64,000 nt of DNA from a virus (taxonomy: Duplodnaviria > Caudoviricetes), in IMG/VR virus record IMGVR_UViG_3300031760_000010, positions 1 to 64,000 of that record. One strand, 5' to 3'. Every line of letters starts with the position of its first letter. Positions within the stretch are counted from its first letter, which is position 1. Under the pieces are notes generated by a model, which searched no databases, was not told where the DNA came from, and was given only the letters and a program-made list of their open reading frames with translations. Position numbers and translations under genes: made by a program. Positions 1 through 64,000 of this stretch are shown here, piece by piece.

Positions 1-1222
1 TTTTATCTGCCCATATAGAAGATGGGTTAGCATCTTGTGTAACGCCTTGGAATACAAATGGTTCGGGCATTGATGCTTGATACAAGAATCCGATAACGAG
101 GTATTTTGCATTAATTGGCGTTTTGACTATCTCATTGTGAATTTGCGTTACAGTGCCACCAGAATCGGATTCCTTACCGCTAATGAAATTATTATCTTCA
201 TCATAGAAAGCATACAGTCCTTGACTCCAAAAATGTTCAGTAGTAATCATTATCTTACTGTTTGGAACAATTTCTATATAACTACTGACTTTATTATTAG
301 TGCTACTTGCATCTGTTATTGCTCCAGTCTCACCGTTAAGATATTTAGAATCAATCAGTGTGAAGCTGACTGCACTGTAACTTAACTGATCTTTTACTAT
401 GCCTATATTTTCTCCAACGGCTTTGGCATCAGCAGGCACATTTGCAAGTGTTAAAGTGTCATCAGTGATTATCGCATGTTTTTCAGAATATGCCTCAAAG
501 ATAGTTTTTGTAGTTCCGCTTTCAAGCATAATCTGGTCATTAAAAGATTGTTCACAAAATCTTATATAAACAGTACCTTCCGGGAGTGCAAATGTTGACC
601 CATATCCCAAATAAGACAGAGAATCTTTGTGTGAATCATATACACAAACATGCCACATCGTAAATGCATTTCCATTGGTGTTACTCCAACAGTACACATT
701 TGAAAATCCTTCAACGTTACAGTAATCGCTAATACTCCATCTGTTATCTTGTATAAGTTGACCATCCGATCCAAGATAATAACCAGTCGTAAAGTCACCA
801 TTTATATTGAATCTGTTTTTGCTATAAACAATTTTGGCAACTTCGTTTAAATCAGCCTTTAAGTCAGTGATTGCTTCTTCTCTCGCCTCCGTTTCTGCGG
901 TCAGGGCGGATGTGTCCGCTTTGGCGGCAATCGCCGCCTGGAGGTTGGACTCTGCTGTTTGTCTAGCTGTGGCCTCTGTGGTAATGGCATCCCCAACCGC
1001 CTTTGCATCTGCCGCTTTACCTTCTTCAGCCAAAGTATTATCAATTAATACTTTAGTCGCGCCCACTGCGACATTATCTAATTTCTGTTTATCATCTTTA
1101 GTCATTAAGCCATCGGAAGTTGTAGAAACGGTGTCTGTCTTCTTCACAAAGATAGCGCTTGTCCTATCCCATAATCGTTGGACTGCATGGGTTAACGATG
1201 CAGTTTCAATAAAGTCTGCCAT
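1..1222 (-). CDS. Tail fibre / receptor-binding protein, partial (runs off the left edge)
   Basis: Not in the ORF track. Manual translation from ATG 1222 (RBS GGAGG) reads MADFIETASLTHAVQRLW... with no stop to base 1 (>400 aa). Contains 'DGLMTKDDKQKLD' and two 'D.TL......ADAKAVG' repeats typical of siphophage fibre proteins. Lies downstream of BppU. Confidence 0.75.
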   Translation of the reverse strand, partial: MADFIETASLTHAVQRLWDRTSAIFVKKTDTVSTTSDGLMTKDDKQKLDNVAVGATKVLIDNTLAEEGKAADAKAVGDAITTEATARQTAESNLQAAIAAKADTSALTAETEAREEAITDLKADLNEVAKIVYSKNRFNINGDFTTGYYLGSDGQLIQDNRWSISDYCNVEGFSNVYCWSNTNGNAFTMWHVCVYDSHKDSLSYLGYGSTFALPEGTVYIRFCEQSFNDQIMLESGTTKTIFEAYSEKHAIITDDTLTLANVPADAKAVGENIGIVKDQLSYSAVSFTLIDSKYLNGETGAITDASSTNNKVSSYIEIVPNSKIMITTEHFWSQGLYAFYDEDNNFISGKESDSGGTVTQIHNEIVKTPINAKYLVIGFLYQASMPEPFVFQGVTQDANPSSIWADK

Positions 1223-1226
1223 ATAA

Positions 1227-1949
1227 TCAGCCCTCCGTTCCTAATATTTCATCTAACTGTTCATCAATATCTGCTTGTACAGCCGCTTTCATTTCAGCTT
1301 TACTCCATAAAGCACTTAAATCTACAGTCTGCCCTAATGCATCCCATTCACTACCGTTCCAAGCATAATTCATACCATCCTTTTTAACATCCCATACGTC
1401 TCCCTGTTGAGGATCTGTTGGCAGTCCTTCATATAAAGCAACGCTGCCTTTATATTTGTAAACAGATGTTTGCATTACTTCCAAAGCCGCAGTTAACCGA
1501 TTAATCAGACCTTGCGCATTTGCCAGTAACTCCGTGAGTGCCTGATAATCATTAGATGCTATAACTTCATCATCAGAATACACACTCTCAAGCACATAAA
1601 TAATAAATGGCATAGAGCATAGCCGCGTTTCTTGATTTGCGTTATCTTCGTCTACAATAGATGCAACATCTATCTGTGCTTTGTGCCTGCCTGAAAAAGC
1701 AGTAACATTATCTGAAAGAATTACTTTTACTTTATCGTCTTCGATGGTAGACTGTACATAATAAAAGTTTCCTGCCGCACCAGCAATCTTTAGATAAGCT
1801 TTGTATTCAGAAGACGAGATGGGAATTGTTTGTCCATTATCCAGTAATGTGATTATAAGCTGATGTGTATCTTTACTATATTGTGGGATACGTACCACAT
1901 TCATTTTTTCTTGTTTTACATCCACACTAAATTCATGCGTAATCATCAT
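1227..1949 (-). CDS. BppU-like baseplate upper protein
   Basis: N-terminus resembles the BppU N domain (VVRIPQYSKDTHQLIITLLDNG). Sits after Dit. Confidence 0.7.
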   Translation of the reverse strand: MMITHEFSVDVKQEKMNVVRIPQYSKDTHQLIITLLDNGQTIPISSSEYKAYLKIAGAAGNFYYVQSTIEDDKVKVILSDNVTAFSGRHKAQIDVASIVDEDNANQETRLCSMPFIIYVLESVYSDDEVIASNDYQALTELLANAQGLINRLTAALEVMQTSVYKYKGSVALYEGLPTDPQQGDVWDVKKDGMNYAWNGSEWDALGQTVDLSALWSKAEMKAAVQADIDEQLDEILGTEG

Positions 1950-1968
1950 AATATCCTCACCTCACTTT

Positions 1969-2778
1969 CTAGAAACCAACTTTAATTGCTGGTGTATATG
2001 TTACAGTAATGTCGCATGCCTGATTTGCGGTAAATATATTTTTGGCATTATCATATGTGTTGAACACTCTTGGAAACATATAATTAAAATCAAGTGATAA
2101 ATCATGAGAGGAGAGTGAAGAATCGATCAATAGATATTTACCATCTATTGTTAATACTTCATCGCCAGAACAATTCTCTACTGACATAACACGAGTGTCA
2201 CGATCATTCTGTAACTCAAATGTTCCACCTGATTTTAAAGTGATCTCCATATTAGGAATGATATAACCTTCTTCATCTGATACACTTTCAATGACAAATT
2301 CTTCGTTCGCATTTACACTATAATTTAGTGTTACATCTTCTAAATATGCATAAGGAGCGTCTGCTGTAAATACTAACTGTAAACCAATAATAGAGCTTCC
2401 TGACATATACTGTTGGCTCGTAAAATAGCCATTCCAGTAAATGTCTTCATAGTCATCTGCAAGTATTTTGAATTTACAATATTGCGTTCTACGGCATAAC
2501 CACTTTTGAATATTTGATATTTCATATGGAGTGAATCCTGGGTTAGACGCATTTTCATCTATACAAGGATTCTTACATATCTCAAATGTAGCACTAAAAG
2601 GAGCATCATAGGAAGAAGAAAACATATCATATATGTCACTGCTGGAAGACTTCGCAGTTGAAAAGACGGTGCTGGCACCAGATGGCACCGCACCGTCTTG
2701 CATTCCACTAAAAGATGTTAATATGCATCCAAAATCTGATAACCGTTTGCCATCAAATTCAAAATCTATTGCATACAT
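1969..2778 (-). CDS. Distal tail (Dit)-like protein
   Basis: 'DFEFDGKRLSDFG' N-terminus and 'FTADAPYAY' motif typical of Sipho_tail/Dit proteins. 269 aa. Confidence 0.7.
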   Translation of the reverse strand: MYAIDFEFDGKRLSDFGCILTSFSGMQDGAVPSGASTVFSTAKSSSSDIYDMFSSSYDAPFSATFEICKNPCIDENASNPGFTPYEISNIQKWLCRRTQYCKFKILADDYEDIYWNGYFTSQQYMSGSSIIGLQLVFTADAPYAYLEDVTLNYSVNANEEFVIESVSDEEGYIIPNMEITLKSGGTFELQNDRDTRVMSVENCSGDEVLTIDGKYLLIDSSLSSHDLSLDFNYMFPRVFNTYDNAKNIFTANQACDITVTYTPAIKVGF

Positions 2779-2781
2779 ATT

Positions 2782-3222
2782 TTACTCCTTGTCTAATACT
2801 TCTACCTCATCTTCAGAAACCTTTTCTGCTTCTTCTTTCTGTCCAAAAACAGCATCCAATACTAAATATTCTTTTGCAGACATCTTAATATTTTCATTTC
2901 CAAGTGCTTCCATATCAAGTGGCTTGAAATCAATATCAAGATCCGTATTCAGCATTTCCTGCCATTTAGGATAGAACTCTGCTGGGTTCTGAATTTTAAT
3001 CTGAGTTTGTTCTTCATCTGCATAAACCACATTCCCATTTTCATCTTTTACAGCGTACTGATTAAGAAGTTCTGAGCGTTTCTTGTTAATAATTTCAAGT
3101 GGTTTTGCAAAAGCCTCAATATCTTTGGCAATACAAATAGCCATTTTCAATGAGATATCCGCATCTGCTAGTTTCGCTAAAATAGGTTCCAAATCTAATA
3201 GTCTAAAAGTTTTAATAGTCAT
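2782..3222 (-). CDS. Hypothetical phage protein (tail module)
   Basis: 146-aa ORF with RBS, co-directional within the tail module. Confidence 0.6.
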   Translation of the reverse strand: MTIKTFRLLDLEPILAKLADADISLKMAICIAKDIEAFAKPLEIINKKRSELLNQYAVKDENGNVVYADEEQTQIKIQNPAEFYPKWQEMLNTDLDIDFKPLDMEALGNENIKMSAKEYLVLDAVFGQKEEAEKVSEDEVEVLDKE

Positions 3223-3247
3223 TGTTTTGTTCTCCTTTTATTCTTTT

Positions 3248-6200
3248 TTATTGAATCGTTGCACATAGCAACTGTACACGTACTGCTACTTTTGCTGCCG
3301 CGCCATCACAATACCCCCACACACGTATTGCAGAATTACCGTTTACAGGATTAAAATACATTAATCGAATACGGCTAGATCCTTGACCGTCTGAAGAAGC
3401 ATTAGCAAACTGTACTGTTGATACACCAAGTAGCCGATAACCCGATGACATGGATGGCGTAAACTCAGTATAAAATGTTGAGTTGGCATTTACAGAGATA
3501 TTATCTTTTTCCATATAGATGTTTTGAATCGGAAGCTTACCATTAATATTGCCTTGTACTGTAAGGGTGGTATCATTATACTCCCAACCCGTTCTATCCA
3601 AAGCAGTGCCGCGCACATATACTTGATTAGCTTCTAATGAAATATAATCATCTGAGCCAATTGTCGCAGACGAGTATCCATACATATTAATATCTTCAGA
3701 CGCATAAACATTTAATCCATAACTGCCTTCTACGTTTTCAATGTATGTAATCCCGCCAACATTATTATTTCCGACTTCAAAAATAAGTTCTGTGGCTGAA
3801 TAGTCACTTTCATCACTATGTAAAATCAAAGTAGAACCGTTCACATAACACTCTCCGTTTTTCGTTACGTAGAATTTATTCGTGATAGATAATCCTTCAT
3901 CACCAAAATATGATACTCCACTAGTCTTAAAACTATTCGAATTACCTTTATAAATTGAAGTATCCGTAACTTTCCAAGGCCCTATAGTACTGTTAGCTCC
4001 TGCCTTCAAGACGCCTGAAATATTCGCGCTATTGGCATAAACAACACCAGTATTACTGACTCCAAAATTGGCTCCTATGGCAAACCGTAAGTCACTATGA
4101 GAAGTACCATTAATCGATCTAGTAAAATTACCATTGGACAGGGTAATATAACCAGCAGTTGTTCCGCCCTTGGATCCTGAATATATACCGTACGAGTCTA
4201 TAGTAAAGCCATTCGTTTTAGTTCCAAGATATCCACTGTTAGCCGTAATGGCACCGACAACCGACAATGTGCTACCATTATATGTCAATAAATCAGGACC
4301 GAAATTAAACGTCCCATTCGCATTGATCTTTACCTGATTACTCGTTCCCGCTGACAAATTACCACTACTGTCAATATAAATACCACTCGCACCAGCAGCG
4401 GATGTCTTAGACCCTGTAGACAGTGATGTGGCATTCACCGCACCAGTAAACGTAGCATTCCCGGAAGAATCTACTTTTACTTTTGCTGTTTTACCTTGTA
4501 GAATCTCAAAGATGTTACTGGCATTTGGATTGATTTTGACCGTTGCCGTACCGTTGGTAACATTAAGCCCATCACCATCCATTATCATACGATTGTCCGT
4601 TGCACCATCACCAGTGTATATCTTTAGATTTTGACCAAGAAATAATTTGCCAACAACAGTATTCGCAATTACACCATAATCGTCCACAAATTCTTTCGTT
4701 TCAGGGTCATAATAAGTAAATGCACCAATACCCGTACTGATCGTATCCCAATTATCCTGGGTAAGATACAAACCGTTGTTAATAATTTTTAGCTGATTAT
4801 CTGTATAGGAATCACTAATTTCATCATAACCTCTGGCAACAATACCGCTAGAGTCATATACAATATCCTGAGACATTGGGTTGTTAACATAACGAACAGC
4901 GGTTGCATCCATACCAGCATTCATCCAATCCTGTACTCGTTTGGCAGCTGGTGCCTGTTGTCTGACTTGCTGTTGGAAAGCTGAATAAGATCCCGCCATT
5001 GACCCAGCTTGTTTTAGCACAGACTGAATGTCCGTAGCGCCTGACCATATTTCCTCAACTGTAGAAAACTCTACATTGATTGTCTGTAATTCTGCGAAGT
5101 TGATGGAATAAGAGAGTAACCGTAAATTATATAGCTTCTCATCCACCAACATATTAATCCAATTACCAACTTCAAAGTCATCCTTAATTGGAGCAAAAGC
5201 TGGTAATTGCAGTAAGTTGTTTAAACTGCCAGATACGTTATACTGCAAATGAGATAACTTATATAGCTCTTTCTGCGCGGCATCCAATAAATCACCCGCT
5301 CTACGCATCAGTTCATTGTTATCCAGATCATCTGAGATATAGTTGTCATTCTTATAGTTATCTTCTCTGCGATAATTACAGAATACCTTATATAGATCGT
5401 CTCCTAAGAATAGCTCAAAATCCAATATAACTTTGGTTACACTTCTGTAATAATTGATATCATCCAAAACATCCTGCAGATCAGCCAACTGTTTCTCTCT
5501 AAGGGCAATTTCTTCTTCGATTAACTTCAACCGATTATTATATAACTTATAATATAATTCATTGATACGATTACTGTTTTCAATAATAATCCCCATACTA
5601 TCCTGATAAGATGGATAAACAATTTTGCTTAAAATATCCAGGCTATAATAATGCAGTCTTTCTTTAAAATCATCTGCCTCGTTGTCTTTAACAGACCCGT
5701 CAGGGTTTAAAGATGCTTGGTCAATATCTGTTAAATCGGTTAATGGCTTAACTTGGGCTTTGTTTCGTTGCGTAAGTTTTTCAATCTTTTGCTCAACGTA
5801 TTTTGCCATGTCATAGTTAACTGTAATGGTTAACGTATCTGTATCTTTGGTGTTTATAGATTCATATTTTGTTCCCTTGTATTCAATTGTCTGGACTCGC
5901 AATTTACCTCTCCACGTACCAGATCCAGTATCCGTAGAAGCTGGTGTCCAGGTTGCCGCCATCGCTGGAGAAATAGTAACATCATATAAAGACGTATTGA
6001 TTATGCACTTTGCACTTTGCAGTATTCCATTTTCTACTGTTGCTTGCGTAGAAGATTTAGGGTTAATCACTGCAATAGGAGATAAGTTACCAACTGTCAG
6101 TAACGCCATAGTATCATCCAGTGAAGTATTGTCTGTCACTACATCCGGGGTCATTGAATATTCATAAAAAGCCTTTAAGTCCAATGTATTATAATACAAT

Positions 6201-7516
6201 GCTGCCAATGATTGATAACCCACATATTTAGTATTTAGTGGTTTATACTGTTCGGTGGTTTCTTCTTTAAAATTGCCATCAATAAAATCAATTAAAGCAT
6301 CATATTTACTTTTCTGTTGATTGGAAAAAGTATAGATGCCTTTCTGCGAATCCTCATCACCATAATAGTATTTGTCATACTCTTCATTATATTCATCAAT
6401 CTTGCTTACAAGTTCAGGCGGCATTTCTACTTTATTCTCTTCCGAAAATTGGAAAATATATTGGCTTCCATTTGGATTCTGATTCATCACAGCTGCATCA
6501 AAATCATCATCTCCACCAGATACTTTTAAGCAATTAATCAATGAATCTTTGTTAGAGGAAACTTGCGCAGAGTTTGATAAATTATCTTTTGATACAACAA
6601 TCTTTGTAAATTTACCATACCCCTCAGTGATATCTTTTGAACCACATATCGGGCATTGATGATGAAAATCTCCTCTATAACGAGTATTGATATTTCGGTC
6701 CGCTTTCATTTGCAACCGATAGTCGCAATTATCGTTATTACATACACTGTACAAATCATAAGCAGATATAGTACGCCGTTTGGAGTTAATATCAAAATAC
6801 ACATGATACTGATCAGCAATATCACCAGTCAATACACTATACACATCTTTGTCATCCCAAGAAAACTGATACCATTCAGTTAACTGTTGTAAGGTGTCAT
6901 CAACATGACCGATTGAGTAATTGGGTAACTTATCCAATACGCGATGTAATAATGATACGTGTTTCATCTTACGATATGCCGTACTGGCCTTTGTATATAG
7001 ATCCACCGCTGCGGCGTAGCCATCAGAATTAGGGTCCGTAGACTCCAACGCTTCCTCAGCAGCATCCAACTGGTTTTTATATTCACTGAGATTACGATAG
7101 AAGATGGTATGATATTCAGCACTCCAATCTTCATCGTTTTCCATTTCTTCCTCTGTGTTCACTTCGTAATTATAAATAATAGTATGTGATAACTCAGATT
7201 CACCACGAGAAGTGGCAGTTATAGTTTTATAAACTCCACTGGTATCTTCATTTACTGTTACTTCCATTTCAAAGTAACCATCATCTCCCAACTCAGGGAC
7301 AAATAAATCATTATAATCATTTATCCGATCCCAGATTTGGTTATTATTATTTAGTTCTTTAAAAACCTTAAGAGATACTTCATCTGCACCATTAAAGTTC
7401 CGCTTATAATTAACATCACGGGCTTTAATTGATCCTAAAGCGGCATTATCTTTACGGACTATTACAAATGAAAAATCATCTATTTGGTTGTTTTGATTAA
7501 ATGATAAAACTGCCAT
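3248..7516 (-). CDS. Tal-like baseplate hub / tail spike protein
   Basis: 1422 aa directly after the tape measure gene. Hub-like N-terminus, coiled-coil middle, Gly/Ser/Thr-rich beta-repeat C-terminus. Confidence 0.7.
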   Translation of the reverse strand: MAVLSFNQNNQIDDFSFVIVRKDNAALGSIKARDVNYKRNFNGADEVSLKVFKELNNNNQIWDRINDYNDLFVPELGDDGYFEMEVTVNEDTSGVYKTITATSRGESELSHTIIYNYEVNTEEEMENDEDWSAEYHTIFYRNLSEYKNQLDAAEEALESTDPNSDGYAAAVDLYTKASTAYRKMKHVSLLHRVLDKLPNYSIGHVDDTLQQLTEWYQFSWDDKDVYSVLTGDIADQYHVYFDINSKRRTISAYDLYSVCNNDNCDYRLQMKADRNINTRYRGDFHHQCPICGSKDITEGYGKFTKIVVSKDNLSNSAQVSSNKDSLINCLKVSGGDDDFDAAVMNQNPNGSQYIFQFSEENKVEMPPELVSKIDEYNEEYDKYYYGDEDSQKGIYTFSNQQKSKYDALIDFIDGNFKEETTEQYKPLNTKYVGYQSLAALYYNTLDLKAFYEYSMTPDVVTDNTSLDDTMALLTVGNLSPIAVINPKSSTQATVENGILQSAKCIINTSLYDVTISPAMAATWTPASTDTGSGTWRGKLRVQTIEYKGTKYESINTKDTDTLTITVNYDMAKYVEQKIEKLTQRNKAQVKPLTDLTDIDQASLNPDGSVKDNEADDFKERLHYYSLDILSKIVYPSYQDSMGIIIENSNRINELYYKLYNNRLKLIEEEIALREKQLADLQDVLDDINYYRSVTKVILDFELFLGDDLYKVFCNYRREDNYKNDNYISDDLDNNELMRRAGDLLDAAQKELYKLSHLQYNVSGSLNNLLQLPAFAPIKDDFEVGNWINMLVDEKLYNLRLLSYSINFAELQTINVEFSTVEEIWSGATDIQSVLKQAGSMAGSYSAFQQQVRQQAPAAKRVQDWMNAGMDATAVRYVNNPMSQDIVYDSSGIVARGYDEISDSYTDNQLKIINNGLYLTQDNWDTISTGIGAFTYYDPETKEFVDDYGVIANTVVGKLFLGQNLKIYTGDGATDNRMIMDGDGLNVTNGTATVKINPNASNIFEILQGKTAKVKVDSSGNATFTGAVNATSLSTGSKTSAAGASGIYIDSSGNLSAGTSNQVKINANGTFNFGPDLLTYNGSTLSVVGAITANSGYLGTKTNGFTIDSYGIYSGSKGGTTAGYITLSNGNFTRSINGTSHSDLRFAIGANFGVSNTGVVYANSANISGVLKAGANSTIGPWKVTDTSIYKGNSNSFKTSGVSYFGDEGLSITNKFYVTKNGECYVNGSTLILHSDESDYSATELIFEVGNNNVGGITYIENVEGSYGLNVYASEDINMYGYSSATIGSDDYISLEANQVYVRGTALDRTGWEYNDTTLTVQGNINGKLPIQNIYMEKDNISVNANSTFYTEFTPSMSSGYRLLGVSTVQFANASSDGQGSSRIRLMYFNPVNGNSAIRVWGYCDGAAAKVAVRVQLLCATIQ

Positions 7517-7556
7517 GTCTCCTCCTTTCTATATCACTATAGTTTAATATCAAACC

Positions 7557-7624
7557 CTTAGATTATTGGCAAAAGGTTGTTTGTTTGCCAATAATCTAAG
7601 AGCTTGAGATAACCCCAAGCTCTT
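7557..7624. terminator. Tandem hairpins between the tape measure and Tal genes
   Basis: Perfect 17-bp stem CTTAGATTATTGGCAAA/TTTGCCAATAATCTAAG (7557-7600) overlapping a 9-bp stem AAGAGCTTG/CAAGCTCTT (7598-7624). Confidence 0.5.
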
Positions 7625-7628
7625 TGTA

Positions 7629-10600
7629 TTAGTTATATTTGAATTTACTCATTGAGTTACGACCCATAGCTGCTCCAAGTGTCATCTCTTGAAGTGCATT
7701 CTGGAATTGAGTATCCGCAACCAGTGCCGTCTTAAACTGCTCATAATCCTTAACACCCGACAGATTAAATACAAAGCTGATATCTCCAACCGTATTCTGT
7801 ACCTGTGAAGTGTTGTTAGAAATAATGGGCTGAGCCATAGATTCACTGATCATCTTAGGAATATTCATCTGAGCAATCTTCCAAAGATTCTCAGTCATAG
7901 CGTTGGTAAACACTTTATCACCCGCATCCAAACGAGTTAAGACTGCTCCGTCTGATTTACGATAAATCAATTCCTGGCCATCCTCTTGAGTATAAGCTGT
8001 TTGAGAATGAGTTATGTTACGAGATCCACTAGCATAACCAGCCACACCAAGCATACCTTCTAAATCATTAGCTGATTTCTCAAGGAAGTTCTGCTTCTTT
8101 TTAGGCACATAGACCACATGACCAGTGTTGAAGTTCTTCCACACTGACACAGTTTTACTGGTCATTATCTTCCGGTAACCCTGAGCCGCCAACATAGCTT
8201 CAGTACTCTGTTTGGCATTAGATCCAGCAGAAGTACCCGCACCCGTATTTGTACCGCCTGTATTACCCGTGTTATTCTTCTTAGCGGTTTCTTCAGCCAA
8301 CCTTCGCTGGCGTTCGGCCTCTTCATCTTCTTGTCTCTTATGAGCAGCTGCTTCTTCAGCCGCTTTCTTAGCCGCTTCTTCAGCTTCTTTCTTCTTACGA
8401 GCTGCTTCAGCTTCTTCATCCGCTTGCTTCTGTAAAGCATTAACAGTAGAACGAGCCTGCTCTAAAGCATCCTTGAAGTCTTGAGAGACCAGTTTCTTTT
8501 GAGCATCCGTTAAATTCGCAAATGATTTTTCAATACTGGCGATGCTGTCCTTATCCTGTAAAGTAATCTTTGAGGGATTAATGCCTTGCATCATTGCCTC
8601 TACGGTATTTGCAGCTTGCTGGTCCATTTGTGTTTTAATCAGCGCATCAAACTTATCCAGAATCAAATCAAGGTCTTTATGCAACGTACCCTCTGTTCCC
8701 AGAGCAGACTTTAATTCTGGAGTGATTGTACCATCAATTGCAGATAAAGTAGTAACCGTATCTGTAATGTTCGTACCAGCAGTCGTTACATGGTCACCCA
8801 AATGCTGAACATCATCGCTGAGTTCTGCCTTGGCATCCATGATTACCAGATCCCGTTGCTTCATATAAGAATCGATCCACTCCTCAAAGTTAGAAGATAA
8901 GTCGTCTAACATTTGCTGAGAATCAGATAGATATTTTTCATACTGTTGATCAGACCGATTGTCTCTGGCTTCTTTCAGATCTGCACGAAGTTTCTGAATC
9001 CTGGCAACCGCCTCTTCAGAGGTATTACCCTCATACGCCGCTAATTGCCGTTCTAACTTCGTAATATTCTGAGTAGATTCTGAAATCTGCTTTTGATAAT
9101 CATATGCTTCTTTCTCGGCATTCTTAAGTTCTTTGTATTTACTGATCGTCTTATTGAGATAGGAGAGTTGTGCCTCATAACCCTGTCTCATCAAATCAAT
9201 AATTGCCTGCTTTTCAGACTCAGCAGCTTCCATTGAAGCATATCTGGCATCAATTAACTCATAAATTCTATCTTGGATATTTTTATCAGTTGCATCGTAT
9301 TCACCAGATTCAATCTTCTTATATACGTCTGCTAACTCATCACCATACTTTTTGGCTTCGGCAATATAATATTCAAATGAGGTATTCCGCAGATCCAAAG
9401 CGGCCATACCATATTTAGTAATACCACCTTTATTGTCTGTGTCAAAGAATTCTTCATTTTGGATCATATTCAGGTAATGATCAATCTCTGTCTGCAACCG
9501 CTTGACACGAGCCATACCATCATCAAACTTTGTCCAATCCAACTCACGAATAGAGTTGGAGAGTTCTTTGATATCAGTTGTCAGCTCATTGATTTCGTTA
9601 ACAATGCCGTTAATAACATCCTGAGCCTGATACCATTCTGTATCACCGACACGAATCTCATTATTAGCTACTGCTTTCGCCAGCGAAGCCTGAGCATCAA
9701 TGTAGTTCTGCTGTAAGACTGCAAGGTTACGAGTGTCCATCTGAATCTGGTCAGTATAATCTTCAACATTCGTATAATGCCCATGTACGCCAGCACGATT
9801 AATCATCGCCTGGGACACTGTATTGTGCTGATTATTGGCCTGACGGTCATTCTCACCCTGAGTCTTAATATTATTGACTTGTTGTAAAGCACGAGTAGCA
9901 TTCTGCTGACGAATCGTTTCTGCATCAATCTTTTGCTGAGCCTCCGCCTGACGACGATGCTCAATAGCCTCGTTGTAATTGTAGCAAGCTTGATAGAACG
10001 CGAGGTCTACATAACCCTTCTCATAACCTTCGGCTAATTTACCAAGGCGAGTCGCGCCGATAGCTTCCCCTTTATTTACATTGTCAATTGCTTGTTGCAT
10101 ATAAACAGCATAAGGATTGTTTTTCGGCACAGAAGCAGCTTTTATAGGTCGCGCATAGGTTTCTACGGCATTTCTATAGAAATCCACTTCTTCCTGATTC
10201 GATTGCAGAATCTTCTTCGTTGTGTCAATTTGCTTTTGAATCAAAGCATTCTGCGCTTTGAAACCAATAGCATTTTCTAGCTGATTATCAAAATAAGAAA
10301 TATCATTATTTGCGGCTTCTTCGGCGTTCGCATAAGTCTGAGACTGCAAATTGAAATATTCCGTCTGATTCGTTGCATAATTTAATGCCTCTTCCATTCT
10401 GGCGGTTTCCAGGTTTTCTACGCCTTGGTTGTAAGCATATAGCTTGGCGTAAACATTTGGATTATTATTCGCAATCGTTTTTAAGATATCATCTGGTATT
10501 TGTTTATTCTGATCAATATAAGATTTGGCAGAATCTAAAGCCTTCTTATAATCGCCGCTAGCCTTTGTCTGCTTCTTTAAAATAGCTTGAGCGTCTTTTG

Positions 10601-13600
10601 CATATCCTTGTAAAGAAGATGCATTTCTAGTTGTAGCTAATGCATAAGCCTTATTGGATTCTTGCGTTTTAGTCTGGCTCAAATTTACACGAGAATTCGA
10701 ATTAGCATAAATGTTATCATTTTTGGCTTCGAAGTATCCTGTACCGACAGTGGTAACGTTAGAAATATCTTCAATACTCGCATCACGTTCTGCATCATGA
10801 ACTTCTTTAACAGCTTTAACTTGATCACGAAGTTGTTCGTTTAACTCTTGAATAGCCTTTTTAGCTTCGTAGCCTTTGTTGTACCATTCAGAGTATACAT
10901 CAATAACCTCACGAACCTTTTCGCTGTATTTCTTAATATCATTAGGACCGATTTTACCTTCAGCAACATTTTTTTTAATTTCTTCAGCCTGAGCTTTGGT
11001 CACTAGGCCAGCTTTAATAGCCGCGTTCATTTGTTTATCAGCAAAATCAAAATAGTGCTGTCCACCAGTATTTTCATTTGCGATTTGCTGATAAATAGCA
11101 GACATAGCTCGATTACGGCTTTCTTCGGCGGTATTATAAACACCACGATCTAATAACGACTCCGCTTTATCAGTCCATTTATCAATATTGTCAGTCCAAC
11201 GACCAATTTTAACTTCGATCCAGTCAACTAAGTTTTCAAGCTCTTCTTTGAATTTATCTAATGCAGATTTCTTTTTGCTCTTCTTCTTGGACTTTCCTTT
11301 TGATTTACTCTTGGATTTAGTGGATTTTTTCTTCTTAGAAGAACTAGAATCTGAAGTATCGGTTTTTGGTACATATGTAGTTTTCTTCGCTGATACACCA
11401 TCAGGATACGCTGTACCACCAGTACCGAACGCCCATGCTCTACCACGAGTATTAGTATAGCCATTATTTAACAGATCCTCTGTTTGGTCGGCGTTAAAGA
11501 TAATGTCACCTTTCCGCACGTCCCTAAATTCAGGACCACTTTCACCTAGAAGTTCCCAATGGCTGCCACGAACACGCATTTCAGGGCCAAGTTCTCCAAC
11601 AAGAGCCGTTTCTGTTTTCTTCGCGCCAATGTTGCCTTGTGCAAACGCAGCAGTACCCATCCAACTGCCAGTACCATCACCACCACCAGTTGAACCAGAT
11701 CCGCCAGAAGATACTGACGGAGCACTAACTTTCTTGTTTGATAAAGAAGAGAGTGTTGATGAAACTTGTCTAATTTTCCTGAGCAATATATCTACAGTTG
11801 AAGTGACCCCACTAAATATAGAGCTATCTAATCTTGACTTGTTGGCTTCAGCAATCGCTCCGGGGATATTCTTGGTTTGAGTAATGACTTTCTTTACGCC
11901 ACTTTCTGCTTTAGGGGCACCCAAGTCACCGATCTTAGCATTGGCTTTGATCTTGTCAGCACTATCGCCAACTTCCAAAAGGTTCTTTTTAGTATTCGCA
12001 AGATCTGAGTCAGCTTTTTTGGTCTCTGCTTTTGCTTCCAGTACTACCTGTTTAGCTTTGCTAGGACCAGATTTAGTAAAGACTGGTGTAGTAGTAGACA
12101 TTGTTGATTCTACTTTTGCTTTGATTTTAGGAGCTGCTTTAGCGACCTGCTTGTTGGTATTTGTTATTTTGCTACCAAGCGGGTTGCCTTGTGCATCGAC
12201 ATATGTTATTTTAACTCGACCGTCGATTTTCTTAATCGCTTCTTCAACTTGGGCAGTACCTTCAGCTAATGACTCCTGATTAAAGATGACTTTGATCTGA
12301 GCAGCCCCGTCATCACCGGTAGAAGAGTCAATTATTTGTTGTACTTTATCTATTTCTGCATCAATATCTTCTGCATACAGGTTTACACCAAGTTGCATTG
12401 CATATTGATAGCCAGAATCTTTGTTTTGCTGTAATGCTTTTTGATACAACTGCTCAACTACCTGACGCTGAGCAACAGATGCCTCATTGGTAACATTGCC
12501 TTGCAAAGTATTAATATAATTCAGATTATTCTGAGCTTCATGCAACTGTTGCAAAGTCTTGACAAAATCTGCAAAACCTTTGTCTTCAAACTGGCTAGTA
12601 TCAACAGACATGATCCATGGTTCTTCAAGCTCCTGTTTACTGATCAGAACATGAGCCATAGCAGTGTTAATATCCGATATTGCTGTTTGAACTTCTTCAG
12701 TTTGAACCTTAGGGCTGGATTCAAGTTCAGCTTTCATGCCAACCAATTCGCTCATCTTAGCATTTGCTTCATCCACACCACTAAAGACAATTGGAATTTC
12801 TTCTAGATGCTGCTGACTGCCCGCACGAGCTAATCCGGCATTGATACCACCAGTTAATTCATTCAGTTGATCAGAAGATGTGATTTTACTTTCTGCAGCT
12901 TGCAGAGCAAGGAGTCTTTGCTCAGACTGTTCAAGTAATTGGTTATAATATTCCCAAGTCGCAGTATGTTCCTGATTATTCTTTTTTAATTCTTCAATCT
13001 TTGCTTTCATCCGCTCAACGGATGCTTCAGCTTCTTCCACATTAGTGGAGTTTTCTCCACCTTTCAGGAAGTCGCCAATACCCGCTTCACTGAATTGCTC
13101 CAGGAAGATCTGCATCATGTCGTCAGTCATAATGAAGTCTTCACCAAACTTTTCTTTGAAGTGTTCAGACATCATCATGGCTAACTCATCGATATTCTTA
13201 AAGATCATTCCGCCATCTTCAGTAAACCAATCTGTGAGACCATTCTCTTTCAAAACAGATTCGATCTCATCATACATGGCAAACGCACCAGAAGCGTCTT
13301 CAGTAAAGAACTTCTTAGAGAACTTTTGGATCATGTCATAATAATCCGCAGCTCCACCTAATCCGAAGTCTTTGTCTCCAACAAACATTCTGGTAAATGC
13401 TTCAAAGTCATCGTTACCCCAGAAACCTTTGTCGTAAAGATCTTTATAAGTTTCCATCCAACCTTGGATGCTCTTATAGCGGTCACCATAATCTCCAGAT
13501 GAAACAGCAGCTTGCCAATCAGCATAAGAATTGGCAGTAGCTTTATATGCACCTTGTAATTCTTGTAGGGCATTGATATTATCAACAATCGCATCTTGAG

Positions 13601-16600
13601 CATTGATACGTTCTTGAATAGAATTATATAAAGTACGAGCTTCGTCTGACTCTGTATCACCCAAATTGTGATACTCATCAGTTAATTCTTTGATTTTTGC
13701 TTGGTTCTTATCATACTGTTCTTTTAACTCATCATACTTAGCCGCAATATCGGTTCTCAGATTTTCACGTTCTAATTGAGATAACCGTCTAGTCTCTTTC
13801 GTGTCAAGCTGTAAACCAGATGCAGTAGCAACTAAAGCATCTTTATATTGAGCGTTTGCAGTTGTTAATTTGTTATAGGTATCAGCAGTAACGTTGCCAG
13901 TAGAAGTCTGTTCTTTCAGAGCAGTAGTGAGAGCAGATGTAGAATCTGTCACAGATTTTAACTGCGTTTCAGTAGCCTCTTTCCATGCGGAAAAACTGTT
14001 TTGCATACCAGTAGCAGTATCGTCTACAATATACCCTAATTCAGATAGGAGAGTAATAGTTTCTTGAATAGCATTATTCGTATCAACAATACCATACTGC
14101 GAAGCCATTTGAGATAGGGCTTTAATTGACTGTTGTGAAGCAGTCAATCCATCTGTATCCCACTCTACATTAGATAGAGACAATACAGTTTCATCACCGA
14201 TATCTTGAACCAGTGAAGCATATTTTTCCTGCAGTGAAGTCTTAAACTGGTCTGTAAAGAAATTCTTTTGATTAAAACCAAGCACCTCTGCAACAGACAT
14301 ATCTTGGAGCGTCTGCCGAAGATTAATGCCTAGATTTTCTGCAATTGCACCAGCTTGGCTGTTTACTAAGCTATTAATCCTGTCATTAATACGACTCTGT
14401 GTATCAAGTACATCTAAGTTGCGTGATAGACTCTCCCAGTTTTCCTCCGTTAAGCCCATTTCCTGACGGAACTGGCTCATACGGGTTTCCATGATATTAA
14501 AATAATCAGTCGCTTTAATTTCTTTAAGGTCAGGATTGAAAATAGAATCCATTAAAGTAGCTATGCTATCTTCACCTGACAAGTCGGTACTTTGTAGCTG
14601 AAATAGCATATCTTCAAATTTAGTACTGCTAATATCATCCATCAAAGTAGATAAGTTCTCAAGATTCTGAATGGCATTAATTAATGTCTCGTCTTCTGTA
14701 TCAATACTAGAAACAAGAAGAGCATAATTCTGTTTTAACTCGTCTCTGGCAGTGGTTAGCTGATTGGTGACGTCTTCCAGTTCTTGAAGCAATTCTTGTG
14801 CATAAGGATCTGATGAAAAATCGTATATAGAACTAGAACCCTGTTCAACCCAACTATTGGTCATAATATCCCAATAGCCAGCTCCGTCAATTGTTGTTTT
14901 CTGCCCATCCTTAGCTCTTAAATCAGCTATTTCTTTTTCCAATTGCTGTTGCCGATCTACTAAAGAACGAGTAGAAGAATTGCCAGTATGGTTCCCATTC
15001 AGTATACCGCCAATATGCTCATCTGTATTGCCCGTCTGACGATCAATGTTCTCTCTCGCCTGTTCTCTAAGACTTTCTTGTTTAGCTAAGGTTAATTGCT
15101 TATATTGCTCAATCTGATCCTTAATTACATCAGTATTAGCAATAATGGCATCACCTTCATCTGTATAACCCGTAATAAGTACCGGGAACTGATCAGCAAT
15201 TTGCTGACGAACTTGATAGTATTCAGATGAACCAACCTCGGCTGCTTCATATTTATCAAGCAATGCCTGAAGAGAGTCTGCGTTATTTTGATATGATTTG
15301 ATTTCATCTTGAATGGCTTCGGTTTTTTTACGATCTGTAGCGAGAAGTTGCTGATTACGTTTGATGATAGCATCAGAACTAGTGTTTACTGCTTCAAATG
15401 CTTTGACCAAACCATAGATAACTACGGCCCCAGCTGCAATGCCAGCGAATAAAGCACCCCATGTAATACCCAAACCAGCAGTTGTTTCGGTCACGGTACG
15501 AGTGATTGCTTTACCAGAAGCATCTACCATTCCAGTTGCTTGTTCAAAAACTTTTGTGGTAGCGCCAACTTCTTTGCCTAGACTTTGGAATGCAGAGCCT
15601 AAGAGGGTGGCAACTTTCATGTTATTCTTACCGCTCTTTAACAGTACTCCGTATACTGCAATCAGCGCCGTCGCAGCGGTGGGAAGCAAACCAAAGTTAT
15701 TAACAAGATCAAGAGTTGCCGATCCTAAATCAATAAAGAAATTGATTACATCTCGATTGGCAGTTTGCGCCCAGGCTTGCTGCCATTTATTTTGAATCTC
15801 AGCGAGATGGCCTGAGATAGAGTCTTTATATTTCTGTAATTCTTCTTCAGCAGATCCAAAAGAATCTTGTGAAGATTCGTAAACTGAACGTAGTACATCA
15901 GGTGATTGAAGGACGGATGCGACTACGTTGGCACGGTTTTTTCCCGCCAGCGTTTCAAGCAAGCCTTGCGACCTGTTCGTGCCATATTTTTTATCAGTTT
16001 CTACAATTTCTTCAAATACATCTGCGATATCCTGCAATATTTCGTAGGTGCTTCGGAAATTTCCATTTTCATCTAATATATCAACGCCTTTGAAATCATT
16101 CGAGGCGACTGCAGTATAATCTTTAATAATCTGTCGAGATTTAGCTTCAGTTTGAACAACAAAATCATCAACATCTTCTCCTAATTCAGCTAACTGATCT
16201 TTTGCTTCTTGCGTGCCAACAATACGCAACGCAACTGTTCTAAACGCATTGCCCACTTTATTTGGGTCTTGAATAATTTGATTACCAGCAGTAATTAATG
16301 CAATACTCTCATCAATATCATTATTAGCAGTACGAAGAGTAGCAGCTGAGTTCTGCAAAGCTGTAGCTAATCCTTCGGTGGAAATTGAAAAGTTGTTACC
16401 GATATTATTTAATTTATCAAGAATATCTTCTTGCGATAAATCATCATAAGCGGCACTCATTGCAATTAAAGCATCGGTAGCTTCACTGATATCACTAAAT
16501 TCAGATACATTTAACAGGACAGAAGCATTTTTAGCAGACCGTTGGGCCTGATCCAAAGATTGCCCTAAGCGCATAAAATCTGCTGTACTTTGCTGAATAA

Positions 16601-19600
16601 CCAGACCAGTTGTACCAGCAGCGTTTGCTATGTCGTAACTAGCAGTTTGGAATTCTTTCAGGCGAGAGAGTGGTTCTTCAGATACTTTTGCCATTTCAGT
16701 AAGAGCGTCATCTAGATCATGGATAATTTGGAAGCCTTGCTTTAATTCATTCCATAAAGTCCTTAGACTAACATAAGATGCTAAATAGGCACCAATTTCT
16801 CTCAATTTTCCAACCAAATGAGTAGAAAATGTATCGCCGGTTTTATTTGCACGTATTAGCTCTTCTTCCAAACGATTAACTTGTGCAGTAGCTTGATCTA
16901 ATGTCGCTTGATTAACATGATCTAACCCCACTCGGATCTGCTCTAATTGTTGACGCATATCGTTACCCATTTTAGGGTTGCTTTGAATGATTCGACTAAT
17001 GCGCGATTGCAAACTTGTAATATCACGTTCTGACGCAGCTATTTTATCAGTATTTTGTAAGGATTTATTTAATTCTTCAACACGGTTGCATAATTGAGTT
17101 ACTTCTTCTAATTCCTGTGGATTTGTAATGTCAATTCCTTGCCGTACTTTTTCTTGAATAGCGGTTATTGTGTTGTTTAAATCCAATAAATCAGTACGAT
17201 ACTGAGTGAGAGATTCAGGCGTCACGCGATTTGTATCTAACAGGTGTTGGTAAGAACCTGTTTTCTTAGAATAATCATTCGCATATTTATTCAAAGCATT
17301 AGAATATTTACTCTGGGTAGCCTGAATTGTCCGTTGTATTTGTTTTTGTAATTTAGGGTCAAAATCTTCAAATGCTCGGCTCTCAACTATTTCAAAACGT
17401 TGTTGCAATTTTTCTGTCATTGACTGCAAAGCTGCTTGTAAATTTGATCCACCACCTTTTATGCCATTTACGCCTATAGACCCAATTTCTTTTAATAAAT
17501 TTTGTTCTTGCTCGTATACACTCGTTATATTATGTTTATGTTGTTCTGCCGCAGCTTTCTCTTTGTCTTTTTGTTGCTGCTCTTGCTCTTTTTTTGCAGT
17601 TTCTTGAGCAGCTGATTGTACAGCAAGTTGTTGCTCTTGTGCTACTTTTTGACGTTTCTCCAGCTCATTCTGTTCTTTCTGAGCCTGGGCAGCTTGTTTT
17701 TCTAATTCAATACTTTCCCGAATATTCGCTAATCTTTGTTTTAAAGCTTCTTCTATTTCCTGTAAAGTTTGTTGTTGTTCTGCAGAAAATTGCTCGAATC
17801 CACTAGATAATTGTTTGTTTACTTCTTTTAAATCTTCATACAAAGATGGGTCATTTTTAGACTGTTTTTCACGTTTTTCTAACAAAGCATATTTTTTACG
17901 TAAATTTTTTTCATAAGTGTCATACTGCTTTTGTTGATCTTGCTGGAGTCTTGACTCTTTTGCTACACTGTTTTCTACAGGTTTTTCACCAACCACACGG
18001 TTCATAAAAGCAGATTTTTTGTTAAAATCATACTGGTATCTATAAGTAACAGTCCTTAACACTCCCTCTACTTTTTCTTCGGTCTGATATACATACTCCG
18101 CTAAATGATTTGCAGCATCATATGCCTCTTGTAATTTAGACCAAATATCTTGATTAATAGTGCCGTTAGCAACATCCGCATCAAATTTCGCTCGTATGGC
18201 AACATCGGCTTCTTTACGCTCTAAATCACTAATGCCTTCTTTCTGTTTTCTTCCAACTTTTGAGGGTGCAGATGTATTACTTTGTTTAGAAGATTCTTTT
18301 GCTTTATTCGCGTTTCCCGCGATTTCTTTCGTCGCCGTTGCAATATTTGTGAAGTTTATACCTTGCAATTGAGAGTATTGTGTAATAATATTCGTTAACT
18401 GCCCATTAATATCAGATAATGCTTTATGTAATAACGATAAAACGCCTATTTCCGAATATACAGAATTAGAAACAATTCCCGCTTCAGCAATAAATAAATT
18501 ATTTTTTGTTGTAATTAGTTGATTGACTTCGCTTAGTTGTTTACGTAAAGACGATAAATCCACATTTTCATGCTGTATATTTGCTTCATTAGTAGGCTCA
18601 GGCGGATTAACAATAGTTTCTCCATTGTCTCCTTTAGAAAAAATCTCCTTTAATCCTAGAGAAGATGCGGTTAAATTTGCAATTGTTTCCAAACGATCAA
18701 TTAGAGTATTTAATTGGTCACTAACGGCAGTCAAATCCATTTGACTGCCGTTAAACAGCGATGACAATGCTTGCTCAGACTCTTTAGTCTCTTCTTGCAT
18801 TTTATCAGAAGCGGCAGCGATAATTTGCATTGCTTCAGCATATCTGCTTTCGAAACTACTGATATCCACACCCGCTTGACGAGCGGCTTCAGAAAGCGCA
18901 TTATACTGTTCTGTTTCCAGATCTAACCCAACTTGAGAACTTTTTTTATAAGCACTATGGCCACGCACAGTGTCTGCAAATTGCCAATATTGCCCAATTA
19001 CGGGAGTCCGTGCTTTTGAGTTACCTAAAGTTTGAAATAAATCGTCATTAATATTAGCTATTAAAGAAGTTGCCTTTTTATTATATTGGGCCATCGGATT
19101 CCCAATAGTATTGGCTTTTGTACCAACGGATAAATTGAAAACAGGAGCTTGCATAATTTGTTGCAATGCCTGTGCGCTTTCTTTTATTTCTGTTATAACA
19201 AGCTGAAGATTTTTAAATTGATTAATTAAATTATTAGCTTCATCTCCATCATCTATTTGCCCTATTACCTGCGTAAAAGACTGGACATTTGAAACCAACG
19301 TCTGTAGCAAAGTAATTAGTACTTGGAAGCCTTCGGCATAATCTCCAGTCATATCACTAGCATTAAAATTTAATGCTGCCTCTTCCAACTTATTTTGTAA
19401 GAAATCAATTTGATTGGCGTATGCTTTATAAGATTCCGCAGACTGATTTGACCATTCTATAAATTTTTGTTTGTCATCGTTGTCTCCACGCTCGTCTGCT
19501 GTAACGGCTCGATCATACCAATAATCTGTACTTTCTAAAGCTTCATCTCGTTTCTGCTTTAACTCATCCAGTTTTTCACCCAAAGCTTGAACATCATCCA

Positions 19601-20459
19601 AAATATCATCAAATTCCCACTGAAATTCAAATTCATTAAATTCACGCTCTGCTTCTAATAATTTTTGGATTTCGTCTCTGGTGCGACGAGCCATTTTTTC
19701 TTGTTTTTCAAAATCGCCATCACTAGGCACACTCCCAGAACCATCTCCACTCTCGTTATGATTATGGGCTGAAGTACGAGTATCATTTTGACCAATAGAT
19801 TCCAATACTTCTTTTAGAGATAAAGCAGTTGTATGCGCTTGCTCTAAAGAATCATTCAATCCCTCAAAGCCAGACATGTCTAATCCCTGTGCCTTTAAAC
19901 TATCTAAGACTTCAAACATCTTAGAAAAATTATCTATAGTTTCAGGGAAAGCTCCTTTTAAGCTATTATTAAAGCCATCATATGTTGAACGTAATTCTTG
20001 AACAAAATTGGCAACTTCATCACTTATTGTTGACAAGTTACCGCCACGAGCCTCAAAAGCATTTGCCCGCCTCCACAACTCACTAACATTTTTATCACGG
20101 AAAAACTGTTCTCCAGTAATTTTCCCTGTTTTCCAATCCGATAATAATTCTTTTTTTTCAAGGATCTGATTCCATGCTTGAATAACATGCTCTGACCCAT
20201 TAGTTAAGTTTTCATAAAACTTTTGGGGGTTCATCTTCTTTATTTGTTTGATACCAGCTACTTGAGTCAAAAATGCATTTAAATTTTGAGTAGCTTTTTC
20301 TAAATCAGATGTATTAATATCAAATTCAACTTTCATTTTTTTGTTTTTGCTAAGTTGCTCCATACCCTCAGATAAAGTTTTAGTAGAAGCTTGCAAACGT
20401 TCTATGGTGTCTATTGCTGCTTGGACACTCTCATCTAAAGAATAATCATCTTTTGGCAT
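7629..20459 (-). CDS. Tail tape measure protein (4276 aa)
   Basis: TP901-type TMP core (LDDALTEMAKVS...DKLNNIGNNFSIS...GNAFRTVALRI), extensive coiled coil, hydrophobic segments, position before Tal and Dit. Confidence 0.92.
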   Translation of the reverse strand: MPKDDYSLDESVQAAIDTIERLQASTKTLSEGMEQLSKNKKMKVEFDINTSDLEKATQNLNAFLTQVAGIKQIKKMNPQKFYENLTNGSEHVIQAWNQILEKKELLSDWKTGKITGEQFFRDKNVSELWRRANAFEARGGNLSTISDEVANFVQELRSTYDGFNNSLKGAFPETIDNFSKMFEVLDSLKAQGLDMSGFEGLNDSLEQAHTTALSLKEVLESIGQNDTRTSAHNHNESGDGSGSVPSDGDFEKQEKMARRTRDEIQKLLEAEREFNEFEFQWEFDDILDDVQALGEKLDELKQKRDEALESTDYWYDRAVTADERGDNDDKQKFIEWSNQSAESYKAYANQIDFLQNKLEEAALNFNASDMTGDYAEGFQVLITLLQTLVSNVQSFTQVIGQIDDGDEANNLINQFKNLQLVITEIKESAQALQQIMQAPVFNLSVGTKANTIGNPMAQYNKKATSLIANINDDLFQTLGNSKARTPVIGQYWQFADTVRGHSAYKKSSQVGLDLETEQYNALSEAARQAGVDISSFESRYAEAMQIIAAASDKMQEETKESEQALSSLFNGSQMDLTAVSDQLNTLIDRLETIANLTASSLGLKEIFSKGDNGETIVNPPEPTNEANIQHENVDLSSLRKQLSEVNQLITTKNNLFIAEAGIVSNSVYSEIGVLSLLHKALSDINGQLTNIITQYSQLQGINFTNIATATKEIAGNANKAKESSKQSNTSAPSKVGRKQKEGISDLERKEADVAIRAKFDADVANGTINQDIWSKLQEAYDAANHLAEYVYQTEEKVEGVLRTVTYRYQYDFNKKSAFMNRVVGEKPVENSVAKESRLQQDQQKQYDTYEKNLRKKYALLEKREKQSKNDPSLYEDLKEVNKQLSSGFEQFSAEQQQTLQEIEEALKQRLANIRESIELEKQAAQAQKEQNELEKRQKVAQEQQLAVQSAAQETAKKEQEQQQKDKEKAAAEQHKHNITSVYEQEQNLLKEIGSIGVNGIKGGGSNLQAALQSMTEKLQQRFEIVESRAFEDFDPKLQKQIQRTIQATQSKYSNALNKYANDYSKKTGSYQHLLDTNRVTPESLTQYRTDLLDLNNTITAIQEKVRQGIDITNPQELEEVTQLCNRVEELNKSLQNTDKIAASERDITSLQSRISRIIQSNPKMGNDMRQQLEQIRVGLDHVNQATLDQATAQVNRLEEELIRANKTGDTFSTHLVGKLREIGAYLASYVSLRTLWNELKQGFQIIHDLDDALTEMAKVSEEPLSRLKEFQTASYDIANAAGTTGLVIQQSTADFMRLGQSLDQAQRSAKNASVLLNVSEFSDISEATDALIAMSAAYDDLSQEDILDKLNNIGNNFSISTEGLATALQNSAATLRTANNDIDESIALITAGNQIIQDPNKVGNAFRTVALRIVGTQEAKDQLAELGEDVDDFVVQTEAKSRQIIKDYTAVASNDFKGVDILDENGNFRSTYEILQDIADVFEEIVETDKKYGTNRSQGLLETLAGKNRANVVASVLQSPDVLRSVYESSQDSFGSAEEELQKYKDSISGHLAEIQNKWQQAWAQTANRDVINFFIDLGSATLDLVNNFGLLPTAATALIAVYGVLLKSGKNNMKVATLLGSAFQSLGKEVGATTKVFEQATGMVDASGKAITRTVTETTAGLGITWGALFAGIAAGAVVIYGLVKAFEAVNTSSDAIIKRNQQLLATDRKKTEAIQDEIKSYQNNADSLQALLDKYEAAEVGSSEYYQVRQQIADQFPVLITGYTDEGDAIIANTDVIKDQIEQYKQLTLAKQESLREQARENIDRQTGNTDEHIGGILNGNHTGNSSTRSLVDRQQQLEKEIADLRAKDGQKTTIDGAGYWDIMTNSWVEQGSSSIYDFSSDPYAQELLQELEDVTNQLTTARDELKQNYALLVSSIDTEDETLINAIQNLENLSTLMDDISSTKFEDMLFQLQSTDLSGEDSIATLMDSIFNPDLKEIKATDYFNIMETRMSQFRQEMGLTEENWESLSRNLDVLDTQSRINDRINSLVNSQAGAIAENLGINLRQTLQDMSVAEVLGFNQKNFFTDQFKTSLQEKYASLVQDIGDETVLSLSNVEWDTDGLTASQQSIKALSQMASQYGIVDTNNAIQETITLLSELGYIVDDTATGMQNSFSAWKEATETQLKSVTDSTSALTTALKEQTSTGNVTADTYNKLTTANAQYKDALVATASGLQLDTKETRRLSQLERENLRTDIAAKYDELKEQYDKNQAKIKELTDEYHNLGDTESDEARTLYNSIQERINAQDAIVDNINALQELQGAYKATANSYADWQAAVSSGDYGDRYKSIQGWMETYKDLYDKGFWGNDDFEAFTRMFVGDKDFGLGGAADYYDMIQKFSKKFFTEDASGAFAMYDEIESVLKENGLTDWFTEDGGMIFKNIDELAMMMSEHFKEKFGEDFIMTDDMMQIFLEQFSEAGIGDFLKGGENSTNVEEAEASVERMKAKIEELKKNNQEHTATWEYYNQLLEQSEQRLLALQAAESKITSSDQLNELTGGINAGLARAGSQQHLEEIPIVFSGVDEANAKMSELVGMKAELESSPKVQTEEVQTAISDINTAMAHVLISKQELEEPWIMSVDTSQFEDKGFADFVKTLQQLHEAQNNLNYINTLQGNVTNEASVAQRQVVEQLYQKALQQNKDSGYQYAMQLGVNLYAEDIDAEIDKVQQIIDSSTGDDGAAQIKVIFNQESLAEGTAQVEEAIKKIDGRVKITYVDAQGNPLGSKITNTNKQVAKAAPKIKAKVESTMSTTTPVFTKSGPSKAKQVVLEAKAETKKADSDLANTKKNLLEVGDSADKIKANAKIGDLGAPKAESGVKKVITQTKNIPGAIAEANKSRLDSSIFSGVTSTVDILLRKIRQVSSTLSSLSNKKVSAPSVSSGGSGSTGGGDGTGSWMGTAAFAQGNIGAKKTETALVGELGPEMRVRGSHWELLGESGPEFRDVRKGDIIFNADQTEDLLNNGYTNTRGRAWAFGTGGTAYPDGVSAKKTTYVPKTDTSDSSSSKKKKSTKSKSKSKGKSKKKSKKKSALDKFKEELENLVDWIEVKIGRWTDNIDKWTDKAESLLDRGVYNTAEESRNRAMSAIYQQIANENTGGQHYFDFADKQMNAAIKAGLVTKAQAEEIKKNVAEGKIGPNDIKKYSEKVREVIDVYSEWYNKGYEAKKAIQELNEQLRDQVKAVKEVHDAERDASIEDISNVTTVGTGYFEAKNDNIYANSNSRVNLSQTKTQESNKAYALATTRNASSLQGYAKDAQAILKKQTKASGDYKKALDSAKSYIDQNKQIPDDILKTIANNNPNVYAKLYAYNQGVENLETARMEEALNYATNQTEYFNLQSQTYANAEEAANNDISYFDNQLENAIGFKAQNALIQKQIDTTKKILQSNQEEVDFYRNAVETYARPIKAASVPKNNPYAVYMQQAIDNVNKGEAIGATRLGKLAEGYEKGYVDLAFYQACYNYNEAIEHRRQAEAQQKIDAETIRQQNATRALQQVNNIKTQGENDRQANNQHNTVSQAMINRAGVHGHYTNVEDYTDQIQMDTRNLAVLQQNYIDAQASLAKAVANNEIRVGDTEWYQAQDVINGIVNEINELTTDIKELSNSIRELDWTKFDDGMARVKRLQTEIDHYLNMIQNEEFFDTDNKGGITKYGMAALDLRNTSFEYYIAEAKKYGDELADVYKKIESGEYDATDKNIQDRIYELIDARYASMEAAESEKQAIIDLMRQGYEAQLSYLNKTISKYKELKNAEKEAYDYQKQISESTQNITKLERQLAAYEGNTSEEAVARIQKLRADLKEARDNRSDQQYEKYLSDSQQMLDDLSSNFEEWIDSYMKQRDLVIMDAKAELSDDVQHLGDHVTTAGTNITDTVTTLSAIDGTITPELKSALGTEGTLHKDLDLILDKFDALIKTQMDQQAANTVEAMMQGINPSKITLQDKDSIASIEKSFANLTDAQKKLVSQDFKDALEQARSTVNALQKQADEEAEAARKKKEAEEAAKKAAEEAAAHKRQEDEEAERQRRLAEETAKKNNTGNTGGTNTGAGTSAGSNAKQSTEAMLAAQGYRKIMTSKTVSVWKNFNTGHVVYVPKKKQNFLEKSANDLEGMLGVAGYASGSRNITHSQTAYTQEDGQELIYRKSDGAVLTRLDAGDKVFTNAMTENLWKIAQMNIPKMISESMAQPIISNNTSQVQNTVGDISFVFNLSGVKDYEQFKTALVADTQFQNALQEMTLGAAMGRNSMSKFKYN

Positions 20460-20476
20460 TTTTTCACCCCCTCTGG

Positions 20477-21103
20477 CTAAATGTATCTTTTAATATTAGT
20501 TTGATTAATTAATGAAACTAAACCAGGATAAAATATACTATTAAAAATTTGATTAGGACGTTTTTGATATTGTGTATGAAAACTTTGTATCATAGATAAT
20601 ATAGGTTGAGACCACGCCGTTTCACCAGCCCATACCCCTGGTACTTTAACAGCATGCCAATAAGGGACGCCCACGTTTGGATGGTTTGGGCCTTTTTGTG
20701 CTCCTCCATGAGCGCCTCTCATAAAAGCTAAATAATATATATCTTCAGATGGTGCTCTATGAGTTCCGTGCATAAATTGCGGCCCATATAGCACAGATAC
20801 CCCATATTTGCCCGAAGATACTATCTTATATGCATTATACAAATCATAAGTACGATGATAAACATGTCCATTTTTACTAGTCTTCCGTGACCCTGGTTTA
20901 TAAGCATTATAATATTCTTCAATGCATCTATGATACCCCTCATTTAACTCCGACCGCATTTGACGAATAGTCGTCTTGACCGAATTTTCAATTAAATCAT
21001 TACTATGATCTGCTATATATTGTAAGCCATTTGAGAAATCTTGCATCGCTCTTAACAACCTACGCGGAGTTAAATCTATTGTTAAATCTATATGTTGCCG
21101 CAT
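20477..21103 (-). CDS. Hypothetical protein, possible tail component
   Basis: 208-aa ORF immediately upstream of the TMP gene, with RBS. Confidence 0.55.
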   Translation of the reverse strand: MRQHIDLTIDLTPRRLLRAMQDFSNGLQYIADHSNDLIENSVKTTIRQMRSELNEGYHRCIEEYYNAYKPGSRKTSKNGHVYHRTYDLYNAYKIVSSGKYGVSVLYGPQFMHGTHRAPSEDIYYLAFMRGAHGGAQKGPNHPNVGVPYWHAVKVPGVWAGETAWSQPILSMIQSFHTQYQKRPNQIFNSIFYPGLVSLINQTNIKRYI

Positions 21104-21123
21104 GGCTTCTCCTTTATTTGTTG

Positions 21124-21744
21124 TTATTCAGATATCATTACTTTTTGCATAATATCCGAAAATAGTTCTTGCATCTCACTTATATTTAAAGTATCTATAT
21201 TAATCCCATCAAATATATCATTTATCCCTTTGATCAATCCTTTATACACGGCGTTTGTAATATTATTAATATCCATTTGCCTCATCCCGTAATTTCTATC
21301 AAAATCATCTTTTGCCATACTTAACATAATATCAAAGTCATCCTTGTCACTTGGCATAGCTTCTACAATGATGTCCAATAAACGATTTTGATTTAAAATA
21401 TCAAACGTAATATTAAATGTATCACTGGGAACATCCAATTTTGTATATAAAGCTAAAATCGTGGCAATATACAGTTGATATTGTTTTGCTCCGTTATAAT
21501 GGATATTTCCATTTTTATCAAAACTTGAATTTTCAATAATTTGATTAGCATAAACAAATTTTTCGTTATATGGCACATAATAATCATTATTTCGCACTAC
21601 ACTTTGGATAAGGGCTTCTTTCGCTTTATCAGATGCCATTTTACTATATTTATTTACAAAATCTGCAATAGAAATTTTGTCCCCATTAGTATTAGGAGAC
21701 TCTACGTTTTCTCTGTTCAAATTCAGAATCTTTTCTTCACTCAT
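21124..21744 (-). CDS. Hypothetical protein, possible tail assembly chaperone
   Basis: 206-aa acidic, helical ORF near the TMP gene. Function inferred from position only. Confidence 0.5.
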   Translation of the reverse strand: MSEEKILNLNRENVESPNTNGDKISIADFVNKYSKMASDKAKEALIQSVVRNNDYYVPYNEKFVYANQIIENSSFDKNGNIHYNGAKQYQLYIATILALYTKLDVPSDTFNITFDILNQNRLLDIIVEAMPSDKDDFDIMLSMAKDDFDRNYGMRQMDINNITNAVYKGLIKGINDIFDGINIDTLNISEMQELFSDIMQKVMISE

Positions 21745-21772
21745 ATCAATATCCTCCTATTTTCTCCAGTCT

Positions 21773-22207
21773 CTAATCATAAATGATTTCGATTTCTGTT
21801 CGTGGATTCTCTTTATCATATGCCGTCTTAAGAGTTAAGCTATGAAGATGTTTTTCATCATCATCAACAATAAAACCTGCTTCGGTGAAAGAATCCAATA
21901 AAAATTTCGGAACCTGATTATCTACATCATGTCGTCTTTTTGAATTAAAATAGACAGTTTCAACAATGTCGAAACTGTCTAACTTCATATCTTTATATCC
22001 CAGGATAGTAAGCCACCAAACCCCAAAATCTTTCCATTTTTGTTTTAATGCATTCATCTGAATCCTCGGTAAAATACACCAAGTATTAATTGATGGATGG
22101 TATGGATGTTCGATTGGTTTCTTTTTAGCTTTTGGATGCAATTTGAAATAATAATCTGTATATTGATCAAGAACAACTTGATCCAACACTAATTTAATTG
22201 TTTTCAT
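21773..22207 (-). CDS. rusA: RusA-family Holliday junction resolvase
   Basis: RusA signature R.DxDN..K...D......DD appears as RRHDVDNQVPKFLLDSFTEAGFIVDDD. C-terminal 'NPRTEIEI'. Confidence 0.8.
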   Translation of the reverse strand: MKTIKLVLDQVVLDQYTDYYFKLHPKAKKKPIEHPYHPSINTWCILPRIQMNALKQKWKDFGVWWLTILGYKDMKLDSFDIVETVYFNSKRRHDVDNQVPKFLLDSFTEAGFIVDDDEKHLHSLTLKTAYDKENPRTEIEIIYD

Positions 22208-22213
22208 ATTTCT

Positions 22214-22612
22214 TTACCAAATCTCTCCAACTAGATTTACCCAACTGATGACTGGCTCTTCTTCATTCCGGTCCATCTGCAAATCGTCTACCCGCATATC
22301 ACAAGGAATATTCAGCACCATACTCTTATATCCCGACGCGTCATTAAAATCCAAATCCGTAATTCTGCCTATAAGCTTGATTTGACAAATTCTATTAGAG
22401 CGAGAGCCAGCAACATTGATTAACTCTGGAGATATCCCATAATAGTAAAATGAAAAATGCGATTCTTCACATACATGGTCACACTCTAAACTCCAATCAT
22501 CTTGTAACATTTTGATAGTAATTGGCTTATTCATACCATTTACAGTTAACACCACTTGTTCAATATCCATATGATAATTACTGCCATTTAATTCGCTGCT
22601 TAAAATCTTCAT
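22214..22612 (-). CDS. Hypothetical protein
   Basis: 132-aa ORF with RBS in the operon. Confidence 0.55.
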   Translation of the reverse strand: MKILSSELNGSNYHMDIEQVVLTVNGMNKPITIKMLQDDWSLECDHVCEESHFSFYYYGISPELINVAGSRSNRICQIKLIGRITDLDFNDASGYKSMVLNIPCDMRVDDLQMDRNEEEPVISWVNLVGEIW

Positions 22613-22632
22613 ATCCGTTTTCTCCTTATTAT

Positions 22633-22893
22633 TTAATTATCTTCCTCAATTAGTTCGTATGTAACATCTAAAGGAAGTATTATAGTCTGCATATCATAAT
22701 CATGCGTATCATGATAATAGTTGCGTTGTACCCATTGAGCTGCTTTCAGCTTTTCAGTTTTTGTTGCACCCTCTATATCCTTAATAAAAGTATATTTTGC
22801 TTCTCCTAATGTTTTATGCAAATACATAGTGGGAGAGGAGAGAGCCGCAATTACATACTTTCTACATTTCTTTTCTAAATGCTTAATTTCCAT
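22633..22893 (-). CDS. Hypothetical protein
   Basis: 86-aa ORF with RBS GAGG in the operon. Confidence 0.55.
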   Translation of the reverse strand: MEIKHLEKKCRKYVIAALSSPTMYLHKTLGEAKYTFIKDIEGATKTEKLKAAQWVQRNYYHDTHDYDMQTIILPLDVTYELIEEDN

Positions 22894-22902
22894 GGTCTAC
22901 CT

Positions 22903-23133
22903 CTATTTCAATTCATAATTATCCCATTTTCGTTTTAATTCATTCGCGTCTTTCCTTAAAAACACATAAACAATAATATCTTCTCCGTCATTATTAATTG
23001 ACGGATAAATATCAATAGGAAAGCACCTATATTTCATAAAGCGTTTTGCTTGTTCTGGGTTAATTATTCTATAAACTTCTTTCGTATTATAATCACGAGG
23101 TTGCAGATTTGATTTAATTTTCATGTTCATCAC
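22903..23133 (-). CDS. Hypothetical protein
   Basis: 76-aa ORF overlapping the methyltransferase stop. Confidence 0.55.
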   Translation of the reverse strand: MMNMKIKSNLQPRDYNTKEVYRIINPEQAKRFMKYRCFPIDIYPSINNDGEDIIVYVFLRKDANELKRKWDNYELK

Positions 23134-23713
23134 CGTCCTCGTTTATTTGCAATTCATTACCAAAACTATCCCAACCAAAACGAATTCTTCTGGCATACAT
23201 CTCTAACCTCGTCGCATTAGGATACAAATGCTCAATCATTTGGTAACTGATCAAAGGTTTCCTGCTATGAACAGTATTTTGTTCTTTAATAACCGAAGCA
23301 TATTTACCTTGAACCGCCTTTGCCGCCGATATAAATTTACCCTTATACATATATAGTAAGTATTCATGAGTAAATCGAATATCAAATGATGGGGCCTGTC
23401 CTCGGCCTTTGTCCCAAATGATACGAGTATGTAATTTCCATCCGCACTCTTCTGCTATACGTTGGGCTTCCACTAAAAATTTATCTGTAGCCCATAAAAA
23501 TAATATGGCATTATCAGTAGTATGCTCGGTAGCAAGTACCAAATGCTCTTTTATTCCATCCAATGTCATGGTTGGATAATCTAATGGTTTGCCGCTTGAA
23601 TTTGGTCTGGCTTTTTTCTTACCGCCTTTAGCTTGGGGCCAGGGCGGATCTGCCAACAATAAAGAATATTCTTGATTACTTTCTTTTAATTGTTCAATAT
23701 TTGTAAATATCAT
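23114..23713 (-). CDS. MT-A70 family adenine (N6) methyltransferase
   Basis: 'LLLADPPW' catalytic motif, 'LFLWAT', 'HSRKP' and 'RLEMYAR' match the MT-A70 family. Confidence 0.88.
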   Translation of the reverse strand: MIFTNIEQLKESNQEYSLLLADPPWPQAKGGKKKARPNSSGKPLDYPTMTLDGIKEHLVLATEHTTDNAILFLWATDKFLVEAQRIAEECGWKLHTRIIWDKGRGQAPSFDIRFTHEYLLYMYKGKFISAAKAVQGKYASVIKEQNTVHSRKPLISYQMIEHLYPNATRLEMYARRIRFGWDSFGNELQINEDGDEHEN

Positions 23714-23740
23714 CTTGTTTTTCTCCTATTCTTTGAGGCC

Positions 23741-23788
23741 AAAAAAAGGGGACACAGCTACTGGACTTGACAGTAGTTGTATCCCCTT
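23741..23788 (-). terminator. Intrinsic terminator upstream of the methyltransferase
   Basis: Minus strand AAGGGGATACAACTACTG-loop-CAGTAGCTGTGTCCCC followed by T7. Confidence 0.75.
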
Positions 23789-23892
23789 GTTGGAAATATT
23801 CAATTATTTTAGATCATAAATCTAATATTAATCGCCATACCTGGCTATTAACCCCTCGGTTATATCACTGTCAAATACTAATAAACAGTTGC

Positions 23893-24192
23893 TTACTCAG
23901 CGTCTGCTTTCTTCCTTTCCCTAATGCCCATAATTTCATTAACCCGCATTTTAATTACAGGATGGAACTGTTCTTTCTTTGTAATATCCAACTTAGATAG
24001 AGCGGCTTTGGCTTCGCCCTGGGTCAACAGGCCCTCTCCATATCTAAGCGTTACATCATATACATCATGGCAATTGTTTGAACAAAAAATACCATACCAA
24101 GTAGGTTTCATAATATCTTCGGCGCAATGATTACAGTATGAATACTGATCGCCGCAACAAATACATTTTCTTTCATATTTAATCGTAGCCAT
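23893..24192 (-). CDS. Hypothetical Zn-binding protein
   Basis: CxxC...CxxC...CxxxC motifs. Start at 24192 follows AAGGAGG. Confidence 0.6.
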   Translation of the reverse strand: MATIKYERKCICCGDQYSYCNHCAEDIMKPTWYGIFCSNNCHDVYDVTLRYGEGLLTQGEAKAALSKLDITKKEQFHPVIKMRVNEIMGIRERKKADAE

Positions 24193-24234
24193 AATTTGCC
24201 TCCTTATTTGTTTGTTGTACAAGCGGATAATAAT

Positions 24235-25521
24235 TTATGATATAGAAGGTAATGAATCCGCATGCAGCAACGAAGTAGGAGACAATTTGTCTCCTGAGTT
24301 GTATGCTTTTATACTAAACGGGGTATCAATCCCTAATTGTTTTCGTTTTTCATTTATATAAGTTTCAAGCTGGGCGGGGGTGGGGTCTAATCCATATTGT
24401 GAGTGCAAGCTTCCTTCATACCGTGGTAAATGACACTCTTCGCATAATGTAATGGCATTGTCCAAATCATATCTTAAGTCTGAATGATTCGCAAAGCTTA
24501 AAATATGGTGTGCATTCTTTTTAAACGAAGTGCATTTTCCGCAGCATTGACAAGTATAATGATCTTTTTTGTACACTTGCTTACAAAACTCCTTATATTT
24601 ATAAGAGCCTCTTTCAATATGATTTTTAGATGAAATTTCACCTCTCCAGTTATGAGCATTCTCACCAGATATTTGTTCAATATGATAACAACCGCAAGAA
24701 ACAATTACTCCTTTTCTCAAAGAATTAGCTGAAATACTTTTTAATGGCGAACCGCAAGAACATTGACACCACCAATAAGCCCCATCTTTTTGATTATCTA
24801 CATCTAACTTAACTACAGTAAGTCTCCCAAAAATTCGTCCCGTTAAATCCTCTCGCACTTTAATTGCTTGTGAAAGGCGAGAACACATAGGACATCTAAA
24901 ATCATAATCTACTGCATTTTCAACTTTTCGCAGATAATCATTATGTATATTATTTTTGCATTTCCACCAAACTTTAATAGAACTATGATGATTATAGTCC
25001 ATAGGAGTCTTATCATTTTTATCTGACCAGTATGTTAAAGCTTCGGGATAATTATAACCCAAAGAGTTCTCTTCACAAACTCTTTGTCCAGCACAATAAG
25101 GGCACCCAGGAAATTCTGTATACCTGGCGGGTTTAATTTTATATATCGGATGTTTTTTAGAACATTGTAACTCAAATTGGTCTTTTTCATTTAATGAACC
25201 GCGTTTAATAGAAAATAAGTTTAAAGTCGGATTCATTTTTTGGATTTCATCAAATCTGTCGCTTCCATCGTGATCTAAAATATATTGTGCGATTGAGCTG
25301 CATTTATCACATTTTGGAACTTTTCCTGGTCTGCTTGTTAAATAATTTAAAGACACTAACTTAGACTCATGCAAGCCTCTTGCACATCTAAACCAATATT
25401 TCTTATTCTGTCCGCGAGAAACTTCCGCGGGGCTAAGATTATTTAAATCTTCATCCCACAAATCAATTAAATCATGTCTATTATTCTCTAAACACCATTG
25501 TTCAAATGAAACTTTTATCAT
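24235..25521 (-). CDS. Free-standing HNH endonuclease with zinc-ribbon repeats
   Basis: C-terminal CQCCG...AHHI...N.ITLCEECH (HNH). Repeated 'WDEDLN..P..V..G..KKYWF.C..GLH' zinc-ribbon units and an 'EDLTGRIFGRLTV...WWCQCSCG' module. ATG 25521 follows AAGGAG. Confidence 0.85.
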   Translation of the reverse strand: MIKVSFEQWCLENNRHDLIDLWDEDLNNLSPAEVSRGQNKKYWFRCARGLHESKLVSLNYLTSRPGKVPKCDKCSSIAQYILDHDGSDRFDEIQKMNPTLNLFSIKRGSLNEKDQFELQCSKKHPIYKIKPARYTEFPGCPYCAGQRVCEENSLGYNYPEALTYWSDKNDKTPMDYNHHSSIKVWWKCKNNIHNDYLRKVENAVDYDFRCPMCSRLSQAIKVREDLTGRIFGRLTVVKLDVDNQKDGAYWWCQCSCGSPLKSISANSLRKGVIVSCGCYHIEQISGENAHNWRGEISSKNHIERGSYKYKEFCKQVYKKDHYTCQCCGKCTSFKKNAHHILSFANHSDLRYDLDNAITLCEECHLPRYEGSLHSQYGLDPTPAQLETYINEKRKQLGIDTPFSIKAYNSGDKLSPTSLLHADSLPSIS

Positions 25522-25630
25522 AATTGTATATCTCCTTATAATATACTCCTTATAATTAATAGCCAAAAGGGGAGCTAAGGAAACTCCCCTTTCAATAAGC
25601 TCATGACTTCTTATCTATTTGGCTAAATGT

Positions 25631-25659
25631 ATTATAACAAATATAAATTAATTTGTCAA
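25631..25659 (-). promoter_or_regulatory. Consensus sigmaA promoter for the HNH gene
   Basis: TTGACA (25659-25654), 17-nt spacer, TATAAT (25636-25631). Confidence 0.85.
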
Positions 25660-25662
25660 GTA

Positions 25663-26448
25663 TTAATACTCTTCTTCGTCTTCCTCAGCCCATACAAAGC
25701 GGTACAGTTCCTTCTCTGTGGAGCAATAGTCCACCTGCAGGTCACCGGTAAAATCGAGGGTCCCGTCTGTGGTTAGACTAATAGAAACCTCAGGGCTAGG
25801 CTGGAAGGACGGTAAAATCAAATACGCTGCCTTTAACGTGTCAGCAGAGCAAGGATCCACGGCGAGGACCTTCAAAACCAAACGAATTGTGCCCGGGAAA
25901 GCGTTCGCTTTGTTGGACACGGCTGCGCCTTCTTCAACTTCACGATCATATCTCACTACATACTGAGTAACACCCTCAGCCGTAGGGGTGGTCAACACAT
26001 TACCAGAAGACAGACCAAACTCTGTAGCGGAGGCAGTCTGAGCCTGAGTAAATGCATCACCCATAGTACCGTTATTAGCCAGAGCATTAACTCTAATAGT
26101 ACCAGACTTCAATCCAGTCAGAGTAGCAGTCTCGCCAGTTTTAACAGTAATAATCTTGGGCATAGTCACTTTATTAGTGGCAGAGGCAATGATAGGATCA
26201 GTACCAGCCGTAGCAGCCAGGATATTGAAGTTCAACATAGCATTAGTAGCCGTAAAGGTACCAGTCTTACCTTGCCAGAACTTCTTAACCAGCGTACCGT
26301 CTCTATCAGTAGCTTCCTTAGAATCCGCACTAATATCAATCGTTGCATCCTGTAGCTGAGTCAGGACATACAACGGCGTACCATCAAACTTTTCGGCGTA
26401 TCCAATCTGAATACGATCCACGATAATATCACCTAATGTAAAAGCCAT
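25663..26448 (-). CDS. Major tail (tube) protein
   Basis: About 260 aa, Thr/Ala-rich beta-type composition, codon usage like the capsid gene, located after the neck genes. Start after AAGGAGG. Confidence 0.7.
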   Translation of the reverse strand: MAFTLGDIIVDRIQIGYAEKFDGTPLYVLTQLQDATIDISADSKEATDRDGTLVKKFWQGKTGTFTATNAMLNFNILAATAGTDPIIASATNKVTMPKIITVKTGETATLTGLKSGTIRVNALANNGTMGDAFTQAQTASATEFGLSSGNVLTTPTAEGVTQYVVRYDREVEEGAAVSNKANAFPGTIRLVLKVLAVDPCSADTLKAAYLILPSFQPSPEVSISLTTDGTLDFTGDLQVDYCSTEKELYRFVWAEEDEEEY

Positions 26449-26524
26449 GATATTAATCCTCCTTTTTCGCAATATTTAAAAAGTTATAATAAAAAAGAGC
26501 CTCATGGCTCTGTAATTTATTATT

Positions 26525-27433
26525 TTATTTACTAAGATCCCTCATGAAATCAAATTGCTCTTTCGGTATCTTAGAAGTATCACAAAAACCGCTATAACTT
26601 CCAGATAAAAGAGCACGACTTGATTCATAAACTTGAAGACGTTGAACGCTGTCCATAAATTCCACAATGCCAACATCCATTAATTCTTTCTTAGTATATT
26701 TAAAACCCGGATGGTTTAAACATGATGAAATTAAAGGTAGAAGAGAAGACTGATATTTATCATTCTTATGCATGTTATAATTCCGTCTGTCTTCTTCAAT
26801 AATACTTTCTTTTGTAAACTTCCCTTTGGCCTTTTCAACTTTGGGAAAAATATTGAACATAGAACGGATATACCATGCAATTTTTTTATACGTCTCTTCA
26901 TCAATCTCAATTTCATTTTCGGGATCATAAAGCACTACACTGTCTTCTCCATCCAACGTTTTTTTAAAACGCTTTAATTTTGAAAAATCAACACCAGAGA
27001 ATAAGAATTCTGTTTGGTCTTTAGTAAGTGCTTGACATAATAATTGAAATAATTCATAATCTGAAATTTTATTCCAATCTACTCCTTGATCCCATAAAAA
27101 CAAACGATACATAGTTGTATTCGCCACAAAAACATGCACTGTAGAATATACTTTTTGTTCGCCAATATCAATTAAATTACCCACTGTTGGCTGAAGAATT
27201 TGAATCTTATCATTCAATTGAAAAGGCTTCCCAATGTACAACTGTAATTGATCAATCCCGTATTTCGAGCCATCTTCTTTACTAGAACGACTTTTCTCAT
27301 AAGCTGCTTTTTGCTCTTCCAGCTTTTTCTTGGCAGCCTCTTCCTTCTCTTTTAAAGCGTTCGCCTGAGTTTCGTGTCTAGCATTTATTTGTTTAATGGC
27401 TTGATCTTTTAAAGTATTACGGGAGTCGGTCAT
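26525..27433 (-). CDS. Hypothetical virion morphogenesis protein
   Basis: 302-aa ORF between the neck genes and the major tail gene. Confidence 0.55.
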   Translation of the reverse strand: MTDSRNTLKDQAIKQINARHETQANALKEKEEAAKKKLEEQKAAYEKSRSSKEDGSKYGIDQLQLYIGKPFQLNDKIQILQPTVGNLIDIGEQKVYSTVHVFVANTTMYRLFLWDQGVDWNKISDYELFQLLCQALTKDQTEFLFSGVDFSKLKRFKKTLDGEDSVVLYDPENEIEIDEETYKKIAWYIRSMFNIFPKVEKAKGKFTKESIIEEDRRNYNMHKNDKYQSSLLPLISSCLNHPGFKYTKKELMDVGIVEFMDSVQRLQVYESSRALLSGSYSGFCDTSKIPKEQFDFMRDLSK

Positions 27434-28031
27434 ACTTATTATTCAAACCTCGATAACCGTTACTTTGTACATTCGGAGTTTTGGATTCAAATTTTAGTGT
27501 TCTACAGTAATATCTGTCATCTATAATATCATCAAAATCAGAAATACACTGCAACTGTGTCCCCATGCAGTTAGACCAACACAATAAATCTTTAACTATA
27601 TATGAAAGAAGATCACAACGAGTAATGCCATATTCTGTATCCATGTCATCTTCATGTGCAAGACACAATACAATGATTTGTTGGTTTTTTATCATTTTAT
27701 TGAAATCTGAGACATTATAGTCACGAATATCAAACATGATAAAATTATTAACTTCTTTCTGGACACCATTCAATTTTAAATATGGAATGATCTGCGGTGT
27801 GTCTACACGTTTATTATATTCTTCAATCTCTGCCCGAAGCTCTTTTTCCTGAATAGTAGGATGATCTGGGTCAATAAACTTATTTAATGGCCTTTTATCT
27901 CTAACACCTAATACTTCCTTTAAATCAGGATCTTCATTAAAAACTTTTTCAAGGATAGACTTCCGATAAATAATATCATTATTTTTGGTAGATTCCAGAT
28001 TGCGTTTAATATTACTAAGATCACGCTTCAT
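27417..28031 (-). CDS. Putative tail terminator / neck protein
   Basis: 204 aa. Function from position in the head-tail joining cluster. Confidence 0.5.
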   Translation of the reverse strand: MKRDLSNIKRNLESTKNNDIIYRKSILEKVFNEDPDLKEVLGVRDKRPLNKFIDPDHPTIQEKELRAEIEEYNKRVDTPQIIPYLKLNGVQKEVNNFIMFDIRDYNVSDFNKMIKNQQIIVLCLAHEDDMDTEYGITRCDLLSYIVKDLLCWSNCMGTQLQCISDFDDIIDDRYYCRTLKFESKTPNVQSNGYRGLNNKYDRLP

Positions 28032-29220
28032 TATCTGTCACCTCCCACTCCACATTTGCAGTATAATTTCCGTTTTCTTGACTGGCGAATAACTGGAAAC
28101 GTTTCCCAACTAAGCTATAGGCTTTTGCTGGTTTAATAGCAATAACATTATCATCATATGCCGTTAATTTAATTAAACCTTCTAAACGCTTCTTTTCAGT
28201 ATCATCTATTAAATCATCAAGTACTCTAATTTCCCATGTTGCTGGAACATAATGCGTTCCTAATTTCGCTTGATAATAATATATATTACCAAGTTGTAAT
28301 TGAGATGTTGATAAACCGGGTTGCTCTATCAACTCTTCATTTTCGTTTGTAAATAATTGAATAATAGAAAATTCTTTTCCCGTCAAATCCTCATGAGATA
28401 TATCAGGTTGAGGGTCTCCCATATTTGTATAATAATCACAAACTCTTAATTTTATATTATCCCGTTTAGGGTTATATTCATCCTGTTTAACAGAATACTT
28501 ATATAAACCCAGAGGGGATACTTCTACTACTTTGGTTACTTGATATACTTTTGGATCCATTGAATTTGTTGTTAGTAAAAACCTTTGATCATGTATTATA
28601 GTTCGGGTATCTGGCAAACCTAATTTTTCACGCTGGTCTTCATAAACCAATGTTGTGTCAGGTGCCCAAAACCCAGTTAGGTTATCAAGGGTAATCGTCT
28701 TTTCTGCCCTCCAAATACCACTTGTGTAGGAATTGGCAGATCTAACAACAGCAAACAAATGATTAATCTCTCCATTATAAACCCAGTTAAATTCCCAATT
28801 ACATTGCAATATATTATATCTTACATAAGCATTTTGATTATCTCTATCAACAATTAACCACCATTGAGTCCTTTTCCGTACCGGCTGTTTAAATGGATTC
28901 GCAAATTCTTCTTGAGTTAAATTTAATTCTGAACTAGTATCATCAGGAACTAAAACATAACTTCCAATAGGATAATGAATTCCTGGTCTGAATTGCAGAT
29001 AATAGTCCACATTGTCCTTCGCAACCGACTGTGATTGGTGAAATTGATATTTTGCGTCTTCCCATTTCCAGCCATCTTTTGTTAAAATATACACTCGTTT
29101 ATATGTGGGATCGCCTGTCCAAGTCTGATTGATAATAGCATCTGATTGCTTGCGACGAATTTGTGCTAAATTCGCGCCATTCTGTCGTAAATATGATTTA
29201 TACTGAGATAGTCCAACCAT
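28021..29220 (-). CDS. Putative head closure / neck protein
   Basis: 399 aa in the head-tail joining cluster. Confidence 0.5.
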   Translation of the reverse strand: MVGLSQYKSYLRQNGANLAQIRRKQSDAIINQTWTGDPTYKRVYILTKDGWKWEDAKYQFHQSQSVAKDNVDYYLQFRPGIHYPIGSYVLVPDDTSSELNLTQEEFANPFKQPVRKRTQWWLIVDRDNQNAYVRYNILQCNWEFNWVYNGEINHLFAVVRSANSYTSGIWRAEKTITLDNLTGFWAPDTTLVYEDQREKLGLPDTRTIIHDQRFLLTTNSMDPKVYQVTKVVEVSPLGLYKYSVKQDEYNPKRDNIKLRVCDYYTNMGDPQPDISHEDLTGKEFSIIQLFTNENEELIEQPGLSTSQLQLGNIYYYQAKLGTHYVPATWEIRVLDDLIDDTEKKRLEGLIKLTAYDDNVIAIKPAKAYSLVGKRFQLFASQENGNYTANVEWEVTDNEA

Positions 29221-29570
29221 TATTTACATTCTTTGGGCTGTATTTTATCAATCAAAGCATGTGCGTCCAAAATTAATTTGCGATAGGGTTTATAATCAAA
29301 ATCTTGTTTTTGCGTTTCATGTAATGCGGTCTCTAAGACACTCATCATAATACATATTTCGGAAGGATAGAAGAGAAGACTATTCATTCCATCAATCTCA
29401 TGCATTACATGCGTAAAATATTGCTCATAATTTTTTTGGTCTACATCTGGGAATTGATCTTTAGTATTAGGGTCTTTATATATCAAGAGCCAAAATAATT
29501 TTTTGTGTAATTGTTTTTTATATTCGTTAAACTGCTCATCTGTAAATGTACCGTATTTATGATTTATCAT
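29220..29570 (-). CDS. Hypothetical protein (neck cluster)
   Basis: 116 aa, translationally coupled on both sides. Confidence 0.55.
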   Translation of the reverse strand: MINHKYGTFTDEQFNEYKKQLHKKLFWLLIYKDPNTKDQFPDVDQKNYEQYFTHVMHEIDGMNSLLFYPSEICIMMSVLETALHETQKQDFDYKPYRKLILDAHALIDKIQPKECK

Positions 29571-30040
29571 TGCGTTAAATCCTCCCCATTTACATAAGCA
29601 TTATAAATATATCCTCTGTCACCTATCATACGACGTTGCTCCTTTTTCCAACTATCCAAAAGACTTTTGTATGAATTTAGTGTCTGAGCTGGGCTAAAAA
29701 CCTTTTCCTCTTTACTAGCATAGACAGACCGCAAATTAACTAAACTGTTTACCTTAGGAGAAAGCCAGTTGATACCCAATCCCAACGCCAGTAATTCAAT
29801 CACAAAATCTTCATCTTCAGTGTCGTTGGTAGTGGTTTTTAATTCATATGTTAAGCGCATGATATCATCATCAAAGCTTAGTGATGAAAACAATCTACGA
29901 ATATAAGGCGGACGAGCTGATGCATGAATCCAATTACACAATAATTCTTGCACAATATTGTCGTCCATTTCTAAAAAATCATAAGCTTCTACCTTAAGAT
30001 AGAAGCTTTGATAAATGTCATTATAATCAATAGAGGCCAT
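29567..30040 (-). CDS. Putative head-tail adaptor
   Basis: 157-aa helical protein two genes after the capsid gene. Confidence 0.5.
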   Translation of the reverse strand: MASIDYNDIYQSFYLKVEAYDFLEMDDNIVQELLCNWIHASARPPYIRRLFSSLSFDDDIMRLTYELKTTTNDTEDEDFVIELLALGLGINWLSPKVNSLVNLRSVYASKEEKVFSPAQTLNSYKSLLDSWKKEQRRMIGDRGYIYNAYVNGEDLTQ

Positions 30041-30059
30041 TGGTATTTACCTCCATTTC

Positions 30060-30617
30060 TTATTCCATCAAAGACGCCAATAAATTTAATTCTGTTCCGA
30101 ACAAATCGTCAAGGGCCTTGATCTTTCTCACACTATCCAATTGACCGCTGGATACTAGCGTTGAAGCAATACTCTTCAATGAATTAACTGCACGAGGTGG
30201 TAAAGTCTGAATGGTTGCAACCATATCATCTACACTTAAATCTAACACACCTCTTAAATCATCAACTGTATATTGCTCATCATAATATTTCTGTAACTGA
30301 GGAAACTCAGCAATGAATTCATCATCTTCAATTACAAAAAATGGGCCAAAAATATAATTAGAGCGACTTCTTACAGAGGCTACCAAATCCCGATATTCGA
30401 TCTCTGTCTCATCTCCGTACTCTACAAAATTGTACGTCAAACCAGATTTCGGGCCAGTATACCATAACCCGCCCACTGTAACAGAACGACACATAATGCC
30501 GTCTTCCTGTGCGAATTTCTTTTTTGTAATTTCTTTTTCAACCTTCTGAGTCACTTCAGTCTCTTGCACCTCAGATTTCGCGACCTTCGGCGCGGACGTT
30601 ACTTTTCTATTTGCCAT
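30060..30617 (-). CDS. Hypothetical protein following the capsid gene
   Basis: 185-aa ORF with RBS AAGGAG. Confidence 0.6.
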   Translation of the reverse strand: MANRKVTSAPKVAKSEVQETEVTQKVEKEITKKKFAQEDGIMCRSVTVGGLWYTGPKSGLTYNFVEYGDETEIEYRDLVASVRSRSNYIFGPFFVIEDDEFIAEFPQLQKYYDEQYTVDDLRGVLDLSVDDMVATIQTLPPRAVNSLKSIASTLVSSGQLDSVRKIKALDDLFGTELNLLASLME

Positions 30618-30642
30618 AGTAGTATCTCCTTTTTATTCCGAA

Positions 30643-30673
30643 TAAAGAGGATAGATACTCCATCTATCCTCTT
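30643..30673 (-). terminator. Terminator after the major capsid gene
   Basis: Stem AAAGAGGATAGAT / ATCTATCCTCTTT. Confidence 0.7.
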
Positions 30674-30685
30674 TCTTTGTTATAA

Positions 30686-31828
30686 TTACGCAGTCAGCGT
30701 CCACTGTCCAAACCTTCTCTTAACACGAACAGCCATACCCCAACTCATCTGGATCTCATATTTACCCAGGTCATCATACCGGCCATGCTCTTCGCCCTTC
30801 TCAGTGATTTCGTCAATCTCAGTCTCACCATCTGTAAACATATCAATTAATTTGTTGTCTACACCCTTGGCAAGGAACAGGATCTTAGTATCATCAAACA
30901 GCTTGGTCGTCAGAGTCTTGTCAGCAAAACGCTGTTCCACAACTACTAACTCAGTACCTTCATAGTCGCCCAGTAGGCCAGTATGAGCCACGGATTCCTT
31001 CATAGAGGGAGCAATCCAGTTCACGTCGCCTAGCTTAGCAAAGTTCTTCAGAGCAGTACGAGTACCAATAGCAACAACCTCAGCACCATCATTAGCCGCG
31101 CTAACATTCTCAATGATAGCATCAACAGCTGCCTTGGTAGCAGCACTAAATGCACCAGAAGCAACAAAACCAGTCTGTACAGGTAGCTTGGCCGCAGCAT
31201 TCATAGCCAGATTATAAATCTCAACCTGCTGCTTCATAATGAAAGATCTACCCAGCATAGCGATCAGCTTAGCCCAATCTTCCTGACCAGCCATATACTT
31301 ATTAAGCTCCATACCAACCGCAGCACCATAACGAGCTACCGGGATAGTATAGGATTCACCCACACCGGGACGCTGCAGAATATAATCATGATGAGAAGTA
31401 CCAACCTTGGCAATACTCAAAATCAGATCTTCATCCTCTACCCAGAACAGGTTGTCCTGGCCCAGAGCGCGAGATCTAACATTCACAAGCTGGTTAAACA
31501 GTTCGCTCTCTCTCATGCCATAGGAAATATACTCATCAACGACTTCTTCAATAATCTCAAACCACTCCTGGCCATGGCGCTTCATCGCACGGTTAAAGGC
31601 ACGATCAGAACGTAGAGAATCTGCGTCCAGCTCAAACATAGCCAGAGTCATATCACGTAGCTTCTTATCAGCTTCTTGCTGAGAAATACGGTTACCTTCC
31701 TCATCAAAAATCTCTCTGCGGAGAGCGAGGTCAGTCATGAGGTTTTTAATTCCCTCGGCGTCAGTTTCAAACTGACTAAATACCTGTGTCATATGATCAG
31801 TCACAATCAATCTACGATTTCTATTCAT
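30686..31828 (-). CDS. Major capsid protein
   Basis: About 380 aa in the order portal-protease-decoration-capsid. High-expression codon usage, followed by a terminator. Confidence 0.75.
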   Translation of the reverse strand: MNRNRRLIVTDHMTQVFSQFETDAEGIKNLMTDLALRREIFDEEGNRISQQEADKKLRDMTLAMFELDADSLRSDRAFNRAMKRHGQEWFEIIEEVVDEYISYGMRESELFNQLVNVRSRALGQDNLFWVEDEDLILSIAKVGTSHHDYILQRPGVGESYTIPVARYGAAVGMELNKYMAGQEDWAKLIAMLGRSFIMKQQVEIYNLAMNAAAKLPVQTGFVASGAFSAATKAAVDAIIENVSAANDGAEVVAIGTRTALKNFAKLGDVNWIAPSMKESVAHTGLLGDYEGTELVVVEQRFADKTLTTKLFDDTKILFLAKGVDNKLIDMFTDGETEIDEITEKGEEHGRYDDLGKYEIQMSWGMAVRVKRRFGQWTLTA

Positions 31829-31853
31829 TATCACTTACCTCCTTTCCACAAAA

Positions 31854-32315
31854 TTAAGCCCCAACAACATACTTGCCACTTGCAAAAGTGACTGCCTTGC
31901 CTGCTGTGGGTGTACCAGTAAATCCAGCGGGAGACACCTCAAAGATATCGCCCTTAATAAGAGAATATGCCTTAACAGTCTTACCAGACTCGTTGTAGAA
32001 ATTCTCTTCTTTCGCAAATTCTTTGTTATAATCCTCTGCAATCACAGGAGCGTCATATACAAACAGTGCCTCTGTATCATCAGTTACCTCAATATACCAA
32101 TTACCATTCGCAGCCTGTTCCCGAATCACACCAGCAAAAGTAGGGGTAGCGGCCTGCTCATATTCATCAAAAGCAATCCAATCGCCACGTCCCACCAAAG
32201 CTGTATTATCAGTATCTTCAGTCAAACGAATATTGTAAATGTGTCCCCCACCGTAGCCAGATACTACCTTGCTGGGGAAACCAAACGCATGCTTCGCAAT
32301 AGTATACTTAATCAT
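31854..32315 (-). CDS. Putative capsid decoration protein
   Basis: 153-aa beta-rich ORF between protease/scaffold and capsid. Confidence 0.55.
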   Translation of the reverse strand: MIKYTIAKHAFGFPSKVVSGYGGGHIYNIRLTEDTDNTALVGRGDWIAFDEYEQAATPTFAGVIREQAANGNWYIEVTDDTEALFVYDAPVIAEDYNKEFAKEENFYNESGKTVKAYSLIKGDIFEVSPAGFTGTPTAGKAVTFASGKYVVGA

Positions 32316-32382
32316 AGCGTCGTTCTCCTTTCATTAAAATAGCCAGCAAATACTGGCTTCTATGTTATTATTAATTTGTTGA

Positions 32383-34113
32383 TTATCTCTTTTTAGAAAA
32401 TAGATTTCCATACCTTGACTTCTTTGGTGTACCTTTAACACCAGACGGAGATAAACTCATCCGTGCTGGAGCGCGATTTTCAGGCTTAGCAAATGTCAAG
32501 TTACCACTCTTAGCATAATTCAAAAGCATTTGATCTACGGTGCTCTTTAATTCCTCAAACGTCATTTCATTTTTGCCGTCGTTTACTTCGGCTGCCAATT
32601 TTGAAAAATCCTCTTTGTCAGCTATAGCTGCATAGTCAGCAGAAGCAACTAATTCTTGCTTCTGGTACTGAGCCAATTGACCACAGACGCTCTCATAATT
32701 CTGACGCATGTTTTCAATACTGATCTTTTCAGATTCGGTTAATAGCATAATAAACAACTGAGTGCGTTCACCATTCAAGGACAGATTGTCGCCATCTTTG
32801 GTGTAACTCTGTTTCCAGACCTTGTTGGAATCCCAATCGTACATGATGAAATAGTCTTCATAAACATCTTCAACATAACACCATTCTTCATCGTTACGAT
32901 AAATAGAACACAGAGCATTTAGTCCTTGACGAATTTCGTCAAAACTTAATTCAAACAACTGATCAAAAAGTTCGCTCTTACTCAATTCATTATTCTGTCT
33001 CTTGGGATCAGACTCATCATTATTATTGGCGGCTCCGTCATCTGAACCATCCTCACCGTCTGCACCATCACCATCTTCATCTTCTTCAGTACCAGCATCG
33101 TCATCTAAAGTATCATCAGTTTCAGGGTCTGCTTCCGGGTCGGTTTCAGGATCGGTTTCAGAATCACCATCAAACTGCTGAGTTCCAAAATCCTCCGACC
33201 CAGAATTATCTTCCTGCTCTGCAAATGCTCCCGCAAAGGCGGTTTCCAATTCTTCGTCAGACAAGCCTTCGTAACTAAAAGTTATGTCCTCAGCAGTTTT
33301 ACCGTACTTTTCTAAAAGTTCGTTAAACTTATCCATTGGCTTTTCCTCCTTTCCGTTAGCATTATTTATTTTTAACTCTTCCAACGTTTTATTTAACGCC
33401 TCAAGAGTCTCAATCAATTTATCATTTTGTTCAAAATGCATATTATTTTCATCTGCCGCAAAATCTTCAATCTGAAGATGAGACCCAGCCATACCAGGTT
33501 TACGGTCTGCCCCAAGAAGTGTAATTCCGGCCAATTCAATGTCCTCTAATAAAAGTTCTTTTTTCTTGGCATCATACGACATCTTATTAACATATAATTC
33601 TGCGGACACATCTGTGCCACCACGACGATCAATTATATCCGCAGCGGGAGTATATTCTCTAGGGATCGCGCATTTTGCATATACATAATAACGTTTTGTA
33701 GATCTATCATATTTTATTACAGGCTCATCAGCAGTAATACATCCAACTTGCTTTTCAAGATATATAACGTTACCGTCACTATCTACATCCATATCATGGG
33801 CGGTAAAATCCAGGGCCTCTGACCCGTCTTCCAATGTAACGGTTTGATAATTGCATAAAATCGGTTTATACGCAAAACCTTGCAAACTATTTTGCATTGC
33901 TTCCTTTGTTACGTTGCTACCATTATTATTTTTATTAGTGTGAAAAGCTTTTACATTTGCAAACATCATAGAATCCAAATTAGATTCTTCTTGTTCAAAC
34001 TCCGCTGGCATGCTGACACACAACTGATAGCCTGCATTTTTAGAATCAAATTCAGCAAAATTTTGCTCTTCACAAAATCTCACCAAATCTTCAACACTCA
34101 TTATCTTTTTCAA
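32383..34113 (-). CDS. Prohead protease / scaffold fusion
   Basis: N-terminal protease-like domain (H..N.N, 'VSAEL', 'GITLLG...PGM'), acidic linker with DPET repeats, helical C-terminus. Follows the portal gene. Confidence 0.7.
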   Translation of the reverse strand: MKKIMSVEDLVRFCEEQNFAEFDSKNAGYQLCVSMPAEFEQEESNLDSMMFANVKAFHTNKNNNGSNVTKEAMQNSLQGFAYKPILCNYQTVTLEDGSEALDFTAHDMDVDSDGNVIYLEKQVGCITADEPVIKYDRSTKRYYVYAKCAIPREYTPAADIIDRRGGTDVSAELYVNKMSYDAKKKELLLEDIELAGITLLGADRKPGMAGSHLQIEDFAADENNMHFEQNDKLIETLEALNKTLEELKINNANGKEEKPMDKFNELLEKYGKTAEDITFSYEGLSDEELETAFAGAFAEQEDNSGSEDFGTQQFDGDSETDPETDPEADPETDDTLDDDAGTEEDEDGDGADGEDGSDDGAANNNDESDPKRQNNELSKSELFDQLFELSFDEIRQGLNALCSIYRNDEEWCYVEDVYEDYFIMYDWDSNKVWKQSYTKDGDNLSLNGERTQLFIMLLTESEKISIENMRQNYESVCGQLAQYQKQELVASADYAAIADKEDFSKLAAEVNDGKNEMTFEELKSTVDQMLLNYAKSGNLTFAKPENRAPARMSLSPSGVKGTPKKSRYGNLFSKKR

Positions 34114-34166
34114 AATATACTAACCTCCTTTCCCACATAATAAAAACTCCTCAACAGGAGAGGAGA

Positions 34167-34340
34167 TTACATAAACAATTTATTGGTATAAATTGTTTTA
34201 TCGTTTAATTCAAAATGAATTTTATCATCATTGACAAAAGTCCAGCCATTGGTTGATTGAGGAGCAACTTCTAATAGTCCTTTCTTTCTCAACACATCCG
34301 CTGTTTCTTTTGAAGTGGTATAAATAAATTTTTTTTTCAT
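34167..34340 (-). CDS. Small hypothetical protein (57 aa)
   Basis: Not in the ORF track. MKKKFIYTTSKETADVLRKKG...NKLFM* with RBS AAGGAG, followed by a hairpin and T-run. Confidence 0.65.
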   Translation of the reverse strand: MKKKFIYTTSKETADVLRKKGLLEVAPQSTNGWTFVNDDKIHFELNDKTIYTNKLFM

Positions 34341-34349
34341 GTTTTCTCC

Positions 34350-35915
34350 TTATGACTGTGCATTATCTCTACCTTCAGCACTTTTTTCTCCCGCTGTAGT
34401 TTGCTGCGCATCCGCAGGACGACCACCCGTTTCGGGATCTGTGCCTTCTGTCACAGTCCCAGTATTCGTAAATGAAGAATTTAACGGATAGATCATAATA
34501 TCTTGTAACTTCAAAATATTGTTTTCCAGATTACTCAGCGCCAATGTATCCATTTCTGAAAAACCATTTAAAGTCATATACGCCAACTTCGTCGGCAGAG
34601 AATATTGAGCAGCTTTCATCATATCCTCTTTAAATTGTTCTCTGGTATACACTGAAATAGGAAAGAATTTAACAGTGCAAGGATTAGTACAGAGATAGCT
34701 TAACTGACGATTGACAAATGCTTGCGTTTGAGGTAGAAGAGAAGATATAGCAAATTCTGTATTTGCCACTTGTGAATATCTAAACGCCTCCGCGCCCGAA
34801 ATAGTTTCGCCGTTCAATATTTCTGCACCACCAGCAGTATTTAATACAGTTTTCGTAGCATTGGAAATCTTGCTAGTATCTCCAGCTGCCTGATCTTCGA
34901 AACCAATATAATCTAATTTACCTGGCACGATTGCGGCACTAACATAATCTGGTAATGCTTCATTGATCATTCTTTGGAAATAAGCCAGCATCAATTCAGG
35001 ATTAATTTTCCAGTCATCAATATCTTCGCCAATCGTTTCCATTTGTAACCAGATCATTTTATAAATCTCTTGTTCATCTGCGATTGCCTGAATATCTTCA
35101 AGGTCCGCTAAATTAATTAATGCATTAAATATTGCTAGAAAAGGTGGAAGAATTGTTTCATAATCTTCATACCTATATTTTAAACAAATGGCATATTTGT
35201 CAGGCACAGGAACCCATTTTTGATTAGTACGCTGATATTCTTTATACATGGCATCAAATGGTTCTGGCATATACTCTAATAATTCTTGGCGAGATCTAAA
35301 ATAAGTCATATCCATACTAATCGCAAAATCACCTGTCATATATTTACCATCAATACGAGCATAATCTGCGGGTATTTGCCAAATAAACACTCCAGTTTCG
35401 TCAATAAAATACGCACCATAAAATACGTCCTGTACAAAGCACGTCAAATAAATATTATAAAATTCCTGTTGCAAATGCATGGTTTCCAACCATCTCAAAG
35501 TTTCTTGATATGATTTTAAAGTCTTATTTGCATCAGGAATTTTAATTAAATCATATTGAGGAATTACTGAGCGCCCATTCAAATAAAACATATTAGCATA
35601 AAAGTGGCATAATCGCATATATGTCATGGAACGATAAAACAAAAACCACGATAGATTTCTTAAGTTTTGTTCATTACTTCCCAAACTCTGCATATATCTG
35701 CGCAACAATTCTTTGTTAAAAACGCTAATTGTTTTAGTTTGAGTTTTTGTAGTATCTCGTAATTTTATAATATTCTTACGATCTTCTTCAAATTGTTTTA
35801 GGCGCTCATTTGCTTGTTCATATTTTTGAATCAATTCTTTTTGTTCTGCGACTGTAAGCCGCTGGGTAGCCGAAGATGCCGAGGCTCTCTTCGGAGAAGA
35901 TTTTACTTGTGCCAT
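34350..35915 (-). CDS. Portal protein
   Basis: About 520 aa immediately after the terminase large subunit gene. Confidence 0.75.
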   Translation of the reverse strand: MAQVKSSPKRASASSATQRLTVAEQKELIQKYEQANERLKQFEEDRKNIIKLRDTTKTQTKTISVFNKELLRRYMQSLGSNEQNLRNLSWFLFYRSMTYMRLCHFYANMFYLNGRSVIPQYDLIKIPDANKTLKSYQETLRWLETMHLQQEFYNIYLTCFVQDVFYGAYFIDETGVFIWQIPADYARIDGKYMTGDFAISMDMTYFRSRQELLEYMPEPFDAMYKEYQRTNQKWVPVPDKYAICLKYRYEDYETILPPFLAIFNALINLADLEDIQAIADEQEIYKMIWLQMETIGEDIDDWKINPELMLAYFQRMINEALPDYVSAAIVPGKLDYIGFEDQAAGDTSKISNATKTVLNTAGGAEILNGETISGAEAFRYSQVANTEFAISSLLPQTQAFVNRQLSYLCTNPCTVKFFPISVYTREQFKEDMMKAAQYSLPTKLAYMTLNGFSEMDTLALSNLENNILKLQDIMIYPLNSSFTNTGTVTEGTDPETGGRPADAQQTTAGEKSAEGRDNAQS

Positions 35916-35932
35916 AGACACCTCCTATATAA

Positions 35933-37978
35933 TTAAGACCAGCTAGAGTAACGAGTGGCTGGTCTAATAACCAGTTGATCTAATAATGATTGTGTATTAG
36001 TAGTTTTTCGTCTTTGAGTAAGATGCTTACGACGTTCCTGCTGAAGAGCGTAAGCAAGCAGACAGGCCGTATAGAAGCGGTCGTCATGGAGCTTTCCTGC
36101 CTTTTCTGGAGCGAGATCAAAAGAATCTTTCCCAGAATCTCTCTTTTTACGCACTATATTAACTATTTCTTCTTTCATTGCATCAATGTTAGCTAGTGCT
36201 AATTCTTCTTGCCAATCAAGTTTAATAGTTTTTGTAGAAACAGATTGAACTTTAGATAATTCTTCTTCGAATTGCTCTTCAAATTGTTCCTTACTTAATT
36301 TTTTCTTCTTCAGTCTCTTTCTAATTTCTACTTTAGCTTTTTCGAGCTTCTCTTCATCTACATCAAAAACAGTTAAATACCCTTTGTTATCATAAGGAGC
36401 AGTAAAACTAATTTTATCTTGATTAACTAACTCGATTAATGCTTCAGCCATTTCTGATTTGTAAGCGGAAGGAGACATTAAATGTAATTTATTAACGGCG
36501 TTAGGGAATCTTTTAACATATTCAGCAGAATACTCTTTATCAATTAGCCCTCTGTGATTTTTCCCTGATTTATCTTCCCAATCTTCCATAAGAAAATCGG
36601 CTATATTAACTCCTCCGCCACCAGAACCCGCATCAATATAAATACCTACTATATTACCATATGCATCCAATTCAGCATTATATTCAAGTATTAATTCTTT
36701 TAAATATTTAATTTGATCAGGGGTCTGCATGGGGGATTTTATTTTTTTGCCAATATCCATTAAGTTAATACAATTACAAATTCTCATTTTAATATCATCA
36801 TCACCATTAACATCTTTATCATGGTATATTTCACCAACGGATATCACACTGTTATCTCTTGAACGGGCAGGATCATAAGCAATAACAAATTTTTTATCTC
36901 CTGTATCATTAGATAATAATGGCCGACGAGTTTCTTCATTACGAGTAATCGTGCCTCTACGAATAATAGCATCTGCACCAACGTCTGTTGTAAATATACA
37001 ATAATACTCTCGTCTGGCTTTTTCGGGATTACGTCTCATTTCAGATTCAATTGTAGAACGAGAAAGAAGAGGAGTAATTAGTTCTCCACGTAAAGTCGGC
37101 TTAAGCGCTTGTTCACAATCAATATGAATTACACAAAAGTCTGGATTGCCCATTATTTGTTCTTTTGAAAAATCTCTATATAATTTATAAAACTCCGTGT
37201 CTGTGCTAGACGCGGAAGAAATATAAAATTTTTGATATGGTAGATTTGTAGCAAAGGTTCGCTGTCTAATCGGATCAATAGATTTGCCAGACGAATCTTT
37301 ACCTGTTTTTAAACTTTTATTCGTAGCGGCAAAAGCACCATAAACAGCAATCATCTCGCTAGACAAAAAACCGCACTCATCAAAAATCACTGTACCACGT
37401 TTACCTCTTTTGGCCGAAATATTGCTATTGAGGGTGGTAGTCTGTGAGCCATTATATAAATTATAAGAAAAGCCATTAGACGAATGACTAAATCCATCTC
37501 CGCCAGCTTGCTTTACTTCGATTTCTTGTTTAAAAATATACCCCGTTGATCCAGCAAATGTATCTATATTATCATTCGCCAATTTTTCGAGTGTCATAAA
37601 TGTTTCCTCTGCCTGCCCACCAGAGCCACTAGCGATATATGTCCATACATTGCTAAAAGCCATATCTTTTGCCATAGTCTCCAAATCTATAATAGTAGAC
37701 TTACCATAGCTTCGGGTACAAACACATAAAACATTTGGACAAAACCAAGATCTTTGCACAATTAATGCCTGTCCATCCAACAATTCATAATTAAACATAA
37801 TATCAATCATTCGAACAGGATTACATTGAAAATATTTTTGCATAGCGGCTATAGCCAATAAGCCATCAATTTTTCTTTGAGAAAGAGGATAGTTTATTGG
37901 TTTTACAAAAACACCATAATCCTGATAAAAATCTTTATCATAATTATCAGGAATCCATATATTACTCTGAGCCAGCAT
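35933..37978 (-). CDS. Terminase large subunit
   Basis: Walker A (TRSYGKST), Walker B (VIFDEC), coupling motif (YISSA), RNase H-like nuclease (IAYDPA, IYIDAGSGGGG, HDDRF). Confidence 0.9.
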   Translation of the reverse strand: MLAQSNIWIPDNYDKDFYQDYGVFVKPINYPLSQRKIDGLLAIAAMQKYFQCNPVRMIDIMFNYELLDGQALIVQRSWFCPNVLCVCTRSYGKSTIIDLETMAKDMAFSNVWTYIASGSGGQAEETFMTLEKLANDNIDTFAGSTGYIFKQEIEVKQAGGDGFSHSSNGFSYNLYNGSQTTTLNSNISAKRGKRGTVIFDECGFLSSEMIAVYGAFAATNKSLKTGKDSSGKSIDPIRQRTFATNLPYQKFYISSASSTDTEFYKLYRDFSKEQIMGNPDFCVIHIDCEQALKPTLRGELITPLLSRSTIESEMRRNPEKARREYYCIFTTDVGADAIIRRGTITRNEETRRPLLSNDTGDKKFVIAYDPARSRDNSVISVGEIYHDKDVNGDDDIKMRICNCINLMDIGKKIKSPMQTPDQIKYLKELILEYNAELDAYGNIVGIYIDAGSGGGGVNIADFLMEDWEDKSGKNHRGLIDKEYSAEYVKRFPNAVNKLHLMSPSAYKSEMAEALIELVNQDKISFTAPYDNKGYLTVFDVDEEKLEKAKVEIRKRLKKKKLSKEQFEEQFEEELSKVQSVSTKTIKLDWQEELALANIDAMKEEIVNIVRKKRDSGKDSFDLAPEKAGKLHDDRFYTACLLAYALQQERRKHLTQRRKTTNTQSLLDQLVIRPATRYSSWS

Positions 37979-39257
37979 CTTCTGATACCTCCTCAGGATC
38001 TTCTTCCAAGCTAGAGAAGACAGAATACATATCTTTTAAATTGGCATATTGCTTGTCTGGCTTCATACTGTTCTCTTCAAGATAATCTTTTAAATCTAAA
38101 TTTTCTTGAAGTAATATTCGATTGATTTCTTTGTATTGATCTTTCTCTTTTCTAAGGGCAACAATAGTCTCTCGCATTTGAGCAACCATATCAGACCATT
38201 CAGACTCATCAAGCGCCAACTGTTTCATAATAGAAGCGTCGCTCATTTCTTGAACTTGTTGCATTCCACGACAAGTTTGAATATCAAATCCATTAACATT
38301 AGCAGCTCTCAGATTTAAATCACGAATTTTTTTGATTTTGCCAGTCCAAGTATTTTCACCCTTTTTAGCATTCTTGCTATTTTTCAAACTAATGCAGCTT
38401 TCCGCAGCTAGATCTTTAATCATCCCGGTAACTTTACCCTTACTTTCCTGAAGACTTTTGATTGTTGCCGAATTAGTTTGCACCTGTGATAAATCACTCA
38501 TCAGTTTGGCAATAGTATCATCAATCTTACTAAGCTGAAGAAAGCCTCTGACAATGCTAATACAACTAGCTGTCCGCATCATATCATCGTTTGCATCTTC
38601 ACTTGCGTCAAGTAATCCCAATAATTGAGAATATAAAAAAGGTTGATCTGATATTTTTTCCTGTTCAAACGGATCGTAAGAAAGAAGACGAGTAACATCC
38701 GCCTTATTCTTTAAAAAATCAGAATAAGTGTCCTGGTCTTCTCTGCCCGCAACGACATCCTCAACCGTTTTCTCATCTTCGTATTTAATATGAGTCTTGA
38801 ACATATCAGAATCACGCCACCCTTGGCCTATGTATTGAGGCATAGCAGAGTTCTTTACCAAAGAAGCCCATACATTATGTTTTACCTGGCCAGAAGCTTC
38901 ATTAGCTACCTCACCCAAACTAGAATCCCATAACTTTTCGGTAAAAGGTCTATTCAAATAAAACAAAGCTTCTTGACAAGACTCCTTTGTTGGTTCATGG
39001 TCTTCACCATTAGCATCTCTCCGCAATGCAATTGCTTTTGCACAATCACGGCATATACCAGAATAATGACTCTGAGAACGAGGATCGCTATCAAAATAAA
39101 AATAATCTGGTTTCTTTTTCTTACCACAAAGTCGGCACCATAACTTACTTTTTTCGTTTTCCAGTTCTTCTTCTAATTCATGTACTCTTAATCGTGCCTC
39201 TGCTGCGGTCAACTTGACCTCTGATTGTGGTTTCATCTTTGTTGTTTTGGCAGCCAA
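37962..39257 (-). CDS. Hypothetical protein, candidate terminase small subunit
   Basis: About 430 aa with N-terminal CxxC...CxxC, overlapping the TerL start. TTG at 39257 is best placed to the RBS. Confidence 0.55.
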   Translation of the reverse strand: MAAKTTKMKPQSEVKLTAAEARLRVHELEEELENEKSKLWCRLCGKKKKPDYFYFDSDPRSQSHYSGICRDCAKAIALRRDANGEDHEPTKESCQEALFYLNRPFTEKLWDSSLGEVANEASGQVKHNVWASLVKNSAMPQYIGQGWRDSDMFKTHIKYEDEKTVEDVVAGREDQDTYSDFLKNKADVTRLLSYDPFEQEKISDQPFLYSQLLGLLDASEDANDDMMRTASCISIVRGFLQLSKIDDTIAKLMSDLSQVQTNSATIKSLQESKGKVTGMIKDLAAESCISLKNSKNAKKGENTWTGKIKKIRDLNLRAANVNGFDIQTCRGMQQVQEMSDASIMKQLALDESEWSDMVAQMRETIVALRKEKDQYKEINRILLQENLDLKDYLEENSMKPDKQYANLKDMYSVFSSLEEDPEEVSEDAGSE

Positions 39258-39298
39258 ATTGACCACCTCCTTTTATCTTTTTTTATCCTAAAATATAA

Positions 39299-39372
39299 AG
39301 TCTTATGTCAGATTCGAACTGACCCCGCCAGTTTGGAAGACTGGTATGCTATACCGCTAACACTAATAAGAC
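39299..39372 (-). tRNA. tRNA-Gly(TCC)
   Basis: Cloverleaf: acceptor GTCTTAT/ATAAGAC, anticodon arm CCAGT-CTTCCAA-ACTGG, T arm GTCAG-TTCGAAT-CTGAC, discriminator T. CCA not encoded. Confidence 0.88.
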
Positions 39373-39408
39373 AAAATGCTCCTCGACGTTTTTTCGCGAG
39401 GAACATGA

Positions 39409-40620
39409 TTAAACCAACTCAATTGGATATATTGATTTAATTTTTTTATTATTACAAATAATAACAGTTTGGGACGGTGCTCCTTTAAGACGTTTACGTT
39501 CTGTAAATTCATCACCGTTATGTAGACACCCACTTTGAATCACCTTCACACCAGAAACTTCGTTCATCGCAGGATGATGCATATGTCCCATTAAAATAGC
39601 ATAGGGGAAATACCCAACATATGCACATAATTTTTGTATAGAAGTATCATTCAACCCGTCGTAGTCTCCATGGCAAATTAAATACTTGCTTTCACCAATG
39701 GCAAATTCAGAATACGTGTCATGTTTTTTATCTACATCAATATGATATTGTTTTTGATGCGCGAATATATGACTTAAAAACCATGGAACTAAATTATCTA
39801 GACGTTCTCCTAAAAGTGAATCATCTGCATTTTTCTCAATACGACTATGGTTCCCCGGCACATTATAAAAACTAATGTCTTCAAAAATTTCACCTAATTT
39901 ATACATAAAATCCGCAATTAACTCACAAGCAACCATTACTTGTTCCACAAGATTTTCTCTGTTTGCGATTTGGATTGAAAGATGAATAGTACCAGATACT
40001 AGGTCGCCTAAAGCTGCCACAACGCATTTTTTCGTATGATGCATTTCCGCAATCTCTTTAATTTCATTCAAATATTGTGTCAATCGATCTTTGGCTACTT
40101 CAGTATTAAATTCTTTTGTCTCTAGCCCTAAATGCAAATCAGATAAACATATAATCATAGTATTTGGATTTAATGCACTATAATCCCATAAAGAAGGAGA
40201 TAAATAAAACGGATATCGTTCTTTCCCCAGCTTTTCGATCTTTTCTTCTAAGATGCGTTGGTTCTCTTCATGACGTGCTTCATCTCTTAATAATTTATTT
40301 AATTCATTGCGTTCATCTTGGAGTTTTCTCTTGGCTTTATATATTTCTTGCTCTTTAGCAATCATATCTTTGATAGCTTCTTCAGATGTCTTCCCAATAA
40401 CTTTGTTTTTATAAAATTCTCTTACAAAATTGCCACCTAAAATGTTACGTCCCATCGATTCAGAAATACGCCTGCGATCAAATGGAAGATTATATTTCTC
40501 AATAATCTCAACCCAATCTATATCATTCACTCCGTTAATCTTATCTGCACAATCTTGTAAAAACTCTTCATAAGATTCTGGAGTAAGACCAACTAGTTTT
40601 AATTCGGTTTCTATATTCAA
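39409..40620 (-). CDS. Calcineurin-like metallophosphoesterase (SPbeta YonJ-like)
   Basis: Motifs SDLH, GDLV, GNH, HGD and GHMH. Confidence 0.85.
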   Translation of the reverse strand: MNIETELKLVGLTPESYEEFLQDCADKINGVNDIDWVEIIEKYNLPFDRRRISESMGRNILGGNFVREFYKNKVIGKTSEEAIKDMIAKEQEIYKAKRKLQDERNELNKLLRDEARHEENQRILEEKIEKLGKERYPFYLSPSLWDYSALNPNTMIICLSDLHLGLETKEFNTEVAKDRLTQYLNEIKEIAEMHHTKKCVVAALGDLVSGTIHLSIQIANRENLVEQVMVACELIADFMYKLGEIFEDISFYNVPGNHSRIEKNADDSLLGERLDNLVPWFLSHIFAHQKQYHIDVDKKHDTYSEFAIGESKYLICHGDYDGLNDTSIQKLCAYVGYFPYAILMGHMHHPAMNEVSGVKVIQSGCLHNGDEFTERKRLKGAPSQTVIICNNKKIKSIYPIELV

Positions 40621-40647
40621 AGCATAATCTCCTTATTGTCATCTATA

Positions 40648-40851
40648 TTAATCAAAATCATTACTTTCTAATTCAATAATCTCTTCAGATTTAGCGGTAC
40701 AAGCTAATGAGAAAGGCTCATCACCATACACTTCTTCCAAATTGGCAATTAAATTTACAACTTCACCTGATTCAAAATCCACAATCTGATGCTCTTTCAT
40801 AACTAAATCCTTAAATTTAATATCTGTCTTTACTGTTCTTTTTGCTTCCAT
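40648..40851 (-). CDS. Small protein, possibly YonK-like
   Basis: 67 aa between HU and the phosphoesterase, as in the SPbeta gene order. Similarity is weak and judged by eye. Confidence 0.45.
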   Translation of the reverse strand: MEAKRTVKTDIKFKDLVMKEHQIVDFESGEVVNLIANLEEVYGDEPFSLACTAKSEEIIELESNDFD

Positions 40852-40926
40852 AATTTTCCTCCTAAAAAATAGGAGAGAGGACATAATCTGCCCTCTCTCC
40901 CGATTTATTATTTATTTGCTTCCTTA

Positions 40927-41109
40927 TTATTTATAAACATAAGTAGTTGAATTCTCCCTATACTCCTTTAGTTTATATAGCGCCTTCCGATCTTCCGTTA
41001 AATAATATCTTTTAGCACGACCTTTATGTGTCGCACTAGAAACATGCACTAAATAACCTAACTTTTTTGACCGCAGATAATCTGCTTCATCATGAGTAAT
41101 CTTAATCAT
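40927..41109 (-). CDS. Small hypothetical protein (60 aa)
   Basis: MIKITHDEADYL... The longer track ORF reads through the tRNA-Thr gene, so the start was trimmed. Confidence 0.55.
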   Translation of the reverse strand: MIKITHDEADYLRSKKLGYLVHVSSATHKGRAKRYYLTEDRKALYKLKEYRENSTTYVYK

Positions 41110-41150
41110 ATTTATTCCTGTGTCTTTCTTAATATTTCCTGTAAAGGATA

Positions 41151-41223
41151 AGCTCCCGCCCGGACTTGAACCGGGAGCCTGTTGATTACAAATCAACCGC
41201 TCTACCAATTGAGCCACAAGAGC
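41151..41223 (-). tRNA. tRNA-Thr(TGT)
   Basis: Acceptor GCTCTTG/CGGGAGC, D arm GCTCAATTGGTAGAGC, anticodon arm GTTGA-TTTGTAA-TCAAC, T arm CCCGG-TTCAAGT-CCGGG. Confidence 0.93.
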
Positions 41224-41293
41224 AAGATCCCCGGCCCGAAAGCCGGGGTACAAAATTGAACATATTATCAGAATAGATAATAAGAAATGCCAC

Positions 41294-41566
41294 TTACATT
41301 ACTTCTACCTTAAAAACTTTTCCAAACTTCACCTTTGGAGCATACTTTTCGGCCACCTGGACCGCTTCTCCGGTCCGAGGATTGCGACTCATACGAGCTG
41401 GCTTATAAGTACGGGCAAACGTTACACCATCAAACATCTTAACTTCTTCATCTGCCTTAATAGTATCAATCAGCACTTCCTGGGCTGTTTCAAAAACAGT
41501 CTTAGTGTCCTTAATCGTCATACCCGTCTTCTCAGCTACCGCACGATAAAATTCATTCTTGTTCAT
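41294..41566 (-). CDS. hup: HU-family DNA-binding protein
   Basis: MNKNEFYRAVAEKTG...ARMSRNPRTGEAVQV...PKVKFGK is the HU/IHF signature. Confidence 0.93.
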   Translation of the reverse strand: MNKNEFYRAVAEKTGMTIKDTKTVFETAQEVLIDTIKADEEVKMFDGVTFARTYKPARMSRNPRTGEAVQVAEKYAPKVKFGKVFKVEVM

Positions 41567-41772
41567 CTTTTTTATCTCCTTATATTCATATATTTAGGCT
41601 GGATTAACCGCCAGCCTTTCGGTTATTGGTCATGACAGCTTGCTTGTATACCGCATTGCCAAAAAAGCGGTTGATATACTTGATTTTTCCTATTAAATGT
41701 TTCTATCATTTATCCACAAAATATTGCCTTAAAAAAGTGCAATAAAATATTAATATTTTATATAACGTATAA

Positions 41773-44700
41773 TTATCCAGCCGCCGATTTTTTACTTATA
41801 AAACATGCTAAAAAGCACTTTGAGTTAACTTCGTAGAGGGTCTTCAATAATAAAGCTTTGTTATAGTTAGTTGATGAAACCATCTTTGCGATGTTACTTT
41901 TTACCCCTGGAGTAATCACAAAAGCTCTATTAATTAATTTAGAAACTAAGCCAACATAATTTTTAGATAAATAAATTTGGCGGATATCTTCTATAAGCTT
42001 TTCAAAATCTTCCGCCAACATCATAAATAAATCTTCATCCGTTGGATCATCAGCCACTCCATGAGATAACAGTTTCAAAGAATATTTTTCAATCATCTTT
42101 TCAACTTTTCTTGACACCCTATGATGTTCCGTAAATTCATGTTTAATAAAAAAGTCCTGAATTGGAAGAGTGGAAGTAGTTGGATTATACGACTTTGGCT
42201 TTAATCTATATACATAATTCATTGGACATTTTAGTTGCTTATTCATTTTCTTCTTATCAAATTGCGGTCTTATCAATCCCCAAAAAGAAGGGTACCCACG
42301 TTGGTCAATTAGCATTGATTGCTTAATCAATTTTATTTCTTCCATTATATCAATGTCATATTTTCTTTTAGCATTGTCAATAGCACATTGAGCAAGAACA
42401 CTTAAAATACAAACATTATCATATAATTTCTGATCATCATAATTGTATGTATAAGACAATGCTATCTGTGCCAAGTTGCTGGATTCACCTATTGCCCGCT
42501 GGCTGGCCGCAAGGTTATTATCAATTCGCGCAAAATCTGCTAAAGTATTATTATAATGGTTAGCATCTTTGGGTATATTATTTACTATAGTAGGATATTC
42601 CCGATAAAATCTCCGGGCACTATCCACTACAGACGGTTGATTAGTAACGTATAGCGAATCTGAATCTTGATCTGCCTATTTGTTTCGTCCCAGGCTCTTT
42701 ATCCTGGGCGGCTCCGGGTTTCCCCGGAGTGTCGGACTATATCTTCACCTACGACTTTACGTTTAGGTGTTCGGCGCTCGTGGATGAATTATCGCTTTAC
42801 CCGCTCGTCATCTAGTCTCTAAGCTTTCCCATCTTTATTCGGTATTGGATGGGCTTAGTAATTGATTGGCTTATGTGTGTGATAATAATTAATTAGCCAT
42901 TTCGAAATAATAATTGTGATATAATTTCTGCTTTTTTGCCGCTCTTGATATGCAAGAAATCATACTTGATATTTTAATAGATAGTTTGCATTGCTCTTTA
43001 ATCCATGCGCAAGCATCCATTATCGTATCTGTGGTTAGTATATAATTTTTGTTTTGATCATATATATGAACTCGTTTGGCATTGGGATTTTCTTTTCCGG
43101 TTTGATGAGATAGGCGGTTTTTTGTTTTCGCTAACCACTGTTGATACTTTTCATCCGACATTCGTTCTTTTGGGGAAACCCCAAACATCGCGTTATTAGC
43201 ACCCGATGAAGTAATGCTGTATCGCTGTTTTAATTCGGCTACTTCTTCAGGCGTCTTTAACTCCCAATAATTGATTCCATAGGCAGGATTCTTTTCCCCT
43301 TTCATGGCCTCAGAATGTTGAATACACCATTCTTTGCTATGCACCATCCCCACACTACCATCTCCTCCAAAAGTATGGTTGGTTAAATGCCCTGGTTCAT
43401 TCTGACGATTATTATAACCAATAATATCAATCCCATAGCCTTTATTAAAAACATAATCCATAACAGTTTCATGTTCTAGTCGGTATGCTTCTTCTTCAGA
43501 TAAATTATCATAAAGAATATTTACACGCATTCCCACTTTATTAACAATTCTATCATGATGTTCGTTCCGTCTAGTATTGTAAGCTCGTTTCTTTCGTCCT
43601 TTTCCCACATAAAAACAAGTATCATTATCTAATCTAATATGCTCATATACACAATATCCTTGATCTTCTATATATTACACCTCCTTTTTAATTTAACTAT
43701 TATCACACACACTTAGCGTTCCAATTTTCACCGAATATTTTTTACGCATATTTCTATACGCTGGCCCAGTATGTTAAGCCGTTATTCCGATCCTGTGCAT
43801 CCGTTCCAATCATATTTAATGCTATAATCAATTTCCCAAATGTGAAATACCTCTTAAACCGTTCATCATAATGATTATGTAAATAATCCAGATTATTTCT
43901 ACTATTGAAAGGGTTCCTGAATCCAGCAAGATATTCACCATCTTCAAATCGTTCCGTATAACATTGAATTGCACCGTCTTCAATCATCAACGTATCATCT
44001 TTATGATAATCATCCCCGGCTGAAGCCAACAACATAGCATACGGAGATCCAACAATTACAAGATTGTCTGCTTGTTGAATAAGTTTACCTGTCTTTACAT
44101 TTTTTACATACGTACGAATTATTTCTTTTTTTCTTTCTCTAAAATAATCACAACGTATGAATTCCGGGTTATGCTCAACTAATGCGACAAGTACTTCATA
44201 ATCATTTGCAAAATTAGTATTTCTTCTCAAGTAATCTACAAATACAGCATCATTCCGCTTTAATTGCTGTATATAATCCAGAGTCTCTTGGCATATATTC
44301 TCCATTAGGTCTATATCTAATGCATTAACCATCTGATAGCTCATACGCTGTACCTCACCCAATTTACTAGGATGAGCTGTCTTCACTATACCAAACTGGC
44401 AGCCATTTTTTCGTACCCATTCAGACCAATATTCAAAATCAACATGAAACTTAAGCCACTTAAGTGCGTTTTCAGTGGTAATCAATTTTACATTCCTTGC
44501 TAATATTTTATGACCCCACATGTCTTCAACTTCAGCAGTTTCATATTGATCACCAAAATAATCTTGATAGAAGAGTTGTATATTGCTTCGAAAGGCTGCC
44601 ATCTTACAGAAATGATGTCGTAAGAGAATATAACCCTCCCCCCATTCCGGGAAAATGCTCTCATCAATTAATGCCTGTCCATCAAATAATGTATTCTTTA

Positions 44701-45481
44701 CTTTATAATCTTGTCTGGGAACTGCTACACAATGTTTGTTTTGATCCAATTCAACACTAATGACATTTGTTTTAAAATGGGCATCAATATCCTTTATAAC
44801 TAATATCTCTTCAGGTTTTATGGTGATCTTACCAACAATAGTACTAGTCACGAGAGAAGAGTAGGCTCCTATTTCCACAACAGGAGCGTTTTCATCAGGA
44901 AGTTGTATCCCCATACGCAAAAAAGAGATAGCCGCATCATAAAGGCCATCTCTAATAAACATACATGTTCCCTTCTTAGCTTTTCCGGGAGTCCTATACA
45001 GCATCTTATAATGTATTACATCAGTCTTAATTACTTCGCCCTTTTTATTATGCGTCTCATACTTTATATCTACACCATTTATATAATAGTATTCTCTTAA
45101 TGTTTGTCTTGTAACCTTTATAAACTTATCTTGATTTTCTTCTGCTTTTTCTTTAAGACGATGCATTACATTAGTATATTCTGTCAGTTCCTTATCAGAA
45201 ACTTTGCCCTTATCGTATTCTTTTTGTTTGTTTTTAATTCGTTGTTCTATCGAACGAATTTCTTCTTTATAACTCTTGACACCATAACTAAATTCCAAAC
45301 AAATGACGTCGCGGGTACTTTCTTCCTTCCAAACATTTAGCCCATTCTCTTTTAAAAAATCTAAGAATAGGCTATTAGTTAGCATAGCGTCCGTAGTATC
45401 ATATTTATCACGAATCCCTAAATCATATCCATAAATAGAGCCAGCTTGATAGTTTTTTATCTTGTAGCCAAATTGGCCCAT
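41773..45481 (-). CDS. yonO: YonO-like single-chain (two-barrel) RNA polymerase, split by a group I intron: exon 1 45481-43777, exon 2 42674-41773, 868 aa spliced
   Basis: Motifs FDGQALID, LLRHHFCK, SYQMVNAL and FRNP. Splicing restores DRNNG-SDQDSD, a DxDxD Mg-binding motif. Located upstream of HU and the late genes as in SPbeta. Confidence 0.85.
42675..43776 (-). mobile_element. Group I intron (1102 nt)
   Basis: 5' exon ends GGCU and pairs with intron GGCC with a U-G at the splice site (P1). R-like GAGACUAGA (42819-42811), S element AAGAUAUAGUCC (42745-42734), P9 hairpins and terminal G. Exons join in frame. Confidence 0.92.
42889..43671 (-). CDS. Intron-encoded GIY-YIG-like homing endonuclease with NUMOD-type C-terminal domains
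   Basis: Extending the track ORF upstream gives YCVYEH...FYVGKG...R...E...N (GIY-YIG pattern). NUMOD3-like 'HS.EW...S.AMKGEKNP.YG' repeats. Likely ATA start 8 nt after GGAGG. Confidence 0.82.
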   Translation of the reverse strand: MEDQGYCVYEHIRLDNDTCFYVGKGRKKRAYNTRRNEHHDRIVNKVGMRVNILYDNLSEEEAYRLEHETVMDYVFNKGYGIDIIGYNNRQNEPGHLTNHTFGGDGSVGMVHSKEWCIQHSEAMKGEKNPAYGINYWELKTPEEVAELKQRYSITSSGANNAMFGVSPKERMSDEKYQQWLAKTKNRLSHQTGKENPNAKRVHIYDQNKNYILTTDTIMDACAWIKEQCKLSIKISSMISCISRAAKKQKLYHNYYFEMAN

Positions 45482-45510
45482 ATAACATCACCCCTTTTGG
45501 CTGAAAATAA

Positions 45511-45705
45511 TTACCGTCGATTTAAATCATTAATTTTATATTTAACATATTCAATCAACTTCCGTCCTGTTACAATATCCTCATCTCCTATTGCAAATTC
45601 ATAGGTCTGTAAATAACGTTCTGCAGTAGAAATCACCCAACTAACTCCCTCTACATAACCATATTCATAACCATTTTTATACTCATTTTCTTCCATTAAA
45701 CTCAT
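45511..45705 (-). CDS. Hypothetical protein
   Basis: 64-aa ORF in the operon upstream of the RNAP gene. Confidence 0.5.
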   Translation of the reverse strand: MSLMEENEYKNGYEYGYVEGVSWVISTAERYLQTYEFAIGDEDIVTGRKLIEYVKYKINDLNRR

Positions 45706-45708
45706 AGC

Positions 45709-46161
45709 TCACCACCATAGATTTCTAAAGTATTTTGCGAACAAAACCAACCCCACCTGAATTTGTTCATTATATTTATCCCAACTGGAACGCCATTCTT
45801 GCCTCACATCAGGGTCAATATTAGAAGAATAAACCTTTTTACCGTCTTCTTCTTTTATAACGGTTGTAATAAAATCATCAGATATTAAAGGCTCCCGATC
45901 ACCATATGCCACTTCTCCAAAAGACCAAATCATTTTATCCAAGATATCCTGCCAACGTTGTTCTGCGTCTTTAACAAACCCTGGATCTTGCCGCAAATTC
46001 CCTTCTTCATCTAATAAGAACTGCCCTGGACACCCGGTAACTTTCTTAAATTTCTTTAATCTTGGAAGGATAAACTTAGCAATCGTCACATCCAAGCTCC
46101 ATAGTTCTTCATCTTTAAACCGGGTATAAATACCGCGCTTTTTCTTCTGCCGTTTATTCAT
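45709..46161 (-). CDS. Hypothetical phage protein
   Basis: 150 aa with a 'WSLD..IA.FILPRLK.F...W..ILDKMIWSF...GL.LF.KYF..LW' pattern common in phage hypotheticals. Confidence 0.65.
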   Translation of the reverse strand: MNKRQKKKRGIYTRFKDEELWSLDVTIAKFILPRLKKFKKVTGCPGQFLLDEEGNLRQDPGFVKDAEQRWQDILDKMIWSFGEVAYGDREPLISDDFITTVIKEEDGKKVYSSNIDPDVRQEWRSSWDKYNEQIQVGLVLFAKYFRNLWW

Positions 46162-46885
46162 TCACTTTCCTCTTTCTATTCTTCCAACGTATCTTAGTTA
46201 CGATTTCACTAATATCATACGTCTCTGTTTTTTCATTGCCATTACTCCAAGTGGTCATTGTATAACTGGTGGGGATTTTTTCATCTCCCGTATAACCCGC
46301 ATCTTGCAGCCGCACTTCATAAGGTATTCTATCTAATTTAGAAATACGAGATGGAAGATTGTAACAACGCTTACATAACGGTAGGAACCATCCATAATTA
46401 TTTACAATGTGAGCATCCAACGCACCGCATTTAATGCATATATGTTCTGAAATAACTTCAAATGCATTTGTAACATGTGCTATTGGTTTAGCATAATTAT
46501 TATGGTAAACCCGAAGCTGCCCATATTTTTCTTTCATTTGATTGATACGAAAAGAAGTAACAAAATTAGTTGCTTCCAGGGCTTTTTGCATTTCTTCGCA
46601 CCAAATATCTCCAAAAGCTTTCCGCCAGCCATTGTCCATTGCATCTAATTCAATGTGATCGTAAGGACGTGACACCCAGCTTATCTTATCTGTCCATACG
46701 TTGCGAGGTACCAGCCAGGGATATTTCTTGCAAAGTTTCTTGTTACGAATTCTTTCTTGTTTCAGTTTTATTCCGTTTTTCCTCCCATGGCGGTGATACG
46801 GACGCTTGCCATACGTTTTAGCAATTTTCCGCTCCGTCCATTTATCAATGATCCGCCATCTTGGATTGCTTTTTTTATTTTTCAT
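46154..46885 (-). CDS. Hypothetical phage protein
   Basis: 243 aa with 'QMKEKYGQLRVY' and CxxCG...CxxC motifs. Confidence 0.65.
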   Translation of the reverse strand: MKNKKSNPRWRIIDKWTERKIAKTYGKRPYHRHGRKNGIKLKQERIRNKKLCKKYPWLVPRNVWTDKISWVSRPYDHIELDAMDNGWRKAFGDIWCEEMQKALEATNFVTSFRINQMKEKYGQLRVYHNNYAKPIAHVTNAFEVISEHICIKCGALDAHIVNNYGWFLPLCKRCYNLPSRISKLDRIPYEVRLQDAGYTGDEKIPTSYTMTTWSNGNEKTETYDISEIVTKIRWKNRKRKVNE

Positions 46886-46896
46886 GTCTACGCCTC

Positions 46897-47283
46897 TTAA
46901 TCATTAGCTGTAAATGTGAATGGAACAATTGCCTTAGGAATATAATTAATTTCATAATGATACTTGCTTACCGCAGCACCGCCAAGATCTTCAACCACGT
47001 ACATATTATTATCGGTAAGATTTATGATATGTTTGTGATACCGGCCATTATCATCTTCCACAATAGCGTCAATTCTGCCAGAACCCACATTAATACTCAT
47101 CTTTCCAATAACTTCAAATTCAACTTTATCAGTACGAGTATTAATAATAACTATGCGGCGGTAGACATTAAAATTATCTGCTTCTTTTGCAATATTCTCA
47201 CTTACTTTATCTGCCTCTGTGCACCCTGTTAAAGACAACGCCATAACGAACAACATCATAATAGCTATAAATATTTTTTTCAT
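46897..47283 (-). CDS. Putative lipoprotein
   Basis: Signal peptide with lipobox LTGC. Confidence 0.75.
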   Translation of the reverse strand: MKKIFIAIMMLFVMALSLTGCTEADKVSENIAKEADNFNVYRRIVIINTRTDKVEFEVIGKMSINVGSGRIDAIVEDDNGRYHKHIINLTDNNMYVVEDLGGAAVSKYHYEINYIPKAIVPFTFTAND

Positions 47284-47483
47284 AACTTCTCCTTTATTCC
47301 AAAACGATCACATAATGTATTAAAGAATTGGATCTGAGCCTGGTATAAATCATTTTGTATCTTTTTAACATTAACCCCACGCGCTTCTAATTCTTCTTTA
47401 TACTTATCCAAAGAGCGCATCATTGCGGCACGAGAATCAGCTGCGTCAATTTCTTTCGAGTCCCAAAACTTTTTTCCACTCAT
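47280..47483 (-). CDS. Hypothetical protein
   Basis: 67 aa, coupled to its neighbours. Confidence 0.5.
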   Translation of the reverse strand: MSGKKFWDSKEIDAADSRAAMMRSLDKYKEELEARGVNVKKIQNDLYQAQIQFFNTLCDRFGIKEKL

Positions 47484-47485
47484 TT

Positions 47486-47746
47486 TTAACTATGCCCCGC
47501 TTTCATATAAGCTCCACAATTAGGACAATAGGGAGAGTTGTTCCAAGGCTGTACATCATATCCACATGCAGAGCATATATAAGTCATGACATCAGTGCCC
47601 GCCCATACCCAATGGCCTGTTTTTATTGGCGGTAGTGCTGAAAATGCTTCTGCTAATACATCAGGATCAATATTGTATTTTTCATAATCTCCATCCATTC
47701 CTATATAACAATTGCGGTCATCGTCTATATCAATCCATCTACTCAT
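47486..47746 (-). CDS. Small zinc-ribbon protein
   Basis: 'GHW...CSACG...YCPNCGAYM' phage zinc-ribbon pattern. Confidence 0.7.
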   Translation of the reverse strand: MSRWIDIDDDRNCYIGMDGDYEKYNIDPDVLAEAFSALPPIKTGHWVWAGTDVMTYICSACGYDVQPWNNSPYCPNCGAYMKAGHS

Positions 47747-47769
47747 AGGAATTTACCTCAGATTCCATC

Positions 47770-48111
47770 TCACTCATTCCGTTCACTCCAATCCAGTTTT
47801 TGCCCGCATTTCGGGCAATGCTCAAAATGATAGATCATATAAGCACTGCAGCTGGGACAAAGTGGGTCATTACGATAATAAGATGGGTCATAAGGTTTTC
47901 TTGGCGCCATCTTTTGCAGACTCTTGGTATCAAACCAATATGCTCTGCGTTTCATCTCATCCTCCTCGTCAAATACAGCACTTACCTCCGCGTATGAAAA
48001 GTTCCCATTCTTATCTATTTCAATATAGAAACGATTCTTTCCCCAACCCAGGTCTATATAATGATCCTGATGTAACTGTTCAATCTGTTCTGGTGTCAAC
48101 TCTATTTTCAT
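47770..48111 (-). CDS. Small zinc-ribbon protein
   Basis: 'CPSC...HCPKCGQKLDWS'. Confidence 0.7.
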   Translation of the reverse strand: MKIELTPEQIEQLHQDHYIDLGWGKNRFYIEIDKNGNFSYAEVSAVFDEEDEMKRRAYWFDTKSLQKMAPRKPYDPSYYRNDPLCPSCSAYMIYHFEHCPKCGQKLDWSERNE

Positions 48112-48127
48112 CCTCTACTCCTTCCAA

Positions 48128-48376
48128 CTACGGTACCAACTCAGGCGGCACTACTGGTAACTGCAATTCTTTAACTTTATCTTCATATATCGGGTCGTAT
48201 CCCTCACAGATACCAGCATATACAGGACCATAACACATATCTGCAAAATAACCACAATTATCACAATATATATGAAACTCTACCGGACCGATTCCGTATT
48301 CCGACCATTGCGTATATTGTATTTCTGAATTACAGACAGGACACTTCATTATCATCTTACTCATTAGAACCACCAT
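48128..48376 (-). CDS. Small zinc-ribbon protein
   Basis: CPVC...CDNCG motifs. Confidence 0.55.
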   Translation of the reverse strand: MVVLMSKMIMKCPVCNSEIQYTQWSEYGIGPVEFHIYCDNCGYFADMCYGPVYAGICEGYDPIYEDKVKELQLPVVPPELVP

Positions 48377-48935
48377 TTAATTTATCATGTAAAGAATCAA
48401 ATGATTTGTACTCTTTGTATACCCAATACCAAGCAGTTGTTTCCGGCCAGCCATTTGCTATCATCTCTTCATATAATTCTTTACGATAATATTGATGCAT
48501 TGAGAGATGAAGCCCCTCTGTATTTGCTTTTTTACCATACTCAGCTACCCGGTCCGCTATAGAATAATCTATATCTGATACAAAGTACCCCCCGGTATGA
48601 AGAGCTGCTTCTTCCGTATTATAAGGTACATGATTCCTTTTACAACGATTGTAATAACGAAGGGTATACTTCAGTTTCCAATTCAGACGTTCCTGTTCTT
48701 CCTCATCCACAAAAGAGGAAGAGGAGAGATGAATCCTTCCTTGATTATTATAATAACCAGCCATAGTAACTAAATAGGGGTAATAAGGTACTAAATCTTT
48801 TTCTGAGGTTATATGTAATGGTACTATATGCCCGGCAGCATATACTTTAAGAGTTCCCTCTATTATATTGTTGATCCGTTTCTCATCCAGACAATCATAA
48901 AAGTCGCATTTACCTGAAAATCTGCTCATAATCAT
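48357..48935 (-). CDS. Hypothetical protein
   Basis: 192 aa, first gene after a consensus promoter, RBS AAGGAGG. Confidence 0.65.
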   Translation of the reverse strand: MIMSRFSGKCDFYDCLDEKRINNIIEGTLKVYAAGHIVPLHITSEKDLVPYYPYLVTMAGYYNNQGRIHLSSSSFVDEEEQERLNWKLKYTLRYYNRCKRNHVPYNTEEAALHTGGYFVSDIDYSIADRVAEYGKKANTEGLHLSMHQYYRKELYEEMIANGWPETTAWYWVYKEYKSFDSLHDKLNGGSNE

Positions 48936-48949
48936 CCTCCTTTTAGGAT

Positions 48950-48978
48950 AGTATATATTATTTTGGATTAATTGTCAA
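48950..48978 (-). promoter_or_regulatory. SigmaA-type promoter driving the operon that leads to the RNAP gene
   Basis: TTGACA (48978-48973), 17 nt, TATACT (48955-48950). Confidence 0.8.
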
Positions 48979-48992
48979 GTACGTTAATTAAT

Positions 48993-50009
48993 TTATTCAG
49001 TATAAAGAGTAATGAGATAATCTGAAAGCTTACGCTGGGCAGACAACCAGGCTTCTGTATAATAAGGATGTTCTGAATTCATTGAAGTAATGTATTGCTT
49101 TACGGATTGATTATTCAGAAACTGAAATACTTTTAAATTAAGATCCCGTTTTATCTGGTCCTTATTAGTCACTTCACTTAATACTTTGTAAGAATAATAC
49201 AATTTATAGGTCTTATAATAAAATAACCAGTCAGGTCTTGCTTCCTTCATTAATTGATCCAGCTCCTCATAATATTTCTTCTTCTTTCCTTCGTTTAACC
49301 ATAACTCACGTATATCTTTGATCCCCTGGCGCTGCATAGCTTCCTTTTGTAATTCAATAATACATTGTCTGTCCTCAGTCGTAGCTTCACGTAATATTGC
49401 TTCATTATTATTCTGTTGCACCCGGATTACATAAGTCTCCACATACTGAATAATACCTCTGTTCTTCATTGAATTAAGAGAGGATACCAGAACATCCCGA
49501 AAATAAGAATCAGTTCTTAAATAAAAAGAGGAGATATCTGAAGTTAGTAATTTGAATTCCTTAGCTAATTGTGTCTGGTCTTCATTCTGATGATACCGGG
49601 CATACCGCTGATTCGCCAGCCCACAGATAATACTCAAATCAATAGGCTTCAAATATAATACTTGTTCTCCTGAATTATAGATATAAGAAGTTAATATATC
49701 TATTACATCTGATGCATATTTGCTGGATGACGTTACTGGAAGATAAGGAAGAGGAGACGGATAAATCTCTGATATAAAGTATTTGCTTCCTACCTTTTCA
49801 TAATTAAACCATCTGCTTAGTTCCAGTAACTGACGCTTCTTTTGTGAACCGGCAACTGCGGGTAAGTTTAATAATGAACAGAGTGACTTATATGTATATG
49901 GTGTATTGGTAACTAATGCAGCTGTATCAAGTTCTGTTATCTGAGGCAACAGCTTGTTGTTCTTATTACTTACTTCTTCTTCATTACCTCTGAAACGAAT
50001 GATATCCAT
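48993..50009 (-). CDS. Hypothetical DNA-binding protein (338 aa), candidate replication initiator or regulator
   Basis: ATG 50009 after AAGGAGG. N-terminal 'YKSLCSLL...GSQKKRQL.EL.RWF.YEK.G.KY.I.EIY' looks winged-helix-like. Adjacent to an AT-rich tract and palindrome. Function is inference. Confidence 0.55.
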   Translation of the reverse strand: MDIIRFRGNEEEVSNKNNKLLPQITELDTAALVTNTPYTYKSLCSLLNLPAVAGSQKKRQLLELSRWFNYEKVGSKYFISEIYPSPLPYLPVTSSSKYASDVIDILTSYIYNSGEQVLYLKPIDLSIICGLANQRYARYHQNEDQTQLAKEFKLLTSDISSFYLRTDSYFRDVLVSSLNSMKNRGIIQYVETYVIRVQQNNNEAILREATTEDRQCIIELQKEAMQRQGIKDIRELWLNEGKKKKYYEELDQLMKEARPDWLFYYKTYKLYYSYKVLSEVTNKDQIKRDLNLKVFQFLNNQSVKQYITSMNSEHPYYTEAWLSAQRKLSDYLITLYTE

Positions 50010-50155
50010 AAACACCTCCTTTACATTGCATCCACATGGTAAGGATTGCGAATTCAAAGCGATTTGTATGTATAATAATTTGTTAAATAATAAATTAAAA
50101 GATAATATGTTAAATTGTATATACAATACTTTATTATCTTATGCGGCGACTTAAT

Positions 50156-50221
50156 AAAGTTAATTTTTGACTCTAAAAACCCAATACTATATATTTTATT
50201 ATTGGGTTTTTGGAGACAAAA
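50156..50221. repeat. Imperfect inverted repeat; a third copy of the arm lies at 62451-62484
   Basis: TTTTGACTCTAAAAACCCAATA ... TATTGGGTTTTTGGAGACAAAA. Confidence 0.85.
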
Positions 50222-50819
50222 GTTTAAAAAAAGCCAAGTGAGAATTGGTAAAAATTGAGGTGGAGGGTATAGCAAAAATTTATGTCACAATTTTATTGTA
50301 GATGGAATAATGGCTGATGGGGGTTGATATAATCGTTGATAAAATAATAATGGGTGGTTGGGCTGATAAAAGATTGATGGGATTATAGCATGGATGAGGA
50401 GATGTGTCAAGGATGGTGGGGGATGGAGTGGGAGATGGAGAGATGGGAAGATAAGTGTTTATACTTAACTGTTTTATGATTTTAATATTTTTCGATTTAA
50501 TGGCCGATGAATAATTTTTAGAGCTGTATTAACAAGGTTACTATGAAAAAGAAAAATAAATTAAAGAAATATGAGATAAATATGAGATTGAAAAAATGAG
50601 TCAGTGTAAAAATGGACCCGCTATTGGGAAAATTGAAAAAATTTGTCGAATTTTGGTTCAAACACCCCCTGATTTCCTCAAAAAAACTGTAATTTTTCGC
50701 AAAAAAGTTTGGTTTTATGGTAGTATTGAATCGGAGGAACTATGTAAACCGCTTTTCGAAAACACTTTTCAAAAACACTTTATTAAAAGCGCCGATTGTA
50801 TCGGCAAAAGGAGGCTTAT

Positions 50820-51926
50820 ATGCGTACACCTAACACACTATCCGAACAACTCAATTCTTTTTTCGGTATTTCAGAAAATAATTATCCGATACCGCAAAAT
50901 TCAATCGAACGCTATCAAAAAACAGTTGAACTATCTAATCTGTTTAACGAATTGAACGAAAGTACCGCCGAAAATAATGACGATATTTTTTCGCCGTATA
51001 TTTCAGAAAAATCGTTATTAAAAGCGTTTTTTGACCGTCTAAGCGACGCCGAATATCGTGTAAAAATGGATGAATACGACGAAAGTCTAAAAACCGCCAA
51101 GTATCATTTTACACCATTCATACCTGCGTCAGAATTTACCGATATAGGCGAGTATATTGCCCAAAACAATTTGCATATCATTTTAACTAAAGTTGTCTTA
51201 AAAGGACTTTTGAGATATTCAACTAGACGAAAAGCCCATATTGCAAATACGGCGAAAAAAGCGCCGTCTTTCCGTAATGATTGGGCGATAGAACGAATAA
51301 TCACTAGTGGTTACAACGATCAAATTTTTGACGATATGACACAAAATGTAGCGTTGTGTATTTACGAAACTTTGATTCCAAATGGTATGATTAGTTTTGT
51401 ACCATTCGAGAATGATTTATGCTTATTTGATATTCATTTTGACATAGACCAAAAAGCGTATATCAAATTATGGAATGTTGTACAAAATACATTTACTCAA
51501 TGCCATGGTCACTCATATAGCGTGAAACATGCGTCAATTGAATCATTATCGGAAATAGGTGTACAATTTCAGACCGCCGAAAATGACATTGAAACGCGAC
51601 TTGCAAATATAAGATATATTGATAGTTTTCACGCAAATATGTGCATAATGAAAATATTCATGAAAGATAAAATGTATCATGAATTGACCGCTATCATTGA
51701 GGGAATATTAAAAGGATATAATCTTGAAACAATCAATAAAGCAACGAATATTCGTTGCGACTATGTTATCTCAAAAGCGCGTTTTTTCCATTGTTTCGCG
51801 CTTTTAGTACAAAAAGGACACACACAAAACTATATCTGTAAAACTATGAATATATCTGAAAAAACTTATAATAGGTATATAGCAAAATTGCCTGCCGACT
51901 TTGGGAAAATGGAATTTGCAATCTAA
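50820..51926 (+). CDS. Divergent sigma-70/ECF-like factor
   Basis: Region-2-like 'FDDMTQNVALCIYE', 'SIESL' linker and C-terminal region-4-like HTH 'GHTQNYICKTMNISEKTYNRY'. ATG 50820 after AAGGAGG. Confidence 0.5.
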   Translation: MRTPNTLSEQLNSFFGISENNYPIPQNSIERYQKTVELSNLFNELNESTAENNDDIFSPYISEKSLLKAFFDRLSDAEYRVKMDEYDESLKTAKYHFTPFIPASEFTDIGEYIAQNNLHIILTKVVLKGLLRYSTRRKAHIANTAKKAPSFRNDWAIERIITSGYNDQIFDDMTQNVALCIYETLIPNGMISFVPFENDLCLFDIHFDIDQKAYIKLWNVVQNTFTQCHGHSYSVKHASIESLSEIGVQFQTAENDIETRLANIRYIDSFHANMCIMKIFMKDKMYHELTAIIEGILKGYNLETINKATNIRCDYVISKARFFHCFALLVQKGHTQNYICKTMNISEKTYNRYIAKLPADFGKMEFAI

Positions 51927-51940
51927 TTAAACTATATCGA

Positions 51941-51971
51941 ATACCGCCGACTTCGGCGGTATTTTTTTTTT
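51941..51971 (+). terminator. Intrinsic terminator after the sigma-like gene
   Basis: ATACCGCCGA-CT-TCGGCGGTAT hairpin followed by T10. Confidence 0.88.
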
Positions 51972-52190
51972 GAAAAAAATTGGTTTTTTCTAGTCTTGAT
52001 TGATAGTTATAGTGTAAGGATTGATTGAGAATGACATAGAAATATGTCATTAGAAAAAACCAAAGATAATTCTATGTTTTTTCAAACATGGAATTATTTT
52101 TCAAATTTTTTTGAAAAAAATTGGTTTTTTCTAGTCTTGATTGATAGTTATAGTGTAAGGATTGATTGAGAATGACATAGAAATATGTCA
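51965..52190 (+). repeat. Perfect 85-bp direct repeat (51965-52049 and 52106-52190)
   Basis: Identical copies 141 nt apart, each ending in a TGACATA-GAAA-TATGTCA hairpin. Confidence 0.95.
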
Positions 52191-52617
52191 ATCATTCATT
52201 CACTTGCAAGTGCGGTTAGTTAGAGTCGCAACCGCTTTTCCGAATGACTTAAAATGGACTTTGTGAATGAACGGTTGACATTGGGAAGTGTCAAATCCTC
52301 ATCAATCTGCGCACACCGCATGGTTAGAGCGAGTCTCGGCGGACAGGGGCGAAGCTCAGACGAATCTAGCCAGACTTTGGATGACCGTCTTAAAATGTCA
52401 CCCCGCTTGTTACCGCAGACGTTAAGGCGGTAACCGCCAAACCCGGCAGGCTGTAGAAATGTTCCGGGTTGCTTTTCGGTGGATCGTTGACCCTGAGAGG
52501 AGTCTCTCAGGAACCGATGAACGTCTTCTTAGTCTTGCACCCTTGCAAATTCTAGGGCATAGTTCTAGGACTTGCAAGGATGCAAGACTGCATCCTAAAA
52601 ATAATATTTTTAGGAGG
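52158..52617 (+). ncRNA. Candidate large structured RNA / 5' leader (~460 nt)
   Basis: No credible ORF. At least ten stems and a 7-bp pseudoknot visible by eye (see findings). Confidence 0.6.
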
Positions 52618-52624
52618 TCATATT

Positions 52625-53584
52625 ATGACGTACAACAACATGAAGAAGGCTGAGCTTGTGAACCTGTGCAAAGAGCGGAATCTTCCCAGTAATGGCAAGG
52701 TTGCCACGCTGATTGAGCGCTTGGAGACTGCAGACCGTAAGGCTGCTGAAGCTGCCAACGCCGGGATTGGCGTTGGAGCGAACTCCAAGAAGTCCTATGC
52801 CGTGAACGCGATGCGTCCGGCAATCGTGGCGGCAAATGAGGCGAATAATCGCCGCGCCATCACTAAGGACGACGCCGCAGAAGCGGGCGTAGACGAGGAA
52901 CGCTGGCAGGAATGGAAAAAGTGGTGTGCAGATCTCCACGAGATCGTTTCCACCTACGTGGAGGCAAAACGCTCCAGATCTGCATCTTCTGCATCTACTG
53001 AGATGCGCCAGACGTACCGCCAGAAGATCTACCCGGCATGGAGAACCATGCTGAAGGTAGGGGAGGAAAACATTTTTTCGCCGAAGATGTACCTGCGAGA
53101 GGATGACGTAGAGTCCCTGATCGGATTCTGCGAAGACTTCGTGGGGACTGCAATGGGAACTGAGCAGGCCAACGCAACCGAAGGGAAGTTCCGCAAGTTG
53201 GTGGAGACCCTGATCGGTTGCCGCATTAAGGGATGTGAGACGCTTCCTGCAAAGGATCGCGATCTGATCATCCTGTACGAGAGCGCTCTGCGCTCCAAAG
53301 AGAAGGCTGAGAAGGCACTGAACGGAGACGGAAAGAATATCGTGGGTATCATCCGCGAACTGCAGGCTGCTGAAGTGCAGACTGAGAAATTCGTAACGTC
53401 TCTGCGGGAACTGGGACTGACCGAAGAGCGCATCGCCGAGGTGACGGCGCCGTTCTACGTGAAGGTAAAGGATCTGAAGGAAGCTAAGAAGCGTTCGGAA
53501 AAGGCTCTGAAGAAGGCCGAAGAGACGATCGCCGCGAAGAAAAATGCGGCGCAGGAGATCTACGATCGCATCAAGAGCCGCTAA
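52625..53584 (+). CDS. SAP/HeH-domain protein with C-terminal coiled coil
   Basis: 'YNNMKKAELVNLCKERNLPSNGKVATLIERLE' matches the SAP domain consensus. ATG 52625 after AGGAGG. Confidence 0.75.
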   Translation: MTYNNMKKAELVNLCKERNLPSNGKVATLIERLETADRKAAEAANAGIGVGANSKKSYAVNAMRPAIVAANEANNRRAITKDDAAEAGVDEERWQEWKKWCADLHEIVSTYVEAKRSRSASSASTEMRQTYRQKIYPAWRTMLKVGEENIFSPKMYLREDDVESLIGFCEDFVGTAMGTEQANATEGKFRKLVETLIGCRIKGCETLPAKDRDLIILYESALRSKEKAEKALNGDGKNIVGIIRELQAAEVQTEKFVTSLRELGLTEERIAEVTAPFYVKVKDLKEAKKRSEKALKKAEETIAAKKNAAQEIYDRIKSR

Positions 53585-53593
53585 ATTAAAACC

Positions 53594-53617
53594 GGGGAGG
53601 TGAAATACCTCCCCTTT
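53594..53617 (+). terminator. Hairpin / weak terminator after the SAP gene
   Basis: GGGGAGGT-GAAAT-ACCTCCCC followed by TTTAT. Confidence 0.6.
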
Positions 53618-53619
53618 AT

Positions 53620-53672
53620 GGACTCATGTGCAAGCCTCCCCGTGGCGAGTCTGGATTCGAACCGATTGCACA
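53620..53672 (+). ncRNA. Minimal HDV-like self-cleaving ribozyme #1
   Basis: P1 GGACUC/GAGUCU with G1-U wobble, P2 UGUGCAA/UUGCACA, P3 GCC/GGC, L3 UCCCCGU, P1.1 GG-CC, vestigial P4, J4/2 CCGA. Confidence 0.8.
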
Positions 53673-53719
53673 AGAAGGGAACCTTATGGTATAATGCTCT
53701 GAGGTAAAGGAGGGTTATT

Positions 53720-53872
53720 ATGCACACAGTATCTGTTTTCTATGACGGAGAGTGGTTGACGTATGAAAACTGCAGCCCGCTCACCACACTTTGCATGATT
53801 AACGACGCTTTAGCGCAGGGGCTGCGTGTAAAGCGTGACGGCAAAGAGATCGTAGAATCTTCTTACACTTGA
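53720..53872 (+). CDS. Small hypothetical protein (50 aa) between the two ribozymes
   Basis: Not in the ORF track. MHTVSVFYDGEWLTYENC...ESSYT* with RBS AAGGAGG and an upstream TGGTATAAT extended -10. Confidence 0.7.
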   Translation: MHTVSVFYDGEWLTYENCSPLTTLCMINDALAQGLRVKRDGKEIVESSYT

Positions 53873-53884
53873 AACGACCAATGT

Positions 53885-53950
53885 GTCCCCAAAAGGGAAG
53901 CGTCCACGTCGCGGGGGATGGGCAACGGGAATTATCCCGGCTGATTTCCT
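53885..53950 (+). ncRNA. HDV-like self-cleaving ribozyme #2
   Basis: P1 GUCCCC/GGGGAU with G1-U, P2 AGGGAA/UUUCCU, P3 GCG/CGC, L3 UCCACGU, P1.1 GG, J1.1/4 GCAA, P4 CGGGA/UCCCG, J4/2 GCUGA (putative catalytic C53941). Confidence 0.85.
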
Positions 53951-53958
53951 AGAAGGAG

Positions 53959-54387
53959 GTGTGTCATATAGGCGAGAAAGGAAAAATACTATCCCTTTCC
54001 AATGAGGATCTTTTAGAGACGCTCCAGAAGAACAACCCGGAGTTACTCAAAAGTGCTTTATCCAAAATTGAGGAGGGCCTCCGTGAAGAATCGGAGGGGA
54101 CTTGTTTCGTGCCCGCCAAGGCAAAGGAATTTGAAAACCTATGCGTAGAGCTTAGGGAAATCGTTTCCGCCTTGGAGGGCGAAGTCATCGCCATTACTCC
54201 TATTGGGAGAAAATGTTTACGCCATTATATAGACGTATGCATCCCGGATGAGGCAGTAATGGATGCCGAAACGTTCCAGCGTTTTTTGGAATGTCTCAGG
54301 CATTTCAATTATTGCCATTGGAGTATTGAGGATGGCGATGACTTAATTACTCTGGGATTGTCCTTTAGTGGGATTTACCAGAAGTAG
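53959..54387 (+). CDS. Hypothetical protein
   Basis: About 140 aa. RBS position suggests an ATA start at 53968. Confidence 0.6.
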   Translation: MCHIGEKGKILSLSNEDLLETLQKNNPELLKSALSKIEEGLREESEGTCFVPAKAKEFENLCVELREIVSALEGEVIAITPIGRKCLRHYIDVCIPDEAVMDAETFQRFLECLRHFNYCHWSIEDGDDLITLGLSFSGIYQK

Positions 54388-54491
54388 GGTACGGAAATCA
54401 TTTTATTCCAGACTAGAACACAGGAGCTACGGAAACGAATTCCGACTCCTGTGTTTTAGTATGCAATAAAATGCAAAATAAGGAGGAACCA

Positions 54492-54734
54492 ATGGAAACT
54501 GAAACCAAGAAACTCACCGCAACCCGGCAAAAAGCTATTGCGACCGCAATAGCTTTATGCTATCCTGTTTCTGTGGTCTCCAAATTAACGGAGGCAACAA
54601 CGGAAACGGAAATCAATCGCATTATGACGACAGCCCGCCATGACGCGATCAAGGCAGACGAATTCCGGACACGTTCCCGGATCGTCTGCAACTTCAAGCC
54701 CCATTCTCGTGGGGTTGTGGTATTTGCAAGATAA
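54492..54734 (+). CDS. Hypothetical protein
   Basis: 80 aa, RBS AAGGAGG. Confidence 0.6.
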   Translation: METETKKLTATRQKAIATAIALCYPVSVVSKLTEATTETEINRIMTTARHDAIKADEFRTRSRIVCNFKPHSRGVVVFAR

Positions 54735-54772
54735 CGGAAACTAATGCACAAATTAAAATTAGGAGGGAAACT

Positions 54773-55381
54773 ATGTGCTACAATGGAAATTTTAACGTTT
54801 TATTCAACTCTGAGCAGTTCTGGGCAGAGTCCGAAATCTTCTGGGATCACGCAGATGACGGAGACCTTCTGGAGTGGCTTGCGCCGCGCCGAGAGAAGGA
54901 AAACGAGATGGACGCAATGGAAACACCTGCAAAGGTGATGTTCCGTGGTAACCGAAACAGCCAGTACCGCTATCGCGTGATGAAGCGCGAGAAGGCGAAA
55001 TACGGCAAGACAAAAGCAGATCGCCGTCAGGGACGGAAGGATTATCGCGACCTGTGCCGGGAGATGCACGAGTTCCGTGTATACAATGCCGGGGACAAAA
55101 AATCCCGGAAGGCAAAGGAGCAGTTCGCCTCCGCCCTGGGTGACGAATGGGACGTCACCCGGGGACAGGCAAACAACATTGCCGCAACGGAAGTTGTGGC
55201 CGAAGATTTTGTAGAGTCCCGGAAGGCAGAGCTGAAGGCAGTACAGGAAGAGATCCGTAAGGTAAACCTGAAGTGGTCCGATCTGCTGGGCCAGATGATG
55301 GCTCTGGAAGACGAACTCGCTGAACTCGCTCCCGGTTGGAAAGAGTGGGAAAGCTACAAAGCAAAGGAGGAACGGAGATGA
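54773..55381 (+). CDS. Hypothetical protein
   Basis: 202 aa, RBS AGGAGG, coiled-coil C-terminus. Confidence 0.65.
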   Translation: MCYNGNFNVLFNSEQFWAESEIFWDHADDGDLLEWLAPRREKENEMDAMETPAKVMFRGNRNSQYRYRVMKREKAKYGKTKADRRQGRKDYRDLCREMHEFRVYNAGDKKSRKAKEQFASALGDEWDVTRGQANNIAATEVVAEDFVESRKAELKAVQEEIRKVNLKWSDLLGQMMALEDELAELAPGWKEWESYKAKEERR

Positions 55382-55797
55382 AAAAACTCATCATCAGACT
55401 GGCTCTGATCGCCAGCCTTGCGTCTGCAACGGAAGCTACCGGGATCAGTCCCTATAGCTTCTACAAGAAGCTGGTCAAGAAACAGAAAATCGGTGTGGTA
55501 AGGGAATACTATACCGATAAATTGACAGGAGATATTCTTCGTAATCGCGGTGATGACATCATCGTGGAACGGATCATCGGCAAGGTAATTGACAACAAGG
55601 GCAATGGAAAAGTCCTTGGTGTTGAGGATTATGACTATATTTCCTACAACGGAGTCAATGGAATCTGCAAAGGAGATATAGTCATGACGGTGTGTATCTA
55701 CGCACCGAACAGTGACGGCGAAGATGATATAATTGAGCGGTTTGATTATATCATCGACCGAAAGGGAAAGAAGGTGAAAAACGCGAAGAATAAGTAA
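55378..55797 (+). CDS. Hypothetical secreted or membrane-anchored protein
   Basis: Signal-peptide-like N-terminus MKKLIIRLALIASLASA. Confidence 0.6.
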   Translation: MKKLIIRLALIASLASATEATGISPYSFYKKLVKKQKIGVVREYYTDKLTGDILRNRGDDIIVERIIGKVIDNKGNGKVLGVEDYDYISYNGVNGICKGDIVMTVCIYAPNSDGEDDIIERFDYIIDRKGKKVKNAKNK

Positions 55798-55812
55798 TAC
55801 ATAAATTAAAAC

Positions 55813-55906
55813 AAATCCTGCTCAGTACTGGTGTACCGCTAGTGAAACGAATGACGGAATAGCTTGCGTCTGGGTTCAATTCTCAGATGAGTGGTTCTGC
55901 GGATTT
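55813..55906 (+). ncRNA. tRNA-like element
   Basis: T-arm (T)CTGGG-TTCAATT-CTCAG(A), acceptor-like stem CTGCTCA/TGAGTGG, outer stem AAATCC/GGATTT. No canonical anticodon arm. Confidence 0.5.
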
Positions 55907-55932
55907 ATCGCAAAGCAAAGGAGGAATTATCC

Positions 55933-56142
55933 ATGAGCAGCAAGGAAAAGGAACTGAAAGAACTGGAGTGCTTCGAACAGTACTTCGACCCAAATCGCCA
56001 ACCTTTGGTTGACGAGTATTTCTGCAAGGTAACCCGAAGGGAGACGATCCTGCGGAAGATCAAGAACGCGATTCTTGATTTCATCTGCAATCCGTTTGTG
56101 CTGATGATGGCCGCTTTTGTGGGATGCATCATCTACGGCTAA
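55933..56142 (+). CDS. Small membrane protein
   Basis: 69 aa with a C-terminal hydrophobic helix, RBS AAGGAGG. Confidence 0.6.
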   Translation: MSSKEKELKELECFEQYFDPNRQPLVDEYFCKVTRRETILRKIKNAILDFICNPFVLMMAAFVGCIIYG

Positions 56143-56210
56143 TTACAACTTAATATTGGTAATATACAAAATAATAAACACATAGCCAACAAGGCAAAGG
56201 AGGAACAATT

Positions 56211-58175
56211 ATGTTCAACGTAGGCGACATTGTAACCGGTATTGATTCTAAGCAGTATTGCATTACGAACGATGCAGCGATCTGCAGAGTTATGGCGGTA
56301 GGGATCGCTGGAAATCCAGACAAAATCAAGGTAAAAGTTCTGGAACGAACCGATGGAGAGTATGAGGAGAGTGTCGGGGACATTTATCCGGTAGACGCCC
56401 GGCACTTCAAGTTGGTTGAGGGGTATCAGGTAGTAAGCGAGATCCCGGAACCTGAATATGATCTGACGCCAGTGTCGGATGAGATCATTGACCGAATCGC
56501 AAGTGAAATGGCAGTATTTTTTGATAAGTACGGTCATAGGCACTCCATGGAGGGTATCAGGGAAATCCTTCGGGTGTATCTGGAAAACAACATGCCGCTG
56601 ATCGGCATCCTGCGTCAGCATCCGAATTGGGATGAAGAAAAGCTGGCAATCGTGTTCTCCAAGGGATACGTCCGCAGCGTCCAGTATCAGCAGGTAGTGG
56701 AGTTTACTGACTGGTTTCTTGCGAAGAAAGTGGAGCAGATCAACGCAAACGAAGTCAAATACTGCGGTAAGTCTTACCGTTGGTGGATGAGCCAGTATCG
56801 CCAGTTAGACCGAGCTGTAGATTTCATAAGCAATCTTGAGAGTGGCTTTTCTGCTTCTATTTCGTTCAACGGAATGGAAATCGATCCCAGACAAGAAAAA
56901 AGATTTGCCAGAAAAGCAATCGAAAGTCTGGATAATTTCCCGACTGTTACGGGAAAATATGTAAACTATACTTACTTTGCGGATTACGACAAGGTAAAAT
57001 CTTTCCGCCAGGTACTTCTGAATTATTTCGGTCAGGAAGATCCGAGTACCATTTCTCCGGTAGCCACAAAGGAACTGACGGATAAAATTAACGAGATTTA
57101 TCCCGGTATGGCTGTAGAGGGACAGAAGATCTCCCGGATCGTAGGGAAAATCGGCAAGCTCCTTGGGTTCGATCAGATTAAGGAAAAGTGGAACGGTCGT
57201 GACTACGGTTGGAACAGACAGTTCGCCATGTTCGCAGATGCTATTAATCCACTGGAATATACAAAGTATACTCTCATTTCCTTAAATCCTATGGATTTCC
57301 TGACCGCCAGTTTTGGTCACGGTTGGGCGTCCTGCCAGACTCCTGATTACCAGAACTTAAGAAATTGTTCACATACTTACGAAGGCATGTACATGAGCGG
57401 TACTCTTAGCTACATGCTGGATGGGGTATCCATGGTATATTACACGGTAGATGCCGATTACAAGGGAGATGAGTTCTGGAAACAGGATAAATCACAGCGG
57501 TGCATGTTCCACTACGGAAACAACGTACTGGTTCAGGGCCGGGTTTATCCTGATGGCAGAGATGGTGGAGACGGAAGTCTTGCTTCTCAGTTCAGGGCGG
57601 TCATGCAGGAAGTAATTACTACCTGTACAGGGAAACCGAATCTGTGGACTCTAAAGAAGGGAAGTGGTTCTATCAGAGAATTTACAGAATCTCATGGTAC
57701 CCATTACAGAGATTACCAGCAGTATAATGATTGCACGATCTCTCTGCTCAAGGGATGTGAGCACAAGATAATCCATATTGGTCACAATCCGATCTGCCCG
57801 GAGTGTGGAAGGGAACACGAAATCTGTGGTCAGTTAACCTGTGATCGCTGTGGTCGTACAAAATACTGTAACCATTGCGGATGCGAGGTTGATCCTGATT
57901 TTGCAATCGAAATTGACGGCAACGTATTCTGCGACTCTGAATGTGCTGAAGCGTCTGGTTATGTGAATACTACCGATGACGGATGGCATGAAAGGGAAAG
58001 TTGCTTGTATGATGACCTGGAAGATGAATGGTACTGGGATTACGAAAGCAGTTACGTGGTAACGGAAGATGGTCATAGTTATATTGACGAAGACAACGCA
58101 AGGGAGGCTGGTTATGCCCAGAACGCAGATGGCGAATGGGTTGATGCTGCCAGTCTGAGCGAGGAGGCGGAATAA
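56211..58175 (+). CDS. Large hypothetical protein with Cys-rich C-terminal zinc-finger repeats
   Basis: 654 aa. Central 'SLNPMDFLTASFGHGWASC' and 'QGRVYP' motifs, multiple CxxC, acidic tail. Confidence 0.7.
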   Translation: MFNVGDIVTGIDSKQYCITNDAAICRVMAVGIAGNPDKIKVKVLERTDGEYEESVGDIYPVDARHFKLVEGYQVVSEIPEPEYDLTPVSDEIIDRIASEMAVFFDKYGHRHSMEGIREILRVYLENNMPLIGILRQHPNWDEEKLAIVFSKGYVRSVQYQQVVEFTDWFLAKKVEQINANEVKYCGKSYRWWMSQYRQLDRAVDFISNLESGFSASISFNGMEIDPRQEKRFARKAIESLDNFPTVTGKYVNYTYFADYDKVKSFRQVLLNYFGQEDPSTISPVATKELTDKINEIYPGMAVEGQKISRIVGKIGKLLGFDQIKEKWNGRDYGWNRQFAMFADAINPLEYTKYTLISLNPMDFLTASFGHGWASCQTPDYQNLRNCSHTYEGMYMSGTLSYMLDGVSMVYYTVDADYKGDEFWKQDKSQRCMFHYGNNVLVQGRVYPDGRDGGDGSLASQFRAVMQEVITTCTGKPNLWTLKKGSGSIREFTESHGTHYRDYQQYNDCTISLLKGCEHKIIHIGHNPICPECGREHEICGQLTCDRCGRTKYCNHCGCEVDPDFAIEIDGNVFCDSECAEASGYVNTTDDGWHERESCLYDDLEDEWYWDYESSYVVTEDGHSYIDEDNAREAGYAQNADGEWVDAASLSEEAE

Positions 58176-59182
58176 TGAAAAACAAATCTACATTCCCGGA
58201 ATTCATTGAGATCTGCAAGAAAACGGAAAAGGAATTGAAAGTATTCCTTGAAGGCGAACTGAAAAAGTATTATACGGAAGTCATCAACGCAAATGGCTTC
58301 CTGTATGCCAAAGCAAACAATTGTCCGGTGCTTCTCACAGCTCATATGGATACAGTTCACAAGGAAACGATCAAAGATTATTACGAGGACATTTCCTGTG
58401 GTCAGCATATGATTTCCTCACCTCAGGGAATTGGTGGTGATGATCGGTGTGGAATCTATATGATTCTGCGAATCCTTAAGGAAACGGATATGAGGCCGGC
58501 AGTACTGTTCTGCGAGCAGGAAGAGATCGGCGGTGTTGGTTCGAATAAGTTTTGTACGACCGAGCATCTGGAAGATATTAAGAAACTGAAGTTCTGTATT
58601 GGACTGGATCGTACCAATGCAAAAGACTTGGTATTCTATGATGATGACAATGAAGAGTTTCAGGATTTCTGCGAGAAGGTAACTGGATATAAAACTGCTT
58701 GGGGATCATTCAGTGATATCAGTCATATCTGCCCGGATGCAGGAGTATCTGGTGTGAATATCTCATGTGGATATTACAGAGCACATACAGTTCAGGAATA
58801 TGTCATCATGGAGGAGATGATTGAAAGCATCAGTAAGGTAAAGGAGTTAATGCAGGAGGCAAACAAAGAGGAAACTGAACAGTTCGAATTTGTCCAGACG
58901 CCGTACAAGGGATACCTTTGGGAACGCTATGATGCGTATGATGATTATTACAATCATAACTACAGTTATTATGGCAGATATTACGGGAACTATAACAAAT
59001 CCAAAGCACCTGTGAAAATGAATCCGGGATATGAACTGTATATCCAGTTTGTAGAGGAGGGAGTACACAAAGAAGATTGTATTGACGGAGTAAGTGAAAG
59101 CGACTGCTGGCTGACGTTTTTTCTGGATCATGCGTCTGTATGCTTTAATGATGTGTTAGATTGGGAGGGATACGACATCTAA
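58175..59182 (+). CDS. M20/M28-like zinc peptidase/hydrolase
   Basis: AHMDTV, GGDDRCG, EEIGG, SD and YYRAHT metal-binding motifs. Confidence 0.82.
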   Translation: MKNKSTFPEFIEICKKTEKELKVFLEGELKKYYTEVINANGFLYAKANNCPVLLTAHMDTVHKETIKDYYEDISCGQHMISSPQGIGGDDRCGIYMILRILKETDMRPAVLFCEQEEIGGVGSNKFCTTEHLEDIKKLKFCIGLDRTNAKDLVFYDDDNEEFQDFCEKVTGYKTAWGSFSDISHICPDAGVSGVNISCGYYRAHTVQEYVIMEEMIESISKVKELMQEANKEETEQFEFVQTPYKGYLWERYDAYDDYYNHNYSYYGRYYGNYNKSKAPVKMNPGYELYIQFVEEGVHKEDCIDGVSESDCWLTFFLDHASVCFNDVLDWEGYDI

Positions 59183-59290
59183 TATAGATACATAATACAA
59201 CCGAAATTAAAAATAGAAGTTTACAACAGAAAGCAAAAATAGGATTTGGAGAATTGTTTTAGAATTCATATATAAGAAAGGAGTAACATT

Positions 59291-59863
59291 ATGGCAACAA
59301 TGGAAACGACGACAGAGCATATCCGAGACAACATCTATAAAACTCTTATGTCTCCTATCTGGCAGATGGATAAAGTAGATAAATGCCCGCATAGAAAATG
59401 GAATGATTTGGTTATCTGCTATAGATATAAGATTGATGATGAACATTGTGCATTAATTACAAAGGAGATTGCGGACCAGCTTGAGATGACAGAAGAAGAT
59501 CTGTATCAGGGAAGCAAAACAGACCATGTCATGATACAGGGAATGTTTGATGTACTTACTGCTTATGGTTGTGAATACACTGGAGGTGCAAGTGAAAACT
59601 TTTTAGTGGTTAACCCTAATACTTTGCATGGTGCATCTAGTATTTTGAATGAAAAAGAATTTAAGGAAAAAGTCAAGGCAGATTGTTATCTGATTCCTTC
59701 TTCTATTCATGAATGGCTGTTATTAAATCCGGCTGTTATTGATACGGATTCTGTCAAAGAAATGGTTAAAAGTGTTAATAATTCTGAAGTCGATCCAAAA
59801 GACAGACTGAGTTATAACGTATATTGGTACGATGCTGTTAACGGTATGATTACGATTCTGTAA
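59291..59863 (+). CDS. DUF5688-like protein
   Basis: 'YLIPSSIHEWLL...EMVKSVN..EVDP.DRLS..VYWYD' pattern. Confidence 0.7.
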   Translation: MATMETTTEHIRDNIYKTLMSPIWQMDKVDKCPHRKWNDLVICYRYKIDDEHCALITKEIADQLEMTEEDLYQGSKTDHVMIQGMFDVLTAYGCEYTGGASENFLVVNPNTLHGASSILNEKEFKEKVKADCYLIPSSIHEWLLLNPAVIDTDSVKEMVKSVNNSEVDPKDRLSYNVYWYDAVNGMITIL

Positions 59864-59924
59864 GTAATAAAGCAAATAAATAATATCACACACATACATA
59901 TTTAATTATCAAGGAGGTCATATA

Positions 59925-60878
59925 ATGAAGTTTAGTTTTGGTAAGAATGAGAAGGCTCTGAAGATTGTTGCTCCCGTTGCTGAGAAGTCCGCAGAAGAGA
60001 AAGTCCTGGATCGTCTGTTTGATCTTACGGAAAGTAATAAGCAGGTGATTGGTGGTAAGGTATACGCCAATATCCCGGTGGAACTGCTAAAGCTGGATGA
60101 GCTTTATCAGAGAACCAATACTTACAATCTGGATACGGTAAGACGCCTGACGCTGCAGTTTGATCTGAAGCAGATGGATACGCTGATGGTATCTGTCCAC
60201 GAAGAAGAGAAGCGGTATTACATCATGAATGGTATGCACCGTTTCTTGGCGGCAACTGCGAAGGGAATTGATGCACTGCCTTGTGAGATTCAGTTCATTG
60301 ATGGTGATGCAGAGACTCGGAGAAAGGCAGAAGCAAAGTATTTCATCTCTCAGCAGATTCTGGTGGACAAGATGAGTCCGCTTGATCAGCACAAAGCACA
60401 TGTTGTTCTGGGAGATCAGGAGTATGTTGATCTGGATGACATTGTGAATAACACAGACGGTATTCAGTTCAAGAAGAATCGCCACAAGGGAAGACAGCCG
60501 AAGGGAACTCTGACCGGGTATGCTCAGGCAGTTGCCATTACGAGTAAATACGGAAAGGAGCATATGCAGAATGTATTTGACATTTTGATTGGTGCTCATT
60601 GGAATGAAGTCGGTACTGGTCTAAGCTATTATGCACTGCGCATGGTTTCTGATGTACTTGCGGCTCATAATACTGCGGAAGTGAAAGCAGAGATCACCAG
60701 AGTACTTCGCAAGTGGGATCCGAAGCTGTTCCAGGCAGTTGCTTGGAGTCATTACACTACGAGAACCCAGGGCAACGCAAATGCACTGTTCCTTGAAGAC
60801 TACGTTTGCACGAATCTGAATATTCCTCGTCTGATCGATAAGGAAGTAACGGAAAGATTCAATCCGAACGTTGCATAA
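59925..60878 (+). CDS. ParB/Srx-like N-terminal domain protein (DUF6551-like)
   Basis: 'YQR' and 'YYIMNGMHRFLAA', a variant of the ParB DGxHR motif. Confidence 0.7.
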   Translation: MKFSFGKNEKALKIVAPVAEKSAEEKVLDRLFDLTESNKQVIGGKVYANIPVELLKLDELYQRTNTYNLDTVRRLTLQFDLKQMDTLMVSVHEEEKRYYIMNGMHRFLAATAKGIDALPCEIQFIDGDAETRRKAEAKYFISQQILVDKMSPLDQHKAHVVLGDQEYVDLDDIVNNTDGIQFKKNRHKGRQPKGTLTGYAQAVAITSKYGKEHMQNVFDILIGAHWNEVGTGLSYYALRMVSDVLAAHNTAEVKAEITRVLRKWDPKLFQAVAWSHYTTRTQGNANALFLEDYVCTNLNIPRLIDKEVTERFNPNVA

Positions 60879-61018
60879 TAGGTAAATTAAATAAAACGGG
60901 GAGTCTGTATCACACGGGTACAGGCTCCCCGCCAATGAGTGGTGTAGTTAAATATTCATGACAATGAATGTTTAGTTATGTTACTCATTCACCAAGCATA
61001 TTAATGGAGGGAAACAAA

Positions 61019-61261
61019 ATGGAATCGAACAACAAGGAAACGGTAGAAATGATGATCACTTATTTTTTGAATGAAATTGAATTTCAGAAAGAGCTGATTC
61101 GTCATGCGAAACACGATATTGATGACGCAACGGAAGATGGTGATAATTCGAAACTTAGAATTCATACCAAGATGCTGCGGAGAAGAGAAGCGAAGATGAA
61201 TGATCTTCACCGGATGTTGGACTTTGTACAGAGGCTGCATTACGAAATGGAGGTACAGTAA
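61019..61261 (+). CDS. Hypothetical protein
   Basis: 80 aa, RBS GGAGG, coupled to radC. Confidence 0.55.
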   Translation: MESNNKETVEMMITYFLNEIEFQKELIRHAKHDIDDATEDGDNSKLRIHTKMLRRREAKMNDLHRMLDFVQRLHYEMEVQ

Positions 61262-61728
61262 TGAGAGCAATTCAGTATGATACCAGATTGAGCCGGGATC
61301 GGTTGCCGATGCTTGTAAAAGAAAGCAGCTTCAATTACAGCGGTAATGTTTACTTGACTTCTCCTGTTGCGATCTATCAGTTTCTGCGTCAGGCAGATGA
61401 TGTTGAGACGTTGGACAAAGAAAAAGTGTATTTGTTTTGCTTTAATAACAAAAGCAAACTGATTGGTTGGTTCATTGTATCTGAAGGAACGATCAATCTT
61501 TCGTTAATGTCCTCAAGGGAAGTGTTTATCAAAGCGCTTGCCGTCGGAGCGGTAAATATTATTCTGGTTCACAATCATCCGAGCGGTGATCCCTCACCCA
61601 GTACAAACGATGACAAAGTAACAGAAAATGTTAAGCAAGGTGGTAGTATTCTGGGAGTACCGTTATTGGATCATGTTATTATCGGTGACAGAACTTATTA
61701 TTCCTATATGGAGAATGGGAGGTTGTAA
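61261..61728 (+). CDS. radC: RadC-like JAB/MPN domain protein
   Basis: E...HNHPSGDPSPSTND...LLDHVIIG. Confidence 0.92.
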   Translation: MRAIQYDTRLSRDRLPMLVKESSFNYSGNVYLTSPVAIYQFLRQADDVETLDKEKVYLFCFNNKSKLIGWFIVSEGTINLSLMSSREVFIKALAVGAVNIILVHNHPSGDPSPSTNDDKVTENVKQGGSILGVPLLDHVIIGDRTYYSYMENGRL

Positions 61729-61729
61729 T

Positions 61730-62026
61730 ATGAATAACAATACGGAAATTATTTCCGGGTTTACATTCTGTATTCGGGGCAGAGATTACTTTGTTCCGTC
61801 TCAGTTAGTGAAACGGACAAAAACGTTCTCAAAGAAGATTCTGACCAAGTTAAGTTACCCGCTGACAGAAGCGAATGTGAATTGGATGTTCGATCACATT
61901 CAGAAATGTGATAAGGAACAGACTTCATATGGGCTGAGGATTTGCGGTGACCGCTACGGAAATAAATTCACGCTCTGCATTCCGTATGGAGAAAGAGAAG
62001 ATTATATAGAAATGGAGGTAAGCTGA
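61730..62026 (+). CDS. Hypothetical protein
   Basis: 98 aa from ATG 61730 after GGAGG. Confidence 0.6.
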   Translation: MNNNTEIISGFTFCIRGRDYFVPSQLVKRTKTFSKKILTKLSYPLTEANVNWMFDHIQKCDKEQTSYGLRICGDRYGNKFTLCIPYGEREDYIEMEVS

Positions 62027-62205
62027 TGCGGTATCCAAAGGAAGTGTTCCATGTCCGTGAGGATGTAACCAGGGAAAATATGAGAGCTTACGAAGCAAAA
62101 CGAGATCGGTTCTACAAAAAGTGTGAGGAACTGTTCCCGGATTTCTGGTCACTGCCGTTTAGAGAAAGAATGGAAATTAAAAAACTGGTAGAGGAGGAAA
62201 TGTAA
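62026..62205 (+). CDS. Small hypothetical protein (59 aa)
   Basis: Not in the ORF track. MRYPKEVFHV...EEEM*, TGATG coupling and RBS. Confidence 0.6.
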   Translation: MRYPKEVFHVREDVTRENMRAYEAKRDRFYKKCEELFPDFWSLPFRERMEIKKLVEEEM

Positions 62206-62363
62206 TGAATCAGATTGTTGTGGAAGAAGATATGTTCGCAAGGGAATTCACGAAAGAAGAAAGATGGGATCGTGCGGCTAAGTTGGGTCGTCACAATCTT
62301 GAGCAGTGGAGAAAATTACATGAACGGTACAATACGTTAGGTAAAGAAAGGGAGAATGCGTAA
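62205..62363 (+). CDS. Small hypothetical protein (52 aa)
   Basis: Not in the ORF track. MNQIVVEEDM...ENA*, TAATG coupling and RBS. Confidence 0.6.
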   Translation: MNQIVVEEDMFAREFTKEERWDRAAKLGRHNLEQWRKLHERYNTLGKERENA

Positions 62364-62612
62364 AGCAAAATAACAGTCAGTGATAATAATTAATAGTATA
62401 TATAATATACATAATGAAATAGAAAAAATTCTACATATGTATTTATATAATATTATTGGGTTTTTGGAGTCAAAAATTAACTTTGTAAAGTAAAAGAGGT
62501 GTTTGACTTAATAAAATTAAGTGATAATAAGCGACATTAGGTAAAATTACCCAGTATTAAGTTCGCCTTGAAACATGTTGGAAACGATGTTGACATTGAA
62601 ACAGAAAGGGAT

Positions 62613-62900
62613 ATGAATATGTATTATGTAATTATGTCACACAATTTTGATGCAGAGACTTGCATCTGGGAATTCGATGAATATCAGGTAGCGGTTGCAT
62701 TCCTGCATTGGGAATGGGAAAGATATTACAATGAAGAGATCGCTTGCGAAAGCAGACTGAATGAAAATGAATGCTTCCATGACTGGGATTATGCCAAGGT
62801 AGAATGGTCTGATGGTGATTATACGGAATTCACTTTGGTTGAAGGTTTGGATGACGTTCCATCTGAATTTGAAGAAGAATGGGAACGGTATGCACCGTAA
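62613..62900 (+). CDS. Acidic hypothetical protein
   Basis: About 95 aa, very rich in E/D/W. Confidence 0.6.
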   Translation: MNMYYVIMSHNFDAETCIWEFDEYQVAVAFLHWEWERYYNEEIACESRLNENECFHDWDYAKVEWSDGDYTEFTLVEGLDDVPSEFEEEWERYAP

Positions 62901-62918
62901 AGCAAAGGAGGTATACAC

Positions 62919-63074
62919 ATGCGGTATTATTACAGATTCATTATTGTAGACGGTTCCGGGGCTGAGGTAAGCAGAGATTACGTCACAAGAAAAGACGCTG
63001 AGTTCGATCTGCCTGAGTACAAGAAACTGTGTGGTGGTTGTCGCATTAAGAGAAGACGGTATTACTATCAGTAA
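62919..63074 (+). CDS. Small hypothetical protein (51 aa)
   Basis: Not in the ORF track. MRYYYRFIIV...YYYQ* with RBS AAGGAGG. Confidence 0.6.
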   Translation: MRYYYRFIIVDGSGAEVSRDYVTRKDAEFDLPEYKKLCGGCRIKRRRYYYQ

Positions 63075-63085
63075 AGGAGAATAAC

Positions 63086-63478
63086 ATGAAATATTACATC
63101 GTACCGAAGAATGAAATTGCAATGGAAATCAATGCCAATATCATGAAGTGTGAATCCGCAGCGGACGCCATGTCCTTTTTCGCCATCAATATGGATTCTG
63201 ATATGAATACATATTTTGAAGCTGTAAGCGAAAATGATTGGGCAATGTATCAGCTTAAGCGAACTCAGACAGAAGAGAAACGAATATTTCTTGAGTTCGC
63301 AGAAGATGTTTTAGAGGAAGACTTCGATGATATTGAAGAAGACGATATTCCTGCTTTGGCAGAATATGCTTGGGAGCTGTACTGCGGAGAACGCAAAGGA
63401 GGTGAGGGACTGACAGAGTATGAGTGCATTGAGAAGGCGGTTGATGATAATTATGAAACGATTGAGGAGGAAGAATGA
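63086..63478 (+). CDS. Acidic hypothetical protein
   Basis: 130 aa, strongly acidic. Confidence 0.6.
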   Translation: MKYYIVPKNEIAMEINANIMKCESAADAMSFFAINMDSDMNTYFEAVSENDWAMYQLKRTQTEEKRIFLEFAEDVLEEDFDDIEEDDIPALAEYAWELYCGERKGGEGLTEYECIEKAVDDNYETIEEEE

Positions 63479-63807
63479 TGTCGTGGACTAGCATGAAAAA
63501 TTCCAGATCTTATCTGAAGGCAGATACGAAGAGAAGAGATTATAATGATCCATATGCAGAAATAGCTGCAGCTGCTGTTCGTCAGGCTGTGAATGATTGG
63601 GTGGAGTTACATAAGAAGAGAGGCAAACCTGAATGGTTACGTGACCCGCCTGGTACGAAAAAAGAGAATCGGCGCACGAAGGCAGATGAAATTCGTAACA
63701 TTGAAGAGTTTTTCTTGAGTGAAGACTTTCAGATGTACACGGATATTGATGGGAAAAAGCTGTTGGAATATCTGAAAGATCTGTATCTGTTGCGGAGAGT
63801 TGTATAG
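63475..63807 (+). CDS. Hypothetical protein
   Basis: 110 aa with 'AAAVRQAVNDW...IEEFFLS..F..YTDIDG'. Confidence 0.6.
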   Translation: MMSWTSMKNSRSYLKADTKRRDYNDPYAEIAAAAVRQAVNDWVELHKKRGKPEWLRDPPGTKKENRRTKADEIRNIEEFFLSEDFQMYTDIDGKKLLEYLKDLYLLRRVV

Positions 63808-63830
63808 GTTAAATTAAACGGAGGCAAACA

Positions 63831-64000
63831 ATGGATGTATTACTGCAGAAAATGTTTTTGGAACCAGAGAGATGGACCGAAGCGATTGAAATTGGTGTTG
63901 GTAAAAACATCAGCAAAACAGAAATGAGACAGTTATGTGATCCTGAAGTACGGAAAGCATTGTTGTACAAGATTGCAACAGATCAGTACAGAATTGCTCC
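63831..64000 (+). CDS. Partial ORF, possible N-terminus of a reverse transcriptase
   Basis: MDVLLQKMFLEPERWTEAIEIGVGKNISKTEMRQLCDPEVRKALLYKIATDQYRIAP... with RBS GGAGG. The end resembles the 'I..G.Y...P' lead-in to RT motif 1. Catalytic motifs lie outside the window. Confidence 0.4.
   Translation, partial: MDVLLQKMFLEPERWTEAIEIGVGKNISKTEMRQLCDPEVRKALLYKIATDQYRIA

What the first reader, a model, noticed from the sequence alone, without database searches (positions are those of the whole stretch)
53620..53950. Two HDV-like ribozymes bracket a 50-aa ORF in the phage early operon, with no tRNA attached
Seen in sequence: two complete nested double-pseudoknot folds (53620-53672 and 53885-53950). 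Each has a G1-U wobble in P1, a 3-bp P3, an L3 of UCC(C/A)CGU, a GG for P1.1 and a C-N-R-A J4/2. Their stems differ in sequence, so they are not a recent duplication. Established: HDV-like ribozymes cleave 5' of G1, and phage theta ribozymes usually follow tRNAs. Inference: cleavage at 53619/20 and 53884/85 would release a monocistronic unit for the 50-aa ORF and give the next gene a 5'-OH, pseudoknot-capped end. Ribozyme #2 ends 3 nt before the next RBS. The 3' strand of ribozyme #1 overlaps a possible -35 of a promoter with a TGGTATAAT extended -10.
Basis: partly seen in the sequence, partly recalled or inferred. Interest (0 to 1): 0.88.

Follow-up and report, generated by a model that had tools for sequence, protein, structure and literature searches.

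The report
Two HDV-like ribozymes between phage genes
Two small self-cutting RNAs of the hepatitis-delta type sit in neighbouring gene gaps of an uncultured 122-kb phage and most likely cut its messages into separate pieces, an arrangement already known in phages, so this is a solid but fairly ordinary example.

Summary
Both folds are real and far beyond chance. Ribozyme 1 (53620-53672) fits the published layout of minimal "theta" HDV-like ribozymes segment by segment. A covariance model built only from other phages' ribozymes scores it 51.3 bits (E 7e-10 over the window). Ribozyme 2 (53885-53950) has a P4 stem and is of the Faecalibacterium prausnitzii type. It scores 36.2 bits against Rfam RF02682 (cut-off 44), and it also has a 6-bp P2 pseudoknot that the Rfam model does not score.

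Both subfamilies show strong compensatory changes in their helices. No orthologue of this exact locus with sequence variation was found, and no RNA data could be obtained, so cleavage is inferred.

Lacking a tRNA is not unusual: 526 of 1281 published theta occurrences are not tRNA-linked.

Ribozyme 1 lies 5 nt after a strong hairpin. I found this hairpin-then-ribozyme module repeatedly in other phages. Ribozyme 2 ends 2-3 nt before a Shine-Dalgarno site.

A strong promoter-like site overlaps the 3' end of ribozyme 1, so the 50-aa ORF probably has its own transcript start. The two ribozymes then mark two separate junctions rather than release a cassette.

Flanking of single genes by ribozymes was published for prophage hammerheads in 2011. 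This scan has noted several denser HDV-like cases on other DNA. Verdict: new member of a known kind, moderate interest.

The parts
52580..53584 (+). Upstream gene: 334-aa protein with an N-terminal SAP domain; stop codon at 53582-84
   Evidence: ORF list; Pfam SAP PF02037, E 2.5e-8
53594..53614 (+). GC-rich hairpin (9 bp, 3-nt loop, about -16 kcal/mol) followed by a 5-nt tail, 53615-19. It would be the 3' end structure of the upstream cleavage product, and it may act as a weak terminator.
   Evidence: Fold of the 40-45 nt upstream of the cut site. The tail has too few U for the terminator scan on the + strand.
53620..53672 (+). Ribozyme 1: minimal (theta-type) HDV-like ribozyme. Predicted cut between 53619 and 53620; catalytic C53662.
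   Evidence: Descriptor hit. Same segment layout as the published theta list. Model R1 gives 51.3 bits, E 6.9e-10. The minimum-energy fold contains P2 and P3.
53667..53695 (+). Sigma-70-type promoter-like site. The -35 overlaps the 3' strand of P2 of rz1, followed by a 17-nt spacer and a TG-extended perfect -10. The predicted start is near 53702.
   Evidence: 10 of 12 matches plus TG; the only such site on the + strand of the window; 0.02 expected in 52-58 kb.
53720..53872 (+). 50-aa ORF with a strong Shine-Dalgarno site (53709-15). It is an orphan.
   Evidence: ORF list. It is called as a gene on an identical ENA contig. The only match among 5.8 billion proteins is itself.
53885..53950 (+). 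Ribozyme 2: P4-bearing HDV-like ribozyme of the F. prausnitzii type. Predicted cut between 53884 and 53885; catalytic C53941.
   Evidence: Rfam RF02682 gives 36.2 bits against a cut-off of 44, with E 7.6e-5 in 1 kb and 1.1e-3 in 14 kb. R1 gives 22.7 bits, E 0.0024. The P2 pseudoknot is not scored by either model. The subfamily covaries.
53952..54387 (+). Shine-Dalgarno site (53952-59) and the downstream gene. The frame is open from 53959. The start codon is uncertain: in-frame ATA at 53968, or GVG-type start at 54109 as called on the ENA contig.

Best explanation
Both elements are functional HDV-like self-cleaving ribozymes transcribed in sense with the + strand arm of an uncultured phage. Each marks one gene junction.

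Rz1:
- It follows the SAP-domain gene and sits 5 nt after a stable hairpin.
- Transcripts that read through the hairpin would be cut at 53619/20.
- The upstream mRNA would then end in a hairpin plus a 2',3'-cyclic phosphate. That is the same 3' end a weak terminator there would give.
- The downstream RNA would be uncoupled from it.

Promoter: a host-type promoter overlapping the 3' end of rz1 probably starts the transcript of the 50-aa ORF.

Rz2:
- It cuts that transcript 12 nt after the ORF's stop codon.
- The next gene's message would then begin with a 5'-OH buried in the compact double pseudoknot, 2-3 nt before its Shine-Dalgarno site. This works like a natural insulator or 5' cap.
- The short ORF message would be left without a 3' hairpin.

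Net effect: adjacent cistrons get separate ends, and probably separate lifetimes, without host RNases.

Shown: the folds, their family membership, their position and orientation, and the recurrence of the hairpin-ribozyme-ribosome-site module in other phages. Inferred: cleavage itself, promoter use, and the effects on stability and translation.
For: Fold and family:
- Descriptor: 2 hits against 0.067 expected.
- R1, built from 21 ribozymes of other phages, scores rz1 51.3 bits and rz2 22.7 bits; the next best hit is 10.6 bits.
- Rfam RF02682 gives 36.2 bits for rz2.
- Rz1 has the same segment layout as published isolated theta ribozymes.

Covariation in the subfamilies:
- Minimal set A1: 97% of cells paired, 12 pairs with changes on both sides, 0 of 500 shuffles as high.
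- F. prausnitzii-type set A4, which includes rz2: 99% paired, 10 such pairs, 0 of 500.
- The search pattern for the A4 set specified only unpaired motifs, yet 21 of the 25 matched loci had complementary P1, P2 and P3.

Context:
- Both ribozymes are intergenic and in sense.
- 17 of 39 non-tRNA ribozymes from other phages have a hairpin of -10 kcal/mol or stronger that ends within 6 nt of the cut. The rate is 7.6% at random positions.
- For ribozymes within 120 nt of a stop codon it is 12 of 17, against 12% at matched after-stop positions.
- Relatives of this phage (peptidase 38-47% identical) carry one orthologous module: stop, hairpin, 2-3 nt, ribozyme, 4-6 nt, Shine-Dalgarno, small ORF. It has compensatory changes in P2, P3 and P4, and the hairpin differs in sequence.
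- Several ribozymes on one strand flank small genes in L091, L087, L019 and L103.

Promoter.

Precedent: multiple hammerheads flank single prophage genes and cleave in vitro and in vivo (PMC3088659).
Against:
- No orthologue of this locus with sequence variation was found. The only other copy is 100% identical, so covariation is at subfamily level only.
- Rz2 is below the Rfam cut-off. The seventh position of its P1 is an A x G mismatch.
- Rz2 has a nested alternative fold (-26.5 kcal/mol) that beats the nested part of the native fold (-17.5). In it the two 5' strands of P1 and P2 pair with each other, and so do the two 3' strands.
- Rz2 lacks the upstream hairpin seen in most relatives.
- A promoter next to a ribozyme is not a general feature: 1 of 42 downstream and 1 of 42 upstream.
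- From my own knowledge: in Firmicutes a 5'-OH end can attract RNase J1, as for the glmS product, so stabilisation of the downstream product is uncertain.
- The 50-aa ORF is an orphan.
Confidence: 0.62

Rival explanations
1. One or both folds are inactive look-alikes or decayed ribozymes with no present function.
For: Rz2 is below the Rfam cut-off, has a mismatch in P1 and has a strong competing fold. Decayed copies do exist in relatives: L196/L088 lost the hairpin and the 5' strand of P1 through a 30-nt deletion, and L214 lost the 5' strands of P2 and P3.
Against: In both ribozymes every core feature is intact: the catalytic C, the L3 motif, P1.1, G1-U, and U at -1. Rz1 scores 51 bits. Only 0.067 chance hits are expected per window. 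Both are intergenic and in sense.
Confidence: 0.1
2. Rz2 is a regulated switch rather than a constitutive cutter. The alternative fold, or a ligand, decides whether it cleaves and whether the adjacent ribosome-binding site is free. This would parallel the F. prausnitzii ribozyme upstream of glmM, which is modulated by glucosamine 6-phosphate.
For: There is a competing fold of -26.5 kcal/mol. The 3' strand of P2 is pyrimidine-rich and lies 2-3 nt from the Shine-Dalgarno site. The modulation of the F. prausnitzii ribozyme is cited in PMC6765202.
Against: There is no conserved extra domain or aptamer. Co-transcriptional order favours the native fold. Subfamily members have quite different P1 and P2 sequences, so the alternative pairing is not conserved.
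Confidence: 0.1
3. The double cut releases the 265-nt segment 53620-53884 with 5'-OH and 2',3'-cyclic phosphate ends. It then acts as a discrete RNA, either as a stable small message or, after ligation by a host RtcB-type ligase, as a circular RNA.
For: Two same-strand ribozymes would give exactly the ends that RtcB joins (established chemistry). The bracketing geometry is shown.
Against: The internal promoter means most ORF transcripts would start with a triphosphate downstream of rz1. No complementarity brings the two ends together. Perreault et al. looked for circular or spliced products of tandem hammerheads and found none.
Confidence: 0.04
4. The ribozymes are mainly boundaries of exchangeable gene modules, or selfish passengers. 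Their position reflects recombination history rather than a role in expression.
For: The same ribozyme types sit next to unrelated genes in different phages. The neighbouring genes here are orphans. The 52-58 kb stretch has 46-49% G+C against about 35% elsewhere.
Against: Orientation is strictly in sense. Spacing to the hairpin (1-5 nt) and to ribosome-binding sites is tight. The helices are maintained by compensatory changes. All of this points to selection at the RNA level.
Confidence: 0.08

Closest known systems
Theta ribozymes, non-tRNA-associated ('isolated') class (Kienbeck et al. 2024, Nat Commun, PMC10879173)
   Same: Rz1 has the same segment layout as the published list: 6-bp P1 starting with G, 1-nt J1/2, 7-bp P2, 3-bp P3, L3 of U-CC-NCGU, GG for P1.1, 7-nt L4 and a C-N-R-A J4/2. 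It lies in a tailed-phage genome, in a non-coding gap, in sense with its neighbours. Published entries share its P1, its P2 or its L4 individually.
   Different: I did not find the exact sequence in the stored part of the supplement, which was cut when stored. The paper does not mention upstream hairpins, terminators or tandem arrangements and leaves the function of isolated members open.
HDV-like ribozyme of Faecalibacterium prausnitzii (Rfam RF02682; Webb et al. 2009)
   Same: Rz2 shares the L3 motif, the conserved run that leads from P1.1 into P4, the closing pairs of P4 and the J4/2 motif. It aligns over the full length of the model.
   Different: It scores 36.2 bits, below the 44-bit cut-off. 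It is in a phage, not upstream of glmM. It has a G1-U pair at the base of P1 where most subfamily members have a Watson-Crick pair, and a mismatch at the inner end of P1.
Tandem hammerhead ribozymes flanking single genes in prophages (Perreault et al. 2011, PMC3088659)
   Same: Several self-cleaving ribozymes in one orientation flank single genes or short gene blocks of phage origin. The proposed role is to process long transcripts into single-gene messages. One published case flanks an anti-restriction gene, and the arm here carries RadC and DUF5688 genes of the kind found next to such genes.
   Different: The ribozyme class differs: an HDV-like ribozyme stays on the downstream product and needs nothing upstream of the cut. 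Here the bracketed gene also appears to have its own promoter.
Synthetic ribozyme insulators such as RiboJ (Lou et al. 2012; cited from my own knowledge, not checked here)
   Same: A self-cleaving ribozyme placed just before a ribosome-binding site gives the message a fixed 5' end that does not depend on what lies upstream. This is the geometry of rz2.
   Different: RiboJ is engineered and hammerhead-based, with an added hairpin. Nothing about expression has been tested for rz2.

Membership tests
HDV-like self-cleaving ribozymes | Nested double pseudoknot with P1, P1.1, P2 and P3 (plus optional P4) in the canonical order, and the cut site directly 5' of P1 | tested here: met
   Both sites pass a descriptor that requires all of these helices. 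Coordinates were checked by hand.
HDV-like self-cleaving ribozymes | Catalytic cytosine at the first position of J4/2 (C-N-R-A), and L3 cytosines that pair with GG to form P1.1 | tested here: met
   C53662 and C53941 are in place. The L3 cytosines and the GG pair are present in both. Descriptor variants with A or G at the catalytic position gave no hit in the window.
HDV-like self-cleaving ribozymes | Helices maintained by compensatory changes among relatives | tested here: met
   Met at subfamily level: A1, A3, and A4, which includes rz2. Orthologues of this exact locus with variation could not be found.
HDV-like self-cleaving ribozymes | Mg-dependent self-cleavage giving 5'-OH and 2',3'-cyclic phosphate ends | not testable with these tools
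   This needs a bench assay or end-specific RNA-seq.
Theta ribozymes (Kienbeck 2024) | Minimal layout: 6-7 bp P1, short J1/2, 7-bp P2, 3-bp P3, fixed L3 pattern, and a short L4 of about 5-8 nt in place of P4 | tested here: met
   Rz1 meets every segment as read from Supplementary Data 2 and 4. The descriptor file itself is an image, so I inferred it from the lists. Rz2 does not meet it: its P4 region is 19 nt and its P2 is 6 bp.
Theta ribozymes (Kienbeck 2024) | Cut site within 5 nt of a tRNA 3' end (gives the family its name, but is not required) | tested here: not met
   No tRNA is near either site. The two tRNAs of the window, at 39299-39372 and 41151-41223 on the - strand, carry no ribozyme. 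In the paper 42% of occurrences are likewise isolated.
Rfam RF02682 HDV-F-prausnitzii | Score at or above the curated gathering threshold of 44 bits | tested here: not met
   Rz2 scores 36.2 bits and aligns over the full length. Rz1 gives only a 12.5-bit partial match.
Ribozyme-flanked genes of phages and prophages (Perreault 2011) | Two or more self-cleaving ribozymes on the coding strand flanking one gene or a short block of genes | tested here: met
   Rz1 and rz2 flank one 50-aa ORF on the + strand. The class is HDV-like rather than hammerhead.

The most novel reading that the evidence does not exclude
Hairpin, then HDV-like ribozyme, then ribosome-binding site is a general device of tailed phages that works without host RNases. 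It would write both message ends at once: a hairpin-protected 3' end with a cyclic phosphate for the upstream gene, and a pseudoknot-capped 5'-OH end for the downstream gene. This would replace or back up intrinsic terminators. In this phage the DNA of one such ribozyme would also serve as the -35 of a promoter, so one 53-bp element would both end one transcript and start the next.
Probability: 0.35. Interest if true: 0.55.

Novelty: new member of a known kind. Interest (0 to 1): 0.36.

Why it matters
The function of the hundreds of phage HDV-like ribozymes that are not next to tRNAs is an open question left by the theta-ribozyme paper.

This locus adds a clean case with two subfamilies side by side. 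The comparison made here also gives a testable generalisation: in many phages the cut site lies 1-5 nt after a stable hairpin, and the ribozyme is often followed at once by a ribosome-binding site.

If confirmed, this would mean that ribozymes define message ends and uncouple neighbouring genes. That is useful for annotating phage transcription units and as a source of natural insulator parts. It does not change the known picture of what these ribozymes are.

Tried and rejected
Searches for orthologues of this locus:
- Searches of viral contigs with three neighbouring proteins found nothing.
- Protein searches for the 142-aa and 50-aa products found only the phage itself.
- The one other contig is 100% identical.
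- No match among deposited phage genomes.
- An exact-motif search for rz1 relatives in viral contigs and in metagenomes found nothing.

Searches that gave mostly noise:
- The first pattern for F. prausnitzii-type ribozymes in viral contigs gave mostly chance matches. Only L016 was real.

Ideas I rejected:
- I thought the gene after the second ribozyme of L019 might be a homologue of the 142-aa gene here, which would make the two ribozymes positional orthologues. BLASTP does not support this (E 0.43).
- A promoter beside the ribozyme is not a general feature.
- No other self-cleaving ribozyme class is present at 50-64 kb, even at a loose threshold.
- Nothing supports a tRNA-processing role at this locus.

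Full report
**What the window is.** The window is the first 64 kb of a 122,559-base IMG/VR virus record, linear and about 80% complete.
- Genes run on the - strand up to about 50.1 kb and on the + strand from about 50.6 kb onwards.
- The finding lies in the + arm. Its recognisable genes are a SAP-domain protein, an M28-like peptidase, DUF5688 and a RadC-like protein; the rest are orphans.
- An early or host-takeover role for this arm is plausible but not shown.

**Observation.** Both folds are in the sequence exactly as described. All helix coordinates are listed in the observation check.
- I wrote a descriptor that requires G at +1, P1 of 6-7 bp, P2 of at least 5 bp, a 3-bp P3 with a 7-8 nt loop, GG after P1, and C-N-R-A before the 3' strand of P2.
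- It found exactly these two sites in 128 kb of both strands. Block-wise dinucleotide shuffles gave 0.067 hits each. Variants with A or G at the catalytic position gave none, and T gave one.
- A much looser scan of the whole genome found no further site with a proper L3.
- I wrote the descriptor after reading the finding, so independent models carry more weight.

**Independent models.**
- Rfam matches rz2 to RF02682 (the HDV ribozyme of F. prausnitzii) over the full model. The score is 36.2 bits, below the 44-bit cut-off, with E 7.6e-5 in 1 kb and 1.1e-3 in 14 kb. That model does not score P2, and rz2 has a 6-bp P2 in the right place.
- Rfam has nothing for rz1 beyond a 12.5-bit partial match.
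- I therefore collected minimal HDV-like ribozymes from other phages, using a pattern that covers only P3, L3 and the GG. Of the loci held, 36 contained complete ribozymes.
- A covariance model (R1) built from 21 of these, without the window, scored rz1 at 51.3 bits (E 6.9e-10 over the window, both strands). It scored rz2 at 22.7 bits (E 0.0024). The next best hit was 10.6 bits.

**Family membership.**
- The supplement of Kienbeck et al. 2024 lists theta ribozymes split into descriptor segments. Rz1 has the same layout in every segment. Individual published entries share its P1, its P2 or its L4.
- Rz1 is therefore a theta-type minimal ribozyme of the 'isolated' class.
- That class is large: 526 of 1281 occurrences, of which 493 are non-coding and 96% are sense to the nearest gene. 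Its function was left open. The absence of a tRNA is therefore not unusual.
- Rz2 fails the theta layout because it has a real P4. It belongs with the F. prausnitzii type.
- A metagenome scan with a pattern that specified only unpaired motifs returned 25 loci. Of these, 21 had complementary P1, P2 and P3, giving 11 distinct sequences.

**Covariation.**
- Minimal set (A1): 97% of cells pair, 12 pairs change on both sides, and no shuffle or slid register comes close.
- F. prausnitzii-type set including rz2 (A4): 99% of cells pair and 10 pairs change on both sides.
- These sets were filtered for pairing, so the percentage paired is partly by construction. The telling fact is that patterns blind to the helices retrieved sequences whose helices are complementary yet different.
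- No orthologue of this exact locus with variation exists in the collections I could search. The only other copy is identical.

**Context of rz1.**
- A 9-bp GC-rich hairpin (53594-53614, about -16 kcal/mol) ends 5 nt before the cut.
- This arrangement recurs. Among 39 non-redundant, non-tRNA ribozymes from other phages, 17 have a hairpin of -10 kcal/mol or stronger ending within 6 nt of the cut, against 7.6% of random positions.
- Among those within 120 nt of a stop codon the figure is 12 of 17, against 12% of matched after-stop positions.
- The gap between hairpin and cut is 1-5 nt in 17 of 19 strong hairpins.
- Most of these hairpins lack a U-tract, so they are not terminators.

**Relatives of this phage.**
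- I found relatives through the peptidase gene (38-47% identity). Seven loci carry intact copies (five distinct sequences) of one orthologous module: stop codon, hairpin, 2-3 nt, ribozyme, 4-6 nt, Shine-Dalgarno site, small membrane-type ORF. An eighth locus, L206, carries an unrelated theta-type ribozyme that also sits directly behind a hairpin.
- The module shows compensatory changes in P2, P3 and P4. Two different hairpin sequences occupy the same place.
- Two copies have decayed.
- The F. prausnitzii-type relatives mostly have a hairpin in the same place.
- Rz2 is an exception: nothing structured lies upstream of its cut.

**Promoter.**
- The -35 at 53667-72 overlaps the 3' strand of P2. 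A TG-extended perfect -10 follows after 17 nt.
- It is the only site of that strength on the + strand of the window. Two perfect consensus promoters on the - strand suggest that the phage uses the host's main sigma factor.
- A promoter beside a ribozyme is not general: 1 of 42 on either side.
- If this promoter fires, the transcript of the 50-aa ORF starts near 53702, downstream of rz1.

**Mechanism proposed.**
- Rz1 finishes the upstream transcription unit. Read-through RNA is cut just after the hairpin, which gives the same 3' end a weak terminator would give and uncouples what follows.
- Rz2 cuts 12 nt after the small ORF. The next gene's message then begins with a base-paired 5'-OH end, 2-3 nt before its ribosome-binding site. 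The small ORF message is left without 3' protection.
- The same logic was proposed for tandem hammerheads that flank single prophage genes and do cleave (PMC3088659). Reviews repeat it for twister ribozymes (PMC6765202).
- Clusters of two to four HDV-like ribozymes on one strand occur in L019, L087, L091 and L103. In L091 a 104-aa ORF is bracketed exactly.

**Caveats.**
- Cleavage is inferred.
- Rz2 has a mismatch at the inner end of P1.
- Rz2 also has a nested alternative fold that, by nearest-neighbour energies, beats the nested part of the native fold. Co-transcriptional order should favour the native fold, but only an assay can tell.
- From my own knowledge: in Firmicutes a 5'-OH end can attract RNase J1, so the effect on the downstream message could go either way.
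- The start codon of the downstream gene is uncertain.
- The 50-aa ORF has no relatives. Its good ribosome-binding site is the only support for it being a gene.

**Earlier notes of this scan.** Other agents have reported the same kind of arrangement on other DNA, with 5, 8 and 15 ribozymes between early phage genes, some 'each behind a hairpin'. These notes are unchecked and are not evidence. My hairpin statistics were computed independently, before I read them.

**Verdict.** The arrangement is a small instance of a known pattern. I rate it a new member of a known kind, of moderate interest.

Noticed in passing
window 51965-52049 and 52106-52190: A perfect 85-bp direct repeat lies just upstream of the SAP-domain gene. 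It also appears in the identical ENA contig.
   Followed up: no
window 50382-50410 and 25631-25659, - strand: There are two perfect consensus sigma-70 promoters (12 of 12 matches with a TG extension). One sits at the strand-switch region and faces the - strand arm.
   Followed up: no
window 42712-42963, - strand: A group I intron matches Rfam RF00028 at 50.8 bits. It lies between the ORFs at 41773-42627 and 42889-43608, which are probably two exons of one gene.
   Followed up: no
window 52000-58000: G+C is 46-49% here, against 32-43% in the rest of the window. This suggests a segment of different origin or under different constraint.
   Followed up: no
L196 4157-4195 (the same contig as L088, about 5000-5040 on the - strand), and L214 2157-2199: These are naturally decayed copies of the ribozyme found in relatives. 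In L196 a 30-nt deletion between short direct repeats removed the upstream hairpin and the 5' strand of P1. In L214 the 5' strands of P2 and P3 are missing.
   Followed up: partly
L029, L030, L037, L047, L048, L062, L068, L106, L136, L137 (ribozyme coordinates): One group of minimal ribozymes has no upstream hairpin but shares a conserved roughly 12-nt motif just before the cut. Several are followed within about 10 nt by a sequence that looks like the 5' part of a tRNA, so these ribozymes may sit upstream of tRNAs rather than downstream.
   Followed up: no
L019 921-949 and 977-1085: In a relative phage a near-consensus promoter lies directly upstream of a hairpin plus a P4-type ribozyme. Every transcript from it would shed a short leader and begin with the ribozyme.
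   Followed up: partly
L014 8286-8351, - strand: A type II hammerhead ribozyme scores 72.6 bits in an unrelated viral contig that was fetched by chance.
   Followed up: no
L218-L242 (segment table): In the F. prausnitzii-type subfamily the first nucleotide of P1 is G, A or C, with a matching partner. The G at +1 is therefore not fixed in these relatives.
   Followed up: partly
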